Shown here: one piece after another, positions 1 through 11,108 of the stretch
Position numbering within the stretch: position 1 is the first letter of the stretch
Layout of the letters: the number at the start of each line of letters is the position of its first letter
DNA from: a virus
Reading direction: 5' to 3' (one strand)
UHGV virus genome: UHGV-0246901
DNA: 11,108 bases
Made by a program: the position numbers and the translations under genes
Notes under the pieces: model-generated
What the model saw: only the letters and a program-made list of their open reading frames with translations
Databases searched by the model: none
Told to the model about the DNA's origin: nothing

Positions 1-28
1 GCTATCAGGACTTTTATATAAAAAGTTG

Positions 29-56
29 TTGACATAGAAAATTTGGTGAGTATACT
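29..56 (+). promoter_or_regulatory. sigma70-like promoter P1 (TTGACA 29-34, 16-nt spacer, TATACT 51-56)
   Basis: Near-consensus -35 and -10 hexamers with 16-nt spacing, upstream of the 299-1329 module; nearest upstream promoter-like sequence on this strand. Confidence 0.5.
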
Positions 57-86
57 GAGCAGCATAAACCAACGGGTACTCACCAG

Positions 87-125
87 CATCACTTAAGAGT
101 CTTCTCAGAGGGTTTTTAAGTGATG
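87..125 (+). repeat. IR-A copy 1: perfect 10-bp inverted repeat CATCACTTAA/TTAAGTGATG with 19-nt spacer
   Basis: Arms 87-96 and 116-125 are exact reverse complements. The spacer GAGTCTTCTCAGAGGGTTT can pair further (CUUC/GAGG inner stem). Near-identical copy at 1479-1517. About 30 nt downstream of the P1 -10 element, so near the 5' end of the predicted transcript. Confidence 0.7.
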
Positions 126-131
126 TGTAGC

Positions 132-223
132 CCGGTACGGTTTGGTACGGTAGTGTTCTGTGAGGTCGGGTAATGTAAGGTAAGGTATGGGTGGATGGTA
201 GTAGCCACATTAAAAATCTACCA
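132..223 (+). repeat. GT5-H unit 1: (NNGGT)n pentameric tract 132-191 plus stem-loop 196-223
   Basis: Eleven consecutive pentamers ending in GT (ccggt acggt ttggt acggt agtgt tctgt gaggt cgggt aatgt aaggt aaggt), then stem TGGTAG(196-201)/CTACCA(218-223) with loop TAGCCACATTAAAAAT. No ORF; period is 5, not 3. Confidence 0.7.
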
Positions 224-229
224 AGTTTC

Positions 230-258
230 TAAAGAGTCTTCTGTTGAGGGTTCTTTAC
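230..258 (+). repeat. third copy of AAGAGTCTTCT motif (variant with extra bases) ~40 nt upstream of the first CDS
   Basis: TAAAGAGTCTTCTGTTGAGGGTTCTTTAC matches the spacer of IR-A (TAAGAGTCTTCT..AGAGGGTTT) but lacks the flanking 10-bp arms. Confidence 0.4.
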
Positions 259-280
259 AAACAACTTAACAATCAACTAA

Positions 281-886
<606 letters not shown>

Positions 887-888
887 TT

Positions 889-1329
889 ATGAATACAAAA
901 GCATTAGCAGCAAAGTTTAGTTACGGTGACACTGTATCACATTCTGAGATGGACACCTTCTTAGGTATTGTGAAGCCAACTTATCAAGGTGACATTGTTA
1001 AGTACGAAGATGAAATGAAGGCTTATGCACTTACACGTCTAAACCGACTTGAGAAGTTTATTGAAAAGCTTCTTAAAGAAGAGAAGATTTATCTGGTTGC
1101 TTCAATGGGTGTTGGTTATCGTGTGGTTGAACCTAAGCATCAAGCAACTATTGCAAAACGTAAAATGTCTGGTAAGATTGGTCGTGCTTTAAAGCAAGCC
1201 ACTCAAGCAATTGAGAATGTGAATACTATGGCACTTAGTCATCAAGAACGTTCACGACTGATTGAACAGCAAAACCATTTAGCTGCTATGAAAGCTAACA
1301 TTAACAAGCAACGTAGAAAACCTTTCTAA
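889..1329 (+). CDS. hypothetical protein (146 aa, basic C-terminus)
   Basis: ATG two nt after the upstream stop (translational coupling); consistent codon usage; followed directly by an intrinsic terminator. Confidence 0.7.
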   Translation: MNTKALAAKFSYGDTVSHSEMDTFLGIVKPTYQGDIVKYEDEMKAYALTRLNRLEKFIEKLLKEEKIYLVASMGVGYRVVEPKHQATIAKRKMSGKIGRALKQATQAIENVNTMALSHQERSRLIEQQNHLAAMKANINKQRRKPF

Positions 1330-1337
1330 GTTGACTA

Positions 1338-1363
1338 GGAAGCCTCTTCGGAGGCTCCTTTTT
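1338..1363 (+). terminator. rho-independent terminator T1
   Basis: GC-rich stem AGCCTC(1341-1346)/GAGGCT(1351-1356) with TTCG tetraloop, followed by CC and T5 (1359-1363), immediately after the stop of 889-1329. Confidence 0.7.
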
Positions 1364-1390
1364 AAAAGGTCTTTAAACAGGGTCTTTTAA
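1359..1390 (+). repeat. M motif copy 1: TTTTTAAAAGGTCTTTAAACAGGGTCTTTTAA (tandem GGTCTTT)
   Basis: GGTCTTT at 1368-1374 and 1381-1387; whole 32-mer repeated at 1609-1640 with one indel and one substitution; in both copies it starts at the T-run that follows a hairpin. Confidence 0.55.
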
Positions 1391-1391
1391 T

Positions 1392-1478
1392 AAGGTAGGA
1401 TAGGGTGGTGTATGGTTTGGTAAGGTTGTGTAAGGTAAGGTATGGGTAGTTAATCGGAGCTACATTAAAATTCGATTA
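1392..1478 (+). repeat. GT5-H unit 2: pentameric tract 1392-1441 plus stem-loop 1451-1478
   Basis: Ten phased pentamers, nine ending GT; stem TAATCG(1451-1456)/CGATTA(1473-1478), loop GAGCTACATTAAAATT. Stem sequence differs completely from unit 1 but pairing is preserved. Confidence 0.7.
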
Positions 1479-1517
1479 CATCACTTAAGAGTCTTCTAAG
1501 AGGATTTTTAAGTGATG
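1479..1517 (+). repeat. IR-A copy 2: CATCACTTAA / 19 nt / TTAAGTGATG
   Basis: Arms 1479-1488 and 1508-1517 identical to copy 1; spacer GAGTCTTCTAAGAGGATTT differs at 2 positions, one of which converts a G-U to an A-U pair in the inner helix. Confidence 0.7.
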
Positions 1518-1528
1518 TGGGGCGAGGC

Positions 1529-1608
1529 TCGGTGAGGTGGGCTAAGGTATAGCGCGGTGTTGTTCGGTATGGGTAGTTAGTCTCAGCTACATTAAAATGA
1601 GACTTACC
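1529..1608 (+). repeat. GT5-H unit 3: degenerate pentameric tract 1529-1568 plus stem-loop 1572-1608
   Basis: Same 5-nt phase but only about 6 of 10 pentamers end in GT; stem AGTCTCA(1579-1585)/TGAGACT(1598-1604) with outer GGTA/TACC, loop GCTACATTAAAA; followed by T5, so this copy is terminator-like. Confidence 0.6.
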
Positions 1609-1640
1609 TTTTTAAAAGGTCTTTAAAAGGGTCTTTTAAC
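1609..1640 (+). repeat. M motif copy 2: TTTTTAAAAGGTCTTTAAAAGGGTCTTTTAAC
   Basis: GGTCTTT at 1618-1624 and 1630-1636; near-identical to 1359-1390. Confidence 0.55.
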
Positions 1641-1732
1641 AAGGTATTGTATGGTGTAGTTTGGTTAGGTATGGTTAGGTGTGGTAAGGTAAGGTATGGA
1701 AGGATGGCAGTAGCCTTATAAAAAATCTGCCA
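1641..1732 (+). repeat. GT5-H unit 4: (NNGGT)11 tract 1641-1695 plus stem-loop 1705-1732
   Basis: Eleven consecutive pentamers all ending GT (aaggt attgt atggt gtagt ttggt taggt atggt taggt gtggt aaggt aaggt); stem TGGCAG(1705-1710)/CTGCCA(1727-1732), loop TAGCCTTATAAAAAAT. Confidence 0.7.
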
Positions 1733-1750
1733 AATAAGCTATAAAATCTG

Positions 1751-1785
1751 TTGACAAGTCAGGTGTTATAGCTTATTTTTATACT
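1751..1785 (+). promoter_or_regulatory. candidate sigma70-like promoter P2 (TTGACA 1751-1756; -10 TATTTT 1774-1779 at 17 nt, or TATACT 1780-1785 at 23 nt)
   Basis: Consensus -35 hexamer in the same TG-TTGACA context as P1, but no consensus -10 at correct spacing; sits ~40 nt upstream of the operon starting at 1824. Confidence 0.35.
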
Positions 1786-1823
1786 CAATGTAATACAAAA
1801 TTTAATATAACTTTGAGGTCGTT

Positions 1824-2207
1824 ATGAAAAAGATTTTATTAGCTGCTGCAATGGTTATGGCAATGAATTTACCAGTCAATGCAACAGAACTTCCAAATGT
1901 GGACTTATCAGGTGTTCCAGAAGATACTTGCCAGATTGTTAAAGGTGTTGCTCTAGCTAATGGTGAGCTACTTAAACCAATCTCTGAAGAGTCTTTGACA
2001 GAGATGACTGATAAGGTGACTGACTACCAGTATCGTGTTCTTGCAGAGTATTTCCTGCAATCTGCAAACATTAAAGAGAAACACCATGACGATATTGATG
2101 TACAGGCGATGCTCAACCACCGTATCCAGTTTAAAGAAGATTTGATGCAAAAAGCTATGTATGGTGTGGAGTATTTCTTAGAAAACAGAAGCTGCACAGG
2201 TATTTGA
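1824..2207 (+). CDS. small secreted/periplasmic protein (127 aa, predicted signal peptide)
   Basis: GAGG ~5 nt upstream of ATG; N-terminus MKKILLAAAMVMAMNLPVNA has a basic n-region, hydrophobic core and AXA-like VNA cleavage site; mature part ~105 aa with two Cys. Confidence 0.75.
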   Translation: MKKILLAAAMVMAMNLPVNATELPNVDLSGVPEDTCQIVKGVALANGELLKPISEESLTEMTDKVTDYQYRVLAEYFLQSANIKEKHHDDIDVQAMLNHRIQFKEDLMQKAMYGVEYFLENRSCTGI

Positions 2208-2208
2208 T

Positions 2209-2421
2209 ATGGCTCTTAAAAAGTTACATCCCAGAAGCGGTTATGGTAAGATAATTGACGATACAGACGGATTTACAGTCTTTACAGTTATCTGTCAAGA
2301 TGATTCACAGATTGAAAAGGCTCTTGATGATTATCTTAATGATGAACGTGAAAAGGTTAGGGCTACAAACATAGATTCATTGATTGACACTTCACGCAAA
2401 CGGAAGAAGAAAGATGAATGA
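2209..2421 (+). CDS. hypothetical small protein (70 aa, lysine-rich C-terminus)
   Basis: ATG 2 nt after upstream stop; overlaps the next gene. Confidence 0.5.
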   Translation: MALKKLHPRSGYGKIIDDTDGFTVFTVICQDDSQIEKALDDYLNDEREKVRATNIDSLIDTSRKRKKKDE

Positions 2422-2713
2422 GGTTTTTGACCCTTATGCCCCACAAGATGATTGGGAGGCTGATAGAGAGGCTGAAATGGAGAGTTATATTTGTCCAATG
2501 GATGTAGACGAAATGAGAGACTTCGTTGCACATCGTTTTAAGAGAGAGATTAAATCCAGAGGTCTTTCTCAAGAGCAAGTTGCTAAAATTTGTGGTATCT
2601 CTCAGGCTCGTGTATCCAACATAATCCATCTCACTGGTAACGTCTCCCTTGAGTATATGTTGGAAGTATGTGAAAAATTTGGTGTTAATTTCAATTTAAG
2701 GTTGGCAGATTAA
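2414..2713 (+). CDS. XRE (Cro/C1)-type helix-turn-helix DNA-binding protein
   Basis: Contains RGLSQEQVAKICGISQARVSNI, a canonical XRE-family HTH. Track ORF starts at 2384; ATG 2414 (MNEVF..., purine-rich upstream, 8-nt overlap with previous ORF) is an equally plausible start, so the 5' end is uncertain. Confidence 0.7.
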   Translation: MNEVFDPYAPQDDWEADREAEMESYICPMDVDEMRDFVAHRFKREIKSRGLSQEQVAKICGISQARVSNIIHLTGNVSLEYMLEVCEKFGVNFNLRLAD

Positions 2714-2714
2714 T

Positions 2715-3074
2715 ATGAAACGTGAAAACATTATCCACTCTGAAAACTTCGCATTAGGCTTTTATGGCGTACCAACTCACCTTGAAAAGTATTATGGTGT
2801 GAAGATTCTCTCCAATCTCATTATGGCTTACAAAGATGGTAAGATTAAGCATACTGAGAAGAAACGTGTCATGGGCTATATGGCTGTAGGTTCAGCAATC
2901 TCGAACATTAAGCTGGAAACAACTAGCAGTCAGATTGTGAAAGACCACTTCATCAAAGAGCTTTACCAGAATCTTGATGGTGTAGATGTTCAGGCTGTTT
3001 GGTTGGATGTTGATGGTCACAACTACACAAGCTTCGTTTTCAAAAACGATGACATTAAGTGTCTGTTCCCATAA
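2715..3074 (+). CDS. hypothetical protein (119 aa)
   Basis: ATG one nt after upstream TAA (coupled); no recognisable motif. Confidence 0.7.
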   Translation: MKRENIIHSENFALGFYGVPTHLEKYYGVKILSNLIMAYKDGKIKHTEKKRVMGYMAVGSAISNIKLETTSSQIVKDHFIKELYQNLDGVDVQAVWLDVDGHNYTSFVFKNDDIKCLFP

Positions 3075-3087
3075 TAGGTGATTAACT

Positions 3088-3603
3088 ATGATTGATATCT
3101 ACTTACAAGATGCTCATGCAGATTTCCTTAAAACGATGCTTAAAAAGTTTATGGCTTCACAGGGTGATAATGAAGCATCTTTTAAAATAGTCACATGTGG
3201 CGACGAAGCTGGTTTTGTTGAGATTGAGCATGAAGGTACTGGAAAGACTGTTTGTAAGTTACCTGATAGCATGTTCTCTAACACGTTCTTAACGAAGACT
3301 AGTATAAATGTTAAGCTTGTTCCTCAGATTGAAACATACTCTGGTACAGATTACCCTAAAGGCTTTAAGTCACTGATGAAGCACTTCTTAGATGACTTTG
3401 TAAGTAATCTTCTTAGTGAGGTAACAGAAAGCCGTACAATATTAACTGTAGAGAATATCGGAGGAACTATCAGGATTACTTCTGACCGCTACTCTATGAG
3501 TCTCTTCGACTTCGTTCCTAAGAACTTTGATGGTGTTCTGGATGAAGAAGATGACTGTGTAGACTTTATATTGGTTCTTGAACCAGTTTTTGAGGTTAAA
3601 TAA
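3088..3603 (+). CDS. hypothetical acidic protein (171 aa)
   Basis: AGGTGA Shine-Dalgarno ~6 nt upstream; uninterrupted ORF in operon context. Confidence 0.7.
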   Translation: MIDIYLQDAHADFLKTMLKKFMASQGDNEASFKIVTCGDEAGFVEIEHEGTGKTVCKLPDSMFSNTFLTKTSINVKLVPQIETYSGTDYPKGFKSLMKHFLDDFVSNLLSEVTESRTILTVENIGGTIRITSDRYSMSLFDFVPKNFDGVLDEEDDCVDFILVLEPVFEVK

Positions 3604-3864
3604 ATGAAAATTGAACACTGCTATGAGTCTGACGGAACACCTATCCGTTGTCCACATTGTGGGTGTACAGACTTGCAAGGTGAAGTTCATGTGATTGTTA
3701 ATGGTCATATAGCTGAAGAAAGTACTACATGTGTTGGTTGTGGTGAGCAACTATCATTCTGGGCTTATGGTTCATACCAACCTGCACCACACTTAATCTA
3801 CCATAGCAATAAAGCTGTGAAGAATGTTATCAACTGGTTTATTAAGAAAGGATTTACAAAATGA
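3604..3864 (+). CDS. zinc-ribbon-like small protein (86 aa)
   Basis: TAAATG junction with upstream gene; two CxxC pairs (CPHC and CVGC) ~26 aa apart; stop overlaps frd start (ATGA). Confidence 0.7.
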   Translation: MKIEHCYESDGTPIRCPHCGCTDLQGEVHVIVNGHIAEESTTCVGCGEQLSFWAYGSYQPAPHLIYHSNKAVKNVINWFIKKGFTK

Positions 3865-4406
3865 TTAAATTAATCTTTGCAAGTGGTGAAAATGGTGAGT
3901 TTGGTACTCCAACTGGTATGCCGTGGCCTCGACATAAGCAAGATATGCAAGAGTTTAAGAGACTCACTAAAAACAACTTAGTAGTGATGGGTAATGAGAC
4001 TTTCAAGACTCTGGGTAGTAAACCTTTACCAGAACGTGCAAACCTCATCTTAACAAACTCTGTACCATACTTAGGCATAGACTTTGGCAAAGATGAGGTA
4101 ATGTATGCTAAGGCCAGCAAAGAATCCTTTGGAGCATTTTTGAAGTATCTCGATAGCTCTATTGATGAAGATATCTTTGTAATTGGTGGTGCAGGTGTCC
4201 TTGTCAATGCTTTACCATATGCTGGTGTAGTTTTCCATACAGTTTTCCATAAAGTTACTGAAGAGGCCACTGTGTATTTACCTTTTGAAAACTTCTTTGA
4301 GAAGCTGTATGATAACCGTGTATTTACAAAGGTACAGTCAAAACCATCAGAGGATGGTAAAGCAACCTTTGAAATTTATGTTCCACAAGTAAAAGGACAC
4401 TTTTGA
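3861..4406 (+). CDS. frd: dihydrofolate reductase
   Basis: N-terminal MIKLIFA, MPW, FKRLT, VVMG..TF..LG..PLP.R.N.IL and IGG motifs align with bacterial FolA and phage T4 Frd; directly upstream of thymidylate synthase as in T4. Confidence 0.9.
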   Translation: MIKLIFASGENGEFGTPTGMPWPRHKQDMQEFKRLTKNNLVVMGNETFKTLGSKPLPERANLILTNSVPYLGIDFGKDEVMYAKASKESFGAFLKYLDSSIDEDIFVIGGAGVLVNALPYAGVVFHTVFHKVTEEATVYLPFENFFEKLYDNRVFTKVQSKPSEDGKATFEIYVPQVKGHF

Positions 4407-4407
4407 T

Positions 4408-5307
4408 ATGTCACAAGCAGATACAAGTTACAAAAATATCCTGAACCATGTTTTATCCGTTGGTGAACTGCGTACTACAAGAACTGGAGATGTTATCTCT
4501 GCATTTGCTCCACCACAGTTTCGCTTTGATATGCGTACTGGTTTTCCACTCTTAACATCTAAACAGGTGTTTACACGGCAAGTTATTGGGGAAGCTTTAT
4601 GGTTCCTGAACGGTGAGAATAAGCTTGGTGAACTTCGTTACCGTACTTGGGGTGAAAATGATGGGGAACGCTGGACTATCTGGTCAGATGATTTTAAACG
4701 CTGGTTAAGCTCTAATTATTCCTCTGAACAAGACTGGTTAGAGGATGCAGGTGGTAGAATCTACGGGGTTCAGTGGAGAAACTTTGAGGGTCATAATGGT
4801 TGTGTTGTAGACCAGTTAGAAACCTTAGTAACGAAGATGAAAGGTGATATCACAGACCGTTACATGCTTGTTAATGCTTGGAATGCAGCAGATATTTCAG
4901 CTAACTCGATGGCTTTAGCACCTTGCCATGTTCTGTTTCAGATTTATATCACTAATGAAGGTGAAGTTGACTTACAATGGTATCAGCGTTCTGTAGACAC
5001 CTTTTTAGGACTTCCGTTTAATATTGCGTCTTATGGCTTCATCTTAGAAGTTCTTTGTAAGATGACTGGATACACTCCACGATACTTGATAGGTGTCTTT
5101 GGAGATACTCAGATTTATCATAACCATATGAAGCAGGTCTATGAACTGATGAACAATGAAGAGTTTCATGCACCTACTTTTGAGATTGGTGTACAGCTTA
5201 ACACTTTAAGTGACTTAAAACATCTTACTGCAAGTGACTTTATTGGTGGAATTATCAACTACCAACATGCAGGGAAGATTGAAGCACCTCTGTCAGTAGG
5301 CAAGTAA
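4408..5307 (+). CDS. td: thymidylate synthase (ThyA type)
   Basis: RTGD, LWFLNG, NAWN, ALAPCH (catalytic Cys), QRS.D.FLGLPFNIASY and GDTQIYHNH motifs match ThyA-family thymidylate synthase; ORF is uninterrupted. Confidence 0.95.
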   Translation: MSQADTSYKNILNHVLSVGELRTTRTGDVISAFAPPQFRFDMRTGFPLLTSKQVFTRQVIGEALWFLNGENKLGELRYRTWGENDGERWTIWSDDFKRWLSSNYSSEQDWLEDAGGRIYGVQWRNFEGHNGCVVDQLETLVTKMKGDITDRYMLVNAWNAADISANSMALAPCHVLFQIYITNEGEVDLQWYQRSVDTFLGLPFNIASYGFILEVLCKMTGYTPRYLIGVFGDTQIYHNHMKQVYELMNNEEFHAPTFEIGVQLNTLSDLKHLTASDFIGGIINYQHAGKIEAPLSVGK

Positions 5308-5350
5308 AACAAAAAAGGCTCCCGTAAAAAGGAGCCTTAAACTTTATTTT
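5305..5350. terminator. bidirectional rho-independent terminator between convergent operons
   Basis: Stem AAGGCTCC(5315-5322)/GGAGCCTT(5331-5338), 8-nt loop. On the minus strand it is followed by a long T-run (complement of A-rich 5305-5314), a strong terminator for the gene ending at 5344; on the plus strand followed by AAACTTTATTTTT (weaker). Confidence 0.7.
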
Positions 5351-5715
5351 TCAGTATTCTTTGTGTTCTTTTCAGTAATAGCTTGGAGGGCTGATACTGA
5401 TTGAGCCAGATTGTTCACACTGTCAGAAAATTTATCAAGAGTTTTGGTAAGTTTTGCGTTTTCACCCTTAACATTCTCTAACTGAACTTTCTGGTTCTCC
5501 ATCCCTAGCTGAATCAGTCTCATGTCAGACTGTAAATCACGAATAGCTGAATAGTTACTTTTGGAATAATTATCCAACTGCTGTAACTTTGTTGTGACAG
5601 ACACTTCTTGTTTACCACTTGAAACTTGCATCGTGGTATACATCCCAATAACACTAAAAATACCAACTACAATTGCACCAATATTATTTTTAAAAGCTTC
5701 CTCTAGCCACTTCAT
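5344..5715 (-). CDS. membrane-anchored coiled-coil protein (123 aa); possible i-spanin-like or holin/exclusion-type protein
   Basis: N-terminal hydrophobic helix IGAIVVGIFSVIGMYTT followed by Q/L/N/K-rich heptad-like sequence; strong SD GGGGGAG; TAAATG junction with upstream gene. Function is a guess from topology only. Confidence 0.65.
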   Translation of the reverse strand: MKWLEEAFKNNIGAIVVGIFSVIGMYTTMQVSSGKQEVSVTTKLQQLDNYSKSNYSAIRDLQSDMRLIQLGMENQKVQLENVKGENAKLTKTLDKFSDSVNNLAQSVSALQAITEKNTKNTEK

Positions 5716-5910
5716 TTATTTCTCCCCCTTAAAAGCTTTTTCTAAGTTATCTACGAACTCATCATCAATAGGTGTGTCTGTTTTACTCGCAAGGTATCTT
5801 GCAAGCCTAAAGAACACTTTCTCAATCATGTATTCACTTAGAAGGGATAAAATGAGTTTCCAGAAGAAGCTACCTAGATTTTTTAGAAGAATTGCTAGGA
5901 TTGTAGGCAT
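5716..5910 (-). CDS. small membrane protein (64 aa); possible holin-like
   Basis: Hydrophobic segment ILAILLKNLGSFFWKLILSLL and acidic C-terminus; SD GAGGTG ~5 nt upstream; first gene after a sigma70-like promoter. Confidence 0.55.
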   Translation of the reverse strand: MPTILAILLKNLGSFFWKLILSLLSEYMIEKVFFRLARYLASKTDTPIDDEFVDNLEKAFKGEK

Positions 5911-5953
5911 TTAATCACCTCATCAGCCAAGATGGTGAGAATACCCATAAAGA

Positions 5954-5982
5954 ATATTAACACCATCTTAACAATCAGTCAA
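5954..5982 (-). promoter_or_regulatory. sigma70-like promoter on minus strand (TTGACT, 17-nt spacer, TAATAT)
   Basis: Reverse complement of 5977-5982 is TTGACT and of 5954-5959 is TAATAT, 17 nt apart; lies in the 64-bp gap between the tail-fibre gene and the small membrane-protein genes. A 7-bp inverted repeat GATGGTG(5931-5937)/CACCATC(5961-5967) overlaps it. Confidence 0.5.
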
Positions 5983-5989
5983 CAAGGGA

Positions 5990-8380
5990 TTAAGCAGTTC
6001 TTACCCAAGCCATTAACTTGTAGAACTGGTTAGTAACACTAAATGCTGAACCAGAACCTGTACCACCAGTGTTACCACTAACTGTATGAGTGTGAGCACC
6101 GATACCTACAGAGTGGGTGTGAGCACCAGTGTTACTTGTAGTACCAGACCATGTGTGTGTATGGTTACCAGTTGTGTTAGTGTTAGGGAATTTGTTATCA
6201 GTTCTGTCAAGCCAGTCAAGAGTTCTTGTCTTATTGTTACCAATAGTGGTATATCCGTACTGAGCATCACCACCATTAACCAATAGCAGACCTAAGTGGT
6301 GAGCGTGGTTACCAGCAGCACTTGTTGTACCACTTACAGAGTGAGTATGACCACCAGTGCTATTAGTGTTCTTCGTACCATAATCAAAAGATGAAGTGGT
6401 AGCAGAGAAACTATGGGTGTGTGAAGGCAGATTACCAACAGCTAACGTCACAGAGTCTGAACCACCTGTTGTAGCAACATCTGAACCGTTTGCTGCTGCA
6501 ATCCTGATAGTTCTACCAACACCATTGTTCAGGTACGTCCAAGTTAACCCAGGAAGTGCTGTATTAGGGTCAACGTTGCTGTTAAACCACGTTACAATAC
6601 CTACTGGATAGATTTTATTAAGGTCTGTAGAGTCACTTACTGCCTGTGCAATCTTCTGGTCAGTTTCAGCTTTAGTGTATGCACCAATATCTGAAGGGGT
6701 TGGTTTAAAGGCAGTTGTATAAATCTGTGCTTCTCCGGCATAGTCACCATTTTTGTCATAGGCATAGGTAAATGTTGCCAGTCCATTTGAGCCATACACA
6801 AAAGAGATTCCTCTTGCATGTGCAGCAGTCTTATTAGAGTGAGCAACATGAATTGCCAATTCTTTCAGTCCACTAGTAACCGCATTGTTTCTGACAAAAC
6901 CTGAATATCCAAGATTAAAACCTGAAGGGTTTTCAAGGTTATCTACAGAGACAGTCATTAAGGATTGGTTTAATAACTGAGTTTTAACAAAATATCTAGC
7001 ATCTAAGTTAGACCAATCAGAAGGTTGAACTTGACCAGTAATGGTTAGATTCTTATTAGCCTTAATCGCTGAAGGCATAAGGGTAATTTGAGTCCCAGAG
7101 TAGCTGTTGTTTAAGGCTACATCAGTAGAATTTGTGCCACCTACACCTACCCACCACCTAGATACATTCGCAGTATCAACACCACGGATATATTGTGGCT
7201 GCCCCTGTGTCAAGTTCCTCAATACTAGACCTTCATTGTTAGATACAATAGTCTGCACATTTGTAAAAGTGTTAGCCACATTAACCTTAGCAAGATTACT
7301 CAAAGTAGCTGCTGGAATATATCTAGAGTCGATATTAGCCCAATCAGAAGGTTGGACTTGACCAGTGATTCTAAAATTATTGTTTACTGCGACATGCCCA
7401 TTGTCAAGTCTAAGATAAGAACCATACACATAGTTGCTGATGAATACAGCAGGTGTATTATCACCATTTCCTACATACCACTTACCAGAACCATCATTAG
7501 CTTCGGCTTTAACGTATAGTGCAGCATTTGCTACAGTATTTTTCAACCTTAAAGCAGCACTATCACTGATAATAAGTAGGTTTCTGCTAAACGTGTTAGT
7601 GCCAGTGAAATTGTTATTGGCAGCTAACTGTGCAAATCTCTGATTAGCTGCTGTCTGAGTAAAGTATCTAGCATCTAAGTTAGAGAAGTCAGAAGGTTGC
7701 ACTTGACCATTGATTGATAAAGACCTATTAAAAGAAGCAGCCGTGCCTAGAGTGAGGATGGAACCTAGTTTACTCTCGATTTGAACATCAAGACTACCCC
7801 TAATCAGGTTCCCAATAGCCCAAGTTTTTTCATTGCTTGCATCCCTACCTACAATAGCAGAGTATGCACTATCCCCACTCACAGGAGATTTTAGTGTTAA
7901 CTGTTCCCCATTTGCTACAATGGTCTGTTTAGAGTTAAATGTGTTTGTAACAGCAAGCCTTGCGTATCTTGCATCATTCTCTTCATTAGTTCTCATCCCA
8001 AGTTCATTAGGACTTGGCTTATTCAGAGTATGATAAACAGTTGCCGACCTTGAAGCGTCTGCAATAGTTAGTTTAAGGCCGTTTGCGTTGATTTTAAAAG
8101 TCTTTAAAACATCCCCAATAGTAATCTCAGAAGAGCCTGTAGGGTCAAAGACTGCCTTGCCACCGTAAAGTAACTTAACAATTCCTAAGTCACCCTTCAT
8201 AGTGCTACCAACAATCTGAACAAATCTTTCAAGTTTAAAAGATGCTAAGAAGTCTTGATAGGTCATTCGACGGTCTTCATCACCCAGCATTTCAGGTCTC
8301 TTTTTAACTCTGACATGAAGAAGGTCATCTGAATGGATTGTATCGATTGAGTTTAATTCACTCAACTTGTAATCTGCCAT
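5990..8380 (-). CDS. tail fibre protein (796 aa) with collar-like domain and His-X-His repeats
   Basis: Three internal repeats each ending GQVQPSD(W/F)xN(L/I)DxRY; C-terminal segment resembling the phage tail-collar domain (LPGLTW...GNLPSHTHSF); 6-7 HxH motifs (HTHS, HAHH, HTHT...); C-terminus ...MAWVRTA shared with the 395-aa paralogue. Confidence 0.85.
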   Translation of the reverse strand: MADYKLSELNSIDTIHSDDLLHVRVKKRPEMLGDEDRRMTYQDFLASFKLERFVQIVGSTMKGDLGIVKLLYGGKAVFDPTGSSEITIGDVLKTFKINANGLKLTIADASRSATVYHTLNKPSPNELGMRTNEENDARYARLAVTNTFNSKQTIVANGEQLTLKSPVSGDSAYSAIVGRDASNEKTWAIGNLIRGSLDVQIESKLGSILTLGTAASFNRSLSINGQVQPSDFSNLDARYFTQTAANQRFAQLAANNNFTGTNTFSRNLLIISDSAALRLKNTVANAALYVKAEANDGSGKWYVGNGDNTPAVFISNYVYGSYLRLDNGHVAVNNNFRITGQVQPSDWANIDSRYIPAATLSNLAKVNVANTFTNVQTIVSNNEGLVLRNLTQGQPQYIRGVDTANVSRWWVGVGGTNSTDVALNNSYSGTQITLMPSAIKANKNLTITGQVQPSDWSNLDARYFVKTQLLNQSLMTVSVDNLENPSGFNLGYSGFVRNNAVTSGLKELAIHVAHSNKTAAHARGISFVYGSNGLATFTYAYDKNGDYAGEAQIYTTAFKPTPSDIGAYTKAETDQKIAQAVSDSTDLNKIYPVGIVTWFNSNVDPNTALPGLTWTYLNNGVGRTIRIAAANGSDVATTGGSDSVTLAVGNLPSHTHSFSATTSSFDYGTKNTNSTGGHTHSVSGTTSAAGNHAHHLGLLLVNGGDAQYGYTTIGNNKTRTLDWLDRTDNKFPNTNTTGNHTHTWSGTTSNTGAHTHSVGIGAHTHTVSGNTGGTGSGSAFSVTNQFYKLMAWVRTA
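6990..7716 (-). repeat. three dispersed ~50-bp direct repeats inside the 796-aa tail-fibre gene (about 6990-7045, 7314-7370, 7661-7716)
   Basis: Core CCAATCAGAAGGTTGAACTTGACCAGT (plus strand) recurs at ~335-bp spacing; first and third copies also share ATCTAGCATCTAAGTTAGA. They encode the GQVQPSDW..RY ends of three tandem protein repeats. Confidence 0.7.
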
Positions 8381-8399
8381 TATAAATTTTCCTCTTAAA

Positions 8400-8417
8400 A
8401 GGGGCTATAAAGCCCCT
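8400..8417 (-). terminator. intercistronic stem-loop between the two tail-fibre genes (possible attenuator or RNA-stability hairpin)
   Basis: On the minus strand AGGGGC-TTTATA-GCCCCT followed by TTTTAAGAGGAAAATTTATA-ATG; only a short T-run, so at most a partial terminator; the SD for the 796-aa gene lies just downstream. Confidence 0.4.
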
Positions 8418-8426
8418 GTAAAGAAA

Positions 8427-9614
8427 TTAAGCTGTTCTCTGCCATACATACAGGACGAAGGATGGCTGCTCAATGTTGAAAGCTTGTCCACCACCAACAC
8501 TATTAGTGTTCCCGCTATGCGTATGCTCAGAAGAAGAAACTGTTACAGTGCCATTGTGTGTATGTGAACCAATACCAACTGTGTGGCTGTGAGCACCAAT
8601 ACCAACCGTATGGTTGTGGTTACCAGTTGTATTAGTGGTAACACTGAAAGAGTGGGTGTGTGCACCAGCTACTTCACAGACAGCATCTGCTGAGTACCAT
8701 GATTGGTCATTCCTTGTAGACCAAACCATTGCAGGTCTTTCCGATAAACCACCACCTGCTTCATAGGTCAATCTGTGGTTGTGAGCACCAGCAGAACTTG
8801 TTGACCCACTACCAACATGGTTATGGTTACCAGTCGTGTTAGTGGTCTTAGTTCCATAGTCAAAAGAGTTAGTAGTCTTAGTTCCATAATCAAAAGCTGA
8901 AATTGACACCGTTGCATTATGAGTATGACCACCACCACTAAGAGACACAGAGTGAGAGTGTTGAGGCATGTTATTAACTGACAAAGTGACAGTTGAAGCA
9001 CCAAATACAGAACCTGCTGGTCTTGTGTCAGAGTCATAACCAACCAATGCTCTACCCTTTGAAACTAACTCCCAAGTACCTCCACAAATTAAATATGTAG
9101 AGGGGTTTGCAGAGTTCATGGAAAGATGGATAGTACCTACTGGATAGGAAGCCTGAACAGCCTTGTACAAGTTATTTACTGCTCTTGCTGTAGCGTACTT
9201 ATCTGCATCCTCATTATAAAGGTTAGATGTTGTCCAGTTCTGAACATTACTCAATCCTACCTGTGCCTTAGTTGTATTGTGTGGGTTGCTCTTGTCCTGA
9301 ATATGCTGTTGAACAAGGTTATTAACCTCTTCTGAAGACATAATCTGTAGATTTGCTCTTGCCTCAGCTACATTAACAACATCTGATAAGTTATTTGCAG
9401 CAACTAACTGAAGAGCATTAATAACATTATCTAAACCAATTTGTGTTTTAGTAACACCATGAGGGTTATTTCTTAGGCTTGAGTGTGGAGCAAGTAATTG
9501 CTCAAGAGTACATCTCTTATCCTCAATACCTTGCTTAAGATGGAAGATATCACTAAGGTCAATTGGTAAGGCTGCTTGAGGCAAGGCACTAATTTGAATT
9601 TCACCTACCGCCAT
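8427..9614 (-). CDS. tail fibre protein (395 aa), paralogue of the 796-aa protein
   Basis: N-terminal repeats NPHGVTKTQIGLDNV / NPHNTTKAQVGLSNV (phage tail-fibre repeat-like); collar-like segment ICGGTWELVSKGRALVG...NNMPQHSHSVS; nine HxH motifs; C-terminus ...VWQRTA; SD AGGAG ~8 nt upstream. Confidence 0.85.
   Translation of the reverse strand: MAVGEIQISALPQAALPIDLSDIFHLKQGIEDKRCTLEQLLAPHSSLRNNPHGVTKTQIGLDNVINALQLVAANNLSDVVNVAEARANLQIMSSEEVNNLVQQHIQDKSNPHNTTKAQVGLSNVQNWTTSNLYNEDADKYATARAVNNLYKAVQASYPVGTIHLSMNSANPSTYLICGGTWELVSKGRALVGYDSDTRPAGSVFGASTVTLSVNNMPQHSHSVSLSGGGHTHNATVSISAFDYGTKTTNSFDYGTKTTNTTGNHNHVGSGSTSSAGAHNHRLTYEAGGGLSERPAMVWSTRNDQSWYSADAVCEVAGAHTHSFSVTTNTTGNHNHTVGIGAHSHTVGIGSHTHNGTVTVSSSEHTHSGNTNSVGGGQAFNIEQPSFVLYVWQRTA
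8841..8900 (-). repeat. in-frame 30-bp tandem duplication within the 395-aa tail-fibre gene
   Basis: 8841-8870 and 8871-8900 match at 26 of 30 positions and encode a tandem SFDYGTKTTN repeat; the 796-aa paralogue has a single FDYGTKNTN. Confidence 0.8.
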
Positions 9615-9616
9615 TA

Positions 9617-11108
<1,492 letters not shown>

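What the first reader, a model, noticed from the sequence alone, without database searches (positions are those of the whole stretch)
1359..1640. Tandem GGTCTTT motif (M element) always docked directly behind a terminator-type hairpin
The 32-mer TTTTTAAAAGGTCTTTAAA(C)AGGGTCTTTTAA occurs twice (1359-1390, 1609-1640), each time starting at the T-run after a hairpin (T1 and hairpin H3), and each time followed by a pentameric GT tract. This fixed order (hairpin, M, GT tract, H hairpin) suggests a composite cassette. M could be a promoter class not matching sigma70 consensus (for a phage-modified polymerase) or a protein-binding site.
Basis: seen in the sequence. Interest (0 to 1): 0.5.

Follow-up and report, generated by a model that had tools for sequence, protein, structure and literature searches.

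The report
Separator hairpin in VIPR guide-RNA array
The repeated 32-mer is the short form of an RNA hairpin that sits directly in front of guide RNAs in a phage-encoded, CRISPR-like "VIPR" array; two 2026 preprints already describe the system, but not what this hairpin does, which is most likely to mark where each guide is cut out of its precursor.

Summary
The 32-mer is at 1359-1390 and 1609-1640 (copy 2 lacks one C), with none expected by chance. Each copy follows a T-run and precedes a 5-nt-periodic GT tract.

The context is already published. The window is a Felixounavirus carrying a type II VIPR system:
- ORF 299-886 is Vipr, a RAMP protein 191/195 identical to SUSP1 Vipr (PDB 36pp).
- ORF 889-1329 is Vap1.
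- The four "GT tracts" are vrRNA guide regions (13, 11, 11 and 12 YNNGG repeats), each capped by a 3' pseudoknot tail. One lies upstream and three downstream, as in SUSP1.

M itself is not described in the preprint texts. My analysis says M is an RNA hairpin on the sense strand:
- It has a 12-bp wobble-rich upper stem, a 1x1 mismatch and a 4-6-bp lower stem.
- The lower stem uses the T-run and the first YNNGG repeat.
- A long form (H) and a third form (M', before vipr) have the same architecture with compensatory changes.
- Its 3' base is in exact pentamer register with the guide.

Best reading: M is an inter-guide separator and processing hairpin, possibly cut by host RNase III, rather than a promoter. 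An internal weak promoter is not excluded. The system is known; M's role is a modest open detail.

The parts
29..56 (+). Sigma-70-type promoter P (TTGACA, 16 nt, TATACT) that drives vrRNA1, vipr and vap1.
   Evidence: 11/12 match. Conserved in all relatives.
86..126 (+). H hairpin, the long form of the separator (19 bp with G.U pairs). It lies 5' of vrRNA1, about 25 nt downstream of the predicted start.
   Evidence: Fold -20 kcal/mol, z -5.6, against -11 kcal/mol on the minus strand. Weak match to the covariance model trained on M and M' (20 bits, E 0.2).
126..190 (+). vrRNA1 guide region: 13 YNNGG repeats.
   Evidence: Repeat composition across 743 repeats in relatives: Y 97%, N, N, G 81%, G 97%. 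vrRNA definition from the preprint.
191..223 (+). vrRNA1 3' tail. Pseudoknot with S1 GTGG/CCAC and S2 TGGTAG/CTACCA.
   Evidence: Four tail types show compensatory S1 and S2 changes. Pseudoknot described in the preprints.
225..262 (+). M' hairpin. Same architecture as M (4 bp, 1x1 mismatch, 12 bp). It lies between the vrRNA1 tail and the vipr ribosome-binding site.
   Evidence: Folds. Covariance-model hit of 40 bits. Compensatory changes against M.
299..886 (+). vipr: RAMP-fold guide-RNA-binding protein (195 aa).
889..1329 (+). vap1: accessory gene (146 aa).
   Evidence: 99% identical to the gene downstream of vipr in SUSP1. No Pfam or PDB match. Role taken from the preprint.
1338..1363 (+). 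T1: intrinsic-terminator-type hairpin (GC-rich stem, UUCG loop, T5). Its CC and T-run also form the 5' side of M's lower stem.
1357..1395 (+). M copy 1, as the extended hairpin: CCUU.UUAAAAGGUCUU[UAAAC]AGGGUCUUUUAA.AAGG. It contains the reported 32-mer (1359-1390).
   Evidence: Fold -11.3 kcal/mol, z -3.0. Covariance-model hit of 69 bits on the plus strand against 25 bits on the minus strand. Pair counts.
1391..1445 (+). vrRNA2 guide region: 11 YNNGG repeats. The first repeat (TAAGG) is part of M's lower stem.
1446..1478 (+). vrRNA2 3' tail, type 'a' (TAATCGG..TCGATTA, no T-run). This type is always followed by H.
1477..1519 (+). H hairpin copy 2 (20 bp), 5' of vrRNA3.
   Evidence: Fold -24.8 kcal/mol, z -8.3. 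Covariance-model hit of 31 bits, E 4e-4, although H was not in the training set.
1518..1572 (+). vrRNA3 guide region: 11 YNNGG repeats.
1573..1604 (+). vrRNA3 3' tail, type 'b' (AGTCTCA..TGAGACT). It is followed by TACC and a T-run, and then by M.
1605..1646 (+). M copy 2, as the extended hairpin: UACCUU.UUAAAAGGUCUU[UAAA]AGGGUCUUUUAA.AAGGUA. It contains the reported copy at 1609-1640.
   Evidence: Fold -13.4 kcal/mol, z -3.4. Covariance-model hit of 65 bits.
1640..1699 (+). vrRNA4 guide region: 12 YNNGG repeats. The first repeat (CAAGG) is part of M's lower stem.
   Evidence: The identical tract occurs in two other phages.
1700..1733 (+). vrRNA4 3' tail, type 'd' (S1 AAGG/CCTT, S2 TGGCAG/CTGCCA).
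1732..1779 (+). 19-nt inverted repeat enclosing the -35 box of the next sigma-70-type promoter (TTGACA, 17 nt, TATTTT). It marks the end of the array.
   Evidence: (I10).

Best explanation
M is an RNA element, not a DNA signal. It is the short form of the separator hairpin that flanks the guide RNAs (vrRNAs) of this phage's type II VIPR array.

Proposed mechanism:
1. Transcription from the sigma-70 promoter at 29-56 runs through vrRNA1, vipr and vap1. By read-through of T1 it continues into the three downstream units.
2. In that precursor each guide region (YNNGG repeats) is bracketed by its own pseudoknot tail on the 3' side and a 16-20-bp hairpin on the 5' side. The hairpin is H where the upstream element has no T-run, and M where it has one.
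3. In M the T-run is not primarily a terminator tail. With the preceding CC it pairs with the first repeat (U[A/G]AGG) to form the lower stem.
4. Vipr protomers coat the single-stranded repeats from the 3' pseudoknot towards the 5' end (published) and cannot enter the hairpin (inferred).
5. The exposed double-stranded hairpin is then cut away. One cut region makes the 3' end of one vrRNA and the 5' end of the next. The most likely enzyme is host RNase III, given the hairpin length.

Shown here: sequence, strand-specific fold, covariation, exact register with the repeats, array grammar, and identity of the system. Taken from the preprints: mature vrRNAs are about 100 nt (repeats plus tail, with no 5' hairpin), and other VIPR types carry hammerhead ribozymes at this position. 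Inferred: removal of the hairpin, its role as a boundary, and the nuclease.
For: System identity:
- Vipr is 191/195 identical to SUSP1 Vipr, and the RNA-contact residues H17, E71, M72, R138, C173, D177, W178 and R179 are present.
- The predicted fold is RAMP.
- Vap1 is 99% identical to the SUSP1 gene.
- There are four tracts of 11-13 YNNGG repeats with pseudoknot tails, one upstream and three downstream, as reported for SUSP1.

M as an RNA hairpin:
- Sense-strand folds are -11.3 and -13.4 kcal/mol, with z -3.0 and -3.4. Three G.U pairs make the antisense strand far weaker, -2.9 against -6.1 for the core.
- On 35 distinct M and M' sequences, 97.3% of cells are paired, against 43-75% when partners are slid; 0/500 shuffles reach the observed value.
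- A covariance model trained on M and M' retrieves the untrained H hairpins. In that alignment 7 of 16 pairs change on both sides (35 cells; 2/500 shuffles).
- M against M': lower stem CCUU/AAGG becomes GUUU/AAAC, and upper-stem A-U and G-C pairs swap.
- The loop varies in sequence and length while the stems are kept.
- An H variant with a 22-nt apical insertion still folds as a longer hairpin.

Boundary role:
- In 54 of 56 distinct units, the distance from the 3' base of the hairpin to the tail is an exact multiple of 5.
- The first repeat after M is always [T/C][A/G]AGG (31/31 distinct units), whereas after H it is free. This fits pairing with CCUU.
- The two natural T-run variants (TCATT, TTATT) keep the stem and add pairs.

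Removal:
- Published vrRNAs are about 100 nt, and the cryo-EM structure shows 12 protomers on 12 repeats plus the 3' pseudoknot. SUSP1 vrRNA1 is 60 nt of repeats plus a tail of about 40 nt, so the 39-nt H is not included.
- H lies inside the transcript, about 25 nt after promoter P, where no promoter is needed.
- M' lies between a vrRNA and the vipr ribosome-binding site.

Analogy with other arrays:
- Hammerhead ribozymes occupy the same position in type I and V arrays.
- Hairpins abut the first repeat in Pseudomonas phage LESphi2.
- A tRNA-like element does so in Gordonia phage MakoManhole.

E. coli has no 5'-to-3' exoribonuclease (established knowledge), so a defined 5' end needs an endonucleolytic site or a transcription start.
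Against: - M always follows terminator-type structures. T1 looks like an efficient terminator, so downstream units depend on read-through, which I could not measure.
- M carries a weak promoter-like arrangement: TTAAAA, 18 nt, TTTAAT (9/12) in copy 1, and 8/12 in copy 2.
- In two other Vipr clades (L146, L147) the tracts are preceded by AT-rich TATAAT stretches and no hairpin. Per-unit promoters therefore exist in the family.
- M's stem is AU- and GU-rich and only moderately stable. At 16-18 bp with a mismatch it is at the lower limit for RNase III.
- The LESphi2 separators are only 6-7 bp, so RNase III cannot be the general answer.
- The covariation rests on three paralogous forms within one closely related phage group, so independent events are few. 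Alignment A4 was fitted to the model.
- I had no RNA-end data. The figures of the preprints are not held, so M may be drawn there.
Confidence: 0.6

Rival explanations
1. M is an internal promoter, either weak sigma-70-like or dependent on a phage factor. It would restart transcription of the next vrRNA after the terminator-type hairpin.
For: M always follows T1 or the T-run-bearing tail. Relaxed scoring finds TTAAAA, 18 nt, TTTAAT (9/12), which would place a start at the second repeat. Two other Vipr clades have TATAAT-containing AT-rich stretches in front of their tracts. SUSP1 vrRNAs downstream of T1 are expressed during infection.
Against: No hit in the sigma-70 scan. The A at -11 is absent, and the T at -7 is C in copy 2. 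The most conserved bases (GGTCTT and AGGGTC) would lie in the spacer, while the loop varies. The motif is absent from every other intergenic region of an 88-kb relative genome. The hairpin is strand-specific and G.U-dependent, with compensatory changes. The homologous H and M' sit where no promoter is needed. A functional RNA hairpin requires that M itself be transcribed.
Confidence: 0.15
2. The hairpin is not removed but kept as a 5' handle or cap of the mature vrRNA. It would protect against RNase E, or act as a docking or stop signal for the Vipr filament.
For: It directly abuts the first repeat, in register. The wobble-rich GUCUU/AGGGU box is conserved in M, M' and H, which suggests specific recognition. 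The 5' end of the filament is poorly resolved in the binary cryo-EM complex.
Against: Published vrRNAs are about 100 nt, which equals repeats plus tail. The cryo-EM model has 12 protomers and the 3' pseudoknot only. M' is not followed by any guide.
Confidence: 0.1
3. The tandem GGTCTTT motif is a double-stranded DNA site for a regulator, either Vap1 or the nearby HTH protein (2384-2713), that controls expression of the array.
For: There are two direct repeats 12-13 bp apart, about one helical turn. Vap1 is predicted to bind DNA according to the preprint. An HTH gene lies close by.
Against: The spacing varies by 1-2 bp among natural variants, while stem complementarity is kept. Compensatory changes outside the GGTC boxes and the strand asymmetry fit RNA rather than duplex DNA. 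There is no direct evidence for binding.
Confidence: 0.05

Closest known systems
Type II VIPR system of Escherichia phage SUSP1 (bioRxiv 10.64898/2026.04.26.720920 and 10.64898/2026.04.26.720927; PDB 36pp)
   Same: Vipr is 98% identical and Vap1 99% identical. The gene order, promoter and T1 are the same, as are the YNNGG vrRNAs with pseudoknot tails, with one upstream and three downstream. SUSP1 itself carries M in front of vrRNA2 and vrRNA3, and H in front of vrRNA1 and vrRNA4.
   Different: The guide (NN) sequences and the order of M- and H-type units differ. The host phage is a Felixounavirus rather than a Suspvirus. The texts and legends of the preprints do not mention the 5' separator hairpins or type II vrRNA biogenesis.
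Hammerhead-ribozyme-interspersed vrRNA arrays of type I and V VIPR systems (same preprint, fig. S19 legend)
   Same: A constant structured RNA module sits between adjacent vrRNAs at the position M and H occupy, and its role is to release individual guides.
   Different: M and H are plain hairpins with no ribozyme signature (Rfam search negative). Cleavage would need a protein nuclease.
CRISPR repeat hairpins processed by Cas6, which set the crRNA 5' handle
   Same: A constant hairpin lies between variable guides, its 3' base defines where the next guide starts, and the partner protein is a RAMP.
   Different: There is no Cas6, no adaptation module and no identical repeats. The hairpin appears to be discarded rather than retained, and the guide is a gapped GGY/NN code.
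Host RNase III processing hairpins in phage T7 early transcripts and in rRNA operons (established knowledge)
   Same: Hairpins of about 20 bp separate functional RNAs within one polycistronic transcript of a coliphage. An upstream stable hairpin (here T1) would be left as a protective 3' end.
   Different: Cleavage of M and H by RNase III is untested. M is shorter (16-18 bp with a mismatch) and rich in A-U and G.U pairs.

Membership tests
VIPR system (type II, SUSP1 clade) | A Vipr protein: a minimal RAMP (RRM core, G-loop, thumb) of about 20 kDa. | tested here: met
VIPR system (type II, SUSP1 clade) | vrRNAs made of 9-16 tandem YNNGG repeats, with conserved GGY and hypervariable NN. | tested here: met
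   Tracts of 13, 11, 11 and 12 repeats. Composition over 743 repeats: Y 97%, N, N, G 81%, G 97%. The NN positions are hypervariable among phages whose flanks are about 95% identical.
VIPR system (type II, SUSP1 clade) | An invariable 3' tail forming a pseudoknot. | tested here: met
   Four tail types with compensatory changes in both helices: S1 GTGG/CCAC, GTAG/CTAC and AAGG/CCTT; S2 TGGTAG/CTACCA, TAATCG/CGATTA, AGTCTCA/TGAGACT and TGGCAG/CTGCCA. Assessed by inspection, without a formal pseudoknot test.
VIPR system (type II, SUSP1 clade) | A two-gene operon, vipr plus vap1, flanked by the ncRNA regions. | tested here: met
VIPR system (type II, SUSP1 clade) | vrRNAs are expressed, bound by Vipr, and direct DNA binding by the 1-nt-skip rule. 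| not testable with these tools
   Shown experimentally for SUSP1 only.
VIPR system (type II, SUSP1 clade) | Natural targets can be found with the xNN rule. | tested here: inconclusive
   Exact 10-unit patterns from vrRNA4 and vrRNA1 found nothing in IMG/VR. A 9-unit pattern gave 4 hits in unrelated GC-rich genomes, which I judge unrelated. The E. coli pangenome could not be pattern-scanned.
Sigma-70 promoter (for M) | -35 and -10 hexamers 16-18 nt apart, with A at -11 and T at -7. | tested here: not met
   No site in M. The best relaxed match is 9/12 (TTAAAA, 18 nt, TTTAAT) without the A at -11; copy 2 scores 8/12 with C at -7.
Phage-specific promoter class (for M) | The motif recurs upstream of several transcription units in the genome. 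| tested here: not met
   In the 88-kb KhF1 genome, M, H and M' occur only in the VIPR locus.
Structured RNA hairpin (for M) | Strand-specific stability and base pairs maintained through substitutions. | tested here: met
   97% of cells paired, and 7 of 16 pairs with changes on both sides once H is included. Caveat: these are paralogues within one phage group, and the alignment was fitted to the model.
RNase III substrate (for M and H) | About two turns of double-stranded RNA, and cleavage by RNase III. | not testable with these tools
   Length only: H is 19-20 bp; M is 16-18 bp with a 1x1 mismatch. Cleavage is untested.
Self-cleaving ribozyme or other Rfam family (for M and H) | A match to a curated covariance model. 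| tested here: not met
   No relevant Rfam hit at E <= 1 anywhere in the window.
Intrinsic terminator (for T1, the hairpin M is docked to) | A GC-rich stem-loop immediately followed by a T-run. | tested here: met
   Termination efficiency is unknown.

The most novel reading that the evidence does not exclude
M, H and M' are the dedicated biogenesis signal of type II VIPR arrays. The signal is a wobble-rich (GUCUU/AGGGU) hairpin of 16-20 bp that halts Vipr filament growth. It is cut by host RNase III, or by a still unknown activity associated with Vipr. One cleavage region would then create the 3' end of one guide and the 5' end of the next. In M-type units the first YNNGG repeat would be structural rather than part of the targeting code.
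Probability: 0.35. Interest if true: 0.5.

Novelty: new member of a known kind. Interest (0 to 1): 0.35.

Why it matters
This is a RAMP-based, CRISPR-like system with a gapped guide code, and it was made public in two 2026 preprints. The main biology is therefore important but already known, and this window is a near-identical member of the SUSP1 clade.

What remains open, and is touched by this finding, is how type II vrRNAs get their ends.

If M and H are processing or boundary hairpins, three things follow:
1. They are the natural separators to use when building multiplexed VIPR arrays.
2. vrRNA boundaries can be annotated from sequence, because the hairpin's 3' base marks repeat 1.
3. In M-type units the first repeat (NN always AA or GA) should be left out of target predictions made with the 1-nt-skip rule.

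It would also add a host-nuclease-dependent route to the ribozyme-based route already reported for other VIPR types.

Tried and rejected
Ideas held before the literature hit, all superseded by the VIPR identification:
- 5-nt periodic GGU as a site for a TRAP-like ring protein.
- An R-loop or replication origin (G-rich RNA; T7-primase-like GGGTC sites in M).
- An antisense rut site.
- Two-tier G-quadruplexes.
- A Shine-Dalgarno-like sponge.

Searches that led nowhere:
- Rfam search of the window found nothing relevant.
- The Felix O1 genome paper does not mention these repeats.
- BLAST of the tail-plus-M and tail-plus-H modules against 5,426 E. coli genomes gave no match, so I found no satellite-borne copies.
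- ARAGORN and Rfam on the distant loci L142-L144 found nothing.
- Pfam and PDB searches for Vap1 found nothing.
- Target searches with exact xNN patterns were negative or unrelated.

Technical limit: MAFFT aligned M' one column out of structural register on the 3' side. The pair count therefore understates M' pairing. I also used a hand-anchored count and a model-based alignment.

Also considered and rejected:
- M as the second half of a bidirectional terminator. There is no A-run upstream of T1.
- Pairing of AAAAGG with the adjacent CCUUUU. The loop would be 1 nt, which is sterically impossible.
Full report
**Observation.** The window reads TTTTTAAAAGGTCTTTAAACAGGGTCTTTTAA at 1359-1390. The same sequence minus one C is at 1609-1640. 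The shared 19-mer occurs twice with up to 2 mismatches allowed, and none is expected by chance. Copy 1 begins in the T-run of the only terminator-like site found by the scan (stem 1341-1356). Copy 2 begins in the T-run after a hairpin with a 12-nt loop. Each copy is followed by a tract in which GT recurs in one 5-nt phase 10-11 times.

**Source and wider anatomy.** The window is a Felixounavirus; the best hit is phage KhF1 at 95% identity over 97% of the window. Reading the two non-coding stretches (60-298 and 1330-1823) shows a repeated unit of about 125 nt:
- a hairpin, which is either M or a longer form H (CATCACTTAAGAGTCTTCT..AGAGGGTTTTTAAGTGATG);
- the pentameric tract;
- a second structured element with covarying stems and a conserved loop.

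I compared KhF1, 18 IMG/VR relatives and a more divergent Shigella phage. The hairpins and the 3' elements are almost invariant. The tracts differ completely in two of every five positions and in the number of pentamers. The number of units per locus varies from 1 to 3. In the complete KhF1 genome the tracts and hairpins occur only here, always on the strand of the flanking genes.

**What the cassette is.** A collection scan for (GGTNN)x6 showed similar non-coding degenerate tracts in many unrelated viral contigs. A literature search then found the explanation. Two 2026 bioRxiv preprints describe VIPR systems:
- Vipr is a minimal RAMP protein.
- vrRNAs are made of 9-16 YNNGG repeats (conserved GGY, hypervariable NN) followed by a constant 3' tail with a pseudoknot.
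- Vipr polymerises along the repeats, one protomer per repeat.
- The NN dinucleotides read double-stranded DNA, skipping one nucleotide per repeat.
- The system silences competing phages and satellites.
- The model system is phage SUSP1, with one vrRNA upstream and three downstream of vipr-vap1.

**Membership, tested here.**
- The profile of ORF 299-886 hits PDB 36pp 'SUSP1 Vipr protein' at E 5e-82.
- The protein is 191/195 identical to SUSP1 Vipr and keeps the published RNA-contact residues.
- ORF 889-1329 is 99% identical to the SUSP1 gene downstream of vipr.
- IMG/VR locus L018 is SUSP1 itself, with 0 mismatches over 4,385 nt.
- The four tracts are 13, 11, 11 and 12 YNNGG repeats.
- Over 743 repeats in relatives the composition is Y 97%, N, N, G 81%, G 97%.
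- The tails come in four types with compensatory changes in both pseudoknot helices.

The 'GT tract' is therefore a vrRNA guide region, and the hairpin after it is the published tail. The window is a member of the SUSP1-clade type II VIPR.

**What the preprints do not say.** In the text, methods and legends held, there is no mention of a 5' flanking hairpin, precursor, RNase, terminator or biogenesis for type II arrays. Figures are not held. They do report hammerhead ribozymes between adjacent vrRNAs in type I and V arrays, and 'staggered' arrays of processed vrRNAs. SUSP1 itself carries M in front of vrRNA2 and vrRNA3.

**M as an RNA hairpin.** On the sense strand the 32-mer folds into a 12-bp stem, UUAAAAGGUCUU/AGGGUCUUUUAA, with three G.U pairs. 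The antisense strand folds far worse.

With a few flanking bases the stem extends. The CC and T-run upstream pair with the first repeat downstream: (UA)CCUU.[12 bp].AAGG(UA). This gives 16-18 bp with a 1x1 mismatch, at -11.3 and -13.4 kcal/mol and z -3.0 and -3.4.

Two other elements have the same architecture:
- M' (225-262) lies between the vrRNA1 tail and the vipr ribosome-binding site.
- H (86-126 and 1477-1519) is 19-20 bp, at -20 and -24.8 kcal/mol.

Between these forms the pairs change on both sides. The lower stem CCUU/AAGG becomes GUUU/AAAC, and upper-stem A-U and G-C pairs swap. The apical GUCUU/AGGGU wobble box is constant.

Pair counts support the structure:
- On 35 distinct M and M' sequences, 97.3% of cells are paired, against 43-75% when partners are slid. 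No shuffle of 500 reaches the observed value.
- A covariance model built from M and M' retrieves H hairpins it was not trained on (20-35 bits). It finds nothing significant elsewhere in the KhF1 genome, and scores 61-69 bits on the plus strand against 17-30 bits on the minus strand.
- On that alignment 7 of 16 pairs show changes on both sides. The caveats are that this alignment is fitted to the model and that the forms are paralogues within one phage group.

Natural variants fit the same picture. Variants change the loop sequence and length but keep the stems. One H variant has a 22-nt apical insertion and still folds as a longer hairpin.

**Relation to the guide.**
- In 54 of 56 distinct units, the distance from the 3' base of the hairpin to the tail is an exact multiple of five.
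- After M the first repeat is always [T/C][A/G]AGG (31 of 31 distinct units). After H it is free. This fits the pairing of that repeat with CCUU.
- The two natural variants that break T1's T-run (TCATT, TTATT) keep the stem and add pairs.

**Array grammar.** The order is fixed in 19 of the 20 loci the motif parse ran on; it printed nothing for the window itself. The window and L145 show the same order on direct reading:
- promoter, then H;
- tail type 'a' (no T-run), then H;
- tail type 'b' (TACC plus T-run), then M, with one exception in SUSP1;
- T1, then M;
- last tail of the upstream array, then M'.

**Mechanism proposed.** Published vrRNAs are about 100 nt, and the cryo-EM model contains 12 protomers on 12 repeats plus the 3' pseudoknot. 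SUSP1 vrRNA1 is 60 nt of repeats plus a tail of about 40 nt, so the 39-nt H is not part of the mature RNA. H lies inside the transcript from promoter P. E. coli has no 5'-to-3' exonuclease (established knowledge), so an endonucleolytic event must create the 5' end.

I therefore read M, H and M' as separator hairpins:
- They bound the single-stranded repeat region that Vipr coats from the pseudoknot towards the 5' end.
- They are then cut out, giving the ends of neighbouring RNAs.

Their length (16-20 bp) points to host RNase III, which T7 and other coliphages use in the same way. This last step is inference only.

Comparative support for 'a processing or boundary module in front of each tract':
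- hammerheads in types I and V;
- hairpins whose base overlaps the first repeat in Pseudomonas phage LESphi2;
- a tRNA-like acceptor and T-arm element in Gordonia phage MakoManhole (ARAGORN negative).

**The promoter alternative.** M follows terminator-type structures. In two other Vipr clades the tracts are preceded by AT-rich TATAAT stretches without hairpins. Per-unit promoters therefore exist in the family. But M fails the sigma-70 scan. Its best relaxed match is 9/12 without the A at -11, and copy 2 has C at -7. Its most conserved bases would fall in the spacer. The motif is not used anywhere else in the genome. A functional RNA hairpin also implies that M is itself transcribed. I give the promoter reading about 0.15, the retained 5' handle about 0.1, and a DNA-binding site about 0.05.

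**Verdict.** The cassette is a known kind (a VIPR type II vrRNA unit), and this locus is a near-identical new member. The promoter or protein-site reading of M is not supported; the best-supported reading is an RNA separator hairpin. The system is remarkable but already reported, so the residual novelty is a biogenesis detail that needs RNA-end mapping. One practical consequence is that the first repeat after M should probably be left out of target prediction. Target searches for this window's guides were inconclusive.

Noticed in passing
IMG/VR loci L026, L031, L042, L046, L048, L068, L069, L105, L108, L112: A conserved coding tract, GGTTAGGTTAGGTAAGGTTAGGTTAGGTAAGG (VRLGKVRLGK in the open frame), is preceded by iteron-like GTATACA/GGATAC repeats. 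It looks like the origin or linker region of replisome-organiser genes of Gram-positive phages. Whether it relates to VIPR (target, mimic or coincidence) is unknown.
   Followed up: no
L143 (Gordonia phage MakoManhole) 1651-1693, 2984-3026, 3101-3143: Each GGY/NN tract is preceded by GCTCGG..GGTGGGGTTCGACTCCCCACCCGAGCAC, an acceptor-like stem plus a canonical T-arm (tRNA-like minihelix). This suggests processing of the RNase P or RNase Z type. ARAGORN calls no tRNA. The fold supports the T-arm and the outer stem.
   Followed up: partly
L146 1600-1660 and 2930-2975; L147 1655-1720: In Vipr clades at 49% identity (L146 = P0020, L147 = P0026), the tracts are preceded by AT-rich stretches containing TATAAT and no hairpin. 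Each vrRNA may have its own promoter there.
   Followed up: partly
L148 1340-1730: A continuous array of six or more GGY/NN tracts is joined only by GGTATTCAGTTGG-type junctions. This matches the 'staggered arrays' mentioned in the preprint.
   Followed up: no
L142 (Pseudomonas phage LESphi2) 1360-1720: There are three vrRNA-like tracts upstream of a Vipr homologue (39% identity). Each is preceded by a short hairpin whose base overlaps the first repeat. One hairpin has tandem U.G/G.U pairs, as M does.
   Followed up: partly
GenBank GU169904.1 'Staphylococcus phage SA1', 91679-92263: A 147-kb record labelled as a Staphylococcus phage encodes a Vipr 99.5% identical to the one in this coliphage window. 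The record is probably chimeric or contaminated.
   Followed up: no
window 1732-1778: A 19-nt inverted repeat (89% complementary) encloses the -35 box of the promoter of the next gene, which encodes a 127-aa protein with a signal-peptide-like N-terminus. It could be an operator or the terminal hairpin of the array.
   Followed up: no
window 5990-8380 and 8427-9614 (minus strand): The two tail-fibre genes share several internal DNA repeats (families D2, D5, D8). The Felix O1 genome paper notes the same for gp76 and gp77.
   Followed up: no
window 1640-1699; L009 and L013 region B: The vrRNA4 guide tract is identical in three otherwise distinct phages. Other tracts differ only by gain or loss of whole pentamers, for example GGTCA x3 against x4. 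Guides therefore seem to spread by recombination and evolve by pentamer slippage.
   Followed up: partly

What the first reader, a model, noticed from the sequence alone, without database searches (positions are those of the whole stretch)
1572..1613. One member of the conserved hairpin family doubles as an intrinsic terminator
Hairpin H3 has the family loop but is immediately followed by T5, unlike H1, H2 and H4. The same structural module therefore appears both with and without a U-tract, suggesting graded termination within the intergenic cassette array, or a module whose primary role is not termination.
Basis: seen in the sequence. Interest (0 to 1): 0.4.

Follow-up and report, generated by a model that had tools for sequence, protein, structure and literature searches.

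The report
VIPR guide-RNA tail, not a dedicated terminator
The hairpin followed by five T's is the conserved 3' pseudoknot "tail" of one guide RNA in a recently described phage RNA-guided silencing system (VIPR), and the T-run belongs to the spacer hairpin that starts the next unit, so it is at most a leaky terminator.

Summary
At 1572-1613 a stem-loop with the family loop is followed by TTTTT, and the other three family members lack this.

The window is a Felix O1-like phage segment carrying a type II VIPR locus:
- Gene 299-886 is Vipr, 192/195 aa identical to SUSP1 Vipr (PDB 36pp).
- Gene 889-1329 is vap1, 145/146 identical to SUSP1.
- The GGT-rich tracts are vrRNA guide regions made of GGY/NN pentamers.
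- The four "hairpins" are the invariant vrRNA 3' tails. They fold as H-type pseudoknots (97% of cells paired, 8 of 9 pairs covary).

The T5 is the first part of the 5' arm of the next inter-guide spacer hairpin. The same 21-mer follows the true terminator after vap.

Reaching the T5 requires a lower stem, GGGUA/UACCU. That stem excludes both the pseudoknot and the spacer hairpin.

In SUSP1 the same junction precedes two further vrRNAs that were detected by sRNA-seq. In 16 of 18 relatives it lies between the promoter and vipr. Termination there can therefore be only partial.

Two of the window's guides match a satellite island promoter and gene start under the published 1-nt-skip rule.

The system is already known; the terminator idea remains untested.

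The parts
29..56 (+). P1, sigma70-type promoter (TTGACA-16-TATACT) driving vrRNA1 and the vipr-vap operon
   Evidence: Matches 11 of 12 consensus positions. Conserved at a fixed 33 nt before the first spacer hairpin in all related loci.
86..126 (+). Spacer hairpin A1 (19 bp, 5 G-U pairs) 5' of vrRNA1
   Evidence: Fold -20.0 kcal/mol, z = -5.5. The sense strand is much more stable than the antisense across homologues.
134..188 (+). vrRNA1 guide region, 11 GGY/NN pentamers
   Evidence: Pentamer register. Family profile: G .79, G .96, T .87, N, N.
   Evidence: Covariation on alignment A2. Coordinates.
225..262 (+). Spacer hairpin D' between vrRNA1 and the vipr ribosome-binding site
   Evidence: Fold -13.6 kcal/mol with 13 WC and 3 G-U pairs; antisense -8.9.
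299..886 (+). vipr, the RAMP-family protein that polymerises on vrRNA
   Evidence: 192/195 aa identical to PDB 36pp_D 'SUSP1 Vipr protein', E = 2e-128. AF2 model pLDDT 95. No Pfam hit; PHROG 4652.
889..1329 (+). vap1, the VIPR accessory protein
   Evidence: 145/146 aa identical to the SUSP1 gene downstream of vipr. Named vap1 in bioRxiv 10.64898/2026.04.26.720920.
1341..1363 (+). Canonical intrinsic terminator T (AGCCTC-TTCG-GAGGCT, then CCTTTTT) after vap
   Evidence: Listed by the terminator scan. Fold -13.6 kcal/mol.
1357..1395 (+). Spacer hairpin D1; its 5' arm contains the U-run of terminator T
1394..1443 (+). vrRNA2 guide region, 10 pentamers
   Evidence: Register. Under the 1-nt-skip rule it matches 18/20 at satellite island L057 11641-11669; null maximum 15.1 +/- 0.7.
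1476..1520 (+). Spacer hairpin A2 (21 bp, 5 G-U pairs)
   Evidence: Fold -24.9 kcal/mol, z = -9.0.
1516..1570 (+). vrRNA3 guide region, 11 pentamers. The 6th repeat, GCT at 1541-1543, is off consensus.
   Evidence: Register. No target found in the sequences held.
1571..1605 (+). vrRNA3 3' tail, the flagged hairpin H3. Pseudoknot stem 1 is 1573-1576 with 1587-1590. Stem 2 is 1579-1583 with 1600-1604 (the five pairs tested on A2), extended in this copy by C1584-G1599.
1609..1613 (+). The T5 run, part of the 5' arm of spacer hairpin D2
   Evidence: Identical 21-mer at 1357-1377 and 1607-1627 (family D6). Pairing within D2 shown.
1605..1646 (+). Spacer hairpin D2 (outer stem UACCUU/AAGGUA, inner 12 bp)
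   Evidence: Fold -14.0 kcal/mol; antisense -9.3. Predicted in the 411-nt fold of the whole array.
1643..1697 (+). vrRNA4 guide region, 11 pentamers
   Evidence: Matches 20/22 at L184 12638-12669 and 19/22 at L057 11041-11072. The L057 site overlaps the -10 element of the island promoter; null maximum 16.2 +/- 0.7.
1751..1779 (+). P2 promoter-like site (TTGACA-17-TATTTT) for the downstream operon, embedded in inverted repeat 1732-1778
   Evidence: inverted repeat I3.

Best explanation
The flagged element is the junction between two modules of a VIPR (Viral Interference Programmable Repeat) guide-RNA array.

Shown by sequence and comparison here:
- The window carries vipr (299-886) and vap1 (889-1329), with one vrRNA upstream and three downstream.
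- Each vrRNA consists of 10-11 GGY/NN pentamers followed by an invariant ~35-nt tail.
- The tail folds as an H-type pseudoknot. Stem 1 pairs the GUAG just after the last repeat with the CUAC of the "family loop". The A-rich AUUAAAAU is loop 3.
- Consecutive vrRNAs are separated by long hairpins rich in G-U pairs (A and D types).
- The T5 after H3 forms the first bases of the 5' arm of spacer hairpin D2.

Taken from the 2026 preprints on SUSP1:
- Vipr protomers polymerise on the GGY repeats.
- The NN dinucleotides read double-stranded DNA with one skipped base per repeat and repress transcription, mainly of a satellite that parasitises the phage.

Inferred:
- The array is transcribed as a precursor, and the A/D hairpins are the processing or spacing modules. 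RNase III is the obvious candidate. They would be functionally analogous to the hammerhead ribozymes interspersed in other VIPR types.
- The H3+U5 arrangement is a consequence of a tail abutting a D-type spacer, not a dedicated terminator.
- It may still cause some termination, because the nascent RNA can transiently form GGGUA/UACCU next to the U-run. That termination must be leaky.
For: Identity of the system:
- Vipr is 192/195 identical to PDB 36pp_D.
- vap1 is 145/146 identical to SUSP1.
- The pentamer profile over ~980 repeats from 85 distinct tracts is G .79, G .96, T .87, then two near-random positions. Tract length is quantised in 5-nt steps.
- Pseudoknot covariation: 97.4% of cells paired, 8/9 pairs with double changes, slid controls at most 46%.
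- The architecture of one upstream and three downstream vrRNAs matches SUSP1.
- vrRNA4 and vrRNA2 match satellite-island sites at 20/22 and 18/20. Only the 1-nt skip gives matches above the null; skips of 0, 2 and 3 do not.
- The same protein family sits immediately upstream of GGTNN tracts in 26 of 41 unrelated viral loci.

The U-run belongs to the spacer:
- The identical 21-mer follows terminator T and H3.
- The D hairpin pairs CCUU with AAGG and UUAAAAGGUCUU with AGGGUCUUUUAA. The sense strand gives -11 to -21 kcal/mol against -4 to -10 for the antisense. Two variants, CCTCATT and CCTTATT, break the U-run yet perfect the hairpin.

Termination is not strong:
- In SUSP1 the same junction (GAGACTCACCTTTTT) precedes vrRNA3 and vrRNA4, both detected by sRNA-seq in 10.64898/2026.04.26.720920.
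- The junction lies between P1 and vipr in 16 of 18 loci.
- One H3 tail, SUSP1 vrRNA3, is followed by an A spacer with no U-run and is still a mature vrRNA.
Against: - H3 with its lower stem reaches -12.5 kcal/mol. That is as stable as the two canonical terminators in the window, at -13.6 and -13.5.
- The lower stem ends in G-C pairs directly before four or five U's.
- The TACC/CACC + TTTTT junction is conserved in 32 of 35 H3 tails, so some termination is plausible.
- Nothing here measures 3' ends.
- The preprints do not discuss how type II vrRNA ends are made; the word 'terminator' never occurs in them. The figures with per-guide coverage are not available to me.
- The RNase III role of the spacers is pure inference.
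- No target was found for vrRNA3 itself.
Confidence: 0.8

Rival explanations
1. H3 plus U5 is a genuine, moderately efficient intrinsic terminator. It would set the 3' end of vrRNA3, or of the first leader vrRNA in most relatives, and would grade the amount of transcription reaching downstream guides or vipr.
For: - Extended hairpin of -12.5 kcal/mol directly followed by U4-5.
- The junction is conserved in 32 of 35 H3 tails.
- The satellite's stand-alone vrRNA gene ends with a canonical terminator 2-8 nt after its tail, so a 3' end right after the tail is a natural configuration.
Against: - The loop is 12-14 nt, there is a 3-nt bulge, and only 5 G-C pairs occur among the 12 stem pairs. The consensus scan did not list it.
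- The lower stem competes with pseudoknot stem 1.
- The U-run is fully accounted for by the D hairpin.
- Downstream vrRNAs are expressed in SUSP1 (preprint).
- The junction sits upstream of vipr in 16 of 18 loci.
- Tails without a U-run also yield ~100-nt vrRNAs in SUSP1.
Confidence: 0.25
2. The junction is a Vipr-responsive attenuator. Without Vipr the nascent RNA forms GGGUA/UACCU and terminates at U5. When Vipr binds the last GGY repeats and stabilises the pseudoknot, the lower stem cannot form and RNA polymerase reads on into the next guide or into vipr. Guide and protein output would then be coupled.
For: - The lower stem uses the last repeat-like GGG and the 5' strand of pseudoknot stem 1, so the two folds are mutually exclusive.
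- The junction is placed before vipr in most relatives.
- The logic resembles TRAP-mediated attenuation on triplet repeats (my own knowledge, not tested here).
Against: - There is no experimental support.
- The preprints' cryo-EM intermediates of DNA unwinding resolve Vipr protomers progressively from the 3' pseudoknot toward the 5' end. If RNP assembly on nascent vrRNA runs the same way (my inference), it could start only once the tail is complete, leaving little time before the U-run is transcribed.
- The window itself and SUSP1 lack this junction upstream of vipr.
Confidence: 0.08
3. The repeats act at the DNA level, and the hairpin/T5 is incidental to that. Candidate roles were a replication origin or R-loop element, a G-quadruplex tract, a packaging signal, or a GT-rich recombination hot spot.
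For: - Extreme G over C skew on the sense strand.
- The vipr-vap cassette is gained or lost between flanking arrays, and unit copy number varies. The repeats do evidently recombine.
Against: - Hairpins carry 3-7 G-U pairs and are stable only on the sense strand.
- The conserved GGY with free NN is explained by protein recognition in the VIPR structures (preprint .720927).
- Guides match targets under the published rule.
- The locus is about 44 kb from the probable genome termini, assuming the records with DTR calls were deposited starting at those termini.
- GC skew simply follows gene orientation.
Confidence: 0.03

Closest known systems
Type II VIPR system of Escherichia phage SUSP1 (Vipr + vap1 + vrRNAs; bioRxiv 10.64898/2026.04.26.720920 and 10.64898/2026.04.26.720927; PDB 36pp)
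   Same: - Vipr is 98% and vap1 99% identical.
- Same layout: one vrRNA upstream and three downstream.
- Same GGY/NN repeat code.
- Three of the four tail types (H1, H3, H4) are identical in sequence to SUSP1 tails.
- Same A/D spacer hairpins, same terminator T and same P2.
- Guides aim at the same family of satellite islands.
   Different: - The NN guide content differs.
- The window has an H2-type tail as its second guide where SUSP1 has a second H3.
- The host phage is a Felixounavirus-like genome rather than a Suspvirus.
- The preprints do not describe the spacer hairpins, the U-run or 3'-end formation.
Rho-independent (intrinsic) terminators of E. coli
   Same: A stem-loop directly followed by a U-run. 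The free energy is comparable to the true terminators in the window.
   Different: - Loop of 12-14 nt instead of 3-8.
- AU-rich, bulged stem.
- Only 4-5 U's, followed by AAAA.
- The hairpin is one of two or three competing folds.
- Downstream genes and guides still need transcription through it.
CRISPR crRNA repeat handle in class 1 systems
   Same: An invariant structured element caps a variable guide region. It marks unit boundaries in a multi-guide array and is bound by a RAMP-family protein (analogy drawn in the preprint).
   Different: - The tail is a pseudoknot at the 3' end of each unit.
- Guides are gapped pentamer repeats, not contiguous spacers.
- No Cas6-like processing enzyme is known.
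- Units are separated by extra long hairpins.
Hammerhead-ribozyme-interspersed vrRNA arrays (VIPR types I and V) and RNase III sites between phage T7 early genes
   Same: Structured RNA modules between functional units of a polycistronic precursor, likely defining the unit ends.
   Different: The A/D spacers here are plain 16-21-bp hairpins rich in G-U pairs, with no ribozyme core. Cleavage by RNase III is my inference, not a test.

Membership tests
VIPR (type II, SUSP1 clade) | A Vipr protein (minimal RAMP homologue) encoded in the locus | tested here: met
   phmmer against PDB chains finds 36pp_D 'SUSP1 Vipr protein' at E = 2.1e-128, with 192/195 identical residues. A profile of 49 homologues gives E = 1.9e-79.
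VIPR (type II, SUSP1 clade) | An accessory gene (vap) next to vipr | tested here: met
   Window 889-1329 is 145/146 aa identical to the SUSP1 gene downstream of vipr.
VIPR (type II, SUSP1 clade) | vrRNAs made of 9-16 tandem pentamers with conserved GGY and hypervariable NN | tested here: met
   The window has 10-11 pentamers per tract. The family profile has information content 1.05, 1.70, 1.38, 0.09 and 0.11 bits at the five positions. GGTNN periodicity gives 20 matches against 0.06 expected.
VIPR (type II, SUSP1 clade) | An invariant 3' tail after the repeats that folds with a pseudoknot | tested here: met
   17 distinct tails, 9 pairs in two crossing helices, 97.4% of cells paired, 8 pairs with compensatory changes, 0 of 500 shuffles reach the score, slid controls 27-46%.
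VIPR (type II, SUSP1 clade) | Guides match natural DNA targets under the 1-nt-skip rule, mostly on a satellite of the phage | tested here: met
   vrRNA4 matches 20/22 and vrRNA2 matches 18/20 on E. coli island sites. Shuffled-order null maxima are 16.2 and 15.1. Skips of 0, 2 and 3 give nothing above the null. vrRNA1 at 17/22 is marginal and vrRNA3 has no match in the sequences held.
VIPR (type II, SUSP1 clade) | ~100-nt vrRNAs are expressed and co-purify with Vipr; the RNP represses transcription | not testable with these tools
   Shown for SUSP1 in the preprints. Assumed here from 98-99% protein identity and identical tails.
Intrinsic (Rho-independent) terminator | A stable stem-loop immediately followed by a U-run | tested here: met
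   -12.5 kcal/mol with the lower stem, then UUUU(U)AAA.
Intrinsic (Rho-independent) terminator | A compact GC-rich hairpin with a short loop (3-8 nt) | tested here: not met
   The loop is 12 nt (14 without the A-U closing pair), there is a 3-nt bulge, and only 5 G-C pairs occur among the 12 stem pairs. It is absent from the consensus scan, which lists 1341-1356 and 5315-5338.
Intrinsic (Rho-independent) terminator | The terminator hairpin is the fold adopted when the U-run is in the RNA-DNA hybrid | tested here: inconclusive
   The lower stem shares G1573-A1575 with pseudoknot stem 1 and UACC with the D2 outer stem. Co-transcriptional kinetics cannot be computed here.
Intrinsic (Rho-independent) terminator | Transcripts end at the U-run and downstream transcription drops | not testable with these tools
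   Indirect evidence is against strong termination. SUSP1 vrRNA3 and vrRNA4 lie downstream of the same junction and are detected (preprint). The junction lies between P1 and vipr in 16 of 18 loci.

The most novel reading that the evidence does not exclude
The H3/U5 junction is a protein-responsive attenuator. The terminator-like lower stem (GGGUA/UACCU) and the Vipr-bound pseudoknot are alternative folds of the same nucleotides. Vipr occupancy of the nascent guide would then decide whether RNA polymerase stops after that guide or continues into the next guide. In most relatives the next stretch includes vipr itself. Separately, the G-U-rich A/D hairpins would be the RNase III processing sites that release type II vrRNAs. 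That step is not addressed in the published descriptions.
Probability: 0.1. Interest if true: 0.5.

Novelty: already known. Interest (0 to 1): 0.25.

Why it matters
The hairpin family and its GGT-rich neighbours are the guide RNAs of VIPR. VIPR is a phage-borne RNA-guided DNA-silencing system that its discoverers propose as older than CRISPR.

Recognising it explains the whole intergenic "cassette array" in this window:
- guides;
- tails;
- spacers;
- the variable copy number;
- the gain and loss of the two-gene cassette between the arrays.

It also shows that this phage aims at least two guides at the promoter and an early gene start of a satellite island in E. coli.

The remaining open point is small but real. 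How type II vrRNA precursors are transcribed past two U-run junctions, and how they are cut into ~100-nt units, has not been described. The spacer hairpins and this U-run are the obvious elements to test.

Tried and rejected
- **Known RNA families:** an Rfam search at E <= 10 on the window and at E <= 1 on the satellite island gave nothing at the repeats. No tRNA or tmRNA was found.
- **Mini-ORFs:** ATG GGT AGT TAA and similar sit at the tract/tail boundary. Rejected because the ATG is replaced by GTG, GCG or TAA in relatives.
- **Genome-wide repeat:** rejected. In phage heid the modules occur only in the two intergenic regions flanking vipr-vap.
- **Replication origin:** cumulative GC skew only mirrors gene orientation.
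- **Packaging or terminal-repeat signal:** rejected. In phage records from a study reporting direct terminal repeats, the locus is about 44 kb from the record start. This assumes those records were deposited starting at the termini.
- **Other readings held before the protein link was found:** a TRAP-like ring-protein site, a two-tetrad G-quadruplex, an SD-like ribosome standby track, a tRNA-CCA sponge, an RNA polymerase pause array and a RecA hot spot. All were superseded once the adjacent protein matched PDB 36pp.
- **Exact-pattern scan of GTDB genomes for tail-like sequence:** gave only chance matches.
- **Literature searches** on Felixounavirus repeats, transcriptomes and satellites found nothing before the VIPR preprints surfaced.
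- **Target of vrRNA3:** none above the null in the phage genome, the window, or about 100 kb of island sequence.
- **Structure search:** I did not run one on the AF2 model, because the sequence match to a solved structure made it unnecessary.

Full report
**Observation.** Window 1572-1613 reads GGTAGTTAGTCTCAGCTACATTAAAATGAGACTTACCTTTTT. As RNA, 1568-1616 folds into a 7-bp upper stem, a 12-nt loop, and a 5-bp lower stem (GGGUA/UACCU) across a 3-nt bulge, followed by U4-5. Free energy is -12.5 kcal/mol (z = -2.7); the upper stem alone gives -7.8. Three other hairpins carry the same loop (tails 189-223, 1444-1478 and 1698-1732), and none is followed by a T-run. The loop motif occurs 4 times exactly, all on the + strand, against 0.6 expected even with one mismatch allowed.

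**Local anatomy.** The intergenic region 1330-1823 is a diverged tandem array with a 127-nt period. Each unit has three parts:
- a long hairpin of type A or D;
- a 50-55-nt C-poor tract with strict 5-nt periodicity;
- the hairpin with the conserved loop.

A fourth unit lies in the leader of gene 299-886, downstream of a near-consensus promoter at 29-56. The T5 after H3 is part of a 21-mer, CCTTTTTAAAAGGTCTTTAAA. The same 21-mer also follows the canonical terminator at 1341-1356 (family D6).

Folding shows that this sequence is the 5' arm of the D hairpin. CCUU pairs with the AAGG that opens the next tract, and UUAAAAGGUCUU pairs with AGGGUCUUUUAA. A, D and D' hairpins all carry 3-7 G-U pairs and are far more stable on the sense strand than on the antisense. 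Two natural variants break the U-run (CCTCATT, CCTTATT) while perfecting the D stem. In the 411-nt fold of the whole array, UACCUU pairs into D2 and only the upper stem of H3 remains.

**Source and comparison.** The window is a Felix O1-like myovirus segment; 231 phage records match at 90-96% identity. A scan of a complete relative (phage heid) finds the modules only in the two intergenic regions flanking the two-gene cassette, always on the coding strand.

Across 29 related loci only four hairpin types exist. The order is fixed: H1 precedes D' and the first gene, H2 precedes A, H3 precedes D, and H4 precedes promoter P2. Unit number varies. Seven of the 29 loci lack the two genes altogether yet keep the arrays.

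Over 85 distinct tracts (~980 pentamers) the profile is G .79, G .96, T .87, followed by two near-random positions. Tract length changes in 5-nt steps.

**How the identity was found.** An exact scan for (GGTNN)5GGT in IMG/VR returned more than 120 unrelated viral contigs. Many carry arrays of degenerate tracts lying between same-strand ORFs. Clustering the ORFs of 41 such loci gave one protein family present in 26 of them. Its gene lies immediately upstream of the first tract, and the window's gene 299-886 belongs to that family.

The family has no Pfam model and has hundreds of uncharacterised homologues. A profile built from 49 of them hits one PDB entry, 36pp 'SUSP1 Vipr protein', at E = 1.9e-79. 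The window protein alone gives E = 2.1e-128 with 192/195 identical residues. The next gene is 145/146 identical to SUSP1 vap1. Locus L020 is SUSP1 itself at 100% identity.

**What is known about the system.** Two 2026 preprints describe it (10.64898/2026.04.26.720920 and 10.64898/2026.04.26.720927):
- VIPR systems consist of Vipr, a minimal RAMP protein, a vap accessory gene, and vrRNAs.
- vrRNAs contain 9-16 YNNGG repeats followed by an invariant 3' tail. In the SUSP1 clade the tail forms a pseudoknot.
- In SUSP1-infected cells four ~100-nt vrRNAs were detected, one upstream of the genes and three downstream.
- Vipr polymerises on the repeats, and the pseudoknot caps the 3' end.
- The NN dinucleotides read double-stranded DNA with one skipped base per repeat and repress transcription.
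- Most SUSP1-clade guides target a satellite phage. Some of those satellites carry their own vrRNAs.

Neither paper mentions terminators or how type II arrays are processed. Other VIPR types have hammerhead ribozymes between guides.

**Tests made here.**
1. *Pseudoknot.* On 17 distinct tails from phages and islands, stem 1 (columns 3-6 with 17-20: GUAG:CUAC, GUGG:CCAC, AAGG:CCUU) and stem 2 (columns 9-13 with 30-34) are 97.4% paired. Eight of nine pairs show compensatory change. No shuffle out of 500 reaches the covariation score, and slid controls give 27-46%. The "family loop" is therefore the 3' strand of stem 1 plus an A-rich loop 3.
2. *Targets.* Under the 1-nt-skip rule, vrRNA4 matches 20/22 at L184 12638-12669 and 19/22 at L057 11041-11072; the L057 site overlaps the -10 element of the island's TTGACA-17-TAATAT promoter. 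vrRNA2 matches 18/20 over the RBS and start codon of the second island gene. Null maxima are 16.2 and 15.1, and skips of 0, 2 and 3 give nothing above the null. vrRNA1 is marginal. vrRNA3, the guide attached to H3, has no match in the sequences held and carries one off-consensus repeat (GCT).
3. *Satellite.* Before reading the preprints I had found the same island independently. It carries a stand-alone tract + tail with its own promoter and a canonical terminator, and lies in about 11-kb E. coli islands at yecE, yciI/kch and ymdF/rutG. Those islands encode tape-measure and baseplate proteins homologous to the phage's.

**Bearing on the terminator idea.**

For:
- The extended H3 hairpin is as stable as the window's real terminators.
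- It abuts U4-5.
- The junction is conserved in 32 of 35 H3 tails.

Against:
- The loop is 12-14 nt and the stem is bulged and GC-poor. The consensus scan does not list it.
- The lower stem shares nucleotides with pseudoknot stem 1 and with the D2 outer stem, so it cannot coexist with the functional fold.
- The U-run is fully explained by D2.
- SUSP1 has the same junction after vrRNA2, and vrRNA3 and vrRNA4 downstream were detected.
- SUSP1 vrRNA3 has an H3 tail followed by an A spacer with no U-run and is still a discrete vrRNA.
- In 16 of 18 loci the junction lies between P1 and vipr.

A strong terminator is therefore excluded by context. A leaky one is possible but untested.

**Verdict.** The feature is real, but it is one junction in an already described system. 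The hairpin's primary role is as the vrRNA tail pseudoknot. The T5 is the start of the next spacer hairpin.

The analysis adds these points beyond the published text:
- the description of the A/D/D' spacer hairpins and their sense-strand specificity;
- the mutually exclusive folds at the H3/D junction;
- the module grammar across relatives;
- the loss of vipr-vap with retention of guide arrays in part of the genus;
- predicted satellite targets for two of this phage's guides.

Noticed in passing
L057 9400-9600 (minus strand); L013 380-620 (minus strand); L058-L063: E. coli chromosomal islands of about 11 kb lie at yecE, yciI/kch or ymdF/rutG. They carry a stand-alone vrRNA gene: sigma70 promoter, ~50-nt leader, 10-12 GGY/NN repeats, an H1-like tail and a canonical terminator. 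No vipr homologue was detected in them. They encode tape-measure and baseplate proteins up to 87% identical to the phage's. This matches the 'satellite with its own vrRNAs' of the preprint. Megablast of 4 kb of the island hits 541 of 5426 complete E. coli genomes.
   Followed up: yes
window 299-1329 versus relatives: The vipr-vap cassette (97-99% nucleotide identity) is present in only 118 of the 231 related phage records. Seven of 29 loci examined have P1-spacer-guide(s)-P2 with no vipr or vap. Orphan guide arrays therefore persist without the protein, and the cassette appears to be gained or lost by recombination between the flanking arrays.
   Followed up: partly
window 86-126, 225-262, 1357-1395, 1476-1520, 1605-1646: The inter-guide spacer hairpins (types A, D and D') are homologous 16-21-bp stems with 3-7 G-U pairs. 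They are stable only on the sense strand. They are not described in the text of the VIPR preprints. They are candidate processing sites, possibly for RNase III.
   Followed up: partly
window 1732-1778: A 19-nt inverted repeat (AAATAAGCTATAAAATCTG / CAGGTGTTATAGCTTATTT) brackets the -35 box of promoter P2. It may be an operator. An HTH_3 regulator gene lies just downstream at 2414-2713.
   Followed up: no
window 1516-1570: vrRNA3, the guide attached to the flagged hairpin, has an off-consensus repeat (GCT at 1541-1543, in a position that is 96% G) and several GGC/AGC/TGT repeats. No target was found for it, so it may be a decaying guide.
   Followed up: partly
IMG/VR loci L064-L182 (for example L085, L087, L095, L099, L158): Unrelated viral contigs carry Vipr homologues followed by arrays of 6-37 GGY/NN repeats with other linkers. 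L099 has 17 units separated by GGAATGGTTTAATGAATTTAATTT. L087 has 9 units separated by AAGGCTAATGGGT. These arrays show no long spacer hairpins and illustrate other VIPR array architectures.
   Followed up: partly
window 5315-5338: A symmetric hairpin (AAGGCTCC...GGAGCCTT) with T-runs on both strands lies between convergent thyA (4408-5307, +) and the holin gene (5344-5715, -). It is a likely bidirectional terminator.
   Followed up: no
GenBank GU169904.1 (hit H5): The record named Staphylococcus phage SA1 (147 kb) contains this Felix O1-like region at 94% identity. This suggests a chimeric or contaminated assembly.
   Followed up: no
window 8555-8618 and 8838-8896: 27-nt and 30-nt tandem repeats (2-2.5 copies) lie inside the minus-strand ORF 8427-9614, a tail fibre gene by synteny with phage heid.
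   Followed up: no

Follow-up and report, generated by a model that had tools for sequence, protein, structure and literature searches.

What does a phage keep in the small genes that lie directly ahead of its frd (dihydrofolate reductase) and td (thymidylate synthase) genes? The question is raised by a stretch of 11,108 nucleotides from a virus (UHGV virus genome UHGV-0246901), here called the window, the whole of which is Felixounavirus DNA from a Felix O1-like coliphage. Phages of the Felix O1 type serve in the typing, biocontrol and therapy of Salmonella and E. coli, and most of their genes are unannotated. Upstream of frd-td, a first-pass annotation had recognized six small open reading frames (ORFs), all of which we found at the positions assigned to them and on the + strand; we refer to them as O1 to O6:

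1824–2207, + strand: O1, 127 aa
2209–2421, + strand: O2, 70 aa
2414–2713, + strand: O3, 99 aa
2715–3074, + strand: O4, 119 aa
3088–3603, + strand: O5, 171 aa
3604–3864, + strand: O6, 86 aa
3861–4406, + strand: frd, the first gene after O6
4408–5307, + strand: td, the last gene of the unit

The explanation that we favor as a whole, with a probability of roughly 55%, is that O1–O6 and frd-td form an eight-gene unit of conserved, dispensable genes for which we infer roles in decreasing order of support for O3, for O6, for O1 and finally for O2, O4 and O5. The block itself is an ordinary, conserved accessory module of the Ounavirinae that has already been annotated and catalogued; it leaves the current understanding of phage biology unchanged, and only two of its six proteins hint at a function. 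The leads it offers are modest: a Lar/RalR-like zinc ribbon for which a strain-dependent phenotype has been published, an exported three-helix protein with a confident model, and an XRE regulator for which there is one candidate operator.

O1–O6 are orthologues of Felix O1 ORF87–82, Bas63 g37–g32 and SUSP1 agp037–031, all annotated as hypothetical proteins, and the gene order upstream of frd-td is shared by the window and these three phages with no substantial difference. The proteins are 89–100% identical within Felixounavirus, and the order of the block is retained in ~259 phage records from Felixounavirus, Mooglevirus and Suspvirus. The window additionally contains a U1-U2 cassette between the ligase gene and O1, and Mooglevirus and Suspvirus differ by one extra gene, X (phrog_9143), inserted between O4 and O5; we found no paralogy among O1–O6 or between them and gene X. 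Phage T4 fills the same niche with frd.1–frd.3, small uncharacterised ORFs directly upstream of its frd-td, but these belong to phrog_1254, 622 and 1764, whereas the families of the window block are phrog_4332 (O1), 4473 (O2), 1373 (O3), 4116 (O4), 4422 and 2993; homology is not indicated. Across nine Felixounavirus genomes dN/dS is 0.03–0.16 for O1–O6, with 0.10 for frd and 0.04 for td, and all six genes are under purifying selection; because of this range and the order kept in ~259 records, O1–O6 are not chance ORFs.

The stops and starts of the block had been described as abutting or overlapping, which holds for most of the junctions; the exception is O4/O5, where a 13-nt gap carries its own Shine-Dalgarno sequence:

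O1/O2: TGA-T-ATG, 1-nt gap
O2/O3: ATGAATGA, 8-nt overlap
O3/O4: TAA-T-ATG, 1-nt gap
O4/O5: 13-nt gap containing AGGTGA
O5/O6: TAAATG, 0 gap
O6/frd: ATGA, 4-nt overlap
frd/td: 1-nt gap

A Shine-Dalgarno-like sequence stands at every junction of the block, and the flanking and intergenic DNA holds the following non-coding elements:

1341–1356, + strand: hairpin AGCCTCTTCGGAGGCT followed by a T-run, resembling an intrinsic terminator, at the end of the upstream U1-U2 cassette
1732–1778, + strand: inverted repeat with 19-nt arms and a 9-nt spacer, enclosing the -35 hexamer of the operon promoter
1751–1779, + strand: sigma-70-like promoter P2 (TTGACA, 17-nt spacer, TATTTT; 10/12 consensus positions)
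1793–1808, no strand assigned: imperfect palindrome ATACAAAATTTAATAT, A/T-rich, after the -10 hexamer and before the Shine-Dalgarno sequence
5315–5338, no strand assigned: bidirectional terminator-like hairpin closing the unit after td, equivalent to Felix O1 terminators t79/t80

Terminator-like sites occur on the + strand only at 1341 and 5315, with none at 1357–5314, and promoter-like matches within 1780–5315 show no excess over chance; Rfam and tRNA scans of the window returned nothing relevant. With its tight junctions, the absence of internal terminator-like sites and the sigma-70-like promoters upstream, the layout upholds the earlier proposal that the block forms one unit with frd-td. 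O1–O6, frd and td are thus most likely a single eight-gene transcription unit, which host RNA polymerase would read from the sigma-70-type promoter at 1751–1779 and leave at the terminator at 5315–5338. Further upstream lies a second, near-consensus promoter (TTGACA-N16-TATACT, 11/12 positions); the whole Bas63 genome has just one other site of this kind. As RNA, the inverted repeat at 1732–1778 folds with -17.8 kcal/mol (z = -4.3); since a U-rich run comes directly after it, read-through from upstream may be stopped there. P2 is situated inside an 87-nt core that Felixounavirus, Silverhawkium and SUSP2 share without a difference; we considered extreme constraint as the cause of this cross-genus identity of the promoter module and dropped it, and we now attribute the identity largely to the neighbouring U1-U2 cassette having been exchanged horizontally.

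The block had also been called part of an early operon. The only timing data come from Felix O1, where end-point RT-PCR (PMC3185647) took the ORFs singly, with ORFs 80, 81, 83, 84 and 87 positive and ORFs 82, 85 and 86 left out; transcripts of ORF81 (frd) reached their maximum at 10 min, and those of ORFs 80 (td), 83 (O5), 84 (O4) and 87 (O1) at 25 min, in the "middle" class. The promoters are sigma-70-like and expression is not late-only, but with maxima at 10–25 min "early" says too much: the timing is delayed-early to middle and not immediate-early.

All of SUSP1 agp031–037, agp030 (frd) and agp029 (td) were scored "Not Fit", that is dispensable, in CRISPRi-ART (PMC11879866), a method with a known false-negative rate. 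Purifying selection combined with dispensability on laboratory E. coli is what one expects of host-interaction genes that are useful only under certain conditions, and it marks the block as a safe engineering site. It might also be that at least one of O5, O4, O2 and the exported O1 overcomes a barrier raised by natural hosts and missing from laboratory strains, be it an anti-phage defence system or, for O1, the entry of a superinfecting phage; this is a tentative proposal and the odds are against it. If it held, it would bring a new inhibitor family and make the block a counter-defence cassette that rides on the frd-td operon and regulates itself through the repressor O3. The PADLOC models of defence-associated proteins give no more than weak O3 helix-turn-helix (HTH) matches and one marginal O1 match, and the block proteins have neither sequence relatives in the PDB nor a fold match that is informative. 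In the Bas63 paper, none of the block genes is named as a counter to any defence system it tested, and literature searches on RNA-seq of Felixounavirus or on anti-defence roles of these genes turned up PhageMaP and CRISPRi-ART and nothing else. The block amounts to a short list for screens of counter-defence and exclusion. Its composition is as the first-pass annotation had it, an exported protein, an XRE-type HTH protein, a zinc ribbon and three motif-less proteins, as borne out by the signal peptide, the HTH_3 match of 39.7 bits, the cysteines and the profile searches, and no confident homology to housekeeping proteins was found.

The best supported of the proposed roles is that of O3, which would be a small, locally acting XRE repressor. 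Residues 43–93 match Pfam HTH_3 (PF01381) with 39.7 bits against a cut-off of 23 (E = 4.9e-10), and the recognition helix is conserved between genera. The HTH_3 domain is common to O3, restriction-modification controller proteins and antitoxins such as PezA and HigA, and O3 weakly matches the "control protein" models of PADLOC as well as antitoxin models. Unlike small XRE/Cro-type regulators, it has an acidic N-terminal extension of ~30–40 aa, near-invariant and with no match found, and its gene sits in the middle of an operon, in a strictly lytic phage. We place its start at ATG 2414 rather than at TTG 2384, which some records annotate, because Michonne has TAG and Silverhawkium TCG in place of that TTG and most records give 300 nt. 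The probable target of O3 is the A/T-rich palindrome that lies after the -10 hexamer and before the O1 ribosome-binding site; once bound there, O3 would limit expression of its own operon. We infer that the palindrome at 1793–1808 is a candidate operator from its sequence and position: a related element occupies the equivalent position in all three genera, and the palindrome is unique in the 87-kb Bas63 genome with ≤2 mismatches allowed. It could alternatively be an AU-rich translation enhancer.

O2, O4 and O5 are, by the searches made with their sequences, orphans confined to three Ounavirinae genera, with no match in Pfam, NCBIfam, PADLOC or PDB sequences; no function was obtained for them or for O1 from Pfam, PHROGs, NCBIfam or PADLOC, and PDB sequence searches of the block proteins, with single sequences and with cross-genus profiles, gave nothing credible. 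O2 has a conserved basic C-terminal tail (RATNIDSLIDTSRKRKKKDE). O4 retains 66–71% identity between genera, with a strongly conserved C-terminal half. O5 is acidic (pI 4.5) and among the two fastest-evolving genes of the block, its identity between genera falling to 35–41% and its orthologue consisting of two ORFs in SUSP2; it is modelled as a duplicated helix-plus-four-strand unit (pLDDT 78) for which no informative fold relative was found in the PDB or BFVD. A concatenated O5+O6 query returned only three close O5 relatives, a number to be read with the apparent suppression of partial-coverage matches by concatenation. We take O2, O4 and O5 to be probable lineage-restricted cytoplasmic proteins.

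The position of these genes next to frd-td allows another explanation, namely that some of the six, especially O4–O6, are accessory or scaffold components of the phage deoxynucleotide-synthesis machinery rather than host-interaction or anti-defence factors. O6 overlaps frd by ATGA, the block ends in frd-td, the order O4-(X)-O5-O6-frd-td is retained in three genera, and T4 frd.2, an uncharacterised neighbour of frd, was scored "Fit". Dispensability does not discriminate here, because frd and td are also "Not Fit" in CRISPRi-ART. Nevertheless, we consider a part in deoxynucleotide synthesis unlikely, given that the proteins bear no likeness to nucleotide-metabolism proteins in Pfam, NCBIfam or the PDB, that O5 diverges between genera to the extent given above, that Mooglevirus and Suspvirus tolerate an unrelated extra gene between O4 and O5, and that the O5 orthologue of SUSP2 is split.

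O1 is predicted to be a Sec-exported protein of the signal peptidase I type. Its signal peptide comprises residues 1–20 and reads MKK-ILLAAAMVMAMNLP-VNA|TE in the window, with the cleavage site AAA|M or ASA|M in other genera; inspection shows a basic n-region, a hydrophobic h-region and small residues at -3/-1, with no lipobox cysteine. The pattern holds in full-length members of the family, and one chimeric homologue swaps the type of signal peptide. The mature part is modelled as a three-helix bundle (pLDDT 94, pTM 0.85) in which Cys36 and Cys124 are invariant; a fold search with the model matched only generic three-helix bundles, and the single PADLOC match is marginal (PDC-M61B, E = 0.014). 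T4 Spackle and RI were tried as homologues and rejected, sequence and profile comparison showing no relation. In the eight-gene reading, O1 would go to the periplasm as a disulfide-stapled three-helix bundle and work at the envelope, where it might, for example, exclude superinfecting phages or affect the timing of lysis. A narrower version makes O1 an analogue of T4 Spackle or RI, with a part in superinfection exclusion or lysis inhibition, and treats the other genes of the block as unrelated cargo; we consider this version as unlikely as a role in deoxynucleotide synthesis. It draws on features of O1 that Spackle (sp) and RI share, all of them small, helical, provided with a signal sequence and made before lysis, in the case of O1 before the late genes, and on two conserved cysteines in a position to bridge the first helix and the C-terminus; the properties common to O1 and T4 Sp ("spackle periplasmic" in the T4 record) are general ones.

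O6 is, judged by its residues, a four-cysteine CxxC...CxxC zinc ribbon: among 104 homologues C16, C19 and C43 are invariant and C46 nearly so (at least 90%). It also has a conserved SFWAYGSY motif and a C-terminal helix. A comparison with the Rac zinc-binding protein YdaE showed no relation. O6 appears to be only remotely Lar/RalR-like and lies outside the cut-offs of the curated families, scoring 13.5 bits against the Lar Pfam model PF14354 (cut-off 28.6) and 18.7 bits against TIGR03655 (cut-off 39.6); its relatives match these models in 3 and 6 of 104 cases, respectively, all weakly. Profile alignment by hhalign with E. coli K-12 b1348 (Lar/RalR) gave a probability of 70.7% and E = 3.8e-5 over 34 columns, confined to the zinc ribbon. 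O6 and Lar/RalR of the E. coli Rac prophage have in common a ribbon of the form CP(F/H)CGC ... C(x)GC with similar spacing, but O6 has a SFWAYGSY.P motif and a conserved C-terminal amphipathic extension that Lar/RalR does not have. That O6 is a DNA-damaging, DNase-type protein like RalR (formerly Lar), attacking host DNA rather than alleviating restriction, is the least probable of the alternatives and very unlikely, since what recommends it, the name "endodeoxyribonuclease toxin RalR" in the E. coli K-12 record of b1348, the non-specific endodeoxyribonuclease activity of RalR (PMC4041452), the alignment of the two ribbons and the location of O6 in a nucleotide-supply operon, has to be set against a likeness limited to those columns of a generic CxxC...CxxC ribbon, under the family thresholds, and against the C-terminal extension.

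Within the eight-gene reading, O6 would instead belong to a widespread, uncurated zinc-ribbon family (217 relatives in 1.84 billion representatives searched) distantly related to the Rac Lar/RalR ribbon, and may target a host factor that depends on the strain, a nuclease or restriction function being plausible. The one functional hint for the block comes from its Bas63 orthologue, gene 32, which PMC11482910 calls Lar-like and reports as essential to a lesser degree in DH10B than in three further E. coli strains; this phenotype is not specific, because many genes set DH10B apart from those strains. Bas63 is described as remarkably sensitive to several restriction-modification systems, which counts against a strong anti-restriction function. 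The gene numbering of PMC11482910 agrees with the locus tags for g79, g80, g84 and g85, but its "gene 74", the ribonucleotide reductase activator, is off by one from NrdG, which is bas63_0073.

O1-O6 make up an accessory module that is conserved, under selection and dispensable, and its six genes are ordinary phage accessory genes that have been catalogued before. By megablast the whole 11.1-kb window belongs to Felixounavirus (Ounavirinae, the Felix O1-like myoviruses), with 270 matching records, the best of which, from E. coli and Salmonella phages, share 92-96% identity with it. The annotated relative VpaE1 carries, in order, DNA ligase, two small ORFs, equivalents of O1-O6, dihydrofolate reductase (frd) and thymidylate synthase (td), followed by holin-like and tail-fibre genes in divergent orientation. 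The counterparts of O1-O6 are ORF87 to ORF82 in Felix O1, bas63_0037 to bas63_0032 in Bas63 (JohannRWettstein) and, together with one extra gene (agp033), agp037 to agp031 in SUSP1. Two labels in related records are probably annotation errors: “trifunctional NAD biosynthesis/regulator protein NadR” for the 99-residue HTH protein O3 in phage D1-2 (2191-2490 of its record, L014) and “Walker B motif” for one block ORF in KhF1 (KT184313).

The first-pass annotation described six small, tightly packed genes upstream of frd-td, and both the coordinates and the packing are borne out by the ORF table and the sequence. The junction distances from O1 through frd are +1, -8, +1, +13, 0 and -4 nt, with +1 nt between frd and td, and a purine-rich Shine-Dalgarno-like stretch precedes each start. 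The features around the block are as follows.

29-56, + strand, promoter-like match TTGACA-16-TATACT, top-scoring in the consensus scan
196-222, hairpin copy after a GGTATGG(G/A) run
284-1329, two-ORF cassette U1-U2 (phrog_4652, phrog_5926), with flanks 1-283 and 1330-1823
1341-1356, + strand, terminator-like hairpin, consensus scan
1451-1477, hairpin copy after a GGTATGG(G/A) run
1579-1604, hairpin copy after a GGTATGG(G/A) run
1705-1732, hairpin copy after a GGTATGG(G/A) run
1751-1779, + strand, promoter-like match TTGACA-17-TATTTT, immediately 5' of O1, top-scoring in the consensus scan
1793-1808, A/T-rich imperfect palindrome between the -10 hexamer and the O1 ribosome-binding site
5315-5338, + strand, terminator-like hairpin, consensus scan

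The consensus scan of the window found no + strand terminator-like hairpins beyond the two listed, and its promoter-like matches did not exceed the frequency seen after shuffling. TTGACA-N16-TATACT occurs only twice in the Bas63 genome, once upstream of the O1-O6 block; Felix O1 has no RNA polymerase gene, and sigma-70-like promoters lie upstream of the block. As read from the sequence, O1-O6 and frd-td are laid out as a single sigma-70-driven, translationally coupled unit. The start of O3 is best placed at ATG 2414 (99 aa); Felix O1 and VpaE1 annotate a TTG at 2384, a position occupied by a stop codon in Michonne and by TCG in Silverhawkium, and both the ATGAATGA overlap of O2 with O3 and the O3 N-terminus MNEVFDPY are conserved. 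All six are real genes rather than chance ORFs, since pooled pairwise dN/dS across nine Felixounavirus genomes lies at 0.03-0.16 (O1 0.06, O2 0.06, O3 0.07, O4 0.03, O5 0.16, O6 0.13), compared with 0.10 for frd and 0.04 for td in the same genomes.

The block had also been called an early operon. The one-unit layout with frd-td stands; the timing appears instead to be delayed-early to middle, judging by the only timing data, a coarse end-point RT-PCR series on Felix O1 in S. Typhi that left out ORFs 82, 85 and 86, in which ORF81 (frd) peaked at 10 min and ORFs 80 (td), 83 (O5), 84 (O4) and 87 (O1) at 25 min (PMC3185647). All block orthologues in SUSP1, and also frd and td, were scored “Not Fit”, that is, dispensable, in a laboratory strain by CRISPRi-ART, a method whose false negatives its authors acknowledge (PMC11879866). 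The main rival explanation is that O4-O6 could serve the nucleotide-synthesis enzymes to which they are coupled, and, with frd and td themselves dispensable, dispensability does not separate this from the reading of them as host-interaction genes. An anti-defence role, as first suggested, keeps the standing of a candidate; the Bas63 preprint names no block gene as a counter to, or trigger of, the defence systems that it tested (PMC11482910). The main worth of the block is as a short list for experiments. The best-supported mechanistic statements are that O3 would act as a local XRE repressor and O1 as an exported, envelope-acting protein, and that O6, a Lar-like zinc ribbon, would have a role that depends on the host strain.

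The identification of O3 as an XRE-type protein holds, with an XRE/HTH_3 match above the Pfam threshold; models of controller proteins and of antitoxins also match it weakly. Its first 30 residues are acidic and near-invariant across genera, and its recognition helix is conserved too. In each of the three genera an element related to the 1793-1808 palindrome occupies the equivalent position, despite two different promoter contexts, and in the 87-kb Bas63 genome the element is found once (≤2 mismatches). We infer, as the most economical reading, that O3 represses its own operon at this palindrome.

O1 was correctly recognised as a secreted protein, to judge from its conserved predicted signal peptide, in which MKK precedes a hydrophobic core that is followed by VNA|TE or AxA|M. 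A model built from the 16-member family alignment gives the mature part three long helices (mean pLDDT 94, pTM 0.85), in which two cysteines, invariant in 16/16 members, are so positioned that they could link the C-terminus with the first helix. O2, O4 and O5, first described as having no recognisable motif, are orphans; no PDB sequence relatives of O2 or O4 were found, and acidic O5 (pI 4.5) is modelled from 21 sequences as two helix-plus-four-strand units (pLDDT 78, pTM 0.67). No paralogy was found among the six proteins.

O1 and O5 occur in an identical set of 259 phage records and in no others (tblastn, 50,697-record collection), about 215 of them Felixounavirus and about 44 Mooglevirus or Suspvirus. 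In profile searches of 5.8 billion proteins, O5 matched 20 clusters and O1 matched 15; the clusters are uniform in length for each protein, and their named members are all phages of these three genera. Protein identity between genera is about 33% for O1, 35-41% for O5, 56-69% for O6, 66-71% for O4 and about three quarters for O3. In Mooglevirus and Suspvirus the O4-O5 interval holds an extra gene of 166-167 aa (phrog_9143; L003 3261-3764, L005 2981-3481, L006 2987-3490, L007 4664-5164), whose coding sequence overlaps that of O4 at the O4 end; no relation between it and any of the six ORFs was detectable. The O5 orthologue of SUSP2 (L007 5166-5683) is annotated as two ORFs of 303 and 207 nt. 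Candidate explanations are a frameshift, a pseudogene and a sequencing error, the first two of which would each be consistent with the dispensability of O5. One O5 homologue (P0004) is named as an E. coli plasmid protein and lies on an 88-kb contig, which may be a phage genome of this group deposited as a plasmid. An O1 homologue from Shigella phage vB_SflM_004 (P0029) joins a Felixounavirus-type signal peptide to a Mooglevirus-type mature domain.

The zinc ribbon proposed for O6 is upheld, its four cysteines and a (Y/F)WAYG motif being conserved among relatives. Exhaustive phmmer against 1.84 billion representatives found 217 relatives at E ≤ 0.001; among the matches listed, nearly all are 55-150 aa long and aligned to O6 residues 3-61. 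Curated models do not capture the family, whose matches to them are few and weak (Pfam Lar_restr_allev 3/104, TIGR03655 6/104, NF047912 11/104), and O6 itself falls under the cut-off of all curated models searched. Compared by profile, O6 aligns across 34 columns of the ribbon, at 70.7% probability, with the founding Lar protein, E. coli K-12 b1348, whose current annotation is endodeoxyribonuclease toxin RalR. The likeness to Lar/RalR is thus confined to the zinc ribbon, and with scores below the cut-offs O6 is Lar-like at that level rather than a demonstrated family member. Its Bas63 orthologue, judged by locus tag, is gene 32, reported as less essential in DH10B than in three other E. coli strains, for which the preprint speculates on type IV restriction (PMC11482910); the preprint's numbering agrees with the locus tags for g79, g80, g84 and g85, and is off by one for “gene 74” (ribonucleotide reductase activator), NrdG being bas63_0073. 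Many loci set DH10B apart from the other strains, and a remarkable sensitivity of Bas63 to several restriction-modification systems has been described, so we treat this phenotype as a lead only.

The same modules make up both the 490-nt non-coding stretch 5' of O1 and the window's first 230 nt: a G/T-rich run, a hairpin whose A-rich loop (AGCyWyATwAAAAwT) is conserved, and other hairpins. The 6-bp stems of the four A-rich-loop copies covary (TGGTAG/CTACCA, TAATCG/CGATTA, AGTCTC/GAGACT, TGGCAG/CTGCCA); folded one by one they give weak z-scores (-0.1 to -1.7), they have no Rfam match, and Bas63 has a single copy genome-wide, at the corresponding site 5' of O1. Between these modules, the U1-U2 cassette shares 95-96% nucleotide identity with Silverhawkium (Mooglevirus) and SUSP2 (Suspvirus), whereas the adjacent O1, O3 and O4 share only 51-79% with the same phages, and Felix O1, Bas63, Michonne and EcSzw_1 lack it. 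U1-U2 therefore seems to have been exchanged between genera, and gained or lost via recombination between the flanking repeats; the exchange would explain the identical 87-nt core, with the O1 promoter, across genera. The SUSP1 orthologue of its second ORF, agp038, was “Semi-Fit” in CRISPRi-ART (PMC11879866). In the G/T-rich DNA at 1330-1700 the GC skew reaches +0.37; there are degenerate GGTAAGG/GGTATGG repeats, and an 86-nt unit beginning with TTTTAAAAGGTCTTTAAA is repeated at 1360 and 1609 (74% identity). At 1732-1790 an inverted repeat with 19-nt arms holds the -35 hexamer of the O1 promoter in its loop; as RNA it folds at -17.8 kcal/mol (z = -4.3) with a U-run after it, and it may terminate transcripts arriving from upstream while having a promoter built into it.

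Downstream, a 64-aa ORF (5716-5910, - strand) adjoins the holin-like gene (5344-5715, - strand), and agp027, the SUSP1 gene at the matching position, was “Fit”, that is, important, in CRISPRi-ART (PMC11879866). The ends of both tail-fibre proteins (5990-8380 and 8427-9614, - strand) consist of long histidine-rich repeats, of the GxHxHxV(S/G)G type, such as GGHTHSVSGTT and GNHNHTVGIGAHSHTVG; nucleotide repeats common to the two tail-fibre genes were reported in the Felix O1 paper.

What the first reader, a model, noticed from the sequence alone, without database searches (positions are those of the whole stretch)
1824..2207. Signal-peptide protein at the head of the early operon
MKKILLAAAMVMAMNLPVNA-TE has the features of a cleavable Sec signal peptide, giving a ~105-aa periplasmic product with two Cys. 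Phage periplasmic proteins made early are typically superinfection-exclusion, receptor-masking or lysis-inhibition factors; this is an analogy, not demonstrated homology.
Basis: partly seen in the sequence, partly recalled or inferred. Interest (0 to 1): 0.45.

Follow-up and report, generated by a model that had tools for sequence, protein, structure and literature searches.

The report
Exported periplasmic helical protein of Felix-O1-like phages
The first gene of a replication-associated operon in this Felix-O1-type phage almost certainly encodes a small secreted (periplasmic), probably disulfide-stapled three-helix protein. It belongs to a tiny, uncharacterised family, is not needed for growth in the laboratory, and most plausibly alters the infected cell's envelope, but its function is unproven.

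Summary
ORF 1824-2207 (127 aa) is real and is 100% identical to Felix O1 ORF87 (NP_944938). It is under strong purifying selection: 12 synonymous and 0 non-synonymous changes against Felix O1.

Its N-terminus has the features of a Sec/SPase-I signal peptide (MKK, a 13-residue hydrophobic core, P-V-N-A|T). This pattern is kept in homologues only 25-35% identical, as are both cysteines. The mature product is 107 aa with pI 4.6. AlphaFold2 models it confidently as a three-helix bundle and leaves the signal peptide disordered.

The gene follows a terminator-like hairpin and a promoter whose -35 hexamer is invariant across genera. It heads a tightly packed eight-gene unit ending in DHFR and thymidylate synthase.

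"Early" is only partly right: published RT-PCR puts Felix O1 ORF87 in the 25-min class. The SUSP1 homologue was "Not Fit" in a CRISPRi-ART screen, so it is dispensable in the laboratory.

I found no sequence or fold relationship to T4 Spackle, T4 RI or any characterised protein. The family (phrog_4332) is tiny. It occurs in three Ounavirinae genera, one metagenomic relative and a rare integrative island of E. coli and Citrobacter.

The function is inferred only. An envelope-level exclusion or protection role is most likely (about 0.3-0.35).

The parts
1341..1356 (+). Terminator-like GC hairpin followed by a T-run, ending the upstream unit (ORFs 284-886 and 889-1329).
   Evidence: AGCCTCTTCGGAGGCT, then CCTTTTTAAA.
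1751..1779 (+). Sigma-70-like promoter: -35 TTGACA (1751-1756), 17-nt spacer, -10 TATTTT (1774-1779).
   Evidence: 10 of 12 matches. GTTGACA is invariant in Felixounavirus, Suspvirus, Mooglevirus and the metagenomic relative L007.
1780..1785 (+). Conserved TATAC(T/C) hexamer (TATAC invariant). In Mooglevirus it lies 16 nt from the -35 and is the likely -10 there. Here it lies 23 nt away because of a 7-nt TTATTTT insert.
   Evidence: Alignment A4.
1793..1808 (+). AT-rich near-palindrome ATACAAAA|TTTAATAT between promoter and ribosome-binding site. It is a possible operator (speculative).
   Evidence: The core columns are invariant across genera. 6 of 8 positions are self-complementary (read).
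1815..1818 (+). Shine-Dalgarno GAGG, 5 nt before the ATG.
   Evidence: Sequence.
1824..1883 (+). Signal peptide (residues 1-20): n-region MKK, h-region ILLAAAMVMAMNL, c-region PVNA. Predicted SPase I cleavage is after A20.
   Evidence: The architecture is conserved in A2 and A3. pLDDT is below 50 for residues 1-19.
1884..2204 (+). Mature periplasmic domain (residues 21-127; 107 aa, 12.2 kDa, pI 4.6). Three-helix bundle: H31-45, H55-87, H93-121.
   Evidence: phrog_4332, E = 3e-67.
1929..1931 (+). Cys36 codon (TGC), invariant across the whole family.
1962..1985 (+). Loop between H1 and H2, G47-E48-L49-L50-K51-P52-I53-S54. It is the most conserved motif. GEL(T/L)KP is invariant in the phages, and G47 and E48 are invariant in the bacterial homologues too.
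2193..2195 (+). Cys124 codon (TGC), kept in all full-length members. It is the presumed disulfide partner of Cys36.
2209..5307 (+). Rest of the operon, tightly packed or overlapping. It comprises a 70-aa protein (2209-2421), an HTH_3 regulator (2414 or 2384 to 2713), a 119-aa protein, a 171-aa protein, an 86-aa Cys-rich protein, DHFR (3861-4406) and thymidylate synthase (4408-5307).
   Evidence: The order is the same in SUSP2, Mordin and L007.
5315..5338 (.). Bidirectional terminator-like hairpin closing the operon. It corresponds to Felix O1 t79/t80.
   Evidence: Whichard 2010, Table 2.

Best explanation
**Export and structure (well supported, about 0.85).**
- The gene is transcribed by host RNA polymerase from the conserved TTGACA-17-TATTTT promoter, as the first cistron of the unit that ends in DHFR and thymidylate synthase.
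- Its product is exported by Sec and cleaved by signal peptidase I after Ala20.
- It is probably oxidised to a C36-C124 disulfide.
- It stays in the periplasm as a soluble, acidic, 107-residue three-helix bundle.
- It is not a virion protein, not a lipoprotein and not an enzyme-like fold. It most likely acts by binding something, through the conserved G47-E48 loop and the D63/D67/Y70 positions of helix 2. These positions follow an i, i+4, i+7 spacing, so one face of the helix is inferred.

**Role (inferred, about 0.3-0.35).**
- It is an accessory factor that changes the infected cell's envelope from the periplasmic side.
- This protects the cell against secondary attack: superinfection exclusion at the cell-wall or inner-membrane penetration step, or protection from lysis from without.
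- It would be functionally analogous to T4 Spackle without being related to it.
For: **Export and structure**
- The signal-peptide anatomy is complete, and this is the only ORF in the window with it.
- The n/h/c pattern and the small -3/-1 residues are kept in Suspvirus (SFGASA|M), Mooglevirus (SFNAYA|D), the metagenomic phage P0032 (SFGASA|N) and the bacterial homologues (LPSFG|K), although the sequences differ.
- C36 is invariant, and C124 is kept in all full-length members down to 25% identity.
- The AlphaFold2 model has pLDDT 84 overall and 92-99 over most of the bundle (76-83 around the H2-H3 turn), with the signal peptide disordered.
- A natural chimera, P0013, joins a Felix-type signal peptide to a Moogle-type mature domain, so the join lies at the predicted domain boundary.

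**Real, expressed gene**
- Against Felix O1 there are 12 synonymous and 0 non-synonymous differences.
- RT-PCR was positive for ORF87.

**Operon head**.

**Accessory but retained**
- The SUSP1 homologue AVU07_agp037 was 'Not Fit' in CRISPRi-ART.
- The gene is present in 259 phage records. This is the same number, with the same organism breakdown, as for the operon's HTH regulator.
- It is absent from the 17 best-supported virion proteins listed by proteomics.

**Pattern typical of exclusion or immunity genes**
- Identity is at least 95% in nearly all Felixounavirus records.
- Identity to SUSP1 is only 32.5%, against 58-99% for most neighbouring genes (the 171-aa ORF, at 36%, is the exception) and 83-99% for capsid, tail and baseplate proteins.

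**Autonomous benefit to a cell**
- An intact homologue (130 aa, with signal peptide and both Cys) sits as one of about five genes in a small integrative island.
- It was found in 22 of 5,426 complete E. coli genomes (21 full length) and in Citrobacter koseri. Next to it lies a decayed copy of a Felix O1 gp68-like baseplate gene, and the island has no lysis genes.

**Analogy with Spackle**: Spackle is also an exported, helical, disulfide-bonded protein (PMC7677548).
Against: - No experiment shows export or any phenotype.
- There is no sequence or fold similarity to any exclusion protein.
- Pfam finds no lysozyme domain in the Felix O1 tape measure, Dit-like, plug, hub or spike proteins. The specific Spackle target is therefore not evident.
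- The hub and spike are 92% identical between Felix O1 and SUSP1, so the strong divergence of this protein does not track a tail-tip partner.
- The 'Not Fit' result is weak evidence, because ligase and all the other genes of this block listed in the retrieved passage also scored Not Fit.
- RT-PCR puts the expression maximum at 25 min rather than immediately after infection. That data set is noisy, since it puts the capsid gene in the 5-min class.
- The island association is rare (0.4% of genomes) and could be a hitch-hiking remnant.
Confidence: 0.35

Rival explanations
1. It is a lysis-timing factor. The periplasmic protein binds the periplasmic part of the phage's own lysis machinery (holin, spanin or endolysin), like the T4 RI antiholin, and delays or tunes lysis.
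For: - It is periplasmic and small, like RI.
- The phage has rIIA/rIIB (Whichard 2010, figure legend).
- The convergent neighbour 5344-5715(-) has one N-terminal transmembrane segment and a long predicted periplasmic coiled coil, so a periplasmic partner exists.
- Being dispensable in plaque-type screens fits a timing modulator.
Against: - hhalign against T4 RI gives 0.2% probability.
- The holin-like protein is 92% identical between the window and SUSP1 while this protein is 32.5%. That is discordant for a binding pair.
- Intact homologues sit in bacterial islands with no lysis genes.
- The gene is transcribed with replication genes, not with the late or lysis genes.
Confidence: 0.15
2. It is a host-takeover or counter-defence factor. 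It binds and inhibits a host periplasmic or envelope component (nuclease, protease, peptidoglycan hydrolase, envelope-stress sensor or an envelope-located defence) and so helps the phage's own infection in natural hosts.
For: - It is dispensable on a laboratory K-12 derivative yet present in all 259 phage records that carry the operon. This is the usual signature of host-specific accessory or anti-defence genes.
- It is strongly diverged between genera with different host ranges.
- It is an acidic small binder-type fold.
Against: - No PADLOC or other family match was found.
- Felixounavirus and Suspvirus members with 33%-identical versions both grow on E. coli MG1655, so divergence does not obviously follow the host.
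- Retention of a homologue in a bacterial island is harder to explain for an inhibitor of a host function.
Confidence: 0.22
3. It modifies the receptor pathway from the periplasmic side. The protein interferes with LPS core or O-antigen assembly or transport (for example the ligase, polymerase or Lpt steps), so that new LPS no longer supports adsorption. This is the workable version of the reader's 'receptor masking'.
For: - By my own knowledge, Felix O1 uses the LPS core.
- O-antigen length affects Felix O1 plating (abstract of PMC12724215).
- The periplasm is where these steps occur.
Against: - No similarity was found to any known LPS-modifying or inhibitory protein.
- By my own reasoning, a lytic infection is short compared with LPS turnover.
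- The idea is purely speculative.
Confidence: 0.08
4. It is not a secreted protein. The hydrophobic N-terminus is an uncleaved membrane anchor or a buried helix of a cytoplasmic protein.
For: - No experimental data exist.
- The heuristic used here is crude.
Against: - The h-region is only 13 residues and the 19-residue hydropathy is 1.38.
- A -3/-1 small-residue site follows in every lineage.
- The segment is excluded from the confident fold.
- A pair of conserved Cys without other metal ligands suits an oxidising compartment.
Confidence: 0.07

Closest known systems
T4 Spackle (gp61.3), a periplasmic inhibitor of the tail lysozyme gp5 that acts in superinfection exclusion
   Same: - Both are small phage proteins with an MKK-type cleavable periplasmic signal.
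- Both have a compact all-helical mature domain.
- Both have one Cys near the N-terminus of the mature part and one near the C-terminus. In Spackle these (C29-C81) form a disulfide.
- This protein is acidic (pI 4.6), and Spackle binds a basic patch of its target.
- Both sit among replication-type genes and are dispensable in the laboratory (PMC7677548).
   Different: - There is no detectable homology: hhalign gives 13.8% probability and aligns the signal peptide only.
- The mature domain is 107 aa and a long three-helix bundle, against 75 aa and a flat bundle of short helices.
- No lysozyme domain was detected in the Felix O1 tail-tip proteins.
- The published timing class is middle rather than immediate early.
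T4 RI antiholin (lysis inhibition)
   Same: It is a small phage protein acting in the periplasm. This phage also has a possible partner with a periplasmic domain, the 123-aa protein encoded at 5344-5715(-).
   Different: - There is no homology (0.2%).
- By my own knowledge, RI uses a signal-anchor-release domain, whereas this protein has a classical cleavable signal.
- The divergence pattern is discordant with the holin-like protein.
- Homologues occur without lysis genes.
T5 Llp and lambdoid Cor (outer-membrane lipoproteins that block FhuA)
   Same: They are phage-encoded, exported, small, and made to stop secondary infection. The Cor-type genes are also carried as prophage cargo.
   Different: - They are lipoproteins with a lipobox Cys at +1. 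This protein has no Cys near the cleavage site (Thr at +1), and the Moogle-type 'IALC' is not a lipobox.
- They mask a protein receptor, whereas Felix O1-type phages use LPS (my own knowledge).
Periplasmic immunity proteins of type VI amidase effectors (Tai4, Rap1a/Rap2a). This comparison rests on my own knowledge and was not tested.
   Same: They are small, signal-peptide-bearing, all-helical, disulfide-containing periplasmic binders that neutralise an incoming peptidoglycan hydrolase.
   Different: They do not appear among the top structural matches. No sequence test was done. They belong to bacterial rather than phage systems.
PHROG family phrog_4332 (function unknown)
   Same: The protein is a full-length member, E = 3e-67. 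The bacterial homologue P0040 and the metagenomic P0032 also match, at 2.6e-10 and 1.3e-17.
   Different: Nothing differs. This is the family itself, and it carries no functional annotation.

Membership tests
Sec-dependent, signal-peptidase-I-cleaved signal peptide | Positively charged n-region | tested here: met
   M-K-K, net +2 in the first 8 residues. MKK or MRK is present in every full-length homologue.
Sec-dependent, signal-peptidase-I-cleaved signal peptide | Uncharged hydrophobic h-region of roughly 7-15 residues, shorter than a transmembrane helix | tested here: met
   ILLAAAMVMAMNL is 13 residues. The best 10-residue Kyte-Doolittle mean is 2.73, and the 19-residue maximum is only 1.38.
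Sec-dependent, signal-peptidase-I-cleaved signal peptide | c-region with small uncharged residues at -3 and -1, and no Pro at +1 | tested here: met
   P-V-N-A|T-E. Other lineages have A-S-A|M, A-A-A|M, A-Y-A|D, A-S-A|N and S-F-G|K.
Sec-dependent, signal-peptidase-I-cleaved signal peptide | Actual export and cleavage | not testable with these tools
   This needs PhoA/Bla fusions, fractionation or N-terminal mass spectrometry. SignalP was not available.
Bacterial lipoprotein (SPase II) signal | Lipobox L-[AS]-[GA]-C with Cys at +1 | tested here: not met
   There is no Cys in residues 1-35 of the window protein. The Cys in Moogle-type signal peptides lies in 'IALC' at position 7, which is not a lipobox.
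Tat signal | Twin-arginine motif in the n-region | tested here: not met
   There is no Arg in residues 1-20.
T4 Spackle (gp61.3) family | Sequence homology of the mature domain | tested here: not met
   hhalign of the A2 profile against T4 Sp gives 13.8% probability, and only residues 1-25 (the signal peptide) align.
T4 Spackle (gp61.3) family | The same fold | tested here: not met
T4 Spackle (gp61.3) family | A tail-associated lysozyme as target | tested here: inconclusive
   Pfam finds no lysozyme or hydrolase domain in Felix O1 gp67-gp71. Remote or novel hydrolase domains cannot be excluded. Binding is not testable here.
T4 RI antiholin | Sequence homology | tested here: not met
   hhalign probability is 0.2%. 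The neighbouring T4 rI.-1 gives 0.3%.
T4 RI antiholin | Co-evolving holin partner with a periplasmic domain | tested here: inconclusive
   A candidate exists at 5344-5715(-). It is 92% identical to its SUSP1 counterpart, against 32.5% for this protein.
phrog_4332 | Full-length HMM match | tested here: met
   E = 3.3e-67, residues 1-127 on profile positions 1-126 of 126.
Known anti-phage defence proteins (PADLOC-DB) | HMM match | tested here: not met
   There were no hits for the phage protein or for the bacterial homologue P0040.

The most novel reading that the evidence does not exclude
phrog_4332 is a new, structurally distinct family of periplasmic superinfection-exclusion or cell-protection proteins. 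Lytic Felix-O1-group phages make it to seal the infected cell against secondary phage attack. Enterobacteria have domesticated it on a small serine-recombinase island, where it acts as an envelope-level anti-phage defence, possibly against Felix-O1-type phages themselves.
Probability: 0.25. Interest if true: 0.6.

Novelty: new variant of a known kind. Interest (0 to 1): 0.35.

Why it matters
Felix O1 and its relatives are among the most used Salmonella and E. coli phages, in typing, biocontrol and therapy cocktails. Almost nothing is known about how they deal with co-infecting phages or manipulate the envelope.

A periplasmic factor present in all 259 phage records that carry the operon would be a concrete, easily testable handle. 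The tests are plasmid expression with plating efficiency, or a deletion mutant with competition assays.

If it excludes related phages, it bears on cocktail design, because members could exclude each other. It would also add a second, unrelated structural solution to the problem that T4 Spackle solves. The bacterial island homologue would then be a candidate envelope-level defence gene.

If it does nothing of the kind, it is just one more small secreted phage protein of unknown function.

Tried and rejected
**Searches that gave nothing useful**
- Pfam: no family for the protein.
- PADLOC: none.
- PDB sequence profile search: only noise, E of 0.15 or worse.
- Foldseek against PDB: nothing below E = 0.9.
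- BFVD: only its own family member from phage Sf13.
- The afdb50 library was unavailable.
- Rfam over the whole window: nothing.
- Literature: no paper mentions Felix01p159, phrog_4332 or WP_001350217. NP_944938 appears only in a gene table.

**Exhaustive HMM search of 1.84 billion representatives**
- Nine proteins had E of 0.001 or better.
- Three were long repetitive, apparently eukaryotic proteins (P0031, P0033, P0035). They were rejected as spurious because they gave many short repeated matches of about 30-40 residues.
- The real additions were P0032, P0034 and its fragment P0036.

**Ideas considered and rejected or corrected**
- Homology to T4 Spackle, RI and rI.-1 was rejected.
- The lipoprotein and Tat readings were rejected.
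- A virion protein was rejected: the protein is not in the proteome list.
- Measuring the C36-C124 distance was impossible because no model coordinates were exposed.
- My first count of 178 E. coli genomes with the island homologue was wrong. It came from flanking sequence. The gene itself is in 22 genomes.
- The idea that divergence tracks a tail-tip partner was tested and not supported: hub and spike are 92% identical.

Full report
**What the window is**

The window is from a Felixounavirus (subfamily Ounavirinae). Bases 1400-3100 match 255 phage records, 216 of them over at least 80% of the query, with best identity about 96% to Escherichia phage JLBYU32.

Gene order is: two small ORFs, the ORF of interest, a 70-aa ORF, an HTH regulator, three small ORFs, DHFR and thymidylate synthase. 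On the other strand come a holin-like gene and the tail fibres.

The protein encoded at 1824-2207 is 100% identical to Felix O1 ORF87 (Felix01p159, NP_944938). The window is not Felix O1 itself, because Felix O1 lacks ORFs 284-886 and 889-1329.

**Check of the observation**

The ORF, its start and the quoted N-terminus are all as described. GAGG lies 5 nt upstream of the ATG.

Signal-peptide features:
- The n-region is MKK, net +2.
- The h-region is 13 uncharged hydrophobic residues.
- The c-region is P-V-N-A, with Thr at +1.
- There is no lipobox and no twin arginine.
- The 19-residue hydropathy (1.38) is too low for a membrane anchor.

The mature product is 107 aa, 12.2 kDa, pI 4.6, with Cys36 and Cys124. 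With one simple heuristic applied to all 32 six-frame ORFs of at least 60 aa in the window, only this ORF passes.

**Comparative evidence**

Word-indexed and exhaustive searches show a very small family:
- Felixounavirus members are about 93-100% identical.
- Suspvirus and Mooglevirus members are about 30-37% identical.
- There is one metagenomic Ounavirinae-like phage (P0032).
- There is a bacterial branch, P0034 and P0040.

Every full-length member has:
- MKK or MRK, a hydrophobic stretch and a small -3/-1 site, although the signal-peptide residues themselves are not conserved;
- both cysteines;
- the G47-E48 loop.

A natural chimera (Shigella phage vB_SflM_004, P0013) joins a Felix-type signal peptide to a Moogle-type mature domain.

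Within Felixounavirus the gene is under strong purifying selection: 12 synonymous and 0 non-synonymous differences against Felix O1, dN/dS about 0-0.1.

**Structure**

AlphaFold2 with the 30-sequence alignment gives pLDDT 84 and pTM 0.74. Residues 1-19 are below 50. There are three helices, 31-45, 55-87 and 93-121.

The fold searches gave no functional lead:
- Foldseek against PDB has nothing below E = 0.9.
- BFVD returns only the family's own member.
- A PDB sequence-profile search gives noise.

The fold is a plain three-helix bundle, presumably stapled by C36-C124. The Cys distance could not be measured.

**Transcription unit**

- A terminator-like hairpin at 1341-1356 ends the upstream ORFs.
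- TTGACA-17-TATTTT lies at 1751-1779.
- GTTGACA is invariant in Felixounavirus, Suspvirus, Mooglevirus and the metagenomic phage, whatever lies upstream. In Mooglevirus the invariant TATAC hexamer sits at canonical spacing.
- Downstream genes are separated by 0-13 nt or overlap, up to a bidirectional terminator at 5315-5338.

'Head of the operon' is therefore supported.

'Early' is only partly supported. Whichard et al. (PMC3185647) detected an ORF87 transcript. They list ORF87 among genes maximal at 25 min ('middle'), with td, ligase and DNA polymerase, while assuming that the 96-80 transcripton starts early. That RT-PCR table is noisy: the capsid gene is in the 5-min class.

**Functional clues**

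1. The SUSP1 homologue (AVU07_agp037, phrog_4332) is 'Not Fit' in the transcriptome-wide CRISPRi-ART screen on BW25113 (PMC11879866). It is therefore dispensable in the laboratory. Ligase and the other genes of this block listed in the retrieved passage also score Not Fit, so this is weak evidence.
2. The gene is nevertheless in all 259 phage records that carry the operon's HTH regulator, with identical counts and organism breakdown.
3. It is not among the 17 best-supported virion proteins listed.
4. Against SUSP1 it is the most diverged protein of the region, at 32.5%. Most neighbours are 58-99% (the 171-aa ORF is 36%), capsid, tail and baseplate proteins are 83-99%, hub and spike are 92%, and the tail fibres are 56-75%.
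5. An intact 130-aa homologue, with signal peptide and both Cys, lies in a small integrative island.
   - The island contains a large serine recombinase, a 241-aa protein, a small recombinase, an HTH/replication-initiator-like protein and a decayed copy of a Felix O1 gp68-like (Dit-like) baseplate gene at 51-67% identity.
   - It sits at different chromosomal sites in Citrobacter koseri, E. coli NC101 and gut metagenome contigs.
   - The gene itself is in 22 of 5,426 complete E. coli genomes, 21 of them full length and annotated as an intact CDS.
   - No lysis genes accompany it.

**Interpretation**

Export to the periplasm is well supported by inference (about 0.85).

The mechanism is not shown. 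A small acidic binder-type protein is universally kept yet dispensable in the laboratory, conserved within lineages yet very different between them, and retained intact in a decayed mobile element. This pattern is most economically read as an envelope-level protection or exclusion factor. It would be functionally like T4 Spackle, which is also exported, helical and disulfide-bonded (PMC7677548), but unrelated to it.

Points against that reading:
- No tail lysozyme domain is detectable.
- No partner shows matching divergence.
- There is no phenotype.

Rivals:
- An RI-like lysis-timing role is disfavoured.
- Inhibition of a host periplasmic or defence component is plausible and not excluded.
- Interference with LPS assembly is speculative.
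- Non-export is unlikely.

Receptor masking in the Llp or Cor sense is rejected, because the protein is not a lipoprotein and, by my own knowledge, the receptor is LPS.

**Novelty and score**

The gene is annotated everywhere as hypothetical. The family (phrog_4332) has no known function and no literature. The kind of thing, a small exported phage accessory protein, is well known. The fold and family are new to it, so I class it as a new variant of a known kind. Interest is moderate (0.35). It is readily testable and relevant to a much-used phage group, but it would not surprise a specialist.

Noticed in passing
window 1391-1442 and 1641-1703: The unusually long (494-bp) intergenic gap upstream of the gene holds GGT-rich repeats with 5- and 10-bp phasing. 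Phage Andreotti annotates a repeat_region at the same place. They could be bent DNA, iterons or a replication origin.
   Followed up: partly
window 1400-3100 versus relatives (KEP3, ULIM8, REP5-7, ekra, Andreotti, heid): In these phages the match to this stretch comes in two pieces spanning about 3.1 kb instead of 1.7 kb. This looks like an insertion or duplication of roughly 1.4 kb somewhere in the region. Its content was not examined.
   Followed up: no
window 284-886 and 889-1329: These two ORFs (phrog_4652 and phrog_5926) are absent from Felix O1, where the ligase lies 283 bp upstream of ORF87. They are 98-99% identical between this phage and SUSP1, although the adjacent operon genes are only 33-82% identical. 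This points to a recent exchange of the module between genera. The SUSP1 copy of the second ORF scored 'Semi-Fit'.
   Followed up: partly
window 5344-5715 (-) and 5716-5910 (-): The 123-aa 'putative holin' has one N-terminal transmembrane segment followed by a long coiled-coil-like part, with only a weak DivIC hit. This architecture fits an i-spanin or a T4 T-type holin as well as a classical holin. It is 92% identical to its SUSP1 counterpart.
   Followed up: partly
L022 7739-13148 (E. coli NC101), L013 7164-12964 (Citrobacter koseri), L010 5858-10050: A compact integrative island sits at different chromosomal sites: lafU-dinB, tonB-yciI, and next to yedYZ-type genes (inferred from Pfam domains). 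It holds a large serine recombinase, a 241-262-aa protein of phage families of unknown function, a small resolvase/invertase, the signal-peptide protein homologue, an HTH/replication-initiator-like protein, and a frameshifted Felix O1 gp68-like baseplate gene.
   Followed up: partly
P0013 (Shigella phage vB_SflM_004): This is a natural chimera. A Felix-type signal peptide (MKKILLASAMVMAMNLPVKA) is fused to a Moogle-type mature domain, so recombination occurred at the signal-peptide boundary.
   Followed up: no
window 1780-1808: An invariant TATAC hexamer and an AT-rich near-palindrome (ATACAAAA|TTTAATAT) lie between the promoter and the ribosome-binding site. Both are conserved across genera. 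They may form an operator for the operon's own HTH regulator (2414-2713), which would imply autoregulation. Because the sequence is AT-rich, chance palindromy is not excluded.
   Followed up: partly
window 2209-2421 and 2384/2414-2713: The 70-aa ORF and the HTH regulator overlap, and records annotate the regulator's start differently. JLBYU32 and Felix O1 use the long form equivalent to the TTG at 2384, with a 38-nt overlap. Andreotti and SUSP2 use a shorter 99-aa form with an 8-nt overlap, corresponding to the ATG at 2414 here.
   Followed up: no
search results: One 'Staphylococcus phage SA1' record (GU169904, 147 kb) and two 'Campylobacter' phage records carry this Felix-type region at about 93% identity. 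They are probably mixed or mislabelled assemblies.
   Followed up: no

Follow-up and report, generated by a model that had tools for sequence, protein, structure and literature searches.

What do two short genes, placed between the end of a tail-fibre gene and a terminator, contribute to a Felix O1-like phage, and how are they expressed? We addressed this question in a stretch of 11,108 nucleotides from the UHGV virus genome UHGV-0246901 (the whole of it is called the window here), which comes from a Felixounavirus (98.7% identity to phage XTG1) and in which the gene order equals ORF77-78-79-td of Felix O1. Both open reading frames announced in a preliminary description are present on the minus strand (5910..5716, 64 aa; 5715..5344, 123 aa), and they are homologues of ORF78 and ORF79, respectively. 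The locus consists of the following elements:

5990..8380, minus strand: gene of the distal tail fibre, 796 aa, homologous to Felix O1 ORF77 (phrog_4277 tail fiber, E = 0; tail fiber label in relatives)
5992..5990, minus strand: tail-fibre stop codon, inside the outer stem of an intergenic hairpin
5716..5910, minus strand: 64-aa gene, Felix O1 ORF78 homologue, assigned to the PM2 gp l / P18 family (PF26925, phrog_402)
5344..5715, minus strand: 123-aa gene, Felix O1 ORF79 homologue (phrog_4038)
5315..5338, no strand: bidirectional intrinsic terminator (terminator scan), common to the convergent thymidylate synthase gene (4408..5307, plus strand)

The terminator equals t79/t80 of Felix O1 (Whichard 2010, Table 2). 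Purifying selection on both small genes is strong, as measured against phage Michonne (pN about 0.05, pS 0.64-0.76), and dN/dS of the 64-aa gene is about 0.04.

A lysis role is the best-supported reading for both of these predicted membrane proteins. The pair itself has mostly been described before, as a homologue of a known lysis helper followed by the usual "putative holin"; the sole new element of the locus is an RNA hairpin, and the understanding of phage lysis is unchanged by these results. Felix O1-like phages are used in Salmonella diagnostics, biocontrol and therapy; in the searchable literature we found no experimental work on either protein in these phages.

Profile searches assign the 64-aa protein to the PM2 gp l / P18 family

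In PHROG profile searches the 64-aa protein matched phrog_402 with an E value of 3.7e-22, and PM2 gp l matched the same phrog_402 (E 8.2e-14). When the two were compared by hhalign, the probability was 93.4% (E 2.5e-7), with 38% identity across 42 aligned columns, and the family PF26925 (Phage_PM2_Gpl) was precomputed for all 60 of 60 homologues, the 97-100% identical ones included. These profiles place the 64-aa protein in the PM2 gp l / P18 family (PF26925, phrog_402). PMC1950889 states that P18 homologues occur in Felix 01 and RB49, and the presence of a P18-type protein in Felix O1 was reported in 2007. The preliminary reading of the two products as small membrane proteins stands as a prediction, but this family membership had been missed. 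The elements concerned are:

5842..5907, minus strand: helix 1 of the 64-aa protein, residues 2-23, hydrophobic (AlphaFold2)
5755..5781, minus strand: T-x-T-x-x-D-D-x-F motif, residues 44-52, conserved in the family
5921..5916, minus strand: SD sequence GAGGTG of the 64-aa gene

The AlphaFold2 model (pLDDT 83) has helices at residues 2-23, 26-42 and 47-63: the N-terminal one is hydrophobic, the second is basic and amphipathic, and the C-terminal one, behind TxTxxDDxF, is acidic. This is the layout of the family, whose members have 50-80 residues, hydrophobic and amphipathic helices and a conserved acidic-helix motif. In family alignments, F33, F34, T46, D49, D50 and F52 are invariant, E26 and T44 nearly so, and a fold search with the model against viral structures returned family members only.

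According to PMC1950889, PMC9502842 and PMC6356626, which cite Krupovic 2007, P18 of PM2 is needed for disruption of the outer membrane, the last step of lysis, and P17 is the holin. By analogy with PM2, the 64-aa protein may thus have an outer-membrane function in lysis.

P18-like genes adjoin holin or cell-wall enzyme genes in unrelated phages

Unrelated phages have family members directly beside a holin gene (PM2 P17, T4-type T) or the gene of a cell-wall enzyme. Phage_holin_T immediately follows the P18-like gene in four T4-like contexts, which differ in the tail-fibre gene ahead of the pair (Peptidase_S74-type, Gp10_C-type, gp38). The P18-like gene adjoins a Phage_lysozyme endolysin inside the replication region of Vibrio phages, and in one further context a DUF5675 protein with a His...Cys motif, putatively YkuD-like by inspection; in PM2, the P18-family gene overlaps the P17 holin gene. 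In Grimontviridae and Lahexavirus podophages, head genes lie on one side of the P18-like gene and tail-fibre genes on the other, no membrane protein is encoded next to it, and this context counts against an explanation of the pair as a lysis pair. When IMG/VR loci were scanned for P18-like genes, most of the contigs obtained were Felix O1-like, and new contexts were few.

The ribosome-binding site of the 64-aa gene is buried in a predicted RNA hairpin

The region between the tail-fibre gene and the 64-aa gene folds, by prediction, into a single composite structure:

5911..5993, minus strand: composite RNA hairpin, 32 pairs (MFE -33.2 kcal/mol, z = -6.4)

The hairpin spans from the tail-fibre stop codon to the SD sequence of the 64-aa gene. 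In its outer stem, AAUCCCUU just past the tail-fibre stop pairs with the SD region GAGGUGAUU of the 64-aa gene; an inner stem of 12 pairs is formed by GUUAAGAUGGUG and CACCAUCUUGGC; and an apical stem of seven pairs contains the -10 hexamer of a promoter-like site, the first two -35 bases of which fall within the outer stem. Over 15 distinct sequences the consensus structure has -29.9 kcal/mol, and the changes among them include many that preserve wobble pairs and one compensatory pair. RNA folding gave an unpaired probability of about 0 for the SD of the 64-aa gene.

The 7-bp inverted repeat that had been noticed here is present, but its size was understated: the arms of 15 nt (5929-5943 and 5955-5969), 87% complementary, are the core of the 32-pair hairpin. 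An operator was considered and rejected, as the arm AAGATGGTG occurs six times in the window where 3.3 are expected, no more than chance, and is not found at other promoters in the genome of the close relative Mushroom. An RNA structure that masks the ribosome-binding site (RBS) is a better reading of the inverted repeat than an operator. An intrinsic terminator, as annotated with WebGeSTer in phage ASO1B, was rejected as well, the stem being followed by GGCUGAUGAGG with no T-run; the terminator scan of the window did not find the hairpin, TransTerm for Felix O1 did not list it, and Rfam had no family for it or anywhere in the window.

A third candidate was a model of the T4 gene e type, in which an internal promoter frees the RBS. 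On the short transcript, however, the predicted energy of opening the RBS is higher, not lower (about 13.5 versus 8-10 kcal/mol), and an alternative masking pairing on this transcript recurs in four diverged sequences. The short transcript is thus predicted to mask the RBS again, and the activation logic of T4 e is not supported.

A conserved promoter-like site lies within the hairpin

5954..5982, minus strand: sigma-70-type promoter-like site (-35 TTGACT 5982..5977, 17-nt spacer, -10 TAATAT 5959..5954)

This site, with an extended -10 TG at 5962..5961, has a predicted transcription start at about 5948-5946. It had been called a near-consensus sigma70 promoter just after the tail-fibre stop. 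The position is right, as the -35 hexamer begins 8 nt past the stop codon (5992..5990), and the motif and the 17-nt spacer are there, but "near-consensus" is generous for a 9/12 match plus TG. A loose promoter pattern was found 24 times in the window versus 30.1 expected, so that the motif alone is no more than chance.

It is possible, although somewhat doubtful in our view, that the motif is not a working promoter at all, that the two genes are expressed only by late read-through from the tail-fibre gene, and that the hexamers are parts of an RNA hairpin which would control translation, processing or stability. Besides the 9/12 match and the chance-level frequency in the window, this reading has on its side the placement of the -10 in the apical stem and of two -35 bases in the outer stem of a conserved structure (z = -6.4); as the hexamers lie within conserved RNA stems, their conservation may reflect RNA structure alone. 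Natural variants carry TTAACT or TAACAT, the motif is absent at this place in Hafnia and Erwinia relatives, whose intergenic region differs and includes a true terminator, and it is not among the Felix O1 promoters predicted by Whichard 2010. On the other hand, the hexamers and their 17-nt spacing are kept, with varying flanking bases, in nearly all of 38 Felixounavirus, Mooglevirus and Suspvirus sequences (the window plus 37 loci from three genera), and in the same loci indels are present on both sides of the hexamers and never between them. The extended -10 TG also argues for a promoter. So does the rarity of the strict pattern TTGAC[AT]-16..18-TAWWWT in the Mushroom genome (87.7 kb), where it occurs six times versus 2.1 expected (6 was reached in 8 of 200 simulations) and where, in our reading of the annotation, most of the six copies are located just upstream of genes.

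Expression data point in the same direction: in end-point RT-PCR of Felix O1 the maximum was at 5 min for ORF79, at 25 min for ORF78 and at 60 min for ORFs 76/77, and ORF78/79 were thus detected before ORF76/77 (Whichard 2010). The same RT-PCR was noisy, with the major capsid gene also scored as "early" (Whichard 2010), and in the literature we found no transcriptome or transcription start study of a Felix O1-like phage. The earlier suggestion that the pair is also expressed independently of late transcription is therefore weakly supported, by hexamer conservation and by this RT-PCR.

The 123-aa protein is a candidate holin with a predicted coiled coil

5629..5682, minus strand: predicted membrane helix, residues 12-29 of the 123-aa protein (hydropathy)
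5350..5610, minus strand: continuous coiled-coil helix, residues 36-122 of the 123-aa protein (AlphaFold2)

The start codon of the 123-aa gene abuts the stop codon of the 64-aa gene (TAAATG), and the gene has a strong SD of its own, GGGGAG. In the AlphaFold2 model, a helix at residues 2-31 is followed by a single helix of 87 residues (36-122), about 13 nm long, in which one heptad register has 68% hydrophobic a/d positions; the long coiled coil reported for this protein is thereby confirmed. N-terminal hydrophobic helices had been reported for both proteins, and both have one, but the hydrophobicity is borderline, the best 19-residue Kyte-Doolittle mean being 1.56 for the 64-aa and 1.62 for the 123-aa protein. 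The latter thus has one borderline hydrophobic helix, in which Gly, Ala, Ser and Thr account for 7 of the 18 residues in the window and for 6-9 of 19 in relatives, and a C-terminal part of 94 residues. Balanced charges on either side of the helix leave the orientation of the protein in the membrane ambiguous; the N-terminal RRK of a distant homologue, P0238, favours N-in.

The family is restricted to Ounavirinae, with six representatives among 1.84 billion in an exhaustive search, one of the six being a spurious coiled coil. Word-index searches returned near-identical Felixounavirus proteins only, Pfam and NCBIfam gave no family, and a profile search of the PDB gave generic coiled coils only. 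The idea of an exclusion protein found no evidence, PADLOC giving a single weak match of coiled-coil type (E 0.0025). The gene stays paired with a P18-like gene in Felixounavirus, Mooglevirus, vB_SflM_004 (a related unclassified Ounavirinae phage), Hafnia phages and Erwinia Kolesnikvirus, and the pairing is kept even though identity of the 123-aa protein across those genera is as low as 25%.

Many GenBank and UniRef records label this protein "holin" or "putative holin", labels that were propagated by annotation, and ORF79 was among the holin candidates of Whichard 2010. Public annotations conflict, as the holin label is given to the 123-aa gene in some and to the DUF7338 gene in others. DUF7338 (Mushroom gp87), the other annotated "holin" of the group, has homologues of 56-62% identity in T4-like phages, which, we presume, normally carry holin T; this makes DUF7338 a weaker candidate. 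That a P18-like gene lies upstream, as it does of holin T in RB49-like phages, is a reason to take the 123-aa gene as the first holin candidate. By analogy, then, we infer that the 123-aa protein may be a holin or a holin-like inner-membrane partner, since it fills the slot that holin T has after the P18-like gene in RB49-like phages and shares the helix-coiled-coil build of P17.

Sequence comparisons with holins were negative. The 123-aa protein did not match Pfam PF11031 (Phage_holin_T) in a library in which an RB49-type T control reached 4.5e-61, hhalign with PM2 P17 (gp k) gave 0.3% probability, the two proteins are in different PHROGs (phrog_4038 versus phrog_32586), and holin phrog_1296 was matched at only E 0.06. 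This lack of detectable similarity to any characterised holin counts against the explanation as a lysis pair. Early sigma-70-driven transcription, which would be unusual for a holin, counts against it too.

We also considered an early role for the 123-aa protein, as a periplasm-facing regulator or protective factor (a T4 RI-type antiholin, a lysis-timing sensor or an Sp/Imm-type exclusion protein) and not a holin, with a weakly hydrophobic SAR-like helix as its anchor and the P18-like gene merely co-located; we think this unlikely. It would fit the sigma-70-like promoter directly upstream, the 5-min maximum of Felix O1 ORF79, the helix rich in Gly, Ala, Ser and Thr and of borderline hydrophobicity (1.62), the rIIA/rIIB genes of the group, and the predicted masking of the 64-aa RBS on the promoter-derived transcript, which would leave the 123-aa protein as the main product. 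However, PHROGs, Pfam, NCBIfam and PADLOC showed no similarity to antiholin or exclusion families, T4 RI and Sp have globular domains in the periplasm and not a single long coiled coil, the pairing with a lysis-family gene is constant in distant genera, and the RT-PCR evidence is weak.

Endolysin and spanins are encoded elsewhere in the genome

Phages of this group encode their endolysin and their true pair of spanins elsewhere in the genome. Genomes of the Felix O1 group have an overlapped i-/o-spanin pair at another locus (i-spanin phrog_1152, E 1.7e-41), the o-spanin of relatives being a protein with the lipobox IMSGC, and such a separate pair in Felix O1-group phages was described by Kongari 2018. 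In agreement with the preliminary description, which saw neither an endolysin nor an o-spanin partner here, positions 5300-6000 contain no endolysin gene and no conserved lipoprotein ORF. The frame search for an embedded lipoprotein, proposed at the same time, gave one lipobox-like ORF:

5520..5666, minus strand: embedded 48-aa ORF, TTG start, lipobox-like MVFLVLLGC (ORF listing)

As an o-spanin it was rejected: it has an early stop in Felix O1, is interrupted by stops in Michonne and vB_SflM_004, and is absent in Hafnia and Erwinia relatives.

A spanin-like pair bridging the envelope, in which the 123-aa protein would act as an i-spanin analogue and the P18-like protein would replace a lipoprotein o-spanin, is quite improbable. 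An N-terminal membrane helix with an 87-residue helix of about 13 nm would suit such a role, weak matches to Rz-like spanin PHROGs were obtained (phrog_739, E 0.009; phrog_214, E 0.036), and according to Kongari 2018 and PMC9502842, P18 disrupts the outer membrane in PM2, which is spanin-less. Those matches, however, are at the noise level of coiled coils, Felix O1-group genomes have their bona fide overlapped pair at another locus, the i-spanin of that pair shows no similarity to the 123-aa protein, and a conserved lipoprotein partner is missing. The earlier proposal of an i-spanin is unlikely on the same grounds. As spanins are already encoded, an extra outer-membrane factor is not obviously needed, which counts against the lysis-pair explanation, and the locus raises the question of what role a P18-type factor has in phages that already have spanins.

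It is hardly credible that the genes serve tail-fibre or virion morphogenesis (e.g., as a membrane-anchored assembly factor) and not lysis: P18-like genes are usually beside receptor-binding genes (they follow gp37/gp38 in T4-like phages and the tail fibre in Ounavirinae, precede the tail-fibre cluster in Grimontviridae/Lahexavirus, and share a late operon with spike P1 in PM2), but the constant T4-like neighbour is holin T and not a given fibre gene, the Vibrio phage neighbour is an endolysin in the replication region, the virion proteome of Felix O1 contains neither product (Whichard 2010), and the PM2 gp l mutant has a lysis defect according to PMC6356626 and PMC9502842.

A structure-gated accessory lysis unit as a possible explanation

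Taking the above together, we consider the chances to be evenly balanced that the gene pair is an accessory lysis unit with which the late tail-fibre operon closes in Felix O1-like myophages. In this explanation, read-through late transcripts would carry the stable hairpin, with the SD of the 64-aa gene paired with bases past the tail-fibre stop, and translation of the 64-aa gene would mostly depend on melting of the outer stem by ribosomes that reach the end of the tail-fibre gene. The sigma-70-like promoter inside the hairpin may add a shorter transcript, on which the 64-aa RBS would be masked again and the 123-aa gene, with its own strong SD, would give the main product. The hairpin hiding the RBS of the P18-like gene would then be a small example of structure-gated expression of a lysis gene.

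A more far-reaching version, a PM2-type P17/P18-like pair run by a two-transcript RNA switch beside endolysin and spanins, seems improbable to us. Here, an early transcript made by the host polymerase and starting within the hairpin would yield only the 123-aa protein, and the P18-like protein would be made only late, its SD being freed from a stem about 75 nt away that is melted by ribosomes terminating on the tail-fibre gene. If this were true, the final step of lysis would be tied to tail-fibre synthesis, and P18-type proteins would be a widespread lysis function alongside spanins in tailed phages.

Comparison with known systems

The closest known counterpart of the 64-aa protein is gp l / P18 of the corticovirus PM2 (gene XVIII), which it resembles in size, in helix layout, in its place at the end of a late operon and in adjoining a protein with a single membrane helix and a coiled coil. 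It is 13 residues longer at the N-terminus than PM2 gp l, and the phage is a tailed myovirus with endolysin and spanins, whereas PM2 has no spanins. The order of the partner genes is also reversed, P17 then P18 in PM2 and P18-like then 123-aa here; the function of P18 is known from PM2 genetics only. With the PM2 holin gp k / P17, the 123-aa protein shares an N-terminal membrane helix, a heptad-like helical tail and a P18-family neighbour, but there is no detectable sequence similarity, and P17 has 53 residues versus 123 here.

The gene of holin T (class III, PF11031, gene t after 37/38), like that of the 123-aa protein, is the last of a tail-fibre operon; in RB49-like phages it directly follows a P18-like gene, and it converges with the neighbouring transcription unit. 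Both proteins have a single membrane helix, in the 123-aa protein by prediction, with a larger C-terminal domain. The periplasmic domain of holin T is globular and of about 160 residues, whereas the C-terminal part of the 123-aa protein, a candidate holin with no sequence match to T, is a single coiled-coil helix of 87 residues. Lambda Rz-type i-spanins likewise have an N-terminal anchor and a helical periplasmic coiled coil; the 123-aa protein differs from them in having no partner lipoprotein, similarity at noise level and, in its own phage group, spanins elsewhere.

As for expression, read-through transcripts of T4 gene e keep its SD sequestered in a hairpin that also contains a late promoter, and translation of the MS2 lysis gene is coupled to termination of the coat gene. 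The locus described here resembles both: the RBS of a lysis-related gene is buried in a predicted hairpin, a promoter-like site lies inside it, and the masking strand abuts the upstream stop codon. It would differ from T4 gene e in that the promoter-derived transcript is predicted to mask the RBS once more by alternative pairing.

The two small genes and their surroundings

Over the 1 kb around the two small genes, the window shares 98.7% identity with Enterobacteria phage XTG1 and with many further Felixounavirus genomes; 356 phage records have a match to this region. The pair corresponds to ORF78 and ORF79 of the Felix O1 reference record, located between the tail fibre ORF77 and td. The gene order in the window is as follows.

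Features at and around the two small genes
9614..8427, minus strand: first tail-fibre gene
8380..5990, minus strand: second tail-fibre gene
5910..5716, minus strand: 64-aa ORF
5715..5344, minus strand: 123-aa ORF
5338..5315: bidirectional terminator

From the other side, thymidylate synthase and dihydrofolate reductase genes on the plus strand run towards this terminator. Both small ORFs are real genes, as had been proposed: against phage Michonne, pN is about 0.05 and pS 0.64-0.76, with synonymous sites near saturation. The hydrophobic N-termini attributed to both products were modelled as helices by AlphaFold2, though their hydrophobicity is borderline (Kyte-Doolittle 1.56 and 1.62). Both tail-fibre proteins carry repeated His-x-His motifs (GNHTHT, GAHTHS and similar) at their C-termini, reminiscent of the metal-binding HxH repeats of T4 gp37/gp12 fibre tips.

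Most of what this locus contains, that is P18 homology and the "putative holin" label, is essentially known already. The sole new element is a conserved hairpin that is predicted to hide the ribosome-binding site of the P18-like gene and that contains a promoter-like site.

A conserved hairpin predicted to mask the ribosome-binding site of the P18-like gene

The preliminary description mentioned a 7-bp inverted repeat. The repeat is indeed present, but its arms are 15 nt long (5929-5943 / 5955-5969, 87% complementary). As RNA, the interval between the tail-fibre stop codon and the 64-aa gene start is predicted to form a three-tier hairpin (−33.2 kcal/mol, z = −6.4). In the outer stem, AAUCCCUU, which lies immediately 3' of the UAA stop codon, is paired with the Shine-Dalgarno region, GAGGUGAUU; the inner stem of 12 pairs comes from the inverted repeat, and the apical stem holds the −10 hexamer. 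This hairpin is kept over 15 distinct sequences (consensus energy −29.9 kcal/mol), which show many pairing-preserving changes from G-U to A-U or G-C and one compensatory pair; in Mooglevirus, an extra A provides a partner for the U left bulged in the window. Rfam has no family for the hairpin, and its arm sequence was not found at other promoters. The WebGeSTer annotation of an intrinsic terminator in phage ASO1B was rejected, as the hairpin has no U-tract; Hafnia and Erwinia relatives have a true terminator at this intergenic place instead.

In read-through transcripts, the Shine-Dalgarno sequence of the 64-aa gene is predicted to be fully paired. A transcript from the predicted start near 5947 would lack all the 5' arms and could be expected to free the ribosome-binding site, as in T4 gene e. 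This logic is not supported, because the short transcript is predicted to refold, pairing UCACC with GGUGA and GGGUAUU with the AUG region, and thus to mask the ribosome-binding site again in all four diverged sequences tested. The predictions are consistent with a model in which translation of the P18-like gene would require ribosomes to terminate at the tail-fibre stop codon next to it. The 123-aa gene has a strong Shine-Dalgarno sequence of its own (GGGGAG) and joins the 64-aa gene at TAAATG; it would be expressed from either transcript.

The promoter-like motif

The motif described as a near-consensus sigma70 promoter is exactly where it was placed (TTGACT, 5982..5977; 17 nt; TAATAT, 5959..5954), and TG precedes TAATAT, giving an extended −10; with 9 of 12 consensus positions matched, however, "near-consensus" was generous. 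A loose promoter pattern is no commoner in the window than by chance (24 found, 30.1 expected). The standing of this motif is raised by its conservation and by the frequency and placement of similar sites. Across 38 sequences from Felixounavirus, Mooglevirus and Suspvirus (the window and 37 loci) the hexamers hardly vary: two loci have TTAACT and one has TAACAT. The 17-nt spacer is constant, with substitutions and indels on either side. The stricter pattern TTGAC[AT]-16..18-TAWWWT occurs only 6 times in the 87.7-kb genome of phage Mushroom against 2.1 expected, and most of these sites lie, by our reading of the annotation, just upstream of genes. We found no transcription start site study of a Felix O1-like phage in the literature. 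End-point RT-PCR of Felix O1, in which the maximal score came at 5 min for ORF79, 25 min for ORF78 and 60 min for ORFs 76/77, fits an independent transcription start, but the table is noisy, as the major capsid gene was likewise scored "early".

Two identical promoter-like units, TTGACACTGGTTTTTAGATAGATTAAATT, precede small early genes on the minus strand of Mushroom (coordinates 79796 and 78929), each followed by a GGGGAGGG...CCTTCCCC hairpin; promoter-plus-5'-hairpin units thus recur in this phage group. Two Erwinia Kolesnikvirus loci have a TTGACA-17-TAnnnT motif some 110 nt ahead of the P18-like gene; within ~25 nt after the motif comes a strong intrinsic terminator, itself followed by the gene. 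Such a layout might represent an attenuator or a target for antitermination.

Other features of the window

On the plus strand, an ORF-free stretch of ~490 nt (1330-1823) between a 146-aa ORF and a signal-peptide ORF looks regulatory or origin-like, and has no Rfam match. It contains a terminator (1341-1356), two 86-nt direct repeats (1360-1445 and 1609-1694, 74% identical) built of TTTTAAAAGGTCTTTAAA...GGGTCTTTTAA and GGT-rich tracts, two 33-nt repeats (1439-1471 and 1566-1598, 91%), a 20-nt palindrome (1478-1518) and, at its end, a predicted TTGACA-17-TATTTT promoter (1751-1779) flanked by a 19-nt inverted repeat. Two plus-strand genes, both "hypothetical" in relatives, encode a 127-aa protein (1824-2207) whose signal peptide (MKKILLAAAMVMAMNLPVNA) looks cleavable and an 86-aa zinc-ribbon-like protein with two CxxC pairs (3604-3864).

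The 64-aa protein belongs to the PM2 P18 family

Judged by sequence, the 64-aa protein is a homologue of PM2 P18 (gp l). It has no match in local copies of Pfam and NCBIfam; four other results settle the family. The protein matches phrog_402 (E 3.7e-22). PF26925 (Phage_PM2_Gpl) is precomputed on all 60 of 60 homologues from a large protein database. Aligned with the family profile, the product of PM2 gene l (9922..10077 of the PM2 genome, 51 aa) scores 93.4% probability (E 2.5e-7, 38% identity across 42 columns), and it also matches phrog_402 (E 8.2e-14). The family constants are a hydrophobic helix, a conserved Glu, an FF pair and a T-x-T-x-x-D-D-x-F motif. The preliminary interpretation was partly right: both products are lysis-type membrane proteins, but the P18 family itself had been missed.

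Papers that cite Krupovic et al. 2007 describe P17 (gp k) as the holin of PM2 and P18 as necessary for outer-membrane disruption. P18 homologues were noted in "PaP3, Felix 01, and RB49" and several cyanophages (PMC1950889), so the Felix O1 homology has been in the literature since 2007; the GenBank label of the gene is still "hypothetical". In Mushroom, the P18-like gene (gp57, 36859-36960 of locus L003) is annotated from a wrong, downstream start as 33 aa, and the full 64-aa reading frame is intact.

Neighbours of P18-like genes

In four contexts from RB49-like T4-type phages, the P18-like gene lies directly upstream of holin T (PF11031), and the preceding fibre gene varies (Peptidase_S74-type gp37, Gp10_C-type fibre or gp38 adhesin); the constant neighbour is the holin, and no particular fibre gene. 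In PM2 the P18 gene overlaps the P17 holin gene. In Vibrio phages the P18-like gene follows a Phage_lysozyme gene within a replication region, and in a TARA contig a DUF5675 protein whose His...Cys motif we take to be putatively YkuD-like. The main counter-example to strict lysis linkage is Grimontviridae and Lahexavirus, where the gene lies between head and tail-fibre genes with no adjoining membrane protein.

The 123-aa protein as a possible holin or holin-like partner

The 123-aa protein consistently accompanies the P18-like gene as its downstream partner in Felixounavirus, Mooglevirus, the related Shigella phage vB_SflM_004 (unclassified Ounavirinae), Hafnia phages and Erwinia Kolesnikvirus, even though identity falls to ~25%. 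Its coiled coil, already recognized in the preliminary description, is real: it is modelled as one helix (residues 36-122), and 68% of the a/d positions are hydrophobic in one heptad register. In vB_SflM_004 the homologue (1501-1788 of locus L007) is shortened at about residue 90 (C-terminus ...KLCMFLYV); either the coiled coil can do without its last third, or the sequence contains an error. Few relatives exist: six matches among 1.84 billion representatives in an exhaustive HMMER scan, including fragments and one spurious giant coiled-coil protein. There is no Pfam or NCBIfam family, and PDB matches are generic coiled coils only.

What, then, might this protein do? A defence role received no meaningful PADLOC match. 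Nor are the two small proteins virion components, the Felix O1 virion proteome being without either. The suggestion of an i-spanin fails, since an overlapped two-component spanin is encoded elsewhere in Felix O1, Mushroom, Moogle, JH2 and wV8 (Kongari 2018), the Mushroom pair being genes 123/124; the endolysin gene is also at another locus in the Mushroom annotation. The 123-aa protein has no similarity to the true i-spanin of the group, and its matches to PHROGs of Rz-like spanins and of holins are no better than noise (E 0.009-0.06). Across all frames of 5300-6000 there is a single lipobox-like ORF (5666..5520, ...LLGC...), which is not conserved.

Many records call the 123-aa protein "holin" or "putative holin" and many others "hypothetical"; the label is widespread though unproven, and gp79 was among five holin candidates (Whichard et al. 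2010). A "class III holin" label in Mushroom (gp87, 16949-17506 of locus L004) sits on a 185-aa DUF7338/phrog_2143 protein in the tRNA cluster. Homologues 56-62% identical to it occur in many T4-like phages (JS10, Lw1, Klebsiella and Enterobacter phages), and such phages normally carry holin T, which makes DUF7338 the weaker candidate and its label doubtful. From its position and its build, we infer that the 123-aa protein may be the holin or a holin-like partner. It has no sequence similarity to PM2 P17, with which it shares the build of a membrane helix plus a coiled coil.

Follow-up and report, generated by a model that had tools for sequence, protein, structure and literature searches.

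Two neighbouring open reading frames, of 796 and 395 amino acids, lie on the minus strand of the 11,108 nucleotides of viral DNA analysed here (the window). The initial annotation, which gave their coordinates and lengths exactly, read them as tail fibres with similar ends, arising from duplication and conferring dual or alternative receptor specificity. The locus raises the questions of what the two proteins are, where their similarity comes from and whether they act together on the particle. The reading favoured here, with a probability of roughly 0.88, is a pair of side fibres from a Felixounavirus myophage, the 796-aa product being the long one (hereafter LTF) and the 395-aa product the short one (STF). 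All features described below lie on the minus strand.

Genomic setting of the fibre genes

The window shares 94-96% DNA identity with the Felixounavirus genomes KhF1 and LF110P2 and, judging from its sequence, belongs to a Felixounavirus, a Felix O1-like myophage of E. coli. The order of its genes (wedge 2, wedge 1, platform, STF, LTF, proteins of 64 and 123 aa, td/frd) matches KhF1, Sf14, Moogle and Bas63, as do the gene lengths; td/frd are convergent to the baseplate module and lie beyond the two small ORFs downstream of the LTF. Across Bas63 gp24-gp29, identity to the proteins of the window ranges from 60 to 100%. Upstream of the STF, a 100-aa protein (9617..9919) matches phrog_4141 over its full length and is 99% identical to Bas63 gp25, the LTF-platform, which is the attachment point for the long fibre (PMC12609058). 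It is followed by a 285-aa protein (9919..10776) with matches to phrog_4017 ('baseplate protein') and Pfam DUF2612, 97% identical to Bas63 gp24, the baseplate wedge 1 that carries the LTF platform (PMC12609058).

The LTF gene (5990..8380) is the orthologue of Bas63 gp27, Sf14 gp53 and VpaE1 gp75; its product is 60% identical to the first and 48% to the second, and matches phrog_4277 ('tail fiber protein') over its full length with 1232 bits. The STF gene (8427..9614) corresponds to Bas63 gp26 (75% identity), Sf14 gp52 (69%) and VpaE1 gp74, and its product, too, matches a PHROG over its full length, phrog_2097 (1.4e-137). Public assemblies already hold a protein 100% identical to the LTF (P0121/P0122), and proteins 99% identical to the STF are likewise present in public data.

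Between the STF stop codon and the ribosome-binding site of the LTF lies a hairpin (AGGGGCT-TTAT-AGCCCCT plus three further T; 8397..8417) with a folding energy of -16.5 kcal/mol and a z of -3.6. KhF1, Sf14 and Moogle keep it with an altered loop, while phiEa21-4 has a different hairpin at this position, and the records of Moogle and phiEa21-4 annotate it as 'terminator'. The element appears terminator-like. A search of the window for homologues of gp38 or gp57A returned none.

Domain architecture and the common tip

The C-terminal parts of the two proteins are clearly related. LTF residues 564-796 and STF residues 136-395 align by BLASTP with composition adjustment over ~260 residues with 33% identity, 44% positives and an E-value of 5e-22. 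All six HxH motifs of the LTF stand opposite HxH motifs of the STF and are also aligned to those of T4 gp37, the three extra STF motifs falling in insertions. The nine motifs claimed for the STF were recovered, and the '6-7' claimed for the LTF resolve into six strict motifs plus one extra histidine. In 5000 residue shuffles the mean number of HxH was 0.5-1.4 and the maximum never rose above six. The shared ending that had been pointed out, (A/V)W(V/Q)RTA, is likewise present (...LMAWVRTA in the LTF, ...LYVWQRTA in the STF). In both tips the sequence alignment places a variable block of 38-44 residues between two runs of HxH. Across the pair, the Pfam hits were Gp10_C, gp37_trimer and Phage_fiber. 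In the PDB, searched with phmmer, a tip was defined by significant similarity to gp37 residues ~785-1026, and both modules match 2XGF, the crystal structure of the T4 gp37 tip, so their similarity reflects positional homology, with HxH in register, rather than His/Gly/Thr composition. The two proteins are thus, on sequence grounds, tail fibres with homologous gp37-type tips, a fold whose metal-binding rungs are known to consist of HxH arrays (PMC12609058).

The LTF begins with a region (residues 1-124; 8009..8380) that is 94-100% conserved in the family and comprises a baseplate-binding segment, its first ~45 aa with the motif EDRRMT at 35-40, and a first, divergent rod segment. Residues 125-463 (6992..8008) form three tandem repeats of ~110-115 aa resembling the rods of T4 gp34/gp37, with bounds at 125-239, 240-354 and 355-463; each terminates in GQVQPSD(F/W)xNxDxRY, pairwise E-values range from 3e-13 to 6e-22, and at the DNA level they constitute repeat family D2. 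The Pfam family gp37_trimer (PF20744), which describes rod units of ~95 aa, matches three stretches in the LTF only (E 1.9e-58). The first repeat is just 49-61% identical to cultured relatives, and outside it the LTF is at least 95% identical to that of LF110P2. Repeat 1 is the sole part of the protein without a match in cultured phages. A last rod segment (464-582; 6635..6991), placed by alignment and by a weak gp37_C match at 546-585, precedes the tip.

The LTF tip opens with the collar (583-652; 6425..6634), which is 99% conserved in the family. The collar-like segment attributed to both proteins was borne out: the STF scores 68 bits against Gp10_C (PF21939), and the LTF, at 21 bits, stays under the 27-bit cutoff. 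The alignment of the LTF to 2XGF spans only residues 649-775 and so begins past the collar, which is supported instead by how it aligns with the collars of the STF and of the prophage fibre P0099, the latter ~60% identical to it and passing PF21939. The needle (653-775; 6056..6424; 2XGF match with E 1.4e-20) carries three ascending HxH (654, 678 and 692, the last as HAHH) and three descending ones (740, 754 and 763). The head between them (696-739) ranges from 18 to 100% identity among relatives and is wholly unlike that of Bas63. The C-terminal strand (776-796 and stop; 5990..6055), ...FSVTNQFYKLMAWVRTA, is conserved with the STF, and its pattern is common to prophage fibres ending in KLMGWYRTA and to the T4-like IAFNYIVRLA; it would run back to the collar.

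The STF starts with a baseplate-binding N-terminus followed by two helix-turn motifs (1-145; 9180..9614), delimited by motif positions, the family alignment and invariant columns: EDKRCT stands at 31-36 and NPHxxTKxQ(I/V)GLxNV at 50-64 and 110-124. The structural role of this region is taken from the Bas63 study (PMC12609058). Its collar (146-217; 8964..9179) is recognised by Gp10_C (2e-18, 68 bits, cutoff 27). The alignment to 2XGF covers residues 146-367 (E 5e-26), from the collar through the needle (218-372; 8499..8963), which has four ascending HxH (219, 230, 264, 278), five descending ones (319, 333, 342, 351, 364) and a duplication of FDYGTKTTN at 241-260. The head (281-318) is the least conserved block in the family (0.32-0.44 identity). 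The C-terminal strand (373-395 and stop; 8427..8498), ...AFNIEQPSFVLYVWQRTA, keeps Y389, W391 and R393 invariant in 30 orthologues. A single-chain AF2 model of the STF had a mean pLDDT of 59 and a pTM of 0.25; the collar, recorded in its own entry as the part of highest confidence, reached 77-87 and the C-terminal strand 89. Foldseek with this low-confidence model gave no significant structural match, and for these reasons the fold assignment leans on sequence homology and on cryo-EM from the literature.

The N-terminal architectures had been described as different. This holds for the rod of ~500 aa that is inserted in the LTF alone and fails for the very start, where both proteins open with a weakly similar segment of ~45 residues bearing ED(K/R)R(C/M)T (profile-profile comparison with hhalign, E 7.9e-5). 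For the LTF, the attachment role of this segment is taken from cryo-EM of Bas63 (PMC12609058).

Origin of the two tips

The initial annotation derived the pair from duplication. A recent tandem duplication of one ancestral fibre gene, with copies diverging in length and specificity, would account for adjacent genes on the same strand that share a motif at the N-terminus and a tip at the C-terminus, and for the STF family being the second-best PHROG family of the LTF (2.4e-47), but the relationships of the tips make it quite unlikely. The LTF tip scores 167-171 bits with prophage fibres against 81-95 with STFs, and is 45% identical to the Klebsiella prophage fibre P0099 against 33% to the STF; the STF tip scores 94-128 bits with other fibres against 56-75 with LTFs. 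Searching exhaustively with the LTF tip brought up representatives of the STF family from rank ~133 onwards among cluster representatives. The non-repetitive collar by itself gave the same order of scores as the whole tips, and with fibres from other, unrelated phages and prophages both tip and collar reached two to five times the score that they had with the neighbour. Neither tip thus appears to be the nearest relative of the other, and the score ranks already point against the two forming a clade.

Extended DNA identity between the two genes was not found, and only short DNA repeats of 64-85% identity are common to them. Moreover, Kolesnikvirus phiEa21-4 keeps the STF while its second fibre comes from different genes, which fits module replacement. 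Taken at the level of sequence, the tips are distantly homologous and stem from separate branches of a tip-module family in wide exchange, and are not the outcome of a recent duplication within this genome; as a lineage-specific event, duplication lacks support, given the many closer relatives that each tip has elsewhere. An ancient duplication, followed by divergence and by export of tips to other phages, may be compatible with the score ranks. Since each tip comes from its own branch of a widely shared pool of modules, recombination with unrelated phages and prophages can alter the specificity of one fibre independently of the other.

Role on the virion and comparison with known systems

In close relatives both fibre proteins occur together on the virion, as observed by mass spectrometry in VpaE1 and Sf14 and by cryo-EM in Sf14 and Bas63, and their tips, above all the head between the HxH runs, are the variable, specificity-determining parts (PMC12609058, PMC11821841, PMC4690856). 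Two receptor-binding proteins, as proposed at the outset, are therefore a fair reading of the locus. Alternative fibres, of which only one would be expressed or mounted at a time for an either/or host range, as with the invertible G segment of Mu, are very improbable: the Sf14 authors do draw the Mu analogy (PMC11821841), a terminator-like hairpin separates the genes and long-fibre occupancy on Bas63 particles ranges from 0 to 6 (PMC12609058), but both genes lie on the same strand, each with its own ribosome-binding site, no flanking inverted repeats point to inversion, and the relatives carry both proteins at once. Scarcely credible is a 395-aa protein acting as a gp10-like baseplate wedge or pin component instead of a receptor-binding fibre, since the similarity that suggests it (Gp10_C and T4 gp10 chains at residues 143-220, the latter with E 2e-5, and the Moogle annotation 'baseplate wedge subunit and tail pin') is confined to the collar, which gp37 also has and where 2XGF matches too, the remainder matching the needle and head of gp37, with a hypervariable head as expected for a receptor-binding site and a 430-Å short fibre seen along the sheath by cryo-EM in Sf14 and Bas63 (PMC11821841, PMC12609058).

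For a long and a short side fibre, the following mechanism can be proposed. By homology, each protein has a short baseplate-binding segment at its start and a T4 gp37-type receptor-binding tip at its end, the long fibre alone adding a rod of ~500 residues with three clear repeats of ~110-115 aa. In the tip, the chain would leave a globular collar, run along a beta-needle, form the small variable head and return to the collar with its last strand, ...W-x-R-T-A; gp37-like tips of collar, needle and head are present on both fibres of relatives, and cryo-EM of orthologues shows the chain reversal at the head and the intertwined homotrimer (PMC12609058). As in T4 gp37 and in the cryo-EM of Bas63 and Sf14, both fibres are probably homotrimers, in which HxH from the three chains would create one octahedral metal site on the needle axis, occupied by Fe in T4. 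One site per rung predicts six sites for the LTF and nine for the STF. Judging from relatives, six copies of each fibre would sit on the baseplate and fold up along the sheath, the long one attached via the 100-aa platform on wedge 1 and the short one to wedge 2. Long fibres may detach and sample the cell surface reversibly, short fibres may engage later, and short-fibre binding would then lead to baseplate rearrangement and sheath contraction. In Bas63 the sequence of LTF, then STF is the authors' proposal, the fibre density being too weak for side chains (PMC12609058). Most likely the variable heads recognise core sugars of LPS as the receptor: LPS is the receptor of Bas63, Sf14 and VpaE1, VpaE1 using the LPS core in truncated form (PMC4690856) and Bas63 needing an intact core. 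Host, receptor, order of engagement and metal are all what we infer from relatives and T4.

Pairs of fibres with gp37-like HxH tips are already known in Felix O1-like phages. The literature has covered the arrangement since 2015, and two studies of 2025 visualised it; as sequence analysis, mass spectrometry and cryo-EM had already described it in close relatives, the finding, though correct, is ordinary and has little discovery value. Its use lies in annotation and engineering: the heads (LTF 696-739, STF 281-318) are the segments to exchange when such phages are retargeted. A more speculative and rather doubtful proposal is that the repeat 1 shaft cassette (125-239) is an independently exchanged determinant of specificity, either a second, lateral site of contact with surface glycans or the sheath-docking site of the folded fibre. 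If so, Felixounavirus host range would be set combinatorially by the LTF shaft cassette, the LTF head and the STF head, all three drawn from a common pool that also supplies prophage fibres.

Among the closest described systems is Escherichia phage JohannRWettstein (Bas63), whose gp26/gp27 were studied by cryo-EM (Sci Adv 2025; PMC12609058). It shares the genus, the gene order and the domain plan: a baseplate-binding N-terminus, a rod in the LTF alone and a gp37-type collar-needle-head tip in both fibres. The proteins that flank its fibres (platform, wedge and the small downstream ones) have 97-100% identity to their counterparts in the window. Its STF has 382 aa and seven HxH (two up, five down), against 395 aa and nine (four up, five down) here, and its LTF, of 784 aa against 796, bears a head of unrelated sequence and has diverged in the rod repeats. 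Shigella phage Sf14 (Mooglevirus; Commun Biol 2025) has the same synteny and architecture in gp52/gp53; both fibres were found in its particles by mass spectrometry, with lengths of 430 Å and 630 Å, and ED(R/K)(K/R)(C/M)T, noted near both of its N-termini, is present here as well (PMC11821841). The needle of its LTF lacks several HxH rungs and its head differs. Escherichia phage vB_EcoM_VpaE1 (gp74/gp75), a Felixounavirus with ~90% DNA identity over 83% of the region, differs from this phage in its tips and in the central part of its long fibre; there the C-terminal regions of both fibres were reported in 2015 (Viruses) as homologous to the T4 gp37 adhesin and only distantly related (PMC4690856).

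The likeness to T4 that had been suggested stands for the gp37 tip and its metal-binding HxH rungs and falls for gp12. The STF resembles gp12 in the name 'short tail fibre' and in its proposed late engagement, and its collar is related to the C-terminal domain of T4 gp10. As a gp12 homologue it was rejected, the PDB search returning only gp37 and gp10 chains and the Pfam hits including no gp12 family. Unlike gp12, the STF amounts to the LTF in shortened form and would lie along the sheath and not under the baseplate. The T4 gp37 tip (2XGF) has the same collar, the same HxH rungs on the outgoing and the returning strand and the same C-terminal strand pattern, and its six-stranded needle and small head are probably shared as well; in T4 it caps a fibre of four proteins (gp34-37) and has seven HxH, whereas here single-protein fibres carry six or nine. 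Outside the Ounavirinae, the nearest relatives of the LTF tip are prophage fibres such as P0099 of Klebsiella pneumoniae, which share collar, needle and C-terminus and end in KLMGWYRTA; these enterobacterial fibres belong to a temperate-phage context and have an entirely different attachment domain and shaft, with a PF12571 N-terminus.

Two adjacent fibres and the architecture of their tips

Two adjacent reading frames on the minus strand encode the long tail fibre (LTF, 796 aa, 5990..8380) and the short tail fibre (STF, 395 aa, 8427..9614), with the same coordinates as in the initial annotation. The LTF carries six His-X-His (HxH) motifs, at residues 654, 678, 692, 740, 754 and 763, the third reading HAHH, while the STF carries nine, at 219, 230, 264, 278, 319, 333, 342, 351 and 364; the proteins end in LMAWVRTA and LYVWQRTA, respectively. 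Residue shuffles of either protein yielded on average 0.5-1.4 motifs and at most six (5000 trials), which places the arrays far beyond chance. The number of HxH rungs is variable rather than fixed, as STF orthologues have 6-11 each, nine being the commonest among the closest relatives.

Both tips are homologous to the receptor-binding tip of T4 gp37 (PDB 2XGF), which is matched by LTF residues 649-775 (E 1.4e-20) and STF residues 146-367 (E 5e-26). The STF collar also matches T4 gp10 chains, and Pfam Gp10_C scores 68 bits in the STF (cutoff 27) and a sub-threshold 21 bits in the LTF, where Pfam additionally identifies three gp37_trimer units (1.9e-58) and one Phage_fiber repeat; NCBIfam returned no family for the LTF, the STF or the neighbouring proteins. 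Together with orthology to characterised fibres, these matches bear out, in outline, the earlier picture of two receptor-binding fibres with related gp37-type tips; the link to T4 gp12 is unsupported, the structures matched being those of gp37 and, for the collar, gp10.

By alignment, the collar occupies residues 583-652 of the LTF and 146-217 of the STF, and is followed by an outgoing needle strand with three HxH motifs in the LTF and four in the STF, a head of 38-44 residues (696-739 and 281-318), a returning strand with three and five motifs, and a last, conserved strand. For the exact T4 domain boundaries, the alignments were combined with the description in PMC12609058. The last strand follows the pattern hydrophobic-(Y/A)-h-W-x-R-(T/V)-A in all orthologues, with Y389, W391 and R393 invariant across 30 STFs, and it also appears in prophage fibres (KLMGWYRTA) and T4-like proteins (IAFNYIVRLA). 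In the Klebsiella pneumoniae prophage fibre P0099, a single Gp10_C match spans the collar and the needle up to the last residues, and in the AF2 model of the STF confidence is confined to the collar and the last ten residues; from this we infer that the collar is completed, after the needle excursion, by the conserved C-terminal strand. That model, of a single chain and built on a 30-sequence alignment, has a mean pLDDT of 59 and a pTM of 0.25, and a Foldseek search with it against the PDB gave no match at E <= 0.001, as is to be expected for an intertwined trimer. The head is the least conserved block of the STF family, with an identity of 0.32-0.44 against 0.8-0.99 elsewhere, and the LTF head is unrelated to that of the Bas63 LTF; such variability is as would be expected of a specificity determinant.

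Homology and origin of the two tips

LTF 564-796 and STF 136-395 align with 33% identity (composition-adjusted BLASTP, E 5e-22), and in this alignment all six LTF motifs lie opposite STF motifs. The three extra STF motifs fall within insertions, one of which is a duplicated FDYGTKTTN unit. Likeness of composition without positional conservation, as a low-complexity artefact would produce, is ruled out by the composition adjustment, the 2XGF matches and the collar-only comparison described below; the motifs are in register, the homology is positional, and the shared module first noticed from the sequence is thus confirmed.

Recent paralogy of the tips would make each the nearest relative of the other. 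In phmmer searches of one local database, the LTF tip scored 167-171 bits with the prophage fibres P0091, P0099, P0089 and P0084 and 81-95 bits with Felixounavirus STFs, while the STF tip scored 94-128 bits with other fibres, gp37-like proteins among them, and 56-75 with LTFs. Identity of the LTF tip to P0099, which has a PF12571 N-terminus, is 45% over 230 residues, against 33% to the STF. Searched exhaustively with HMMER, 1.84 billion representatives yielded 1339 relatives of the LTF tip; among the matches listed, lengths ranged from 82 to 1226 aa and STF-family representatives appeared at about rank 133. As needle repeats could inflate such scores, the collars were also compared alone: with the LTF collar, other fibres gave 70-129 bits and STFs no more than 22; with the STF collar, other fibres gave up to 61 bits and LTFs no more than 14.5. 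Since neither tip has the other as its nearest relative, the two are probably distant homologues that belong to different branches of a family of exchangeable modules.

An ancient duplication of the tips could still lie behind this distant homology. A recent, lineage-specific one, as implied by the initial proposal that the two tips arose from duplication, is unsupported, given that tip and collar both score higher with fibres of other phages. The DNA shared by the two genes is confined to repeats of 18-53 nt with 64-85% identity in the HxH-coding stretches; recent gene conversion is rejected on account of these short and diverged direct repeats, and an invertible segment because the sole inverted pair measures 23 nt at 83% identity.

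N-termini, rod and flanking elements

The N-terminal architecture of the fibres had been described as different, which is only part of the picture. When the N-terminal 75 residues of the LTF and STF families are compared as profiles, ~40 columns align (hhalign E 7.9e-5, probability 61%), the ED(K/R)R(C/M)T motif among them, and this relatedness agrees with the baseplate-binding domain of shared structure that was reported for Bas63. A protein search with the N-terminal 140 aa of the LTF found 8 fragments only and no diverse homologues; phage records supplied the divergent N-termini.

What truly sets the two architectures apart is the rod of the LTF. It contains three clear tandem repeats (residues 125-239, 240-354 and 355-463; pairwise E 3e-13 to 6e-22), each closing with GQVQPSD(F/W)xNxDxRY. 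Repeat 1 (7664-8008, residues 125-239) is 49-61% identical to all cultured relatives, while the remainder of the LTF is at least 95% identical to that of LF110P2, which indicates a mosaic; metagenome assemblies contain the identical repeat 1 allele. Repeat 1 is a recombination cassette, located in the shaft rather than in the tip.

The 46 nt that separate the STF stop from the LTF start hold a GC-rich hairpin, AGGGGCT-TTAT-AGCCCCT, followed by three more T (8397-8417, minus strand; -16.5 kcal/mol, z -3.6) and located immediately before the ribosome-binding site of the LTF. It was missed by the terminator scan (its T-run is four T), spotted by eye and then folded. The hairpin is kept in KhF1, Sf14 and Moogle, where its loop differs, is labelled a terminator in two records, and has a different hairpin in its place in phiEa21-4. 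This putative terminator could attenuate transcription into the LTF gene. LTF occupancy is reported to vary among Bas63 particles (PMC12609058).

Just past the LTF stop, a strong nested hairpin (5905-5995, minus strand; -33.2 kcal/mol, z -6.4) may form a terminator/promoter junction between the fibre genes and the next two small genes. It overlaps a promoter-like TTGACT-17-TAATAT with a TG extension, ahead of a 64-aa ORF (5716-5910, minus strand, phrog_402) whose N-terminus looks hydrophobic by eye. The second small ORF (5344-5715, minus strand, 123 aa, phrog_4038) seems, by eye, to have an N-terminal membrane segment and gave weak coiled-coil-type matches; its homologue is named 'putative holin' in the Sf14 and Moogle records, yet was detected by MS in Sf14 particles, where it could be either a virion protein or a contaminant. 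A palindromic GC-rich hairpin with flanking A- and T-runs (5315-5338), called a terminator on both strands and annotated as Rho-independent in KhF1, separates this ORF from the convergent thymidylate synthase gene on the plus strand. The KhF1 record also places a 10-nt 'cos' inside the LTF coding sequence (L001 6740-6749), along with further short 'binding sites' in the module. They appear to have been assigned by the depositor through pattern matching, and a functional role for them is unlikely; the 'cos', lying within a coding region, was set aside.

Comparison with characterised relatives

By analogy with T4 and with cryo-EM of relatives, both fibres would be homotrimers, six of each per virion, with each HxH triplet holding one axial metal site, for a predicted six sites in the LTF and nine in the STF. 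The fibres would be folded along the sheath, the long one sampling the surface reversibly and the short one engaging afterwards, with the heads reading LPS core structures.

The fibre region is 94-96% identical in DNA to Felixounavirus genomes (LF110P2, KhF1, LF82P3 and others), with 243 phage records matching, and is surrounded by the genes of a Felix O1-type baseplate module followed by the convergent thymidylate synthase and dihydrofolate reductase genes. Public assemblies already include a protein 100% identical to the LTF and another 99% identical to the STF. Gene order and lengths are as in Sf14, Moogle and Bas63; identity to Bas63 (MZ501086) is 97% for the 285-aa wedge 1, 99% for the 100-aa platform protein, 75% for the STF (395 vs 382 aa), 60% for the LTF (796 vs 784 aa) and 98-100% for the two small ORFs downstream of the LTF.

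The essential points of the finding are all already known, having been published for very close relatives. In VpaE1, the two tail-fibre proteins, gp74 and gp75, are both present in the virion, and their C-terminal regions are similar to the T4 gp37 adhesin (Simoliunas et al. 2015, PMC4690856). In Sf14, gp52 (430 A) and gp53 (630 A) were docked into the tail map and detected by MS, an ED-R-K-(C/M)-T motif was noted near both N-termini, and different receptors were proposed for the two fibres (Subramanian et al. 2025, PMC11821841). [quoted passage not shown] The Bas63 STF has seven motifs against nine here, extra xDYGxK units having taken the place of two outgoing rungs. In the Kolesnikvirus phiEa21-4 (an Erwinia phage; L004 5162-9065), an STF orthologue is retained, but three genes take the place of the long fibre: one for a 502-aa protein with the LTF N-terminus, one for a 244-aa 'tail fiber protein' and one for a product of >550 aa that is truncated by the end of the locus. 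The second fibre is thus exchangeable in its distal part across the subfamily.

Follow-up and report, generated by a model that had tools for sequence, protein, structure and literature searches.

Evidence for Cassette Exchange at Conserved Linkers in the Long Tail Fibre Shaft of a Felixounavirus

Introduction

Salmonella diagnostics makes use of Felix O1-like phages, which are also candidates for therapy against E. coli and Salmonella. The fibre considered here has an orthologue in gp27 of phage Bas63 (JohannRWettstein), the cryo-EM structure of which (Sci Adv 2025, PMC12609058) presented an array of domains in a fibre reported to be trimeric, together with an unexpected variability of beta-helix domains 2–5. 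The repeat number was described as constant across the genus. The variability of the shaft domains was left unexplained by this structure; relaxed constraint was offered as the first option, and variable host recognition or escape from defence as others (PMC12609058). The term ‘recombination’ is absent from that paper by text search.

Exchange between fibre genes has been described for T-even phages. According to the literature summarized in PMC3157838, recombination takes place between conserved motifs of the gp37/gp38 loci (Tetart et al. 1996, 1998, cited in PMC3157838), and the plasticity of T-even long fibres is thought to be due to the swapping of interchangeable fibrous motifs. In these classic cases, crosses demonstrated the exchange, and the motifs involved, at the receptor-binding end, are His boxes in gp37 and glycine-rich motifs in gp38. 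Neither the BASEL paper nor the APEC phage paper contains a domain-level analysis, the PhageMaP preprint contains nothing usable on Bas63 fibres, and a literature search for evolved VpaE1 variants was without result.

The domain array and its variability (Bas63, 2025), as well as exchange at conserved fibre motifs (T-even phages), are thus known already, and the shuffling described below is a well-documented new case of a known phenomenon. What is added to the Bas63 description is the existence of discrete cassette types that diverged long ago and are under purifying selection, their shuffling at linkers, rare out-of-register transfers, and variants with two, four or five units. The stretch analysed, referred to below as the window, comprises 11,108 nucleotides of the virus genome UHGV-0246901.

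Gene Identity and Domain Layout

The 796-aa product encoded in the window is the long tail fibre (LTF) of a Felixounavirus (Felix O1-like) and is orthologous to Bas63 gp27. In a nucleotide search, 240 phage records, nearly all of them Felixounavirus, matched the gene, and genomes of this genus with an annotated tail fibre reached up to 95.7% nucleotide identity to it. The gene order (wedge genes, short fibre, long fibre, small ORFs, td/frd) is that of Felix O1 and of the related sequences L027, L037 and L038. The Pfam family PF20744 (gp37_trimer) is matched by three stretches of the LTF with E 1.9e-58; the score of 194.9 bits passes the gathering threshold of 21.7 bits. Scans for tRNAs and for promoters and terminators returned nothing bearing on the repeats.

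The positions of the features are collected in Table 1, in which the role of the N-terminal domain and the number of shaft domains are borrowed from the Bas63 structure paper.

Table 1. Features of the long tail fibre gene and its surroundings in the window
Feature	Position	Strand	Description
LTF gene, 796 aa	5990..8380	minus	ORF; orthologue of Bas63 gp27 and Felix O1 ‘GP37’ ORF184
Conserved N-terminal part, aa 1–139	7964..8380	minus	baseplate-binding region and first shaft domain
Repeat unit R1, aa 140–239	7664..7963	minus	body of cassette type K07
Repeat unit R2, aa 240–354	7319..7663	minus	leader FTQTAANQRFAQL; body of cassette type K01
Repeat unit R3, aa 355–463	6992..7318	minus	leader IPAATLSNLAK; body of cassette type K00
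Core 1, aa 222–239	7664..7717	minus	SINGQVQPSDFSNLDARY; conserved linker and DNA homology island
Core 2, aa 337–354	7319..7372	minus	RITGQVQPSDWANIDSRY; conserved linker
Core 3, aa 446–463	6992..7045	minus	TITGQVQPSDWSNLDARY; conserved linker
Fifth shaft domain, aa 464–555	6716..6991	minus	hypervariable cassette; downstream border formed by conserved KPTPSDIGAY linker
Collar and T4 gp37-like needle tip, aa 586–796	5993..6625	minus	HxH motifs
327-bp segment absent from 2-unit variant L027/P0050	7040..7366	minus	placement ambiguous by 11-nt ACTGGTCAAGT at both ends
Neighbouring short tail fibre gene, 395 aa	8427..9614	minus	tip of the LTF kind; without PF20744 units

The N-terminal part shows 94–98% amino acid identity among homologues (dS 0.25, dN/dS 0.07) and closes with a degenerate linker, KPSPNELG...NDARY. 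The fifth shaft domain ranges from 19 to 100% identity in discrete classes, with breakpoint peaks at aa 461–470 and 551–560. At the distal end, aa 649–775 match the needle of the T4 gp37 type with its HxH motifs (PDB 2XGF, E 1.4e-20), and the collar/tip region is also matched by PF21939 and PF03335. A variable segment lies inside this region at approximately aa 681–760.

The best fold match of the shaft is the rod protein gp34 of T4. Foldseek, run on an AlphaFold2 monomer model of poor overall quality (mean pLDDT 49, reaching 70–87 only in the unit bodies; low TM-scores), placed T4 gp34 (5NXF/4UXE, E 3e-6, probability 1.0) at the top, followed by T7 gp17; use of the model was restricted to secondary structure and to a fold search read with caution. 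The gp34 rod (5NXF, 5NXH, 4UXE) shares the PF20744 family with the LTF at a sequence identity of about 17%. In T4, such domains are more numerous and are distributed among several gene products, whereas the LTF is one polypeptide combining a gp34-like rod with a gp37-like tip. A search of the PDB with the full-length LTF sequence found the T4 gp37 tip only, and a search with the unit profile gave no gp34 match. The latter reached the C-terminal region of T7 gp17 (4A0T, 4A0U; residues about 418–481, E 2e-6) and, weakly, Mu fibre protein S (5YVQ), matches which point to a widespread trimeric fibre module. Unlike the LTF, T7 gp17 carries a single copy of the module beside its tip domain, with no array of repeated linkers.

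Repeat Units and Their DNA Cores

The earlier note on this DNA, written from the sequence alone, described three protein repeats with shared ends and conserved DNA cores within the 796-aa fibre. Both the motif positions and a repeat search confirm that they are real. GQVQPSD is present three times (aa 225, 340 and 449), with D[AS]RY after each copy (aa 236, 351 and 460), and the shared unit end can be written as GQVQPSD(W/F)xN(L/I)D(A/S)RY; the ending GQVQPSDW given in the note fits copies 2 and 3, the first copy reading GQVQPSDF. Measured from DxRY to DxRY, R1 has 100 aa, R2 115 aa and R3 109 aa. The interval 6990–7716 proposed for the array covers all three cores and omits the body of R1.

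In the window, the repeat search yielded one three-copy family (6989–7058, 7316–7385 and 7661–7730) with 77–81% identity over 70 nt and spacings of 327 and 345 nt. The 24-nt pattern GGTCAAGTNCAACCTTCTGAYTKS has exactly three matches in the window against 0.00 expected (200 shuffles). The cores are clearly conserved, and their description as almost identical was overstated: identity is 84–89% over the 45-nt core, with five differences between R1 and R3 and seven between R2 and R3, and the longest stretches without a mismatch measure 20 nt for R1/R3, 15 nt for R2/R3 and about 11 nt for R1/R2. Over whole units, identity is only 33–46% at the protein level and about 50% at the DNA level.

Identity of paralogous cores over runs of 11–20 nt is short for efficient homologous recombination, which weighs against the mechanism proposed below. 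In some relatives, exact identity between paralogous cores extends to 33–49 nt.

At core residues identical between units, codon choice also agrees in 27 of 40 comparisons against 17.8 expected (z about 3, with the window's codon usage as expectation and three core pairs that are not independent). In the unit bodies the corresponding value is 30 of 69 against 29.1. Codon bias was considered as the full cause of DNA identity in the cores and was rejected as such; given the excess of shared codons in these non-independent pairs, it could be a partial cause only.

The excess of shared codons, together with the existence of one deletion variant (see below), could be explained by a recent tandem triplication, the ends of which are kept alike by intragenic gene conversion in a contingency-type array with frequent length change. 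This origin is highly improbable, since the units are so diverged in protein and the three-unit layout is common to relatives down to about 45% identity. No sign of concerted evolution was found either: paralogous cores are 0.77–0.81 identical within a genome vs. 0.76–0.80 between genomes, and core 2 carries NIDSRY as a signature of its position throughout the genus. A tandem-repeat contingency locus was accordingly rejected on the divergence of the units, the lack of a within-genome excess of core identity and the near constancy of unit number.

Cassette Types and Their Assortment

The unit bodies of 147 proteins fall into 31 clusters at an identity of at least 75% and occur in 40 distinct R1/R2/R3 combinations. 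Identities calculated per segment form discrete classes, and these assort independently of one another. In DNA identity profiles, conserved islands stand out at the N-terminus, at cores 1–3, at aa 561–680 and at the C-terminal end. Sharp transitions in identity (1920 in 325 sequence pairs, which share ancestry, so that the counts are not independent events) are almost all confined to a few intervals: aa 131–150, 221–240, 251–270, 331–370, 441–470, 551–560, 671–690 and 751–760. They thereby cluster at the conserved cores and leaders. Since differential constraint alone also produces borders between conserved and variable segments, the argument for recombination rests on assortment and on synonymous-site data, not on the borders.

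At synonymous sites, the bodies and their surroundings behave differently. The fraction of identical residues encoded by the same codon is 0.43–0.45 between body types, which is about random, vs. 0.70–0.78 in the cores and 0.83 at the N-terminus. Between body types dS is at least 1.6 or undefined, while it is 0.19–0.28 within a type, 0.25–0.38 in the backbone and 0.40–0.50 in the cores. Within a body type dN/dS is 0.12–0.14.

Some cassettes are found at more than one position. K03 occupies R1 in 41 proteins and R3 in two; K14 is R1 of one relative (L010) and R3 of another (L023). From the NTF motif, through the core and on into YFTQ, the DNA of these two K14 copies is near-identical by eye. 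Likewise, R3 of L036 and R1 of L001 are near-identical on visual inspection as far as GGTCAAGTTCAACC, which lies in the core, and diverge after it. Cassettes have thus changed places between R1 and R3 on at least two occasions, with junctions at the NTF motif and in the core.

These data bear on the possibility that the cores are conserved by constraint on the protein linker alone and that the bodies vary by point mutation under relaxed constraint, recombination having no real part. The linker is indeed invariant at G, Q, V, P, S, N, D, R and Y in 21 cassette types, it matches the inter-domain motif of the Bas63 and T4 gp34 fibres, and the repeat number is nearly fixed. Nevertheless, synonymous divergence between body types is 5–7 times that of the backbone or saturated, with the cores near the backbone; the low dN/dS within types indicates purifying selection and not relaxed constraint; the 40 combinations arise by independent assortment of body types; and one cassette occurs at two positions with DNA near-identical by eye. 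Linker constraint as the sole cause is already largely refuted by the assortment, synonymous-site and cross-position data and is very unlikely.

Hypervariability limited to defined segments of a receptor-binding fibre would also be expected from a dedicated diversity device, such as a reverse-transcriptase retroelement or a shufflon of the Gin/Cin invertase type. Such a device is hardly conceivable here: the variation consists of whole alternative cassettes with saturated synonymous sites instead of targeted substitutions, a scan of 14 ORFs of the 11-kb window detected neither a reverse transcriptase nor an invertase domain, and no inverted repeats were detected within the LTF gene.

As in motif-mediated shuffling of the type described by Tetart et al., conserved DNA motifs flank hypervariable segments, and natural chimeras have their junctions in or next to the motifs. 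The LTF thereby resembles the T-even fibre loci, in which, as far as they are outlined in PMC3157838, conserved motifs alternate with hypervariable segments. It differs in that the modules are whole shaft domains of approximately 85–100 aa joined by helix-turn linkers, and in the purely comparative nature of the evidence.

Variants in Unit Number

Three units are present in 241 of 244 LTF homologues, and the remainder differ. The earlier note proposed that unequal recombination alters the number of units and named comparison of orthologues as a check. Relatives with two, four and five units and the moves of cassettes between R1 and R3 bear this out in part, such changes being rare. The main effect of the conserved tracts, which the note did not propose, is in-register swapping of cassettes between phages.

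The two-unit form is found in L027 (ENA ERZ27268649, a 62-kb metagenomic contig), the LTF gene of which has 13 mismatches over 2064 nt to the gene in the window (99.4% identical) and a precise in-frame deletion of 327 bp, exactly one unit. Aligned with the window, it gives two BLAST segments that overlap by 51 nt, the core. R2-specific AGAATC stands upstream of the junction and R3-specific GTT downstream, which places the crossover inside the 11-nt ACTGGTCAAGT shared by cores 2 and 3. Larger numbers of units occur in phages of a sister lineage with the gene order of the window. Four units (P0122) were found on three contigs, one of them an 87-kb genome-length scaffold with intact gene order. 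Five units (P0121) were found on a 77-kb contig (SRR22802239, contig _169) with intact neighbours; its closest relatives, P0159 and P0160, have three, and P0121 differs from them by an insertion of exactly two units. A search with the five-unit protein found no second five-unit sequence.

The variants could be artefacts (assembly or library chimeras) or defective dead ends, in which case the cores would serve in-register exchange only and the repeat number would be fixed in viable phages. The two-unit and five-unit forms are known from one metagenomic contig each, and no variation in repeat number among ICTV species was reported with the Bas63 structure. This explanation is nonetheless unlikely: the deletion is in frame and removes exactly one unit, the exact runs shared at its junction are only 11 and 15 nt, shorter than a typical assembler k-mer, and the four-unit and five-unit genes lie on long contigs in intact surroundings. 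The name of the two-unit contig, k109_34857, may be read as giving the assembler k-mer size.

Three units are the strongly preferred number in the genus, probably because the length of the fibre must fit the tail.

Proposed Mechanism

The observations are best explained, as a whole, by recombination at the linkers, which mostly swaps unit bodies between phages and rarely alters unit number (probability roughly 0.75). The LTF shaft would consist of beta-structured, trimeric domains in series, of the type seen in the T4 gp34 rod (PF20744), in which R1–R3 each close with the 18-aa linker xITGQVQPSD(W/F)xN(L/I)D(A/S)RY. The conservation of this linker probably has primarily structural reasons. It could be the counterpart of the ‘triple alpha-helix and turn’ between the beta-helix domains of Bas63; assignment of the core to a helix-turn motif draws mainly on that published description. 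DNA conservation of the linkers, and of the short leaders that reach to the N-T-F motif, extends across the units as well as across phages, so that the diverged bodies are flanked by islands of homology.

Co-infecting relatives could recombine homologously at these islands, whole bodies being replaced as cassettes. Exchange would mostly be in register and would generate many combinations of old cassette types kept by purifying selection. Rare out-of-register exchange could move a cassette between R1 and R3, delete a unit (three to two) or add units (three to five, and the four-unit lineage). We infer that recombination, and not parallel mutation, produced both the observed mosaic with its junctions and the variants in unit number.

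A wider proposal, put forward tentatively, is that the shaft, and not only the tip, is combinatorial. R1, R2, R3 and the fifth domain would assort independently, each drawn from a pool of old types under purifying selection (at least 31 for R1–R3), and the linker DNA would be kept partly as a recombination joint. The variable bodies may have a host-dependent function, which could be the lateral binding of surface glycans, evasion of a fibre-sensing defence or docking of the fibre in its retracted state, and a change in unit number would be a rarer adjustment of fibre length.

Significance

The analysis argues against simple relaxed constraint as the explanation of shaft variability in these fibres: what varies is a set of interchangeable domain cassettes, whose function is maintained by selection and whose exchange takes place at defined joints. 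For the engineering of chimeric fibres, natural splice points are offered by the cores and leaders. The length of the fibre can change here by whole units, though rarely. It follows as a hypothesis that the identity of the cassettes may affect the host range of the phage or its sensitivity to host defences.

The long tail fibre gene and its neighbourhood

The 796-aa ORF of the window matches PF20744 (gp37_trimer) in three stretches (E 1.9e-58, Pfam), tip-related matches being weak, and its C-terminus was aligned to the T4 gp37 needle (PDB 2XGF, E 1.4e-20). Its DNA is matched by 240 phage records at up to 95.7% identity, nearly all from Felixounavirus and annotated there as tail fibre. Felixounavirus comprises Felix O1-like myoviruses infecting E. 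coli and Salmonella. The gene order is that of Felix O1 (wedge-like genes, 395-aa fibre, 796-aa fibre, two small ORFs), and beyond the small ORFs thymidylate synthase and dihydrofolate reductase lie on the opposite strand, as in that phage. The orthologue of Bas63 (Felixounavirus) was named long tail fibre (LTF), gp27, in a cryo-EM paper (PMC12609058).

An inverted repeat directly downstream of the LTF stop codon, between the gene and a 64-aa ORF, may be a terminator or attenuator; a simple terminator scan made no call at it. In GenBank, phages KhF1, KhF3 and XTG1 have a 10-nt 'cos' annotated inside the LTF gene, an unlikely location for a packaging site and probably an annotation artefact. 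A 779-aa fibre of Felixounavirus type (P0192) is labelled Methanobrevibacter gottschalkii in NCBI and UniRef; since its gene lies on an 88-kb contig, it is almost certainly from a coliphage genome contaminating an archaeal assembly.

Coordinates of the features discussed (window positions unless a locus is named)
Feature	Position	Strand	Details
LTF gene, 796 aa	5990-8380	minus	ORF
Unit R1	7664-7963		aa 140-239
Unit R2	7319-7663		aa 240-354
Unit R3	6992-7318		aa 355-463
DNA repeat family	6989-7058, 7316-7385, 7661-7730		spacing 327 and 345 nt; 77-81% identity over 70 nt
LTF tip region	5993-6340		aa 681-796
Inverted repeat	5929-5969		15 nt, 87% complementary, 11-nt loop
Annotated 'cos'	about 6729-6738		L029 1040-1049 (KT184313 42018-42027)
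Short tail fibre gene, 395 aa	8427-9614	minus
Tandem duplication in short fibre gene	8838-8896		30 nt, 93% identity
86-nt block	1360-1445 and 1609-1694		74% identity, 249 nt apart
33-nt block	1439-1471 and 1566-1598		GGTATGGGTAGTTA.TC..AGCTACATTAAAAT; 91% identity
Four-unit locus (P0122 type)	L038 3001-5706		ENA ERZ28599557 scaffold_93, 87 kb
Five-unit locus (P0121 type)	L037 3001-6048		Logan SRR22802239_169, 77 kb

Three units joined by conserved cores

The triplicated domain with shared GQVQPSD...RY ends proposed in the earlier note is real and far beyond chance, both as three motif copies and as three DNA sites. GQVQPSD occurs at aa 225, 340 and 449, each copy being followed by F (the first) or W (the other two) and then by D[AS]RY; unit borders were set by cutting at DxRY. 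A degenerate 24-nt core pattern has exactly three matches, the three core sites, against 0 expected. The interval 6990-7716 assigned to the repeats does span the three cores and omits the body of R1. Calling the cores almost identical in DNA was an overstatement: they differ from one another at 5-7 positions per 45 nt, with longest perfect runs of 20 nt (R1/R3), 15 nt (R2/R3) and about 11 nt (R1/R2). Over their full length the units are 33-46% identical as proteins and about 50% identical at the base level. At residues identical among the cores the same codon is used in 27 of 40 cases (17.8 predicted by codon usage), whereas the unit bodies have no excess (30 of 69, 29.1 predicted).

An AlphaFold2 monomer model of the fibre was poor overall (pLDDT 49) and better in the unit bodies (70-87), which are all-beta with 5-7 strands each; short helical turns were placed in SNLDARY and the following leader, the start of the next unit up to its N-T-F motif. 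The top Foldseek matches in PDB were T4 gp34 (5NXF and 4UXE, E 3e-6), followed by T7 gp17. A profile of 21 cassette (unit body) types matches the C-terminal region of T7 gp17 (E 2e-6) and, weakly, Mu protein S. The core is predicted to be the end of a beta domain plus a helix-turn linker to the next, in agreement with the published description of Bas63. The linker recurs in degenerate form at the end of the first shaft domain (KPSPNELG...NDARY, aa 121-139) and of the fifth (KPTPSDIGAY, aa 559-568).

Unit number in related phages

Three units are found in 241 of 244 LTF-type proteins (first, second and representative searches pooled) and in 25 of 25 IMG/VR relatives whose gene is complete or nearly so, down to 54% identity. 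The 120 best homologues are 781-797 aa long with three units, save P0050 (687 aa) and one gene called from an internal Met (764 aa). Comparison of orthologues thus gives a nearly universal number with three exceptions, having two (P0050), four (P0122) and five (P0121) units; the two- and five-unit forms are each represented by one contig, as assembled. The gain and loss of units anticipated earlier therefore has products in nature, as a rare outcome.

The two-unit gene (locus L027) lies on a 62-kb ENA contig with neighbouring genes intact and differs from the window by 13 mismatches in 2064 nt and a single 327-bp in-frame gap. At the junction the R2-specific AGAATC stands upstream and the R3-specific GTT downstream, so the exchange falls within the shared ACTGGTCAAGT; the BLAST segments flanking the deletion overlap by 51 nt, the core. 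The four-unit protein (901 aa as called, 931 aa from an in-frame Met 30 codons upstream) occurs on three contigs, one of them a scaffold with the same gene order. The five-unit protein (1015 aa; same gene order) has exactly two extra units. These are inserted downstream of N-T-F in the leader of unit 3, and their bodies are most like Felixounavirus R1 cassettes (68-75%); P0159 and P0160, the nearest relatives of P0121, have three. The five-unit form is absent from the GenBank phages in the collection, the best match being 49% identical. In their flanking genes the four- and five-unit phages (Ounavirinae-like) reach only about 69% identity to the window and are therefore placed in sister lineages.

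Shuffling of unit bodies

When the segments are compared one by one with the window, their identities form discrete classes, each segment varying independently of the others, as in proteins with R1/R2/R3 identities of 37/100/97%, 34/41/99% and 35/98/48%. The N-terminus (94-98%), the NDARY linker and the cores are conserved across homologues, and DNA profiles show the same islands. Unit bodies cluster into 31 types (at least 75% identity), in 40 different R1/R2/R3 combinations among 147 proteins, which share ancestry. Sharp identity transitions (1920 in 325 pairs that share ancestry, hence not independent events) occur almost only at aa 131-150, 221-240, 251-270, 331-370, 441-470, 551-560, 671-690 and 751-760, i.e., at linkers, in leaders as far as NTF, and at the edges of the fifth domain and of the tip segment. 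Cassette shuffling appears from these comparisons to be the main pattern and common outcome, with loss or gain of units rare.

The variability of the shaft could instead reflect 'tolerated missense mutations', an option of the Bas63 paper (PMC12609058). Where different body types share a residue, the fraction encoded by the same codon is 0.43-0.45, about random; the N-terminus reaches 0.83, and cores and leaders together 0.70-0.78. By Nei-Gojobori estimates, dS between body types is 1.6 or more (undefined in 20-40% of pairs) with dN/dS of 0.25-0.35; the corresponding values are 0.19-0.28 and 0.12-0.14 within a body type, 0.25-0.38 and 0.07-0.09 in the backbone, and 0.40-0.50 and 0.15-0.16 in the cores. 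The bodies are therefore old alleles under purifying selection in a young shared backbone, which speaks against tolerated missense mutations and requires exchange points on both flanks of every body. Recombination, not uneven constraint alone, would have made the pattern. Host-specific binding or escape from defence, raised as candidate body functions (PMC12609058), fit the purifying selection within types.

Within the tip, aa about 681-760 form a variable segment flanked by conserved sequence that bears HxH motifs, and identity breaks sharply at aa 671-690 and 751-760. Unlike in the shaft cassettes, the synonymous sites of this segment are unsaturated (same-codon fraction 0.62).

Probable exchange between positions

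Two cassette families occur at two positions each: K03 as R1 in 41 proteins and as R3 in P0060 and L021, and K14 as R1 of L010 and R3 of L023. By eye, the two K14 copies hardly differ in DNA, starting at the NTF motif, across the core and into YFTQ; their flanks are unrelated. R3 of L036 (the P0060 locus) and R1 of L001 are likewise nearly identical by eye from just past NTF to GGTCAAGTTCAACC in the core, beyond which each takes its own position-specific tail. Between genomes, core 3 resembles core 1 (0.80) as closely as it resembles its own orthologues (0.81), and core 2 retains its NIDSRY signature; this likeness would fit R1 and R3 as the exchanging pair.

Concerted evolution of the cores was considered and rejected, likeness being 0.77-0.81 for paralogues within a genome against 0.76-0.80 between genomes. 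In the window, paralogous cores have only short exact runs in common; in some relatives such runs reach 33-49 nt.

Other duplications in the window

The tandem duplication in the short tail fibre gene encodes FDYGTKTTNS/FDYGTKTTNT where the needle region starts; both the long fibre and T4 gp37 have this motif in single copy. Two duplicated blocks lie in the non-coding stretch that separates ORF 889-1329 from ORF 1824-2207, the longer reading TTTTAAAAGGTCTTTAAA...GGGTCTTTTAA and then a GGTAAGG-rich run. A tRNA scan found none in this stretch, which may be a regulatory or origin-like region.

Relation to known systems and proposed mechanism

The domain array, the similarity to T4 gp34/gp37, the variability of the shaft and the constant repeat number are already covered for Bas63 (PMC12609058). 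As far as the searched literature shows, the cassette structure of the LTF, the synonymous-site evidence on its bodies, the R1/R3 cassette transfers and the 2-, 4- and 5-unit variants have not been described previously. In T-even phages, conserved motifs are established exchange points for the shuffling of fibre and adhesin segments, according to the passage of PMC3157838 citing Tetart et al.

The linker is probably conserved first of all for its structural role, and the resulting conservation of linker and leader DNA would yield islands of homology. Recombination between co-infecting phages at these islands would swap whole domain bodies, and misaligned exchange at the same islands would occasionally relocate a cassette, remove a unit or add units. 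Unequal recombination at the repeat tracts, as suggested earlier, is thus right in principle and its products were found, but shuffling of cassettes is commoner than change in unit number. Three units are strongly favoured in the genus. In Bas63 the retracted fibre, 630 Å long, rests against the tail sheath (PMC12609058), so a need to match fibre length to the tail is a likely reason.

Follow-up and report, generated by a model that had tools for sequence, protein, structure and literature searches.

What does a GC-rich hairpin do when it stands, with only a few U residues behind it, between two tail-fiber genes that are read from the same strand? This question is raised by a spacer of 46 nt (positions 8381–8426) in an 11,108-nt stretch of the virus genome UHGV-0246901, the whole of which is hereafter called the window. 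A first-pass annotation, made from the letters of the window, had suggested that this hairpin could be a partial terminator and that it could set the ratio of the two fibers, or else that it could be a 3′ stability hairpin for the upstream message. Here, we took advantage of the large number of related phage records to ask what is conserved in the spacer, how the hairpin compares with known terminators and stabilizing stem-loops, and which reading of it best accounts for its distribution.

The Tail-Fiber Module and Its Single Gap

A megablast search with positions 5900–9700 returned 243 phage records, the best of which are 94–96% identical over the whole query, and the records listed are either annotated as Felixounavirus or named as Escherichia, Shigella, or Enterobacteria phages. 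These matches identify the window as the baseplate and tail-fiber module of a Felix O1-like myophage (Felixounavirus), with its genes on the minus strand. The two genes on either side of the spacer had been taken for tail-fiber genes in the first-pass annotation, an assignment with which the Pfam domains (Gp10_C in the 395-aa product, gp37_trimer in the 796-aa product) and the GenBank relatives agree. In the cryo-EM paper on phage Bas63, which belongs to the same genus, the short and long tail fibers are gp26 and gp27. Within the window, the hairpin occupies the sole intergenic gap of the baseplate-to-fiber gene run. The features to which we refer below are as follows:

8427..9614, minus strand: short tail fiber (STF) gene, 395 aa (ORF list, translation, Pfam Gp10_C, “tail fiber protein” in KhF1 and KhF2)
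8418..8426, minus strand: 9-nt pyrimidine-rich spacer UUUCUUUAC from stop codon to stem (sequence, fold, per-site diversity, RNAalifold outer helix)
8400..8417, minus strand: stem-loop AGGGGCU-UUAU-AGCCCCU (5′ arm 8417–8411, loop 8410–8407, 3′ arm 8406–8400)
8397..8400, minus strand: short U-run of four U, the first pairing with A8417 (of the 8 nt beyond the last G-C pair, 4 are U)
8391..8396, minus strand: Shine–Dalgarno (SD) sequence AAGAGG of the LTF gene, separated by 3 nt from the stem and by 10 nt from the ATG
5990..8380, minus strand: long tail fiber (LTF) gene, 796 aa (ORF list, Pfam gp37_trimer, “tail fibers protein” in the GenBank records of KhF1 and KhF2)
5954..5982, minus strand: sigma-70-like promoter match TTGACT-N17-TAATAT (−10 preceded by TG), immediately past the LTF stop codon, where no hairpin stands
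5315..5338, both strands: strong two-way terminator with a 9-bp stem, UUUUUUGUUUUA on the minus strand (terminator scan), ending the fiber/small-ORF unit
1341..1356, plus strand: canonical terminator AGCCUC-UUCG-GAGGCU then CCUUUUUAAA, with a UUCG tetraloop, after ORF 889–1329

Past the fiber genes, the promoter match at 5954–5982 is followed by two small ORFs (64 and 123 aa), and in Sf14 the latter is annotated as a putative holin. The terminator at 5315–5338 lies between the convergent fiber/small-ORF unit and thymidylate synthase; it corresponds to t79/t80 of Felix O1 and is annotated in both KhF1 and KhF2.

On the minus strand, the gap between the STF and LTF genes measures 46 nt, the STF stop codon TAA being located at 8429–8427. 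The pyrimidine-rich stretch that follows contains both a −35-like hexamer, TTTACA (8422–8417), and a UUCUU (8425–8421) that pairs weakly with the SD. The stem comprises 7 bp, including five G-C pairs, and closes a 4-nt loop; the hairpin alone has a predicted free energy of −12.3 kcal/mol (ViennaRNA), and the centroid structure, to which a weak outer helix is added (8425–8421 with 8396–8392), one of −16.5 kcal/mol. Between stem and SD stands UUU (8399–8397), and a 10-nt spacer AAAAUUUAUA leads from the SD to the LTF ATG (8380–8378). The SD itself is well conserved, with an invariant G at −11 and an AGAGG that is kept in all clades. The succession of hairpin, UUUU, and SD that had originally been read from the letters holds as given, but the stem has 7 bp and a 4-nt loop, the inner U-A pair being formed; likewise, the four U of the reported tail are present (8400–8397), but the first of them belongs to the stem, through its pairing with A8417.

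Chance is excluded as the source of the 8400–8417 hairpin. Indeed, the window has one copy of the pattern GGGGCT-N(2–8)-AGCCCC, of which 200 shuffles gave none, and perfect hairpins with 7 bp or more, five or more of them GC pairs, are present twice, against 0.17 expected. Perfect GC-rich hairpins are limited to three in the 11 kb (1341–1356, 5315–5338, and 8400–8417), all intergenic and located just after stop codons, and the first two are obvious terminators with 6–7 U.

Conservation of the Stem in Three Genera

To follow the hairpin beyond the window, 46 loci were gathered from IMG/VR, metagenomes, and GenBank, from which the removal of duplicates and short contigs left 39 distinct regions of 646 nt; the metagenome scan contributed 14 loci only, all with known hairpin types. 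One metagenome contig, CYGL01002262.1 (locus L031, positions ~100–148), was set aside since each of its homopolymers is one base shorter (GGG/CCC, TTT), a shortening that most likely reflects a homopolymer sequencing error rather than a compensatory deletion.

The hairpin is found in all Felixounavirus, Mooglevirus, and Suspvirus loci, and the stem pairs in the 39 distinct loci of these three genera, in which the LTF N-termini are ~61% identical. Over 23 distinct sequences from the same genera, the seven inner pairs are 100% paired, and the changes observed in the stem amount to one double change from A-U to G-C and to G-U wobbles affecting two pairs, one within the Felix O1 clade and the other at locus L035. 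Among the 32 Felixounavirus loci, the stem has a nucleotide diversity of 0.004, as against 0.35 for the loop, which takes nine different sequences, 0.09 for the rest of the spacer, and 0.16–0.27 for nearby third codon positions. Judged by these comparisons, the stem is under purifying selection and the loop evolves neutrally. Taken together, the constrained stem, the neutral loop, and the wobble pairs favor an RNA structure: the G-U wobbles keep RNA pairing and break DNA symmetry, which points to RNA. The locus has one trait expected of a stabilizing stem-loop, a stable 3′ stem-loop conserved as a structure, with 100% pairing in three genera and a loop that is free to vary.

Since the stem is constrained and the loop is neutral, proteins that read the loop are excluded; a loop-read protein-binding hairpin, of the boxB/N or of the coat-protein type, was rejected in view of the nine loops in 32 Felixounavirus loci and of the lack of any matching Rfam family. 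The Rfam scan, which covered 8200–8600 with E-values up to 10, returned noise only, including a frameshift match (E = 8.8) on the wrong strand. A recoding signal was rejected as well: no X XXY YYZ heptamer precedes the stop codon, a TAG within the hairpin closes the LTF frame, and a read-through of the TAA would end after 22 codons, out of frame.

As for the U-run, it varies by clade: the window's clade and Suspvirus have UUUU, the Felix O1 clade has UUUCU, and Mooglevirus has just one U, with a stem edge and tail that read AGCCCCU-AGAAAGAGG or AGCCCCU-AUAAAGAGG and count 1–2 U in 8. What is conserved is hence the stem and not the U-run. Because Mooglevirus keeps the stem with essentially no U-run, canonical termination cannot be the conserved function, and a structural one on the RNA is more likely.

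Terminators Predicted at the Same Gene Boundary

The hairpin has a counterpart in the literature. In Table 2 of Whichard et al. 2010 (PMC3185647), the Rho-independent terminators predicted in Felix O1 by TransTerm/MFOLD include t76 (51080..51100, gggggctgtacagccctcttt, −12.5 kcal/mol), and the same paper calls unknown how transcription passes such sites. By position and sequence, the hairpin of the window is the ortholog of t76, and as such an element already known as a predicted terminator. A “Rho-independent terminator” is also annotated in the GenBank record of KhF2 (KT184314; 66789–66804), on a hairpin identical to that of the window. The t76 and KhF2 elements share with the window the gene boundary, the GGGGCU/AGCCC stem, the 4-nt loop, and the short U-run followed by the SD; t76 differs by a G-C and a G-U where the window has an A-U and a G-C, and by its tail, UUUCU instead of UUUU. 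Both t76 and the KhF2 feature are software predictions (TransTerm, MFOLD) and not experimental results. The KhF1 record has the same stem and tail without a terminator annotation, and that KhF2 is annotated and KhF1 is not marks the terminator prediction as borderline. The KhF2 feature is entered on the strand opposite to the genes, and the extra features that the depositors of KhF1 and KhF2 supplied, such as a “cos site” inside the long-fiber gene, an “attP”, and a “P22 C1-binding site”, look speculative.

More distant Ounavirinae have a roomier arrangement. In the phages Pectobacterium Wc4, Erwinia phiEa21-4, Yersinia P778, and Hafnia SarahDanielle, the short-fiber gene is followed by an intergenic region of ~87–145 nt, in which each phage carries a canonical terminator hairpin (−12 to −23 kcal/mol, 6–7 U in 8) and, downstream of it on the same strand, a sigma-70-like match; the RefSeq record of phiEa21-4 annotates a terminator after the short-fiber homolog. 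On this basis, the STF/LTF boundary is a terminator position throughout the Ounavirinae. The three compact genera lack a promoter here and have a truncated U-tract, and their hairpin lies only 3–5 nt ahead of the following SD. Which layout came first is a matter of assumption, as the ancestor could have had the compact arrangement or the one with terminator and promoter.

Weak Terminator Features and Required Read-Through

Intrinsic terminators combine a GC-rich stem of ~5–14 bp and a loop of 3–8 nt with a U-rich tract of 7–9 nt. The fiber hairpin has the former (7 bp, 4 nt, −12.3 kcal/mol) and lacks the latter, its tail UUUUAAGAG holding 4 U in 8, and a terminator scan of the window that required at least 5 T in 8 did not call the 8400–8417 site. 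Strong intrinsic terminator sites have been associated with the bubble-edge motif GC(U)7RU (Battaglia et al. 2026 preprint); read against this motif, the fiber hairpin departs from it in having CC at the stem edge and no purine-U after a 7-nt U-tract. The canonical terminators that we compared (lambda tR2, the 5315–5338 site, and those of phiEa21-4, Wc4, P778, and SarahDanielle) resemble the fiber hairpin in their GC-rich stem of about −12 kcal/mol, their 4-nt loop, and their location just after a stop codon; they differ by 6–7 U against 4 U in 8 and by GC against CC at the stem edge, and, unlike them, the fiber hairpin has no purine-U at the release site, lies 3 nt from the next SD, and has no promoter downstream. 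A terminator acting on the plus strand was rejected, the plus-strand tail UGUAAAGA having 2 U in 8.

Translation may weaken the site further. Only 9 nt separate the STF stop codon from the stem, and with a stop codon 8–9 bp away, the translating ribosome represses lambda tR2 almost completely; a precedent for ribosome gating is found in PMC4824070. With regard to promoters, scans yielded no match from the STF stop codon to the LTF start, and none for the minus strand over the final 300 nt of the STF gene. An LTF promoter within the spacer was rejected on the same scan and because any start would fall after the SD. As the hairpin is 3 nt from the SD with no promoter between them, the LTF gene needs read-through.

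Published data on the two products come from Felix O1, in which RT-PCR assigns ORFs 76 and 77 to the same late class and in the virions of which gp77, the downstream product, is the top-scoring protein (31% coverage, 9% for gp76), and from the structure of Bas63, in which both fibers are seated on the baseplate and zero to six long fibers are seen per particle. The latter structure gives no reason to expect fewer long than short fibers. A literature search returned no 3′-end or transcript data for any Ounavirinae phage, and searches for Felixounavirus or Felix O1 transcriptomes turned up nothing usable, the PhageExpressionAtlas paper making no mention of the group and phage K1B4 being a Kagunavirus.

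These results bear differently on the two halves of the first-pass terminator proposal. As a description, “partial terminator” is reasonable, given the t76 and KhF2 predictions, the canonical terminators of the distant genera, and the read-through that is required. The idea that the hairpin sets the fiber ratio is not supported: the U-run, on which termination depends, is not conserved (UUUU, UUUCU, or a single U) while the stem is kept, the Bas63 structure suggests no need for fewer long fibers, gp77 tops the Felix O1 virion proteins, ORFs 76 and 77 are in the same late class, and just 9 nt lie between stop codon and stem, a spacing comparable to that at which lambda tR2 is repressed. The first-pass alternative, a 3′ stability hairpin, agrees with a stem that is conserved where the U-run is not.

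A Family of Inverted Repeats in the KhF2 Genome

The arms of the hairpin recur elsewhere in the same kind of genome. In the close relative KhF2, GGGGCT-N(2–24)-AGCCCC has 11 occurrences where shuffles give 0.02, and the hexamer shows a three-fold enrichment:

KhF2 18951–22637, 28866–28881, 33638–33653, 16178–16224, and 18313–18329; window 8401–8416: GGGGCT/AGCCCC inverted-repeat sites

Six of the KhF2 copies have loops of 16–17 nt and coincide with promoter matches of the form TTTACA-N17-TAnnnT; these long-loop copies correspond to the 57-bp repeats of the Felix O1 paper. The tetraloop copy between rIIA and rIIB exactly fills the spacer of TTGACA-N18-TAAAAT before rIIB, a promoter match of 11/12. 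Further tetraloop copies stand between other co-directional genes, and some have the layout of the fiber copy, in the order stop codon, 9 nt, stem, U3–4, and SD: from prs to nadV, the stop codon is followed by 9 nt, GGGGCU-UCCA-AGCCCC, AUUUUGAGAGAG, and ATG, and in one version the arms are swapped and UUU-AGGAGG-ATG comes next. Unlike the GGGGCU family, most strong terminators of KhF2 have UUCG loops. The flanks of the fiber hairpin, CTTTACA and AGCCCC-N4-AAGAG, are common to the long-loop promoters of KhF2, and the fiber hairpin has no −10.

Given that early promoters of this genome carry the same arms, a role at the DNA level or in the binding of a factor is conceivable. One broader reading is that the fiber hairpin is a member of a genome-wide GGGGCU/AGCCCC family in Felix O1-like phages, in which tetraloop copies (stop codon, ~9 nt, stem, U3–4, SD) and long-loop copies around the −10 of early promoters would either be read by a phage factor or act as ribosome-gated attenuators. 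We regard this as rather improbable; if it were true, such attenuators would terminate only when the upstream gene is untranslated, and the family would be a dedicated regulatory system rather than generic punctuation.

A Probable Leaky, Terminator-Derived Stem-Loop

On balance, we lean toward reading the hairpin as a leaky, terminator-derived RNA stem-loop, in which the LTF gene would be expressed by read-through and selection would act on the stem, likely as a 3′ barrier or punctuation mark and not as a ratio switch. In this scenario, the hairpin would be, on the late tail-module transcript, a weakened form of the intrinsic terminator that marks the STF/LTF boundary across the Ounavirinae. 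The spacer would have been compressed to 46 nt, with the 7-bp GC-rich stem kept, only four U left, and the LTF ribosome-binding site adjoining it. At most a minority of RNA polymerases would stop at the hairpin, and this fraction would probably be cut further by the ribosome that finishes the STF gene 9 nt upstream, so that the LTF gene would be transcribed by read-through from the baseplate/short-fiber message. What selection keeps is the stem itself, the most likely role of which would be that of a structural 3′ barrier or of punctuation on the upstream message. That termination occurs here, to what extent it does, and that the stem stabilizes the message are what we infer. The conservation of the stem in sequence, beyond its pairing and at a depth where synonymous sites are saturated, counts against this reading, being more than a plain structural hairpin needs.

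Parallels exist among known systems. T7 T-phi, which follows gene 10, is a leaky intra-operon terminator in a phage structural operon. Another case is t64 of Felix O1, within the structural gene region (PMC3185647), at a position that KhF2 annotates too. Like these two, the fiber hairpin lies inside a long late operon whose downstream genes need read-through; the difference is that T7 T-phi and t64 follow very abundant products and have full U-tracts, whereas the two fibers show no evident need for unequal amounts. As to stabilization, the REP elements at malE-malF are intercistronic stabilizer stem-loops, and intercistronic hairpins of T4 are reportedly the subject of Tuerk et al. 1988. With them, the fiber hairpin has in common a stable intercistronic stem-loop in which the stem matters and the loop does not, and which could shield the upstream message from 3′ exonucleases; it differs in being neither a REP sequence nor a UUCG tetraloop, and its stabilizing role here is putative.

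Alternative Explanations

Some readings retain the RNA structure and dispense with termination. The hairpin might be purely an RNA-stability or processing element that blocks 3′-to-5′ exonucleases after downstream endonucleolytic cuts, or that caps the 5′ end of a processed LTF mRNA, in which case the half-lives of the two cistrons would differ. This is a possible, though on the whole unlikely, explanation: it accounts well for the retention of the stem where the U-run is lost (AGCCCCU-AGAAAGAGG in Mooglevirus), for a loop that is free to vary, as it would be in a purely structural barrier, and for a position in the only gap of the baseplate-to-fiber run of the window, but it leaves aside the U3–4 that follows the stem in the window phage and at three similar KhF2 sites, where the U-run seems not to be accidental, as well as the full terminators at the same boundary in distant genera. 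There is also no evidence of processing, and the stem of the fiber genes is too short for RNase III. Translational coupling, in which the pyrimidine tract after the stop codon would pair with the LTF SD around the hairpin and the SD would be freed only when a ribosome finishes the STF gene, seems improbable to us. The minimum free energy and centroid structures do pair 8425–8421 with 8396–8392, overlapping the AAGAG of the SD, RNAalifold also puts an outer helix over GAGGA, and the 5′ strand of this helix is within ~10 nt of the stop codon, inside the footprint of a terminating ribosome. However, the outer helix contains many G-U pairs and contributes just ~4 kcal/mol; its columns pair in 87% of cases, against ~78% in controls in which the 3′ partner was slid by 1–3 columns, controls that still pair this often because a U-rich tract faces a purine-rich one; and, reading the sequences, the register differs between clades and much of the Mooglevirus SD stays free. 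For an SD-occluding outer helix, the covariation test gave no better result than the slid controls, which weighs against it.

Other readings place the function at the DNA level, in the past, or in a complete separation of the two transcripts. As a DNA element of the GGGGCT/AGCCCC inverted-repeat family, the site could be a promoter remnant or be bound by a phage regulator rather than act as an RNA signal. The TTTACA upstream and the AGCCCC-N4-AAGAG downstream, as in KhF2 family promoters, argue for it, as do the 11 KhF2 copies (0.02 in shuffles), of which the six long-loop copies and the rIIA-rIIB copy sit at promoter matches, and a pattern of conserved half-sites with a variable center that would suit a dimeric DNA-binding protein. 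We nevertheless hold it to be quite improbable: the site has no usable −10, as TTTAAG and TTTTAA are missing A2 and T6 and the scan reports none; transcription starting 7 nt beyond would begin past the SD, leaving the mRNA with no ribosome-binding site; spacings of 4 and 16–17 bp between half-sites are difficult to attribute to a single protein; and the G-U wobbles and the A-U to G-C swap fit RNA pairing and not DNA symmetry. The related candidate of a sigma-70 promoter that has the hairpin in its spacer was rejected: of the two hexamers, which should stand 16–18 bp apart, it has the −35-like TTTACA, but TTTTAA, TTTAAG, and TTAAGA all fail as a −10. The view that the hairpin has no present function, being an ancestral terminator in decay whose palindromic form may have been preserved through template-switch correction of quasi-palindromes, would explain why the U-run is visibly eroding across clades and why the compact spacer resembles a deletion derivative of the terminator-plus-promoter arrangement; a stem diversity of 0.004, against 0.16–0.35 at neutral-like sites, and a stem kept in three genera in which the LTF N-termini are only ~61% identical make it very improbable. 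Finally, an efficient terminator might end the baseplate/STF transcript and the LTF gene be expressed from a promoter of its own inside the end of the STF gene, in line with the distant genera, which do part the two genes by a terminator and a promoter-like site. This we judge extremely improbable, since a promoter upstream of the hairpin would still need read-through, the last 300 nt of the STF gene have no minus-strand promoter match, the U-run is weak, and the long fiber is abundant in virions.

Implications for Annotation and Fiber-Module Exchange

In terms of biology, a leaky, terminator-derived stem-loop would be nothing fundamentally new: weak intra-operon terminators and stabilizer hairpins are well known, and the element would be ordinary operon punctuation. 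For annotation, the site is a clear case of a hairpin with few U that was labeled a terminator though its U-tract is below threshold and is gone in a sister genus. The junction also has some modest practical relevance. Felix O1-like phages serve in the typing of Salmonella and E. coli, in biocontrol, and in therapy, and their host range is altered by swaps of fiber modules; since the LTF gene appears to depend on read-through of the hairpin, engineered junctions should retain the 46-nt spacer intact.

From the perspective of such swaps, the surroundings of the spacer are uneven. An island of low diversity (0.07–0.10) extends over ~7980–8480, taking in the final 100 nt of the STF gene, the spacer, and the opening 400 nt of the LTF gene, and is flanked by highly variable receptor-binding regions, in which diversity rises to 0.49 (8480–9080) and 0.56 (5990–7980). 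A conserved island between variable regions suits homologous exchange of fiber modules. Diverged direct repeats are also present in the C-terminal His-x-His needle regions of both fiber genes, between 6050–6395 and 8490–8901 (22–53 nt, 60–86% identity); the Felix O1 paper (PMC3185647) had already described comparable repeats in genes 76 and 77. Recombination between these His-x-His-region repeats would delete the STF/LTF junction.

Follow-up and report, generated by a model that had tools for sequence, protein, structure and literature searches.

The 30-bp tandem repeat in the short tail fibre gene of the analysed phage DNA (UHGV virus genome UHGV-0246901, a stretch of 11,108 nucleotides, referred to as the window) very probably represents two ancient, conserved stem modules of a gp37-type needle, which are paired one to one with modules on the returning strand and whose number changes by block exchange. 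As such, the feature is known biology: both the fibre and the genus are known, and a structure solved in 2010 already contains it. The one-to-one rule is a small addition.

The gene that carries the repeat (8427..9614, minus strand) encodes a protein of 395 aa with an N-terminal baseplate-binding and helical part, a collar domain, an HxH needle and a head. Tail fibre genes annotated in Felixounavirus phages of E. coli are 94-98% identical to it at the nucleotide level, the close matches including LF82P9, KhF1/KhF3, L27 and VpaE1 derivatives, and by its sequence the source of the window is a Felix O1-like E. coli phage of the genus Felixounavirus. The gene belongs to a row of minus-strand ORFs encoding proteins of 285, 100, 395 and 796 aa. 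The 285-aa ORF (9919-10776, minus strand) matches a PHROG of baseplate proteins (E=8e-175) and is followed by the 100-aa ORF (9617-9919, minus strand), while the 796-aa product (5990..8380, minus strand) is assigned as the long tail fibre paralogue by the Pfam domains gp37_trimer, Phage_fiber and Gp10_C, by its map of HxH motifs and by its likeness to gp27 of phage Bas63.

Just downstream of the long fibre gene there are two small minus-strand ORFs (5344-5715, 123 aa, and 5716-5910, 64 aa) that match PHROGs of unknown function and are located where other phages have fibre chaperones. A GC-rich hairpin at 5315-5338, terminator-like on both strands, is the exact meeting point of the minus-strand fibre operon and a plus-strand block comprising a dihydrofolate reductase-like (3861-4406) and a thymidylate synthase-like (4408-5307) ORF.

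Repeats of another kind were observed in a non-coding 490-bp stretch at 1330-1823 (plus strand), between the ORFs at 889-1329 and 1824-2207. A direct repeat of ~86 nt (1360-1445 and 1609-1694, 74%) is made up of TTTTAAAAGGTCTTTAAA..GGGTCTTTTAA followed by G/T-rich GGTAAGGT tracts, and a 33-nt repeat (1439-1471 and 1566-1598, 91%) and a 20-nt palindrome (1478-1518) are also present. Searches for tRNAs and for Rfam families gave no matches in this stretch.

The 395-aa protein is recognized by homology as a short tail fibre with a C-terminal tip like that of T4 gp37, composed of a collar, an HxH needle and a head. Residues 154-261 match the Pfam collar domain Gp10_C (PF21939) with 68.1 bits (cut-off 27, E=2e-18); the collar, of the gp10/gp11/gp12/gp37 type, is split by the needle insertion and closed by a conserved C-terminal strand, EQPSFVLYVWQRTA. 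HxH motifs form a series on both the outgoing (aa 219, 230, 264, 278) and the returning (aa 319, 333, 342, 351, 364) segments, on either side of the variable head. A trimeric, six-stranded needle with axial metal ions is supported for this fibre by homology and by the description of the Bas63 fibres from cryo-EM. The AlphaFold2 monomer model of the 395 aa, based on a 27-sequence alignment, has a mean pLDDT of 46.7 and a pTM of 0.19, and is of no use for an obligate trimer.

A diverged peptide repeat, NNPHGVTKTQIGLDNV and SNPHNTTKAQVGLSNV, was noticed within the N-terminal half of the short fibre, at aa 49-64 and 109-124, and there is a weak DNA repeat near it (9156-9182 and 9375-9401; aa 72-80 and 145-153). 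The N-terminal peptide repeats are probably the counterpart of the 'triple helix and turn' motifs, which recur in the Bas63 fibres.

An in-frame 30-bp tandem repeat in the HxH-rich C-terminal tip of the 395-aa fibre had been reported in the initial annotation, and both repeat finders and shuffling confirm it. Tandem Repeats Finder places it at 8838..8896 (period 30, 2.0 copies, 93% matches, score 104), and a second repeat finder at 8838-8866 and 8868-8896 (93%). When the window was shuffled 300 times, no period-30 match exceeded 21/30, compared to 27/30 observed, so a chance repeat is ruled out. The coordinates initially proposed, 8841-8900 with 26/30 matching positions, are right as to the repeat and wrong as to the register, being 3 nt off, where the identity is 24/30; the repeat in codon register is 8838-8897, and its units share 27 of 30 bases and 9 of 10 residues, the longest exact run being 14. 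Unit 1 (aa 240-249; 8868..8897, minus strand) encodes AFDYGTKTTN, and unit 2 (aa 250-259; 8838..8867, minus strand) SFDYGTKTTN; the latter peptide, claimed to be encoded twice, is thus found in unit 2, while unit 1 begins with Ala. The statement that the paralogue has one copy is correct, as the 796-aa fibre has a lone ascending unit, SFDYGTKNTN, at 6362..6391 (minus strand).

At positions where the two units have identical residues, 7 of 9 codons are identical too, compared to 4.2 expected from the codon usage of the fibre genes (P=0.064, not significant). The same-codon rate at such positions in other clades is 43%. Most of the DNA similarity between the units thus appears to be explained by the conservation of the encoded peptide.

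The phmmer search against PDB has matched the 395-aa fibre with the tip of T4 gp37 (2XGF chain A, E=5e-26; query 146-367, chain 18-228). With the T4 numbering anchored on residues named in Islam et al. 2019 (H929, H931, I933, N937, G921, G964 and F970), the two units align with a tandem 10-residue pair in T4 gp37, unit 1 with S891-S900 and unit 2 with S901-N910. In T4, residues 891-910 are the proximal stem of the needle domain D11 (882-1009), and the returning strand has H980, H989 and H998, that is, two 9-residue steps. The tip residues of T4 gp37 that bind or contact the receptor are 929-959 (Islam et al. 2019), equivalent to the head at aa ~281-318 here, and the initial assignment of the repeat to the receptor-binding part has to be replaced by the proximal needle stem.

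A second tandem repeat was found in the same gene by Tandem Repeats Finder (8555-8618, period 27) and also by the second repeat finder. It covers two descending partner modules, HNHTVGIGA (aa 333-341; 8592..8618, minus strand) and HSHTVGIGS (aa 342-350; 8565..8591, minus strand), each being one 9-residue HxH step, and these are identical at 22/27 nt. The long fibre has a lone descending 9-residue step, HTHSVGIGA (6095..6121, minus strand), matching its one unit. Hence the numbers of units and 9-residue steps are 1/1 in the 796-aa paralogue, and 2/2 in the 395-aa fibre, Felix O1 and T4 gp37. The same equality is observed for proteins of the nataliec type (3/3), those of the Citrobacter phage Moogle type (4/4) and those of Erwinia phages, including phiEa21-4 (0/0).

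The comparison was extended to 270 distinct proteins, drawn from the best 240 of ~2000 homologues and from a second search seeded with the long-fibre tip. On the units-versus-steps diagonal there are 255 of them (0/0 in 18 proteins, 1/1 in 57, 2/2 in 150, 3/3 in 16, 4/4 in 14), the independent changes of copy number behind these figures being few, probably fewer than ten, because the sampled proteins are related. Units were counted by their register with manual checks; a looser motif regular expression inflated the counts with matches outside the array. Of the 15 off-diagonal cases, 11 turned out on inspection to be parsing artefacts, caused for instance by a degenerate motif or by a unit-containing gap that is also the largest gap. 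They still fit the rule, as their ascending HxH gaps measure 24, 34 or 54 or, in P0029/P0035, the 9-residue steps number three. The other exceptions are P0049 with a degenerate return strand and P0054, P0068 and P0069 with a 12-residue variant module. No clearly unmatched architecture was seen among the 270 distinct proteins. Since the number of units equals the number of returning steps, each unit is best read as half a needle rung.

Orthologues of similar architecture, retrieved from a set of 5.8 billion proteins (P0001-P0049, down to about 56-60% identity), never have fewer than two units in the equivalent position, three or four being present in some. More distant Ounavirinae relatives, e.g. 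those from Erwinia phages, have no units, and side tail fibres of E. coli prophages have two to four. In 32 phage genomes with 94-98% nucleotide identity, among them several isolates under the same LF82P or NRG857CP phage name, the gene aligns over 1-1188 in one collinear piece of ungapped length. All 24 full-length members of three 90% clusters consist of 395 aa, all 14 members of the neighbouring cluster consist of 390 aa, and two units are present in 38/38. No copy-number variant was found in ~70 full-length close relatives, as represented by assembled genomes, so that rare variants within populations could still occur. By this comparative evidence, the tandem of two units is of ancient origin and is maintained by purifying selection.

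Adjacent units are most alike in the window clade (25-27/30), followed by the 390-aa sister clade (23-25) and by the other sampled lineages (15-22). Neighbouring units in three- and four-unit arrays are also just 15-22/30 identical, and a freshly expanded array was observed in none of the sampled lineages. Differences between unit 1 and unit 2 are fixed across the clade, with GCT/TCT in codon 1, and ACT in unit 1 versus ACC, GCT, GAT or GGT in unit 2 in codon 8, which argues against ongoing homogenization. Unit 1 of the window is closer to unit 2 of distant relatives (22-24/30) than to their unit 1 (18-22/30), and it ends in N, as terminal units do.

The most variable part of the fibre is its indel-rich head (aa 281-318; 8661..8774, minus strand), located between the last ascending and the first descending HxH and presumed to be the receptor-contact part, where identity to relatives drops to 25-45% (alignment columns ~290-385). 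It is enclosed by two His boxes NTTGNHNH, the proximal one (aa 259-266; 8817..8840, minus strand) lying directly distal to unit 2, and the distal one (aa 328-335; 8610..8633, minus strand) on the other side. The boxes match at 21/24 nt (90% over 30 nt) and mark the two ends of the exchangeable head cassette. Mosaic relatives show breakpoints in several places. In a codon-aligned comparison, locus L010 follows the window almost exactly as far as aa ~264, bears no relation to it at 265-330 and is near-identical again from GNHxHTVGIG, its breakpoint falling at the proximal His box, while the breakpoint in L005 is inside the units. In three further loci, L013, L014 and L019 (the last with three units), the switch lies at aa ~180-200, and the entire needle, including both arrays, has been swapped together with the head as a block. 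Differences in copy number thus appear to arrive by block exchange of needle and head at conserved boxes, with no sign of slippage at the unit site alone. The position of the His boxes on both sides of the head cassette is consistent with recombination between conserved motifs in fibre genes (Tétart et al. 1998).

A protein with an altered head was observed in metagenomic data. P0140 (326 aa, from a 2.8-kb ENA contig) has an exact in-frame loss of 69 residues between the NTTGNHNH boxes, being a 'headless' version of the 395-aa fibre with both repeat arrays kept. Either a genuine deletion by recombination or a collapse during assembly could account for it.

The proposed explanation of the repeat is as follows. 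The units would be two copies of a 10-residue module, x-F-D-Y-G-x-K-x-T-x, on the outgoing (ascending) strand of a trimeric needle, where the chain would leave the collar, ascend along the needle, build the head and then return. Each unit is matched on the returning strand by a 9-residue module, H-x-H-T/S-V-x-I-G-x, whose HxH, judging from the homologous T4 gp37, would coordinate a metal ion at the three-fold axis. A unit together with its partner would constitute one needle rung, and the number of rungs would help to set the length of the needle. From the covariation and from simple sequence arithmetic we infer that each FDYG unit packs at the axial level of one HxH-VGIG module, and that a change of copy number at the unit site alone would be harmful, bringing the strands out of register, so that such variants would be purged. 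A register shift caused by a lone gain or loss of 30 bp would explain both the missing variants and the strict covariation. Copy numbers from 0 to 4 would then travel together with the partner repeats and a different head, conserved sequences (collar, FDYG units, GNHxH boxes) being the probable sites of recombination.

The initial annotation considered the repeat a recent duplication and a simple route to host-range variation. A slippage-type event in this lineage, starting from a one-copy state and leaving a length-variable site in a receptor-binding domain, would agree with the 27/30 identity of the units and their 14-nt exact run, with the single copy in the paralogue and with the variation of copy number among distant relatives. 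Still, such an event is highly improbable, as the pair occupies the same position in T4 gp37, Felix O1 and all orthologues of similar architecture, and is also common to prophage fibres; the excess of identical codons falls short of significance (P=0.064), and the clade shares the fixed codon differences between the units. Moreover, the partner repeat on the returning strand is doubled as well and is more diverged (22/27), and an event at one site cannot explain this architecture. Neither the recency nor the simple host-range route was borne out, given that ~70 full-length close relatives show no length polymorphism, the number of units is matched by the returning-strand steps, and differences in number accompany block exchange of needle and head. 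Copy number does vary among relatives, from 0 to 4 across the family, but it is invariant at two units in the close ones. An ancient array in which unit 1 was partly overwritten by unit 2, through gene conversion with no change of length in the ancestor of the window clade, is possible, if unlikely. The gradient of unit-to-unit identity (from 25-27/30 through 23-25 to 15-22), the resemblance of the window unit 1, N-ending like a terminal unit, to unit 2 of other phages (22-24/30 versus 18-22/30) and the frequency of identical codons (7/9 versus 43% in other clades) point in this direction. However, the comparison involves just 30 nt with P of about 0.04-0.06, at a site chosen for looking similar; parallel amino acid substitutions give the same pattern, and the differences fixed throughout the clade indicate that no homogenization is going on.

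The number of modules could also be adaptive, acting as a length ruler for the reach of the head through the LPS layer and thereby contributing to host range. In the phage collection (matches H41-H100, loci L034-L037), classes of short fibres follow host groups, confounded with different head sequences: Erwinia phages have fibres of 355 aa with 0 units, phages of Salmonella and many of those of E. coli 388-395 aa with two, phages isolated mostly on E. coli K-12 or C 382 aa with three, and Citrobacter phages 402 aa with four. In addition, the authors of the Bas63 study speculate that needle length goes with the number of HxH motifs (PMC12609058). We nevertheless consider the adaptive role improbable, since the association is confounded throughout: each change of number comes with a different head sequence and a different clade, and no two sampled fibres were found to share a head while differing in the number of rungs. 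It is more doubtful still that the countable rungs, each formed by a 10-residue FDYGxKxTx and a 9-residue HxH-VGIG module, make up an evolvable ruler whose number, 0-4, is tuned to the envelope of the host group. If the ruler were real, matched changes at two sites, aided by the DNA tandem repeats at both of them, would be a real, though rare, route to host-range change, and would yield a design rule for engineering fibre length.

Under the preferred reading, that of two ancient stem modules with returning-strand partners, a plausible misreading is corrected, as a near-perfect in-frame repeat in a receptor-binding protein resembles a fresh duplication and a host-range switch. The equality of FDYG units and 9-residue HxH steps would make needle length readable from sequence and would flag mis-assembled or defective fibres. 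Moreover, the resulting map of needle and head cassette exchange in the short fibres of Felixounavirus is relevant to fibre-tip swaps for phage therapy. No description of the FDYG unit or of the one-to-one rule was found in the searchable literature, including a full-text search for 'FDYGTK', the key structural papers lying outside its coverage; PMC9659904 and PMC6669636 do not mention the repeat.

A close known system is phage Bas63, a Felixounavirus studied by cryo-EM (Sci Adv 2025, PMC12609058), whose short fibre gp26 and long fibre gp27 have gp37-like tips. It belongs to the same genus and has the same gene order, namely, a 285-aa wedge protein, a small 100-aa protein, the short fibre and the long fibre. 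The paper describes the fibres as consisting of a collar, a six-stranded HxH needle and a head, and the needle of the long fibre as shorter (PMC12609058), which agrees with the one rung in the 796-aa paralogue. The comparison is by description; the fibre density of Bas63 is reported there as too poor for residue-level modelling (PMC12609058). As distinct from our analysis, the available text counts HxH motifs, with the FDYG units and the one-to-one match absent from it.

Two families of short needle repeats are also similar. The Pfam family Phage_fiber (PF03335) has a 14-residue repeat, and HxH steps of 14 residues occur here between aa 264 and 278 and between aa 319 and 333. The GxHxH 'His boxes' of T-even gp37 (Tétart et al. 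1998) are likewise short conserved repeats of the needle, and recombination breakpoints in the fibres compared here fall at such boxes. The FDYG unit differs from both, as it consists of 10 residues, contains no histidines and has a partner of 9 rather than 14 residues.

The host-range idea of the initial annotation has a precedent in T4, where in-frame tandem duplications in gp37 are reported to expand the host range (Tétart et al. 1996, J Mol Biol 258:726). The duplicated part is reportedly a larger segment with His boxes at its ends and the receptor-recognition region inside. The units described here (aa 240-259), in contrast, lie on the proximal side of the first His box (259-266) and do not extend into the head (281-318), and the 10-residue stem module is fixed rather than newly selected. 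A host-range duplication of that type was therefore rejected for this repeat, the units being neither bounded by His boxes nor head-containing.

T4 gp37 itself differs in several respects. It has 1026 aa, including a long shaft, and depends on gp38 and gp57A, while here the tip is carried by a short fibre of 395 aa. Unit 1 is more diverged in T4 (TDLG versus FDYG), the heads are unrelated in sequence, and there are seven HxH motifs in T4, whose tip has seven iron sites, versus nine in the 395-aa fibre. Still, both tips have the same organization, with a collar, a needle and a head, a tandem 10-residue pair between the first and the second ascending HxH, and two 9-residue HxH-VGIG steps on the returning strand.
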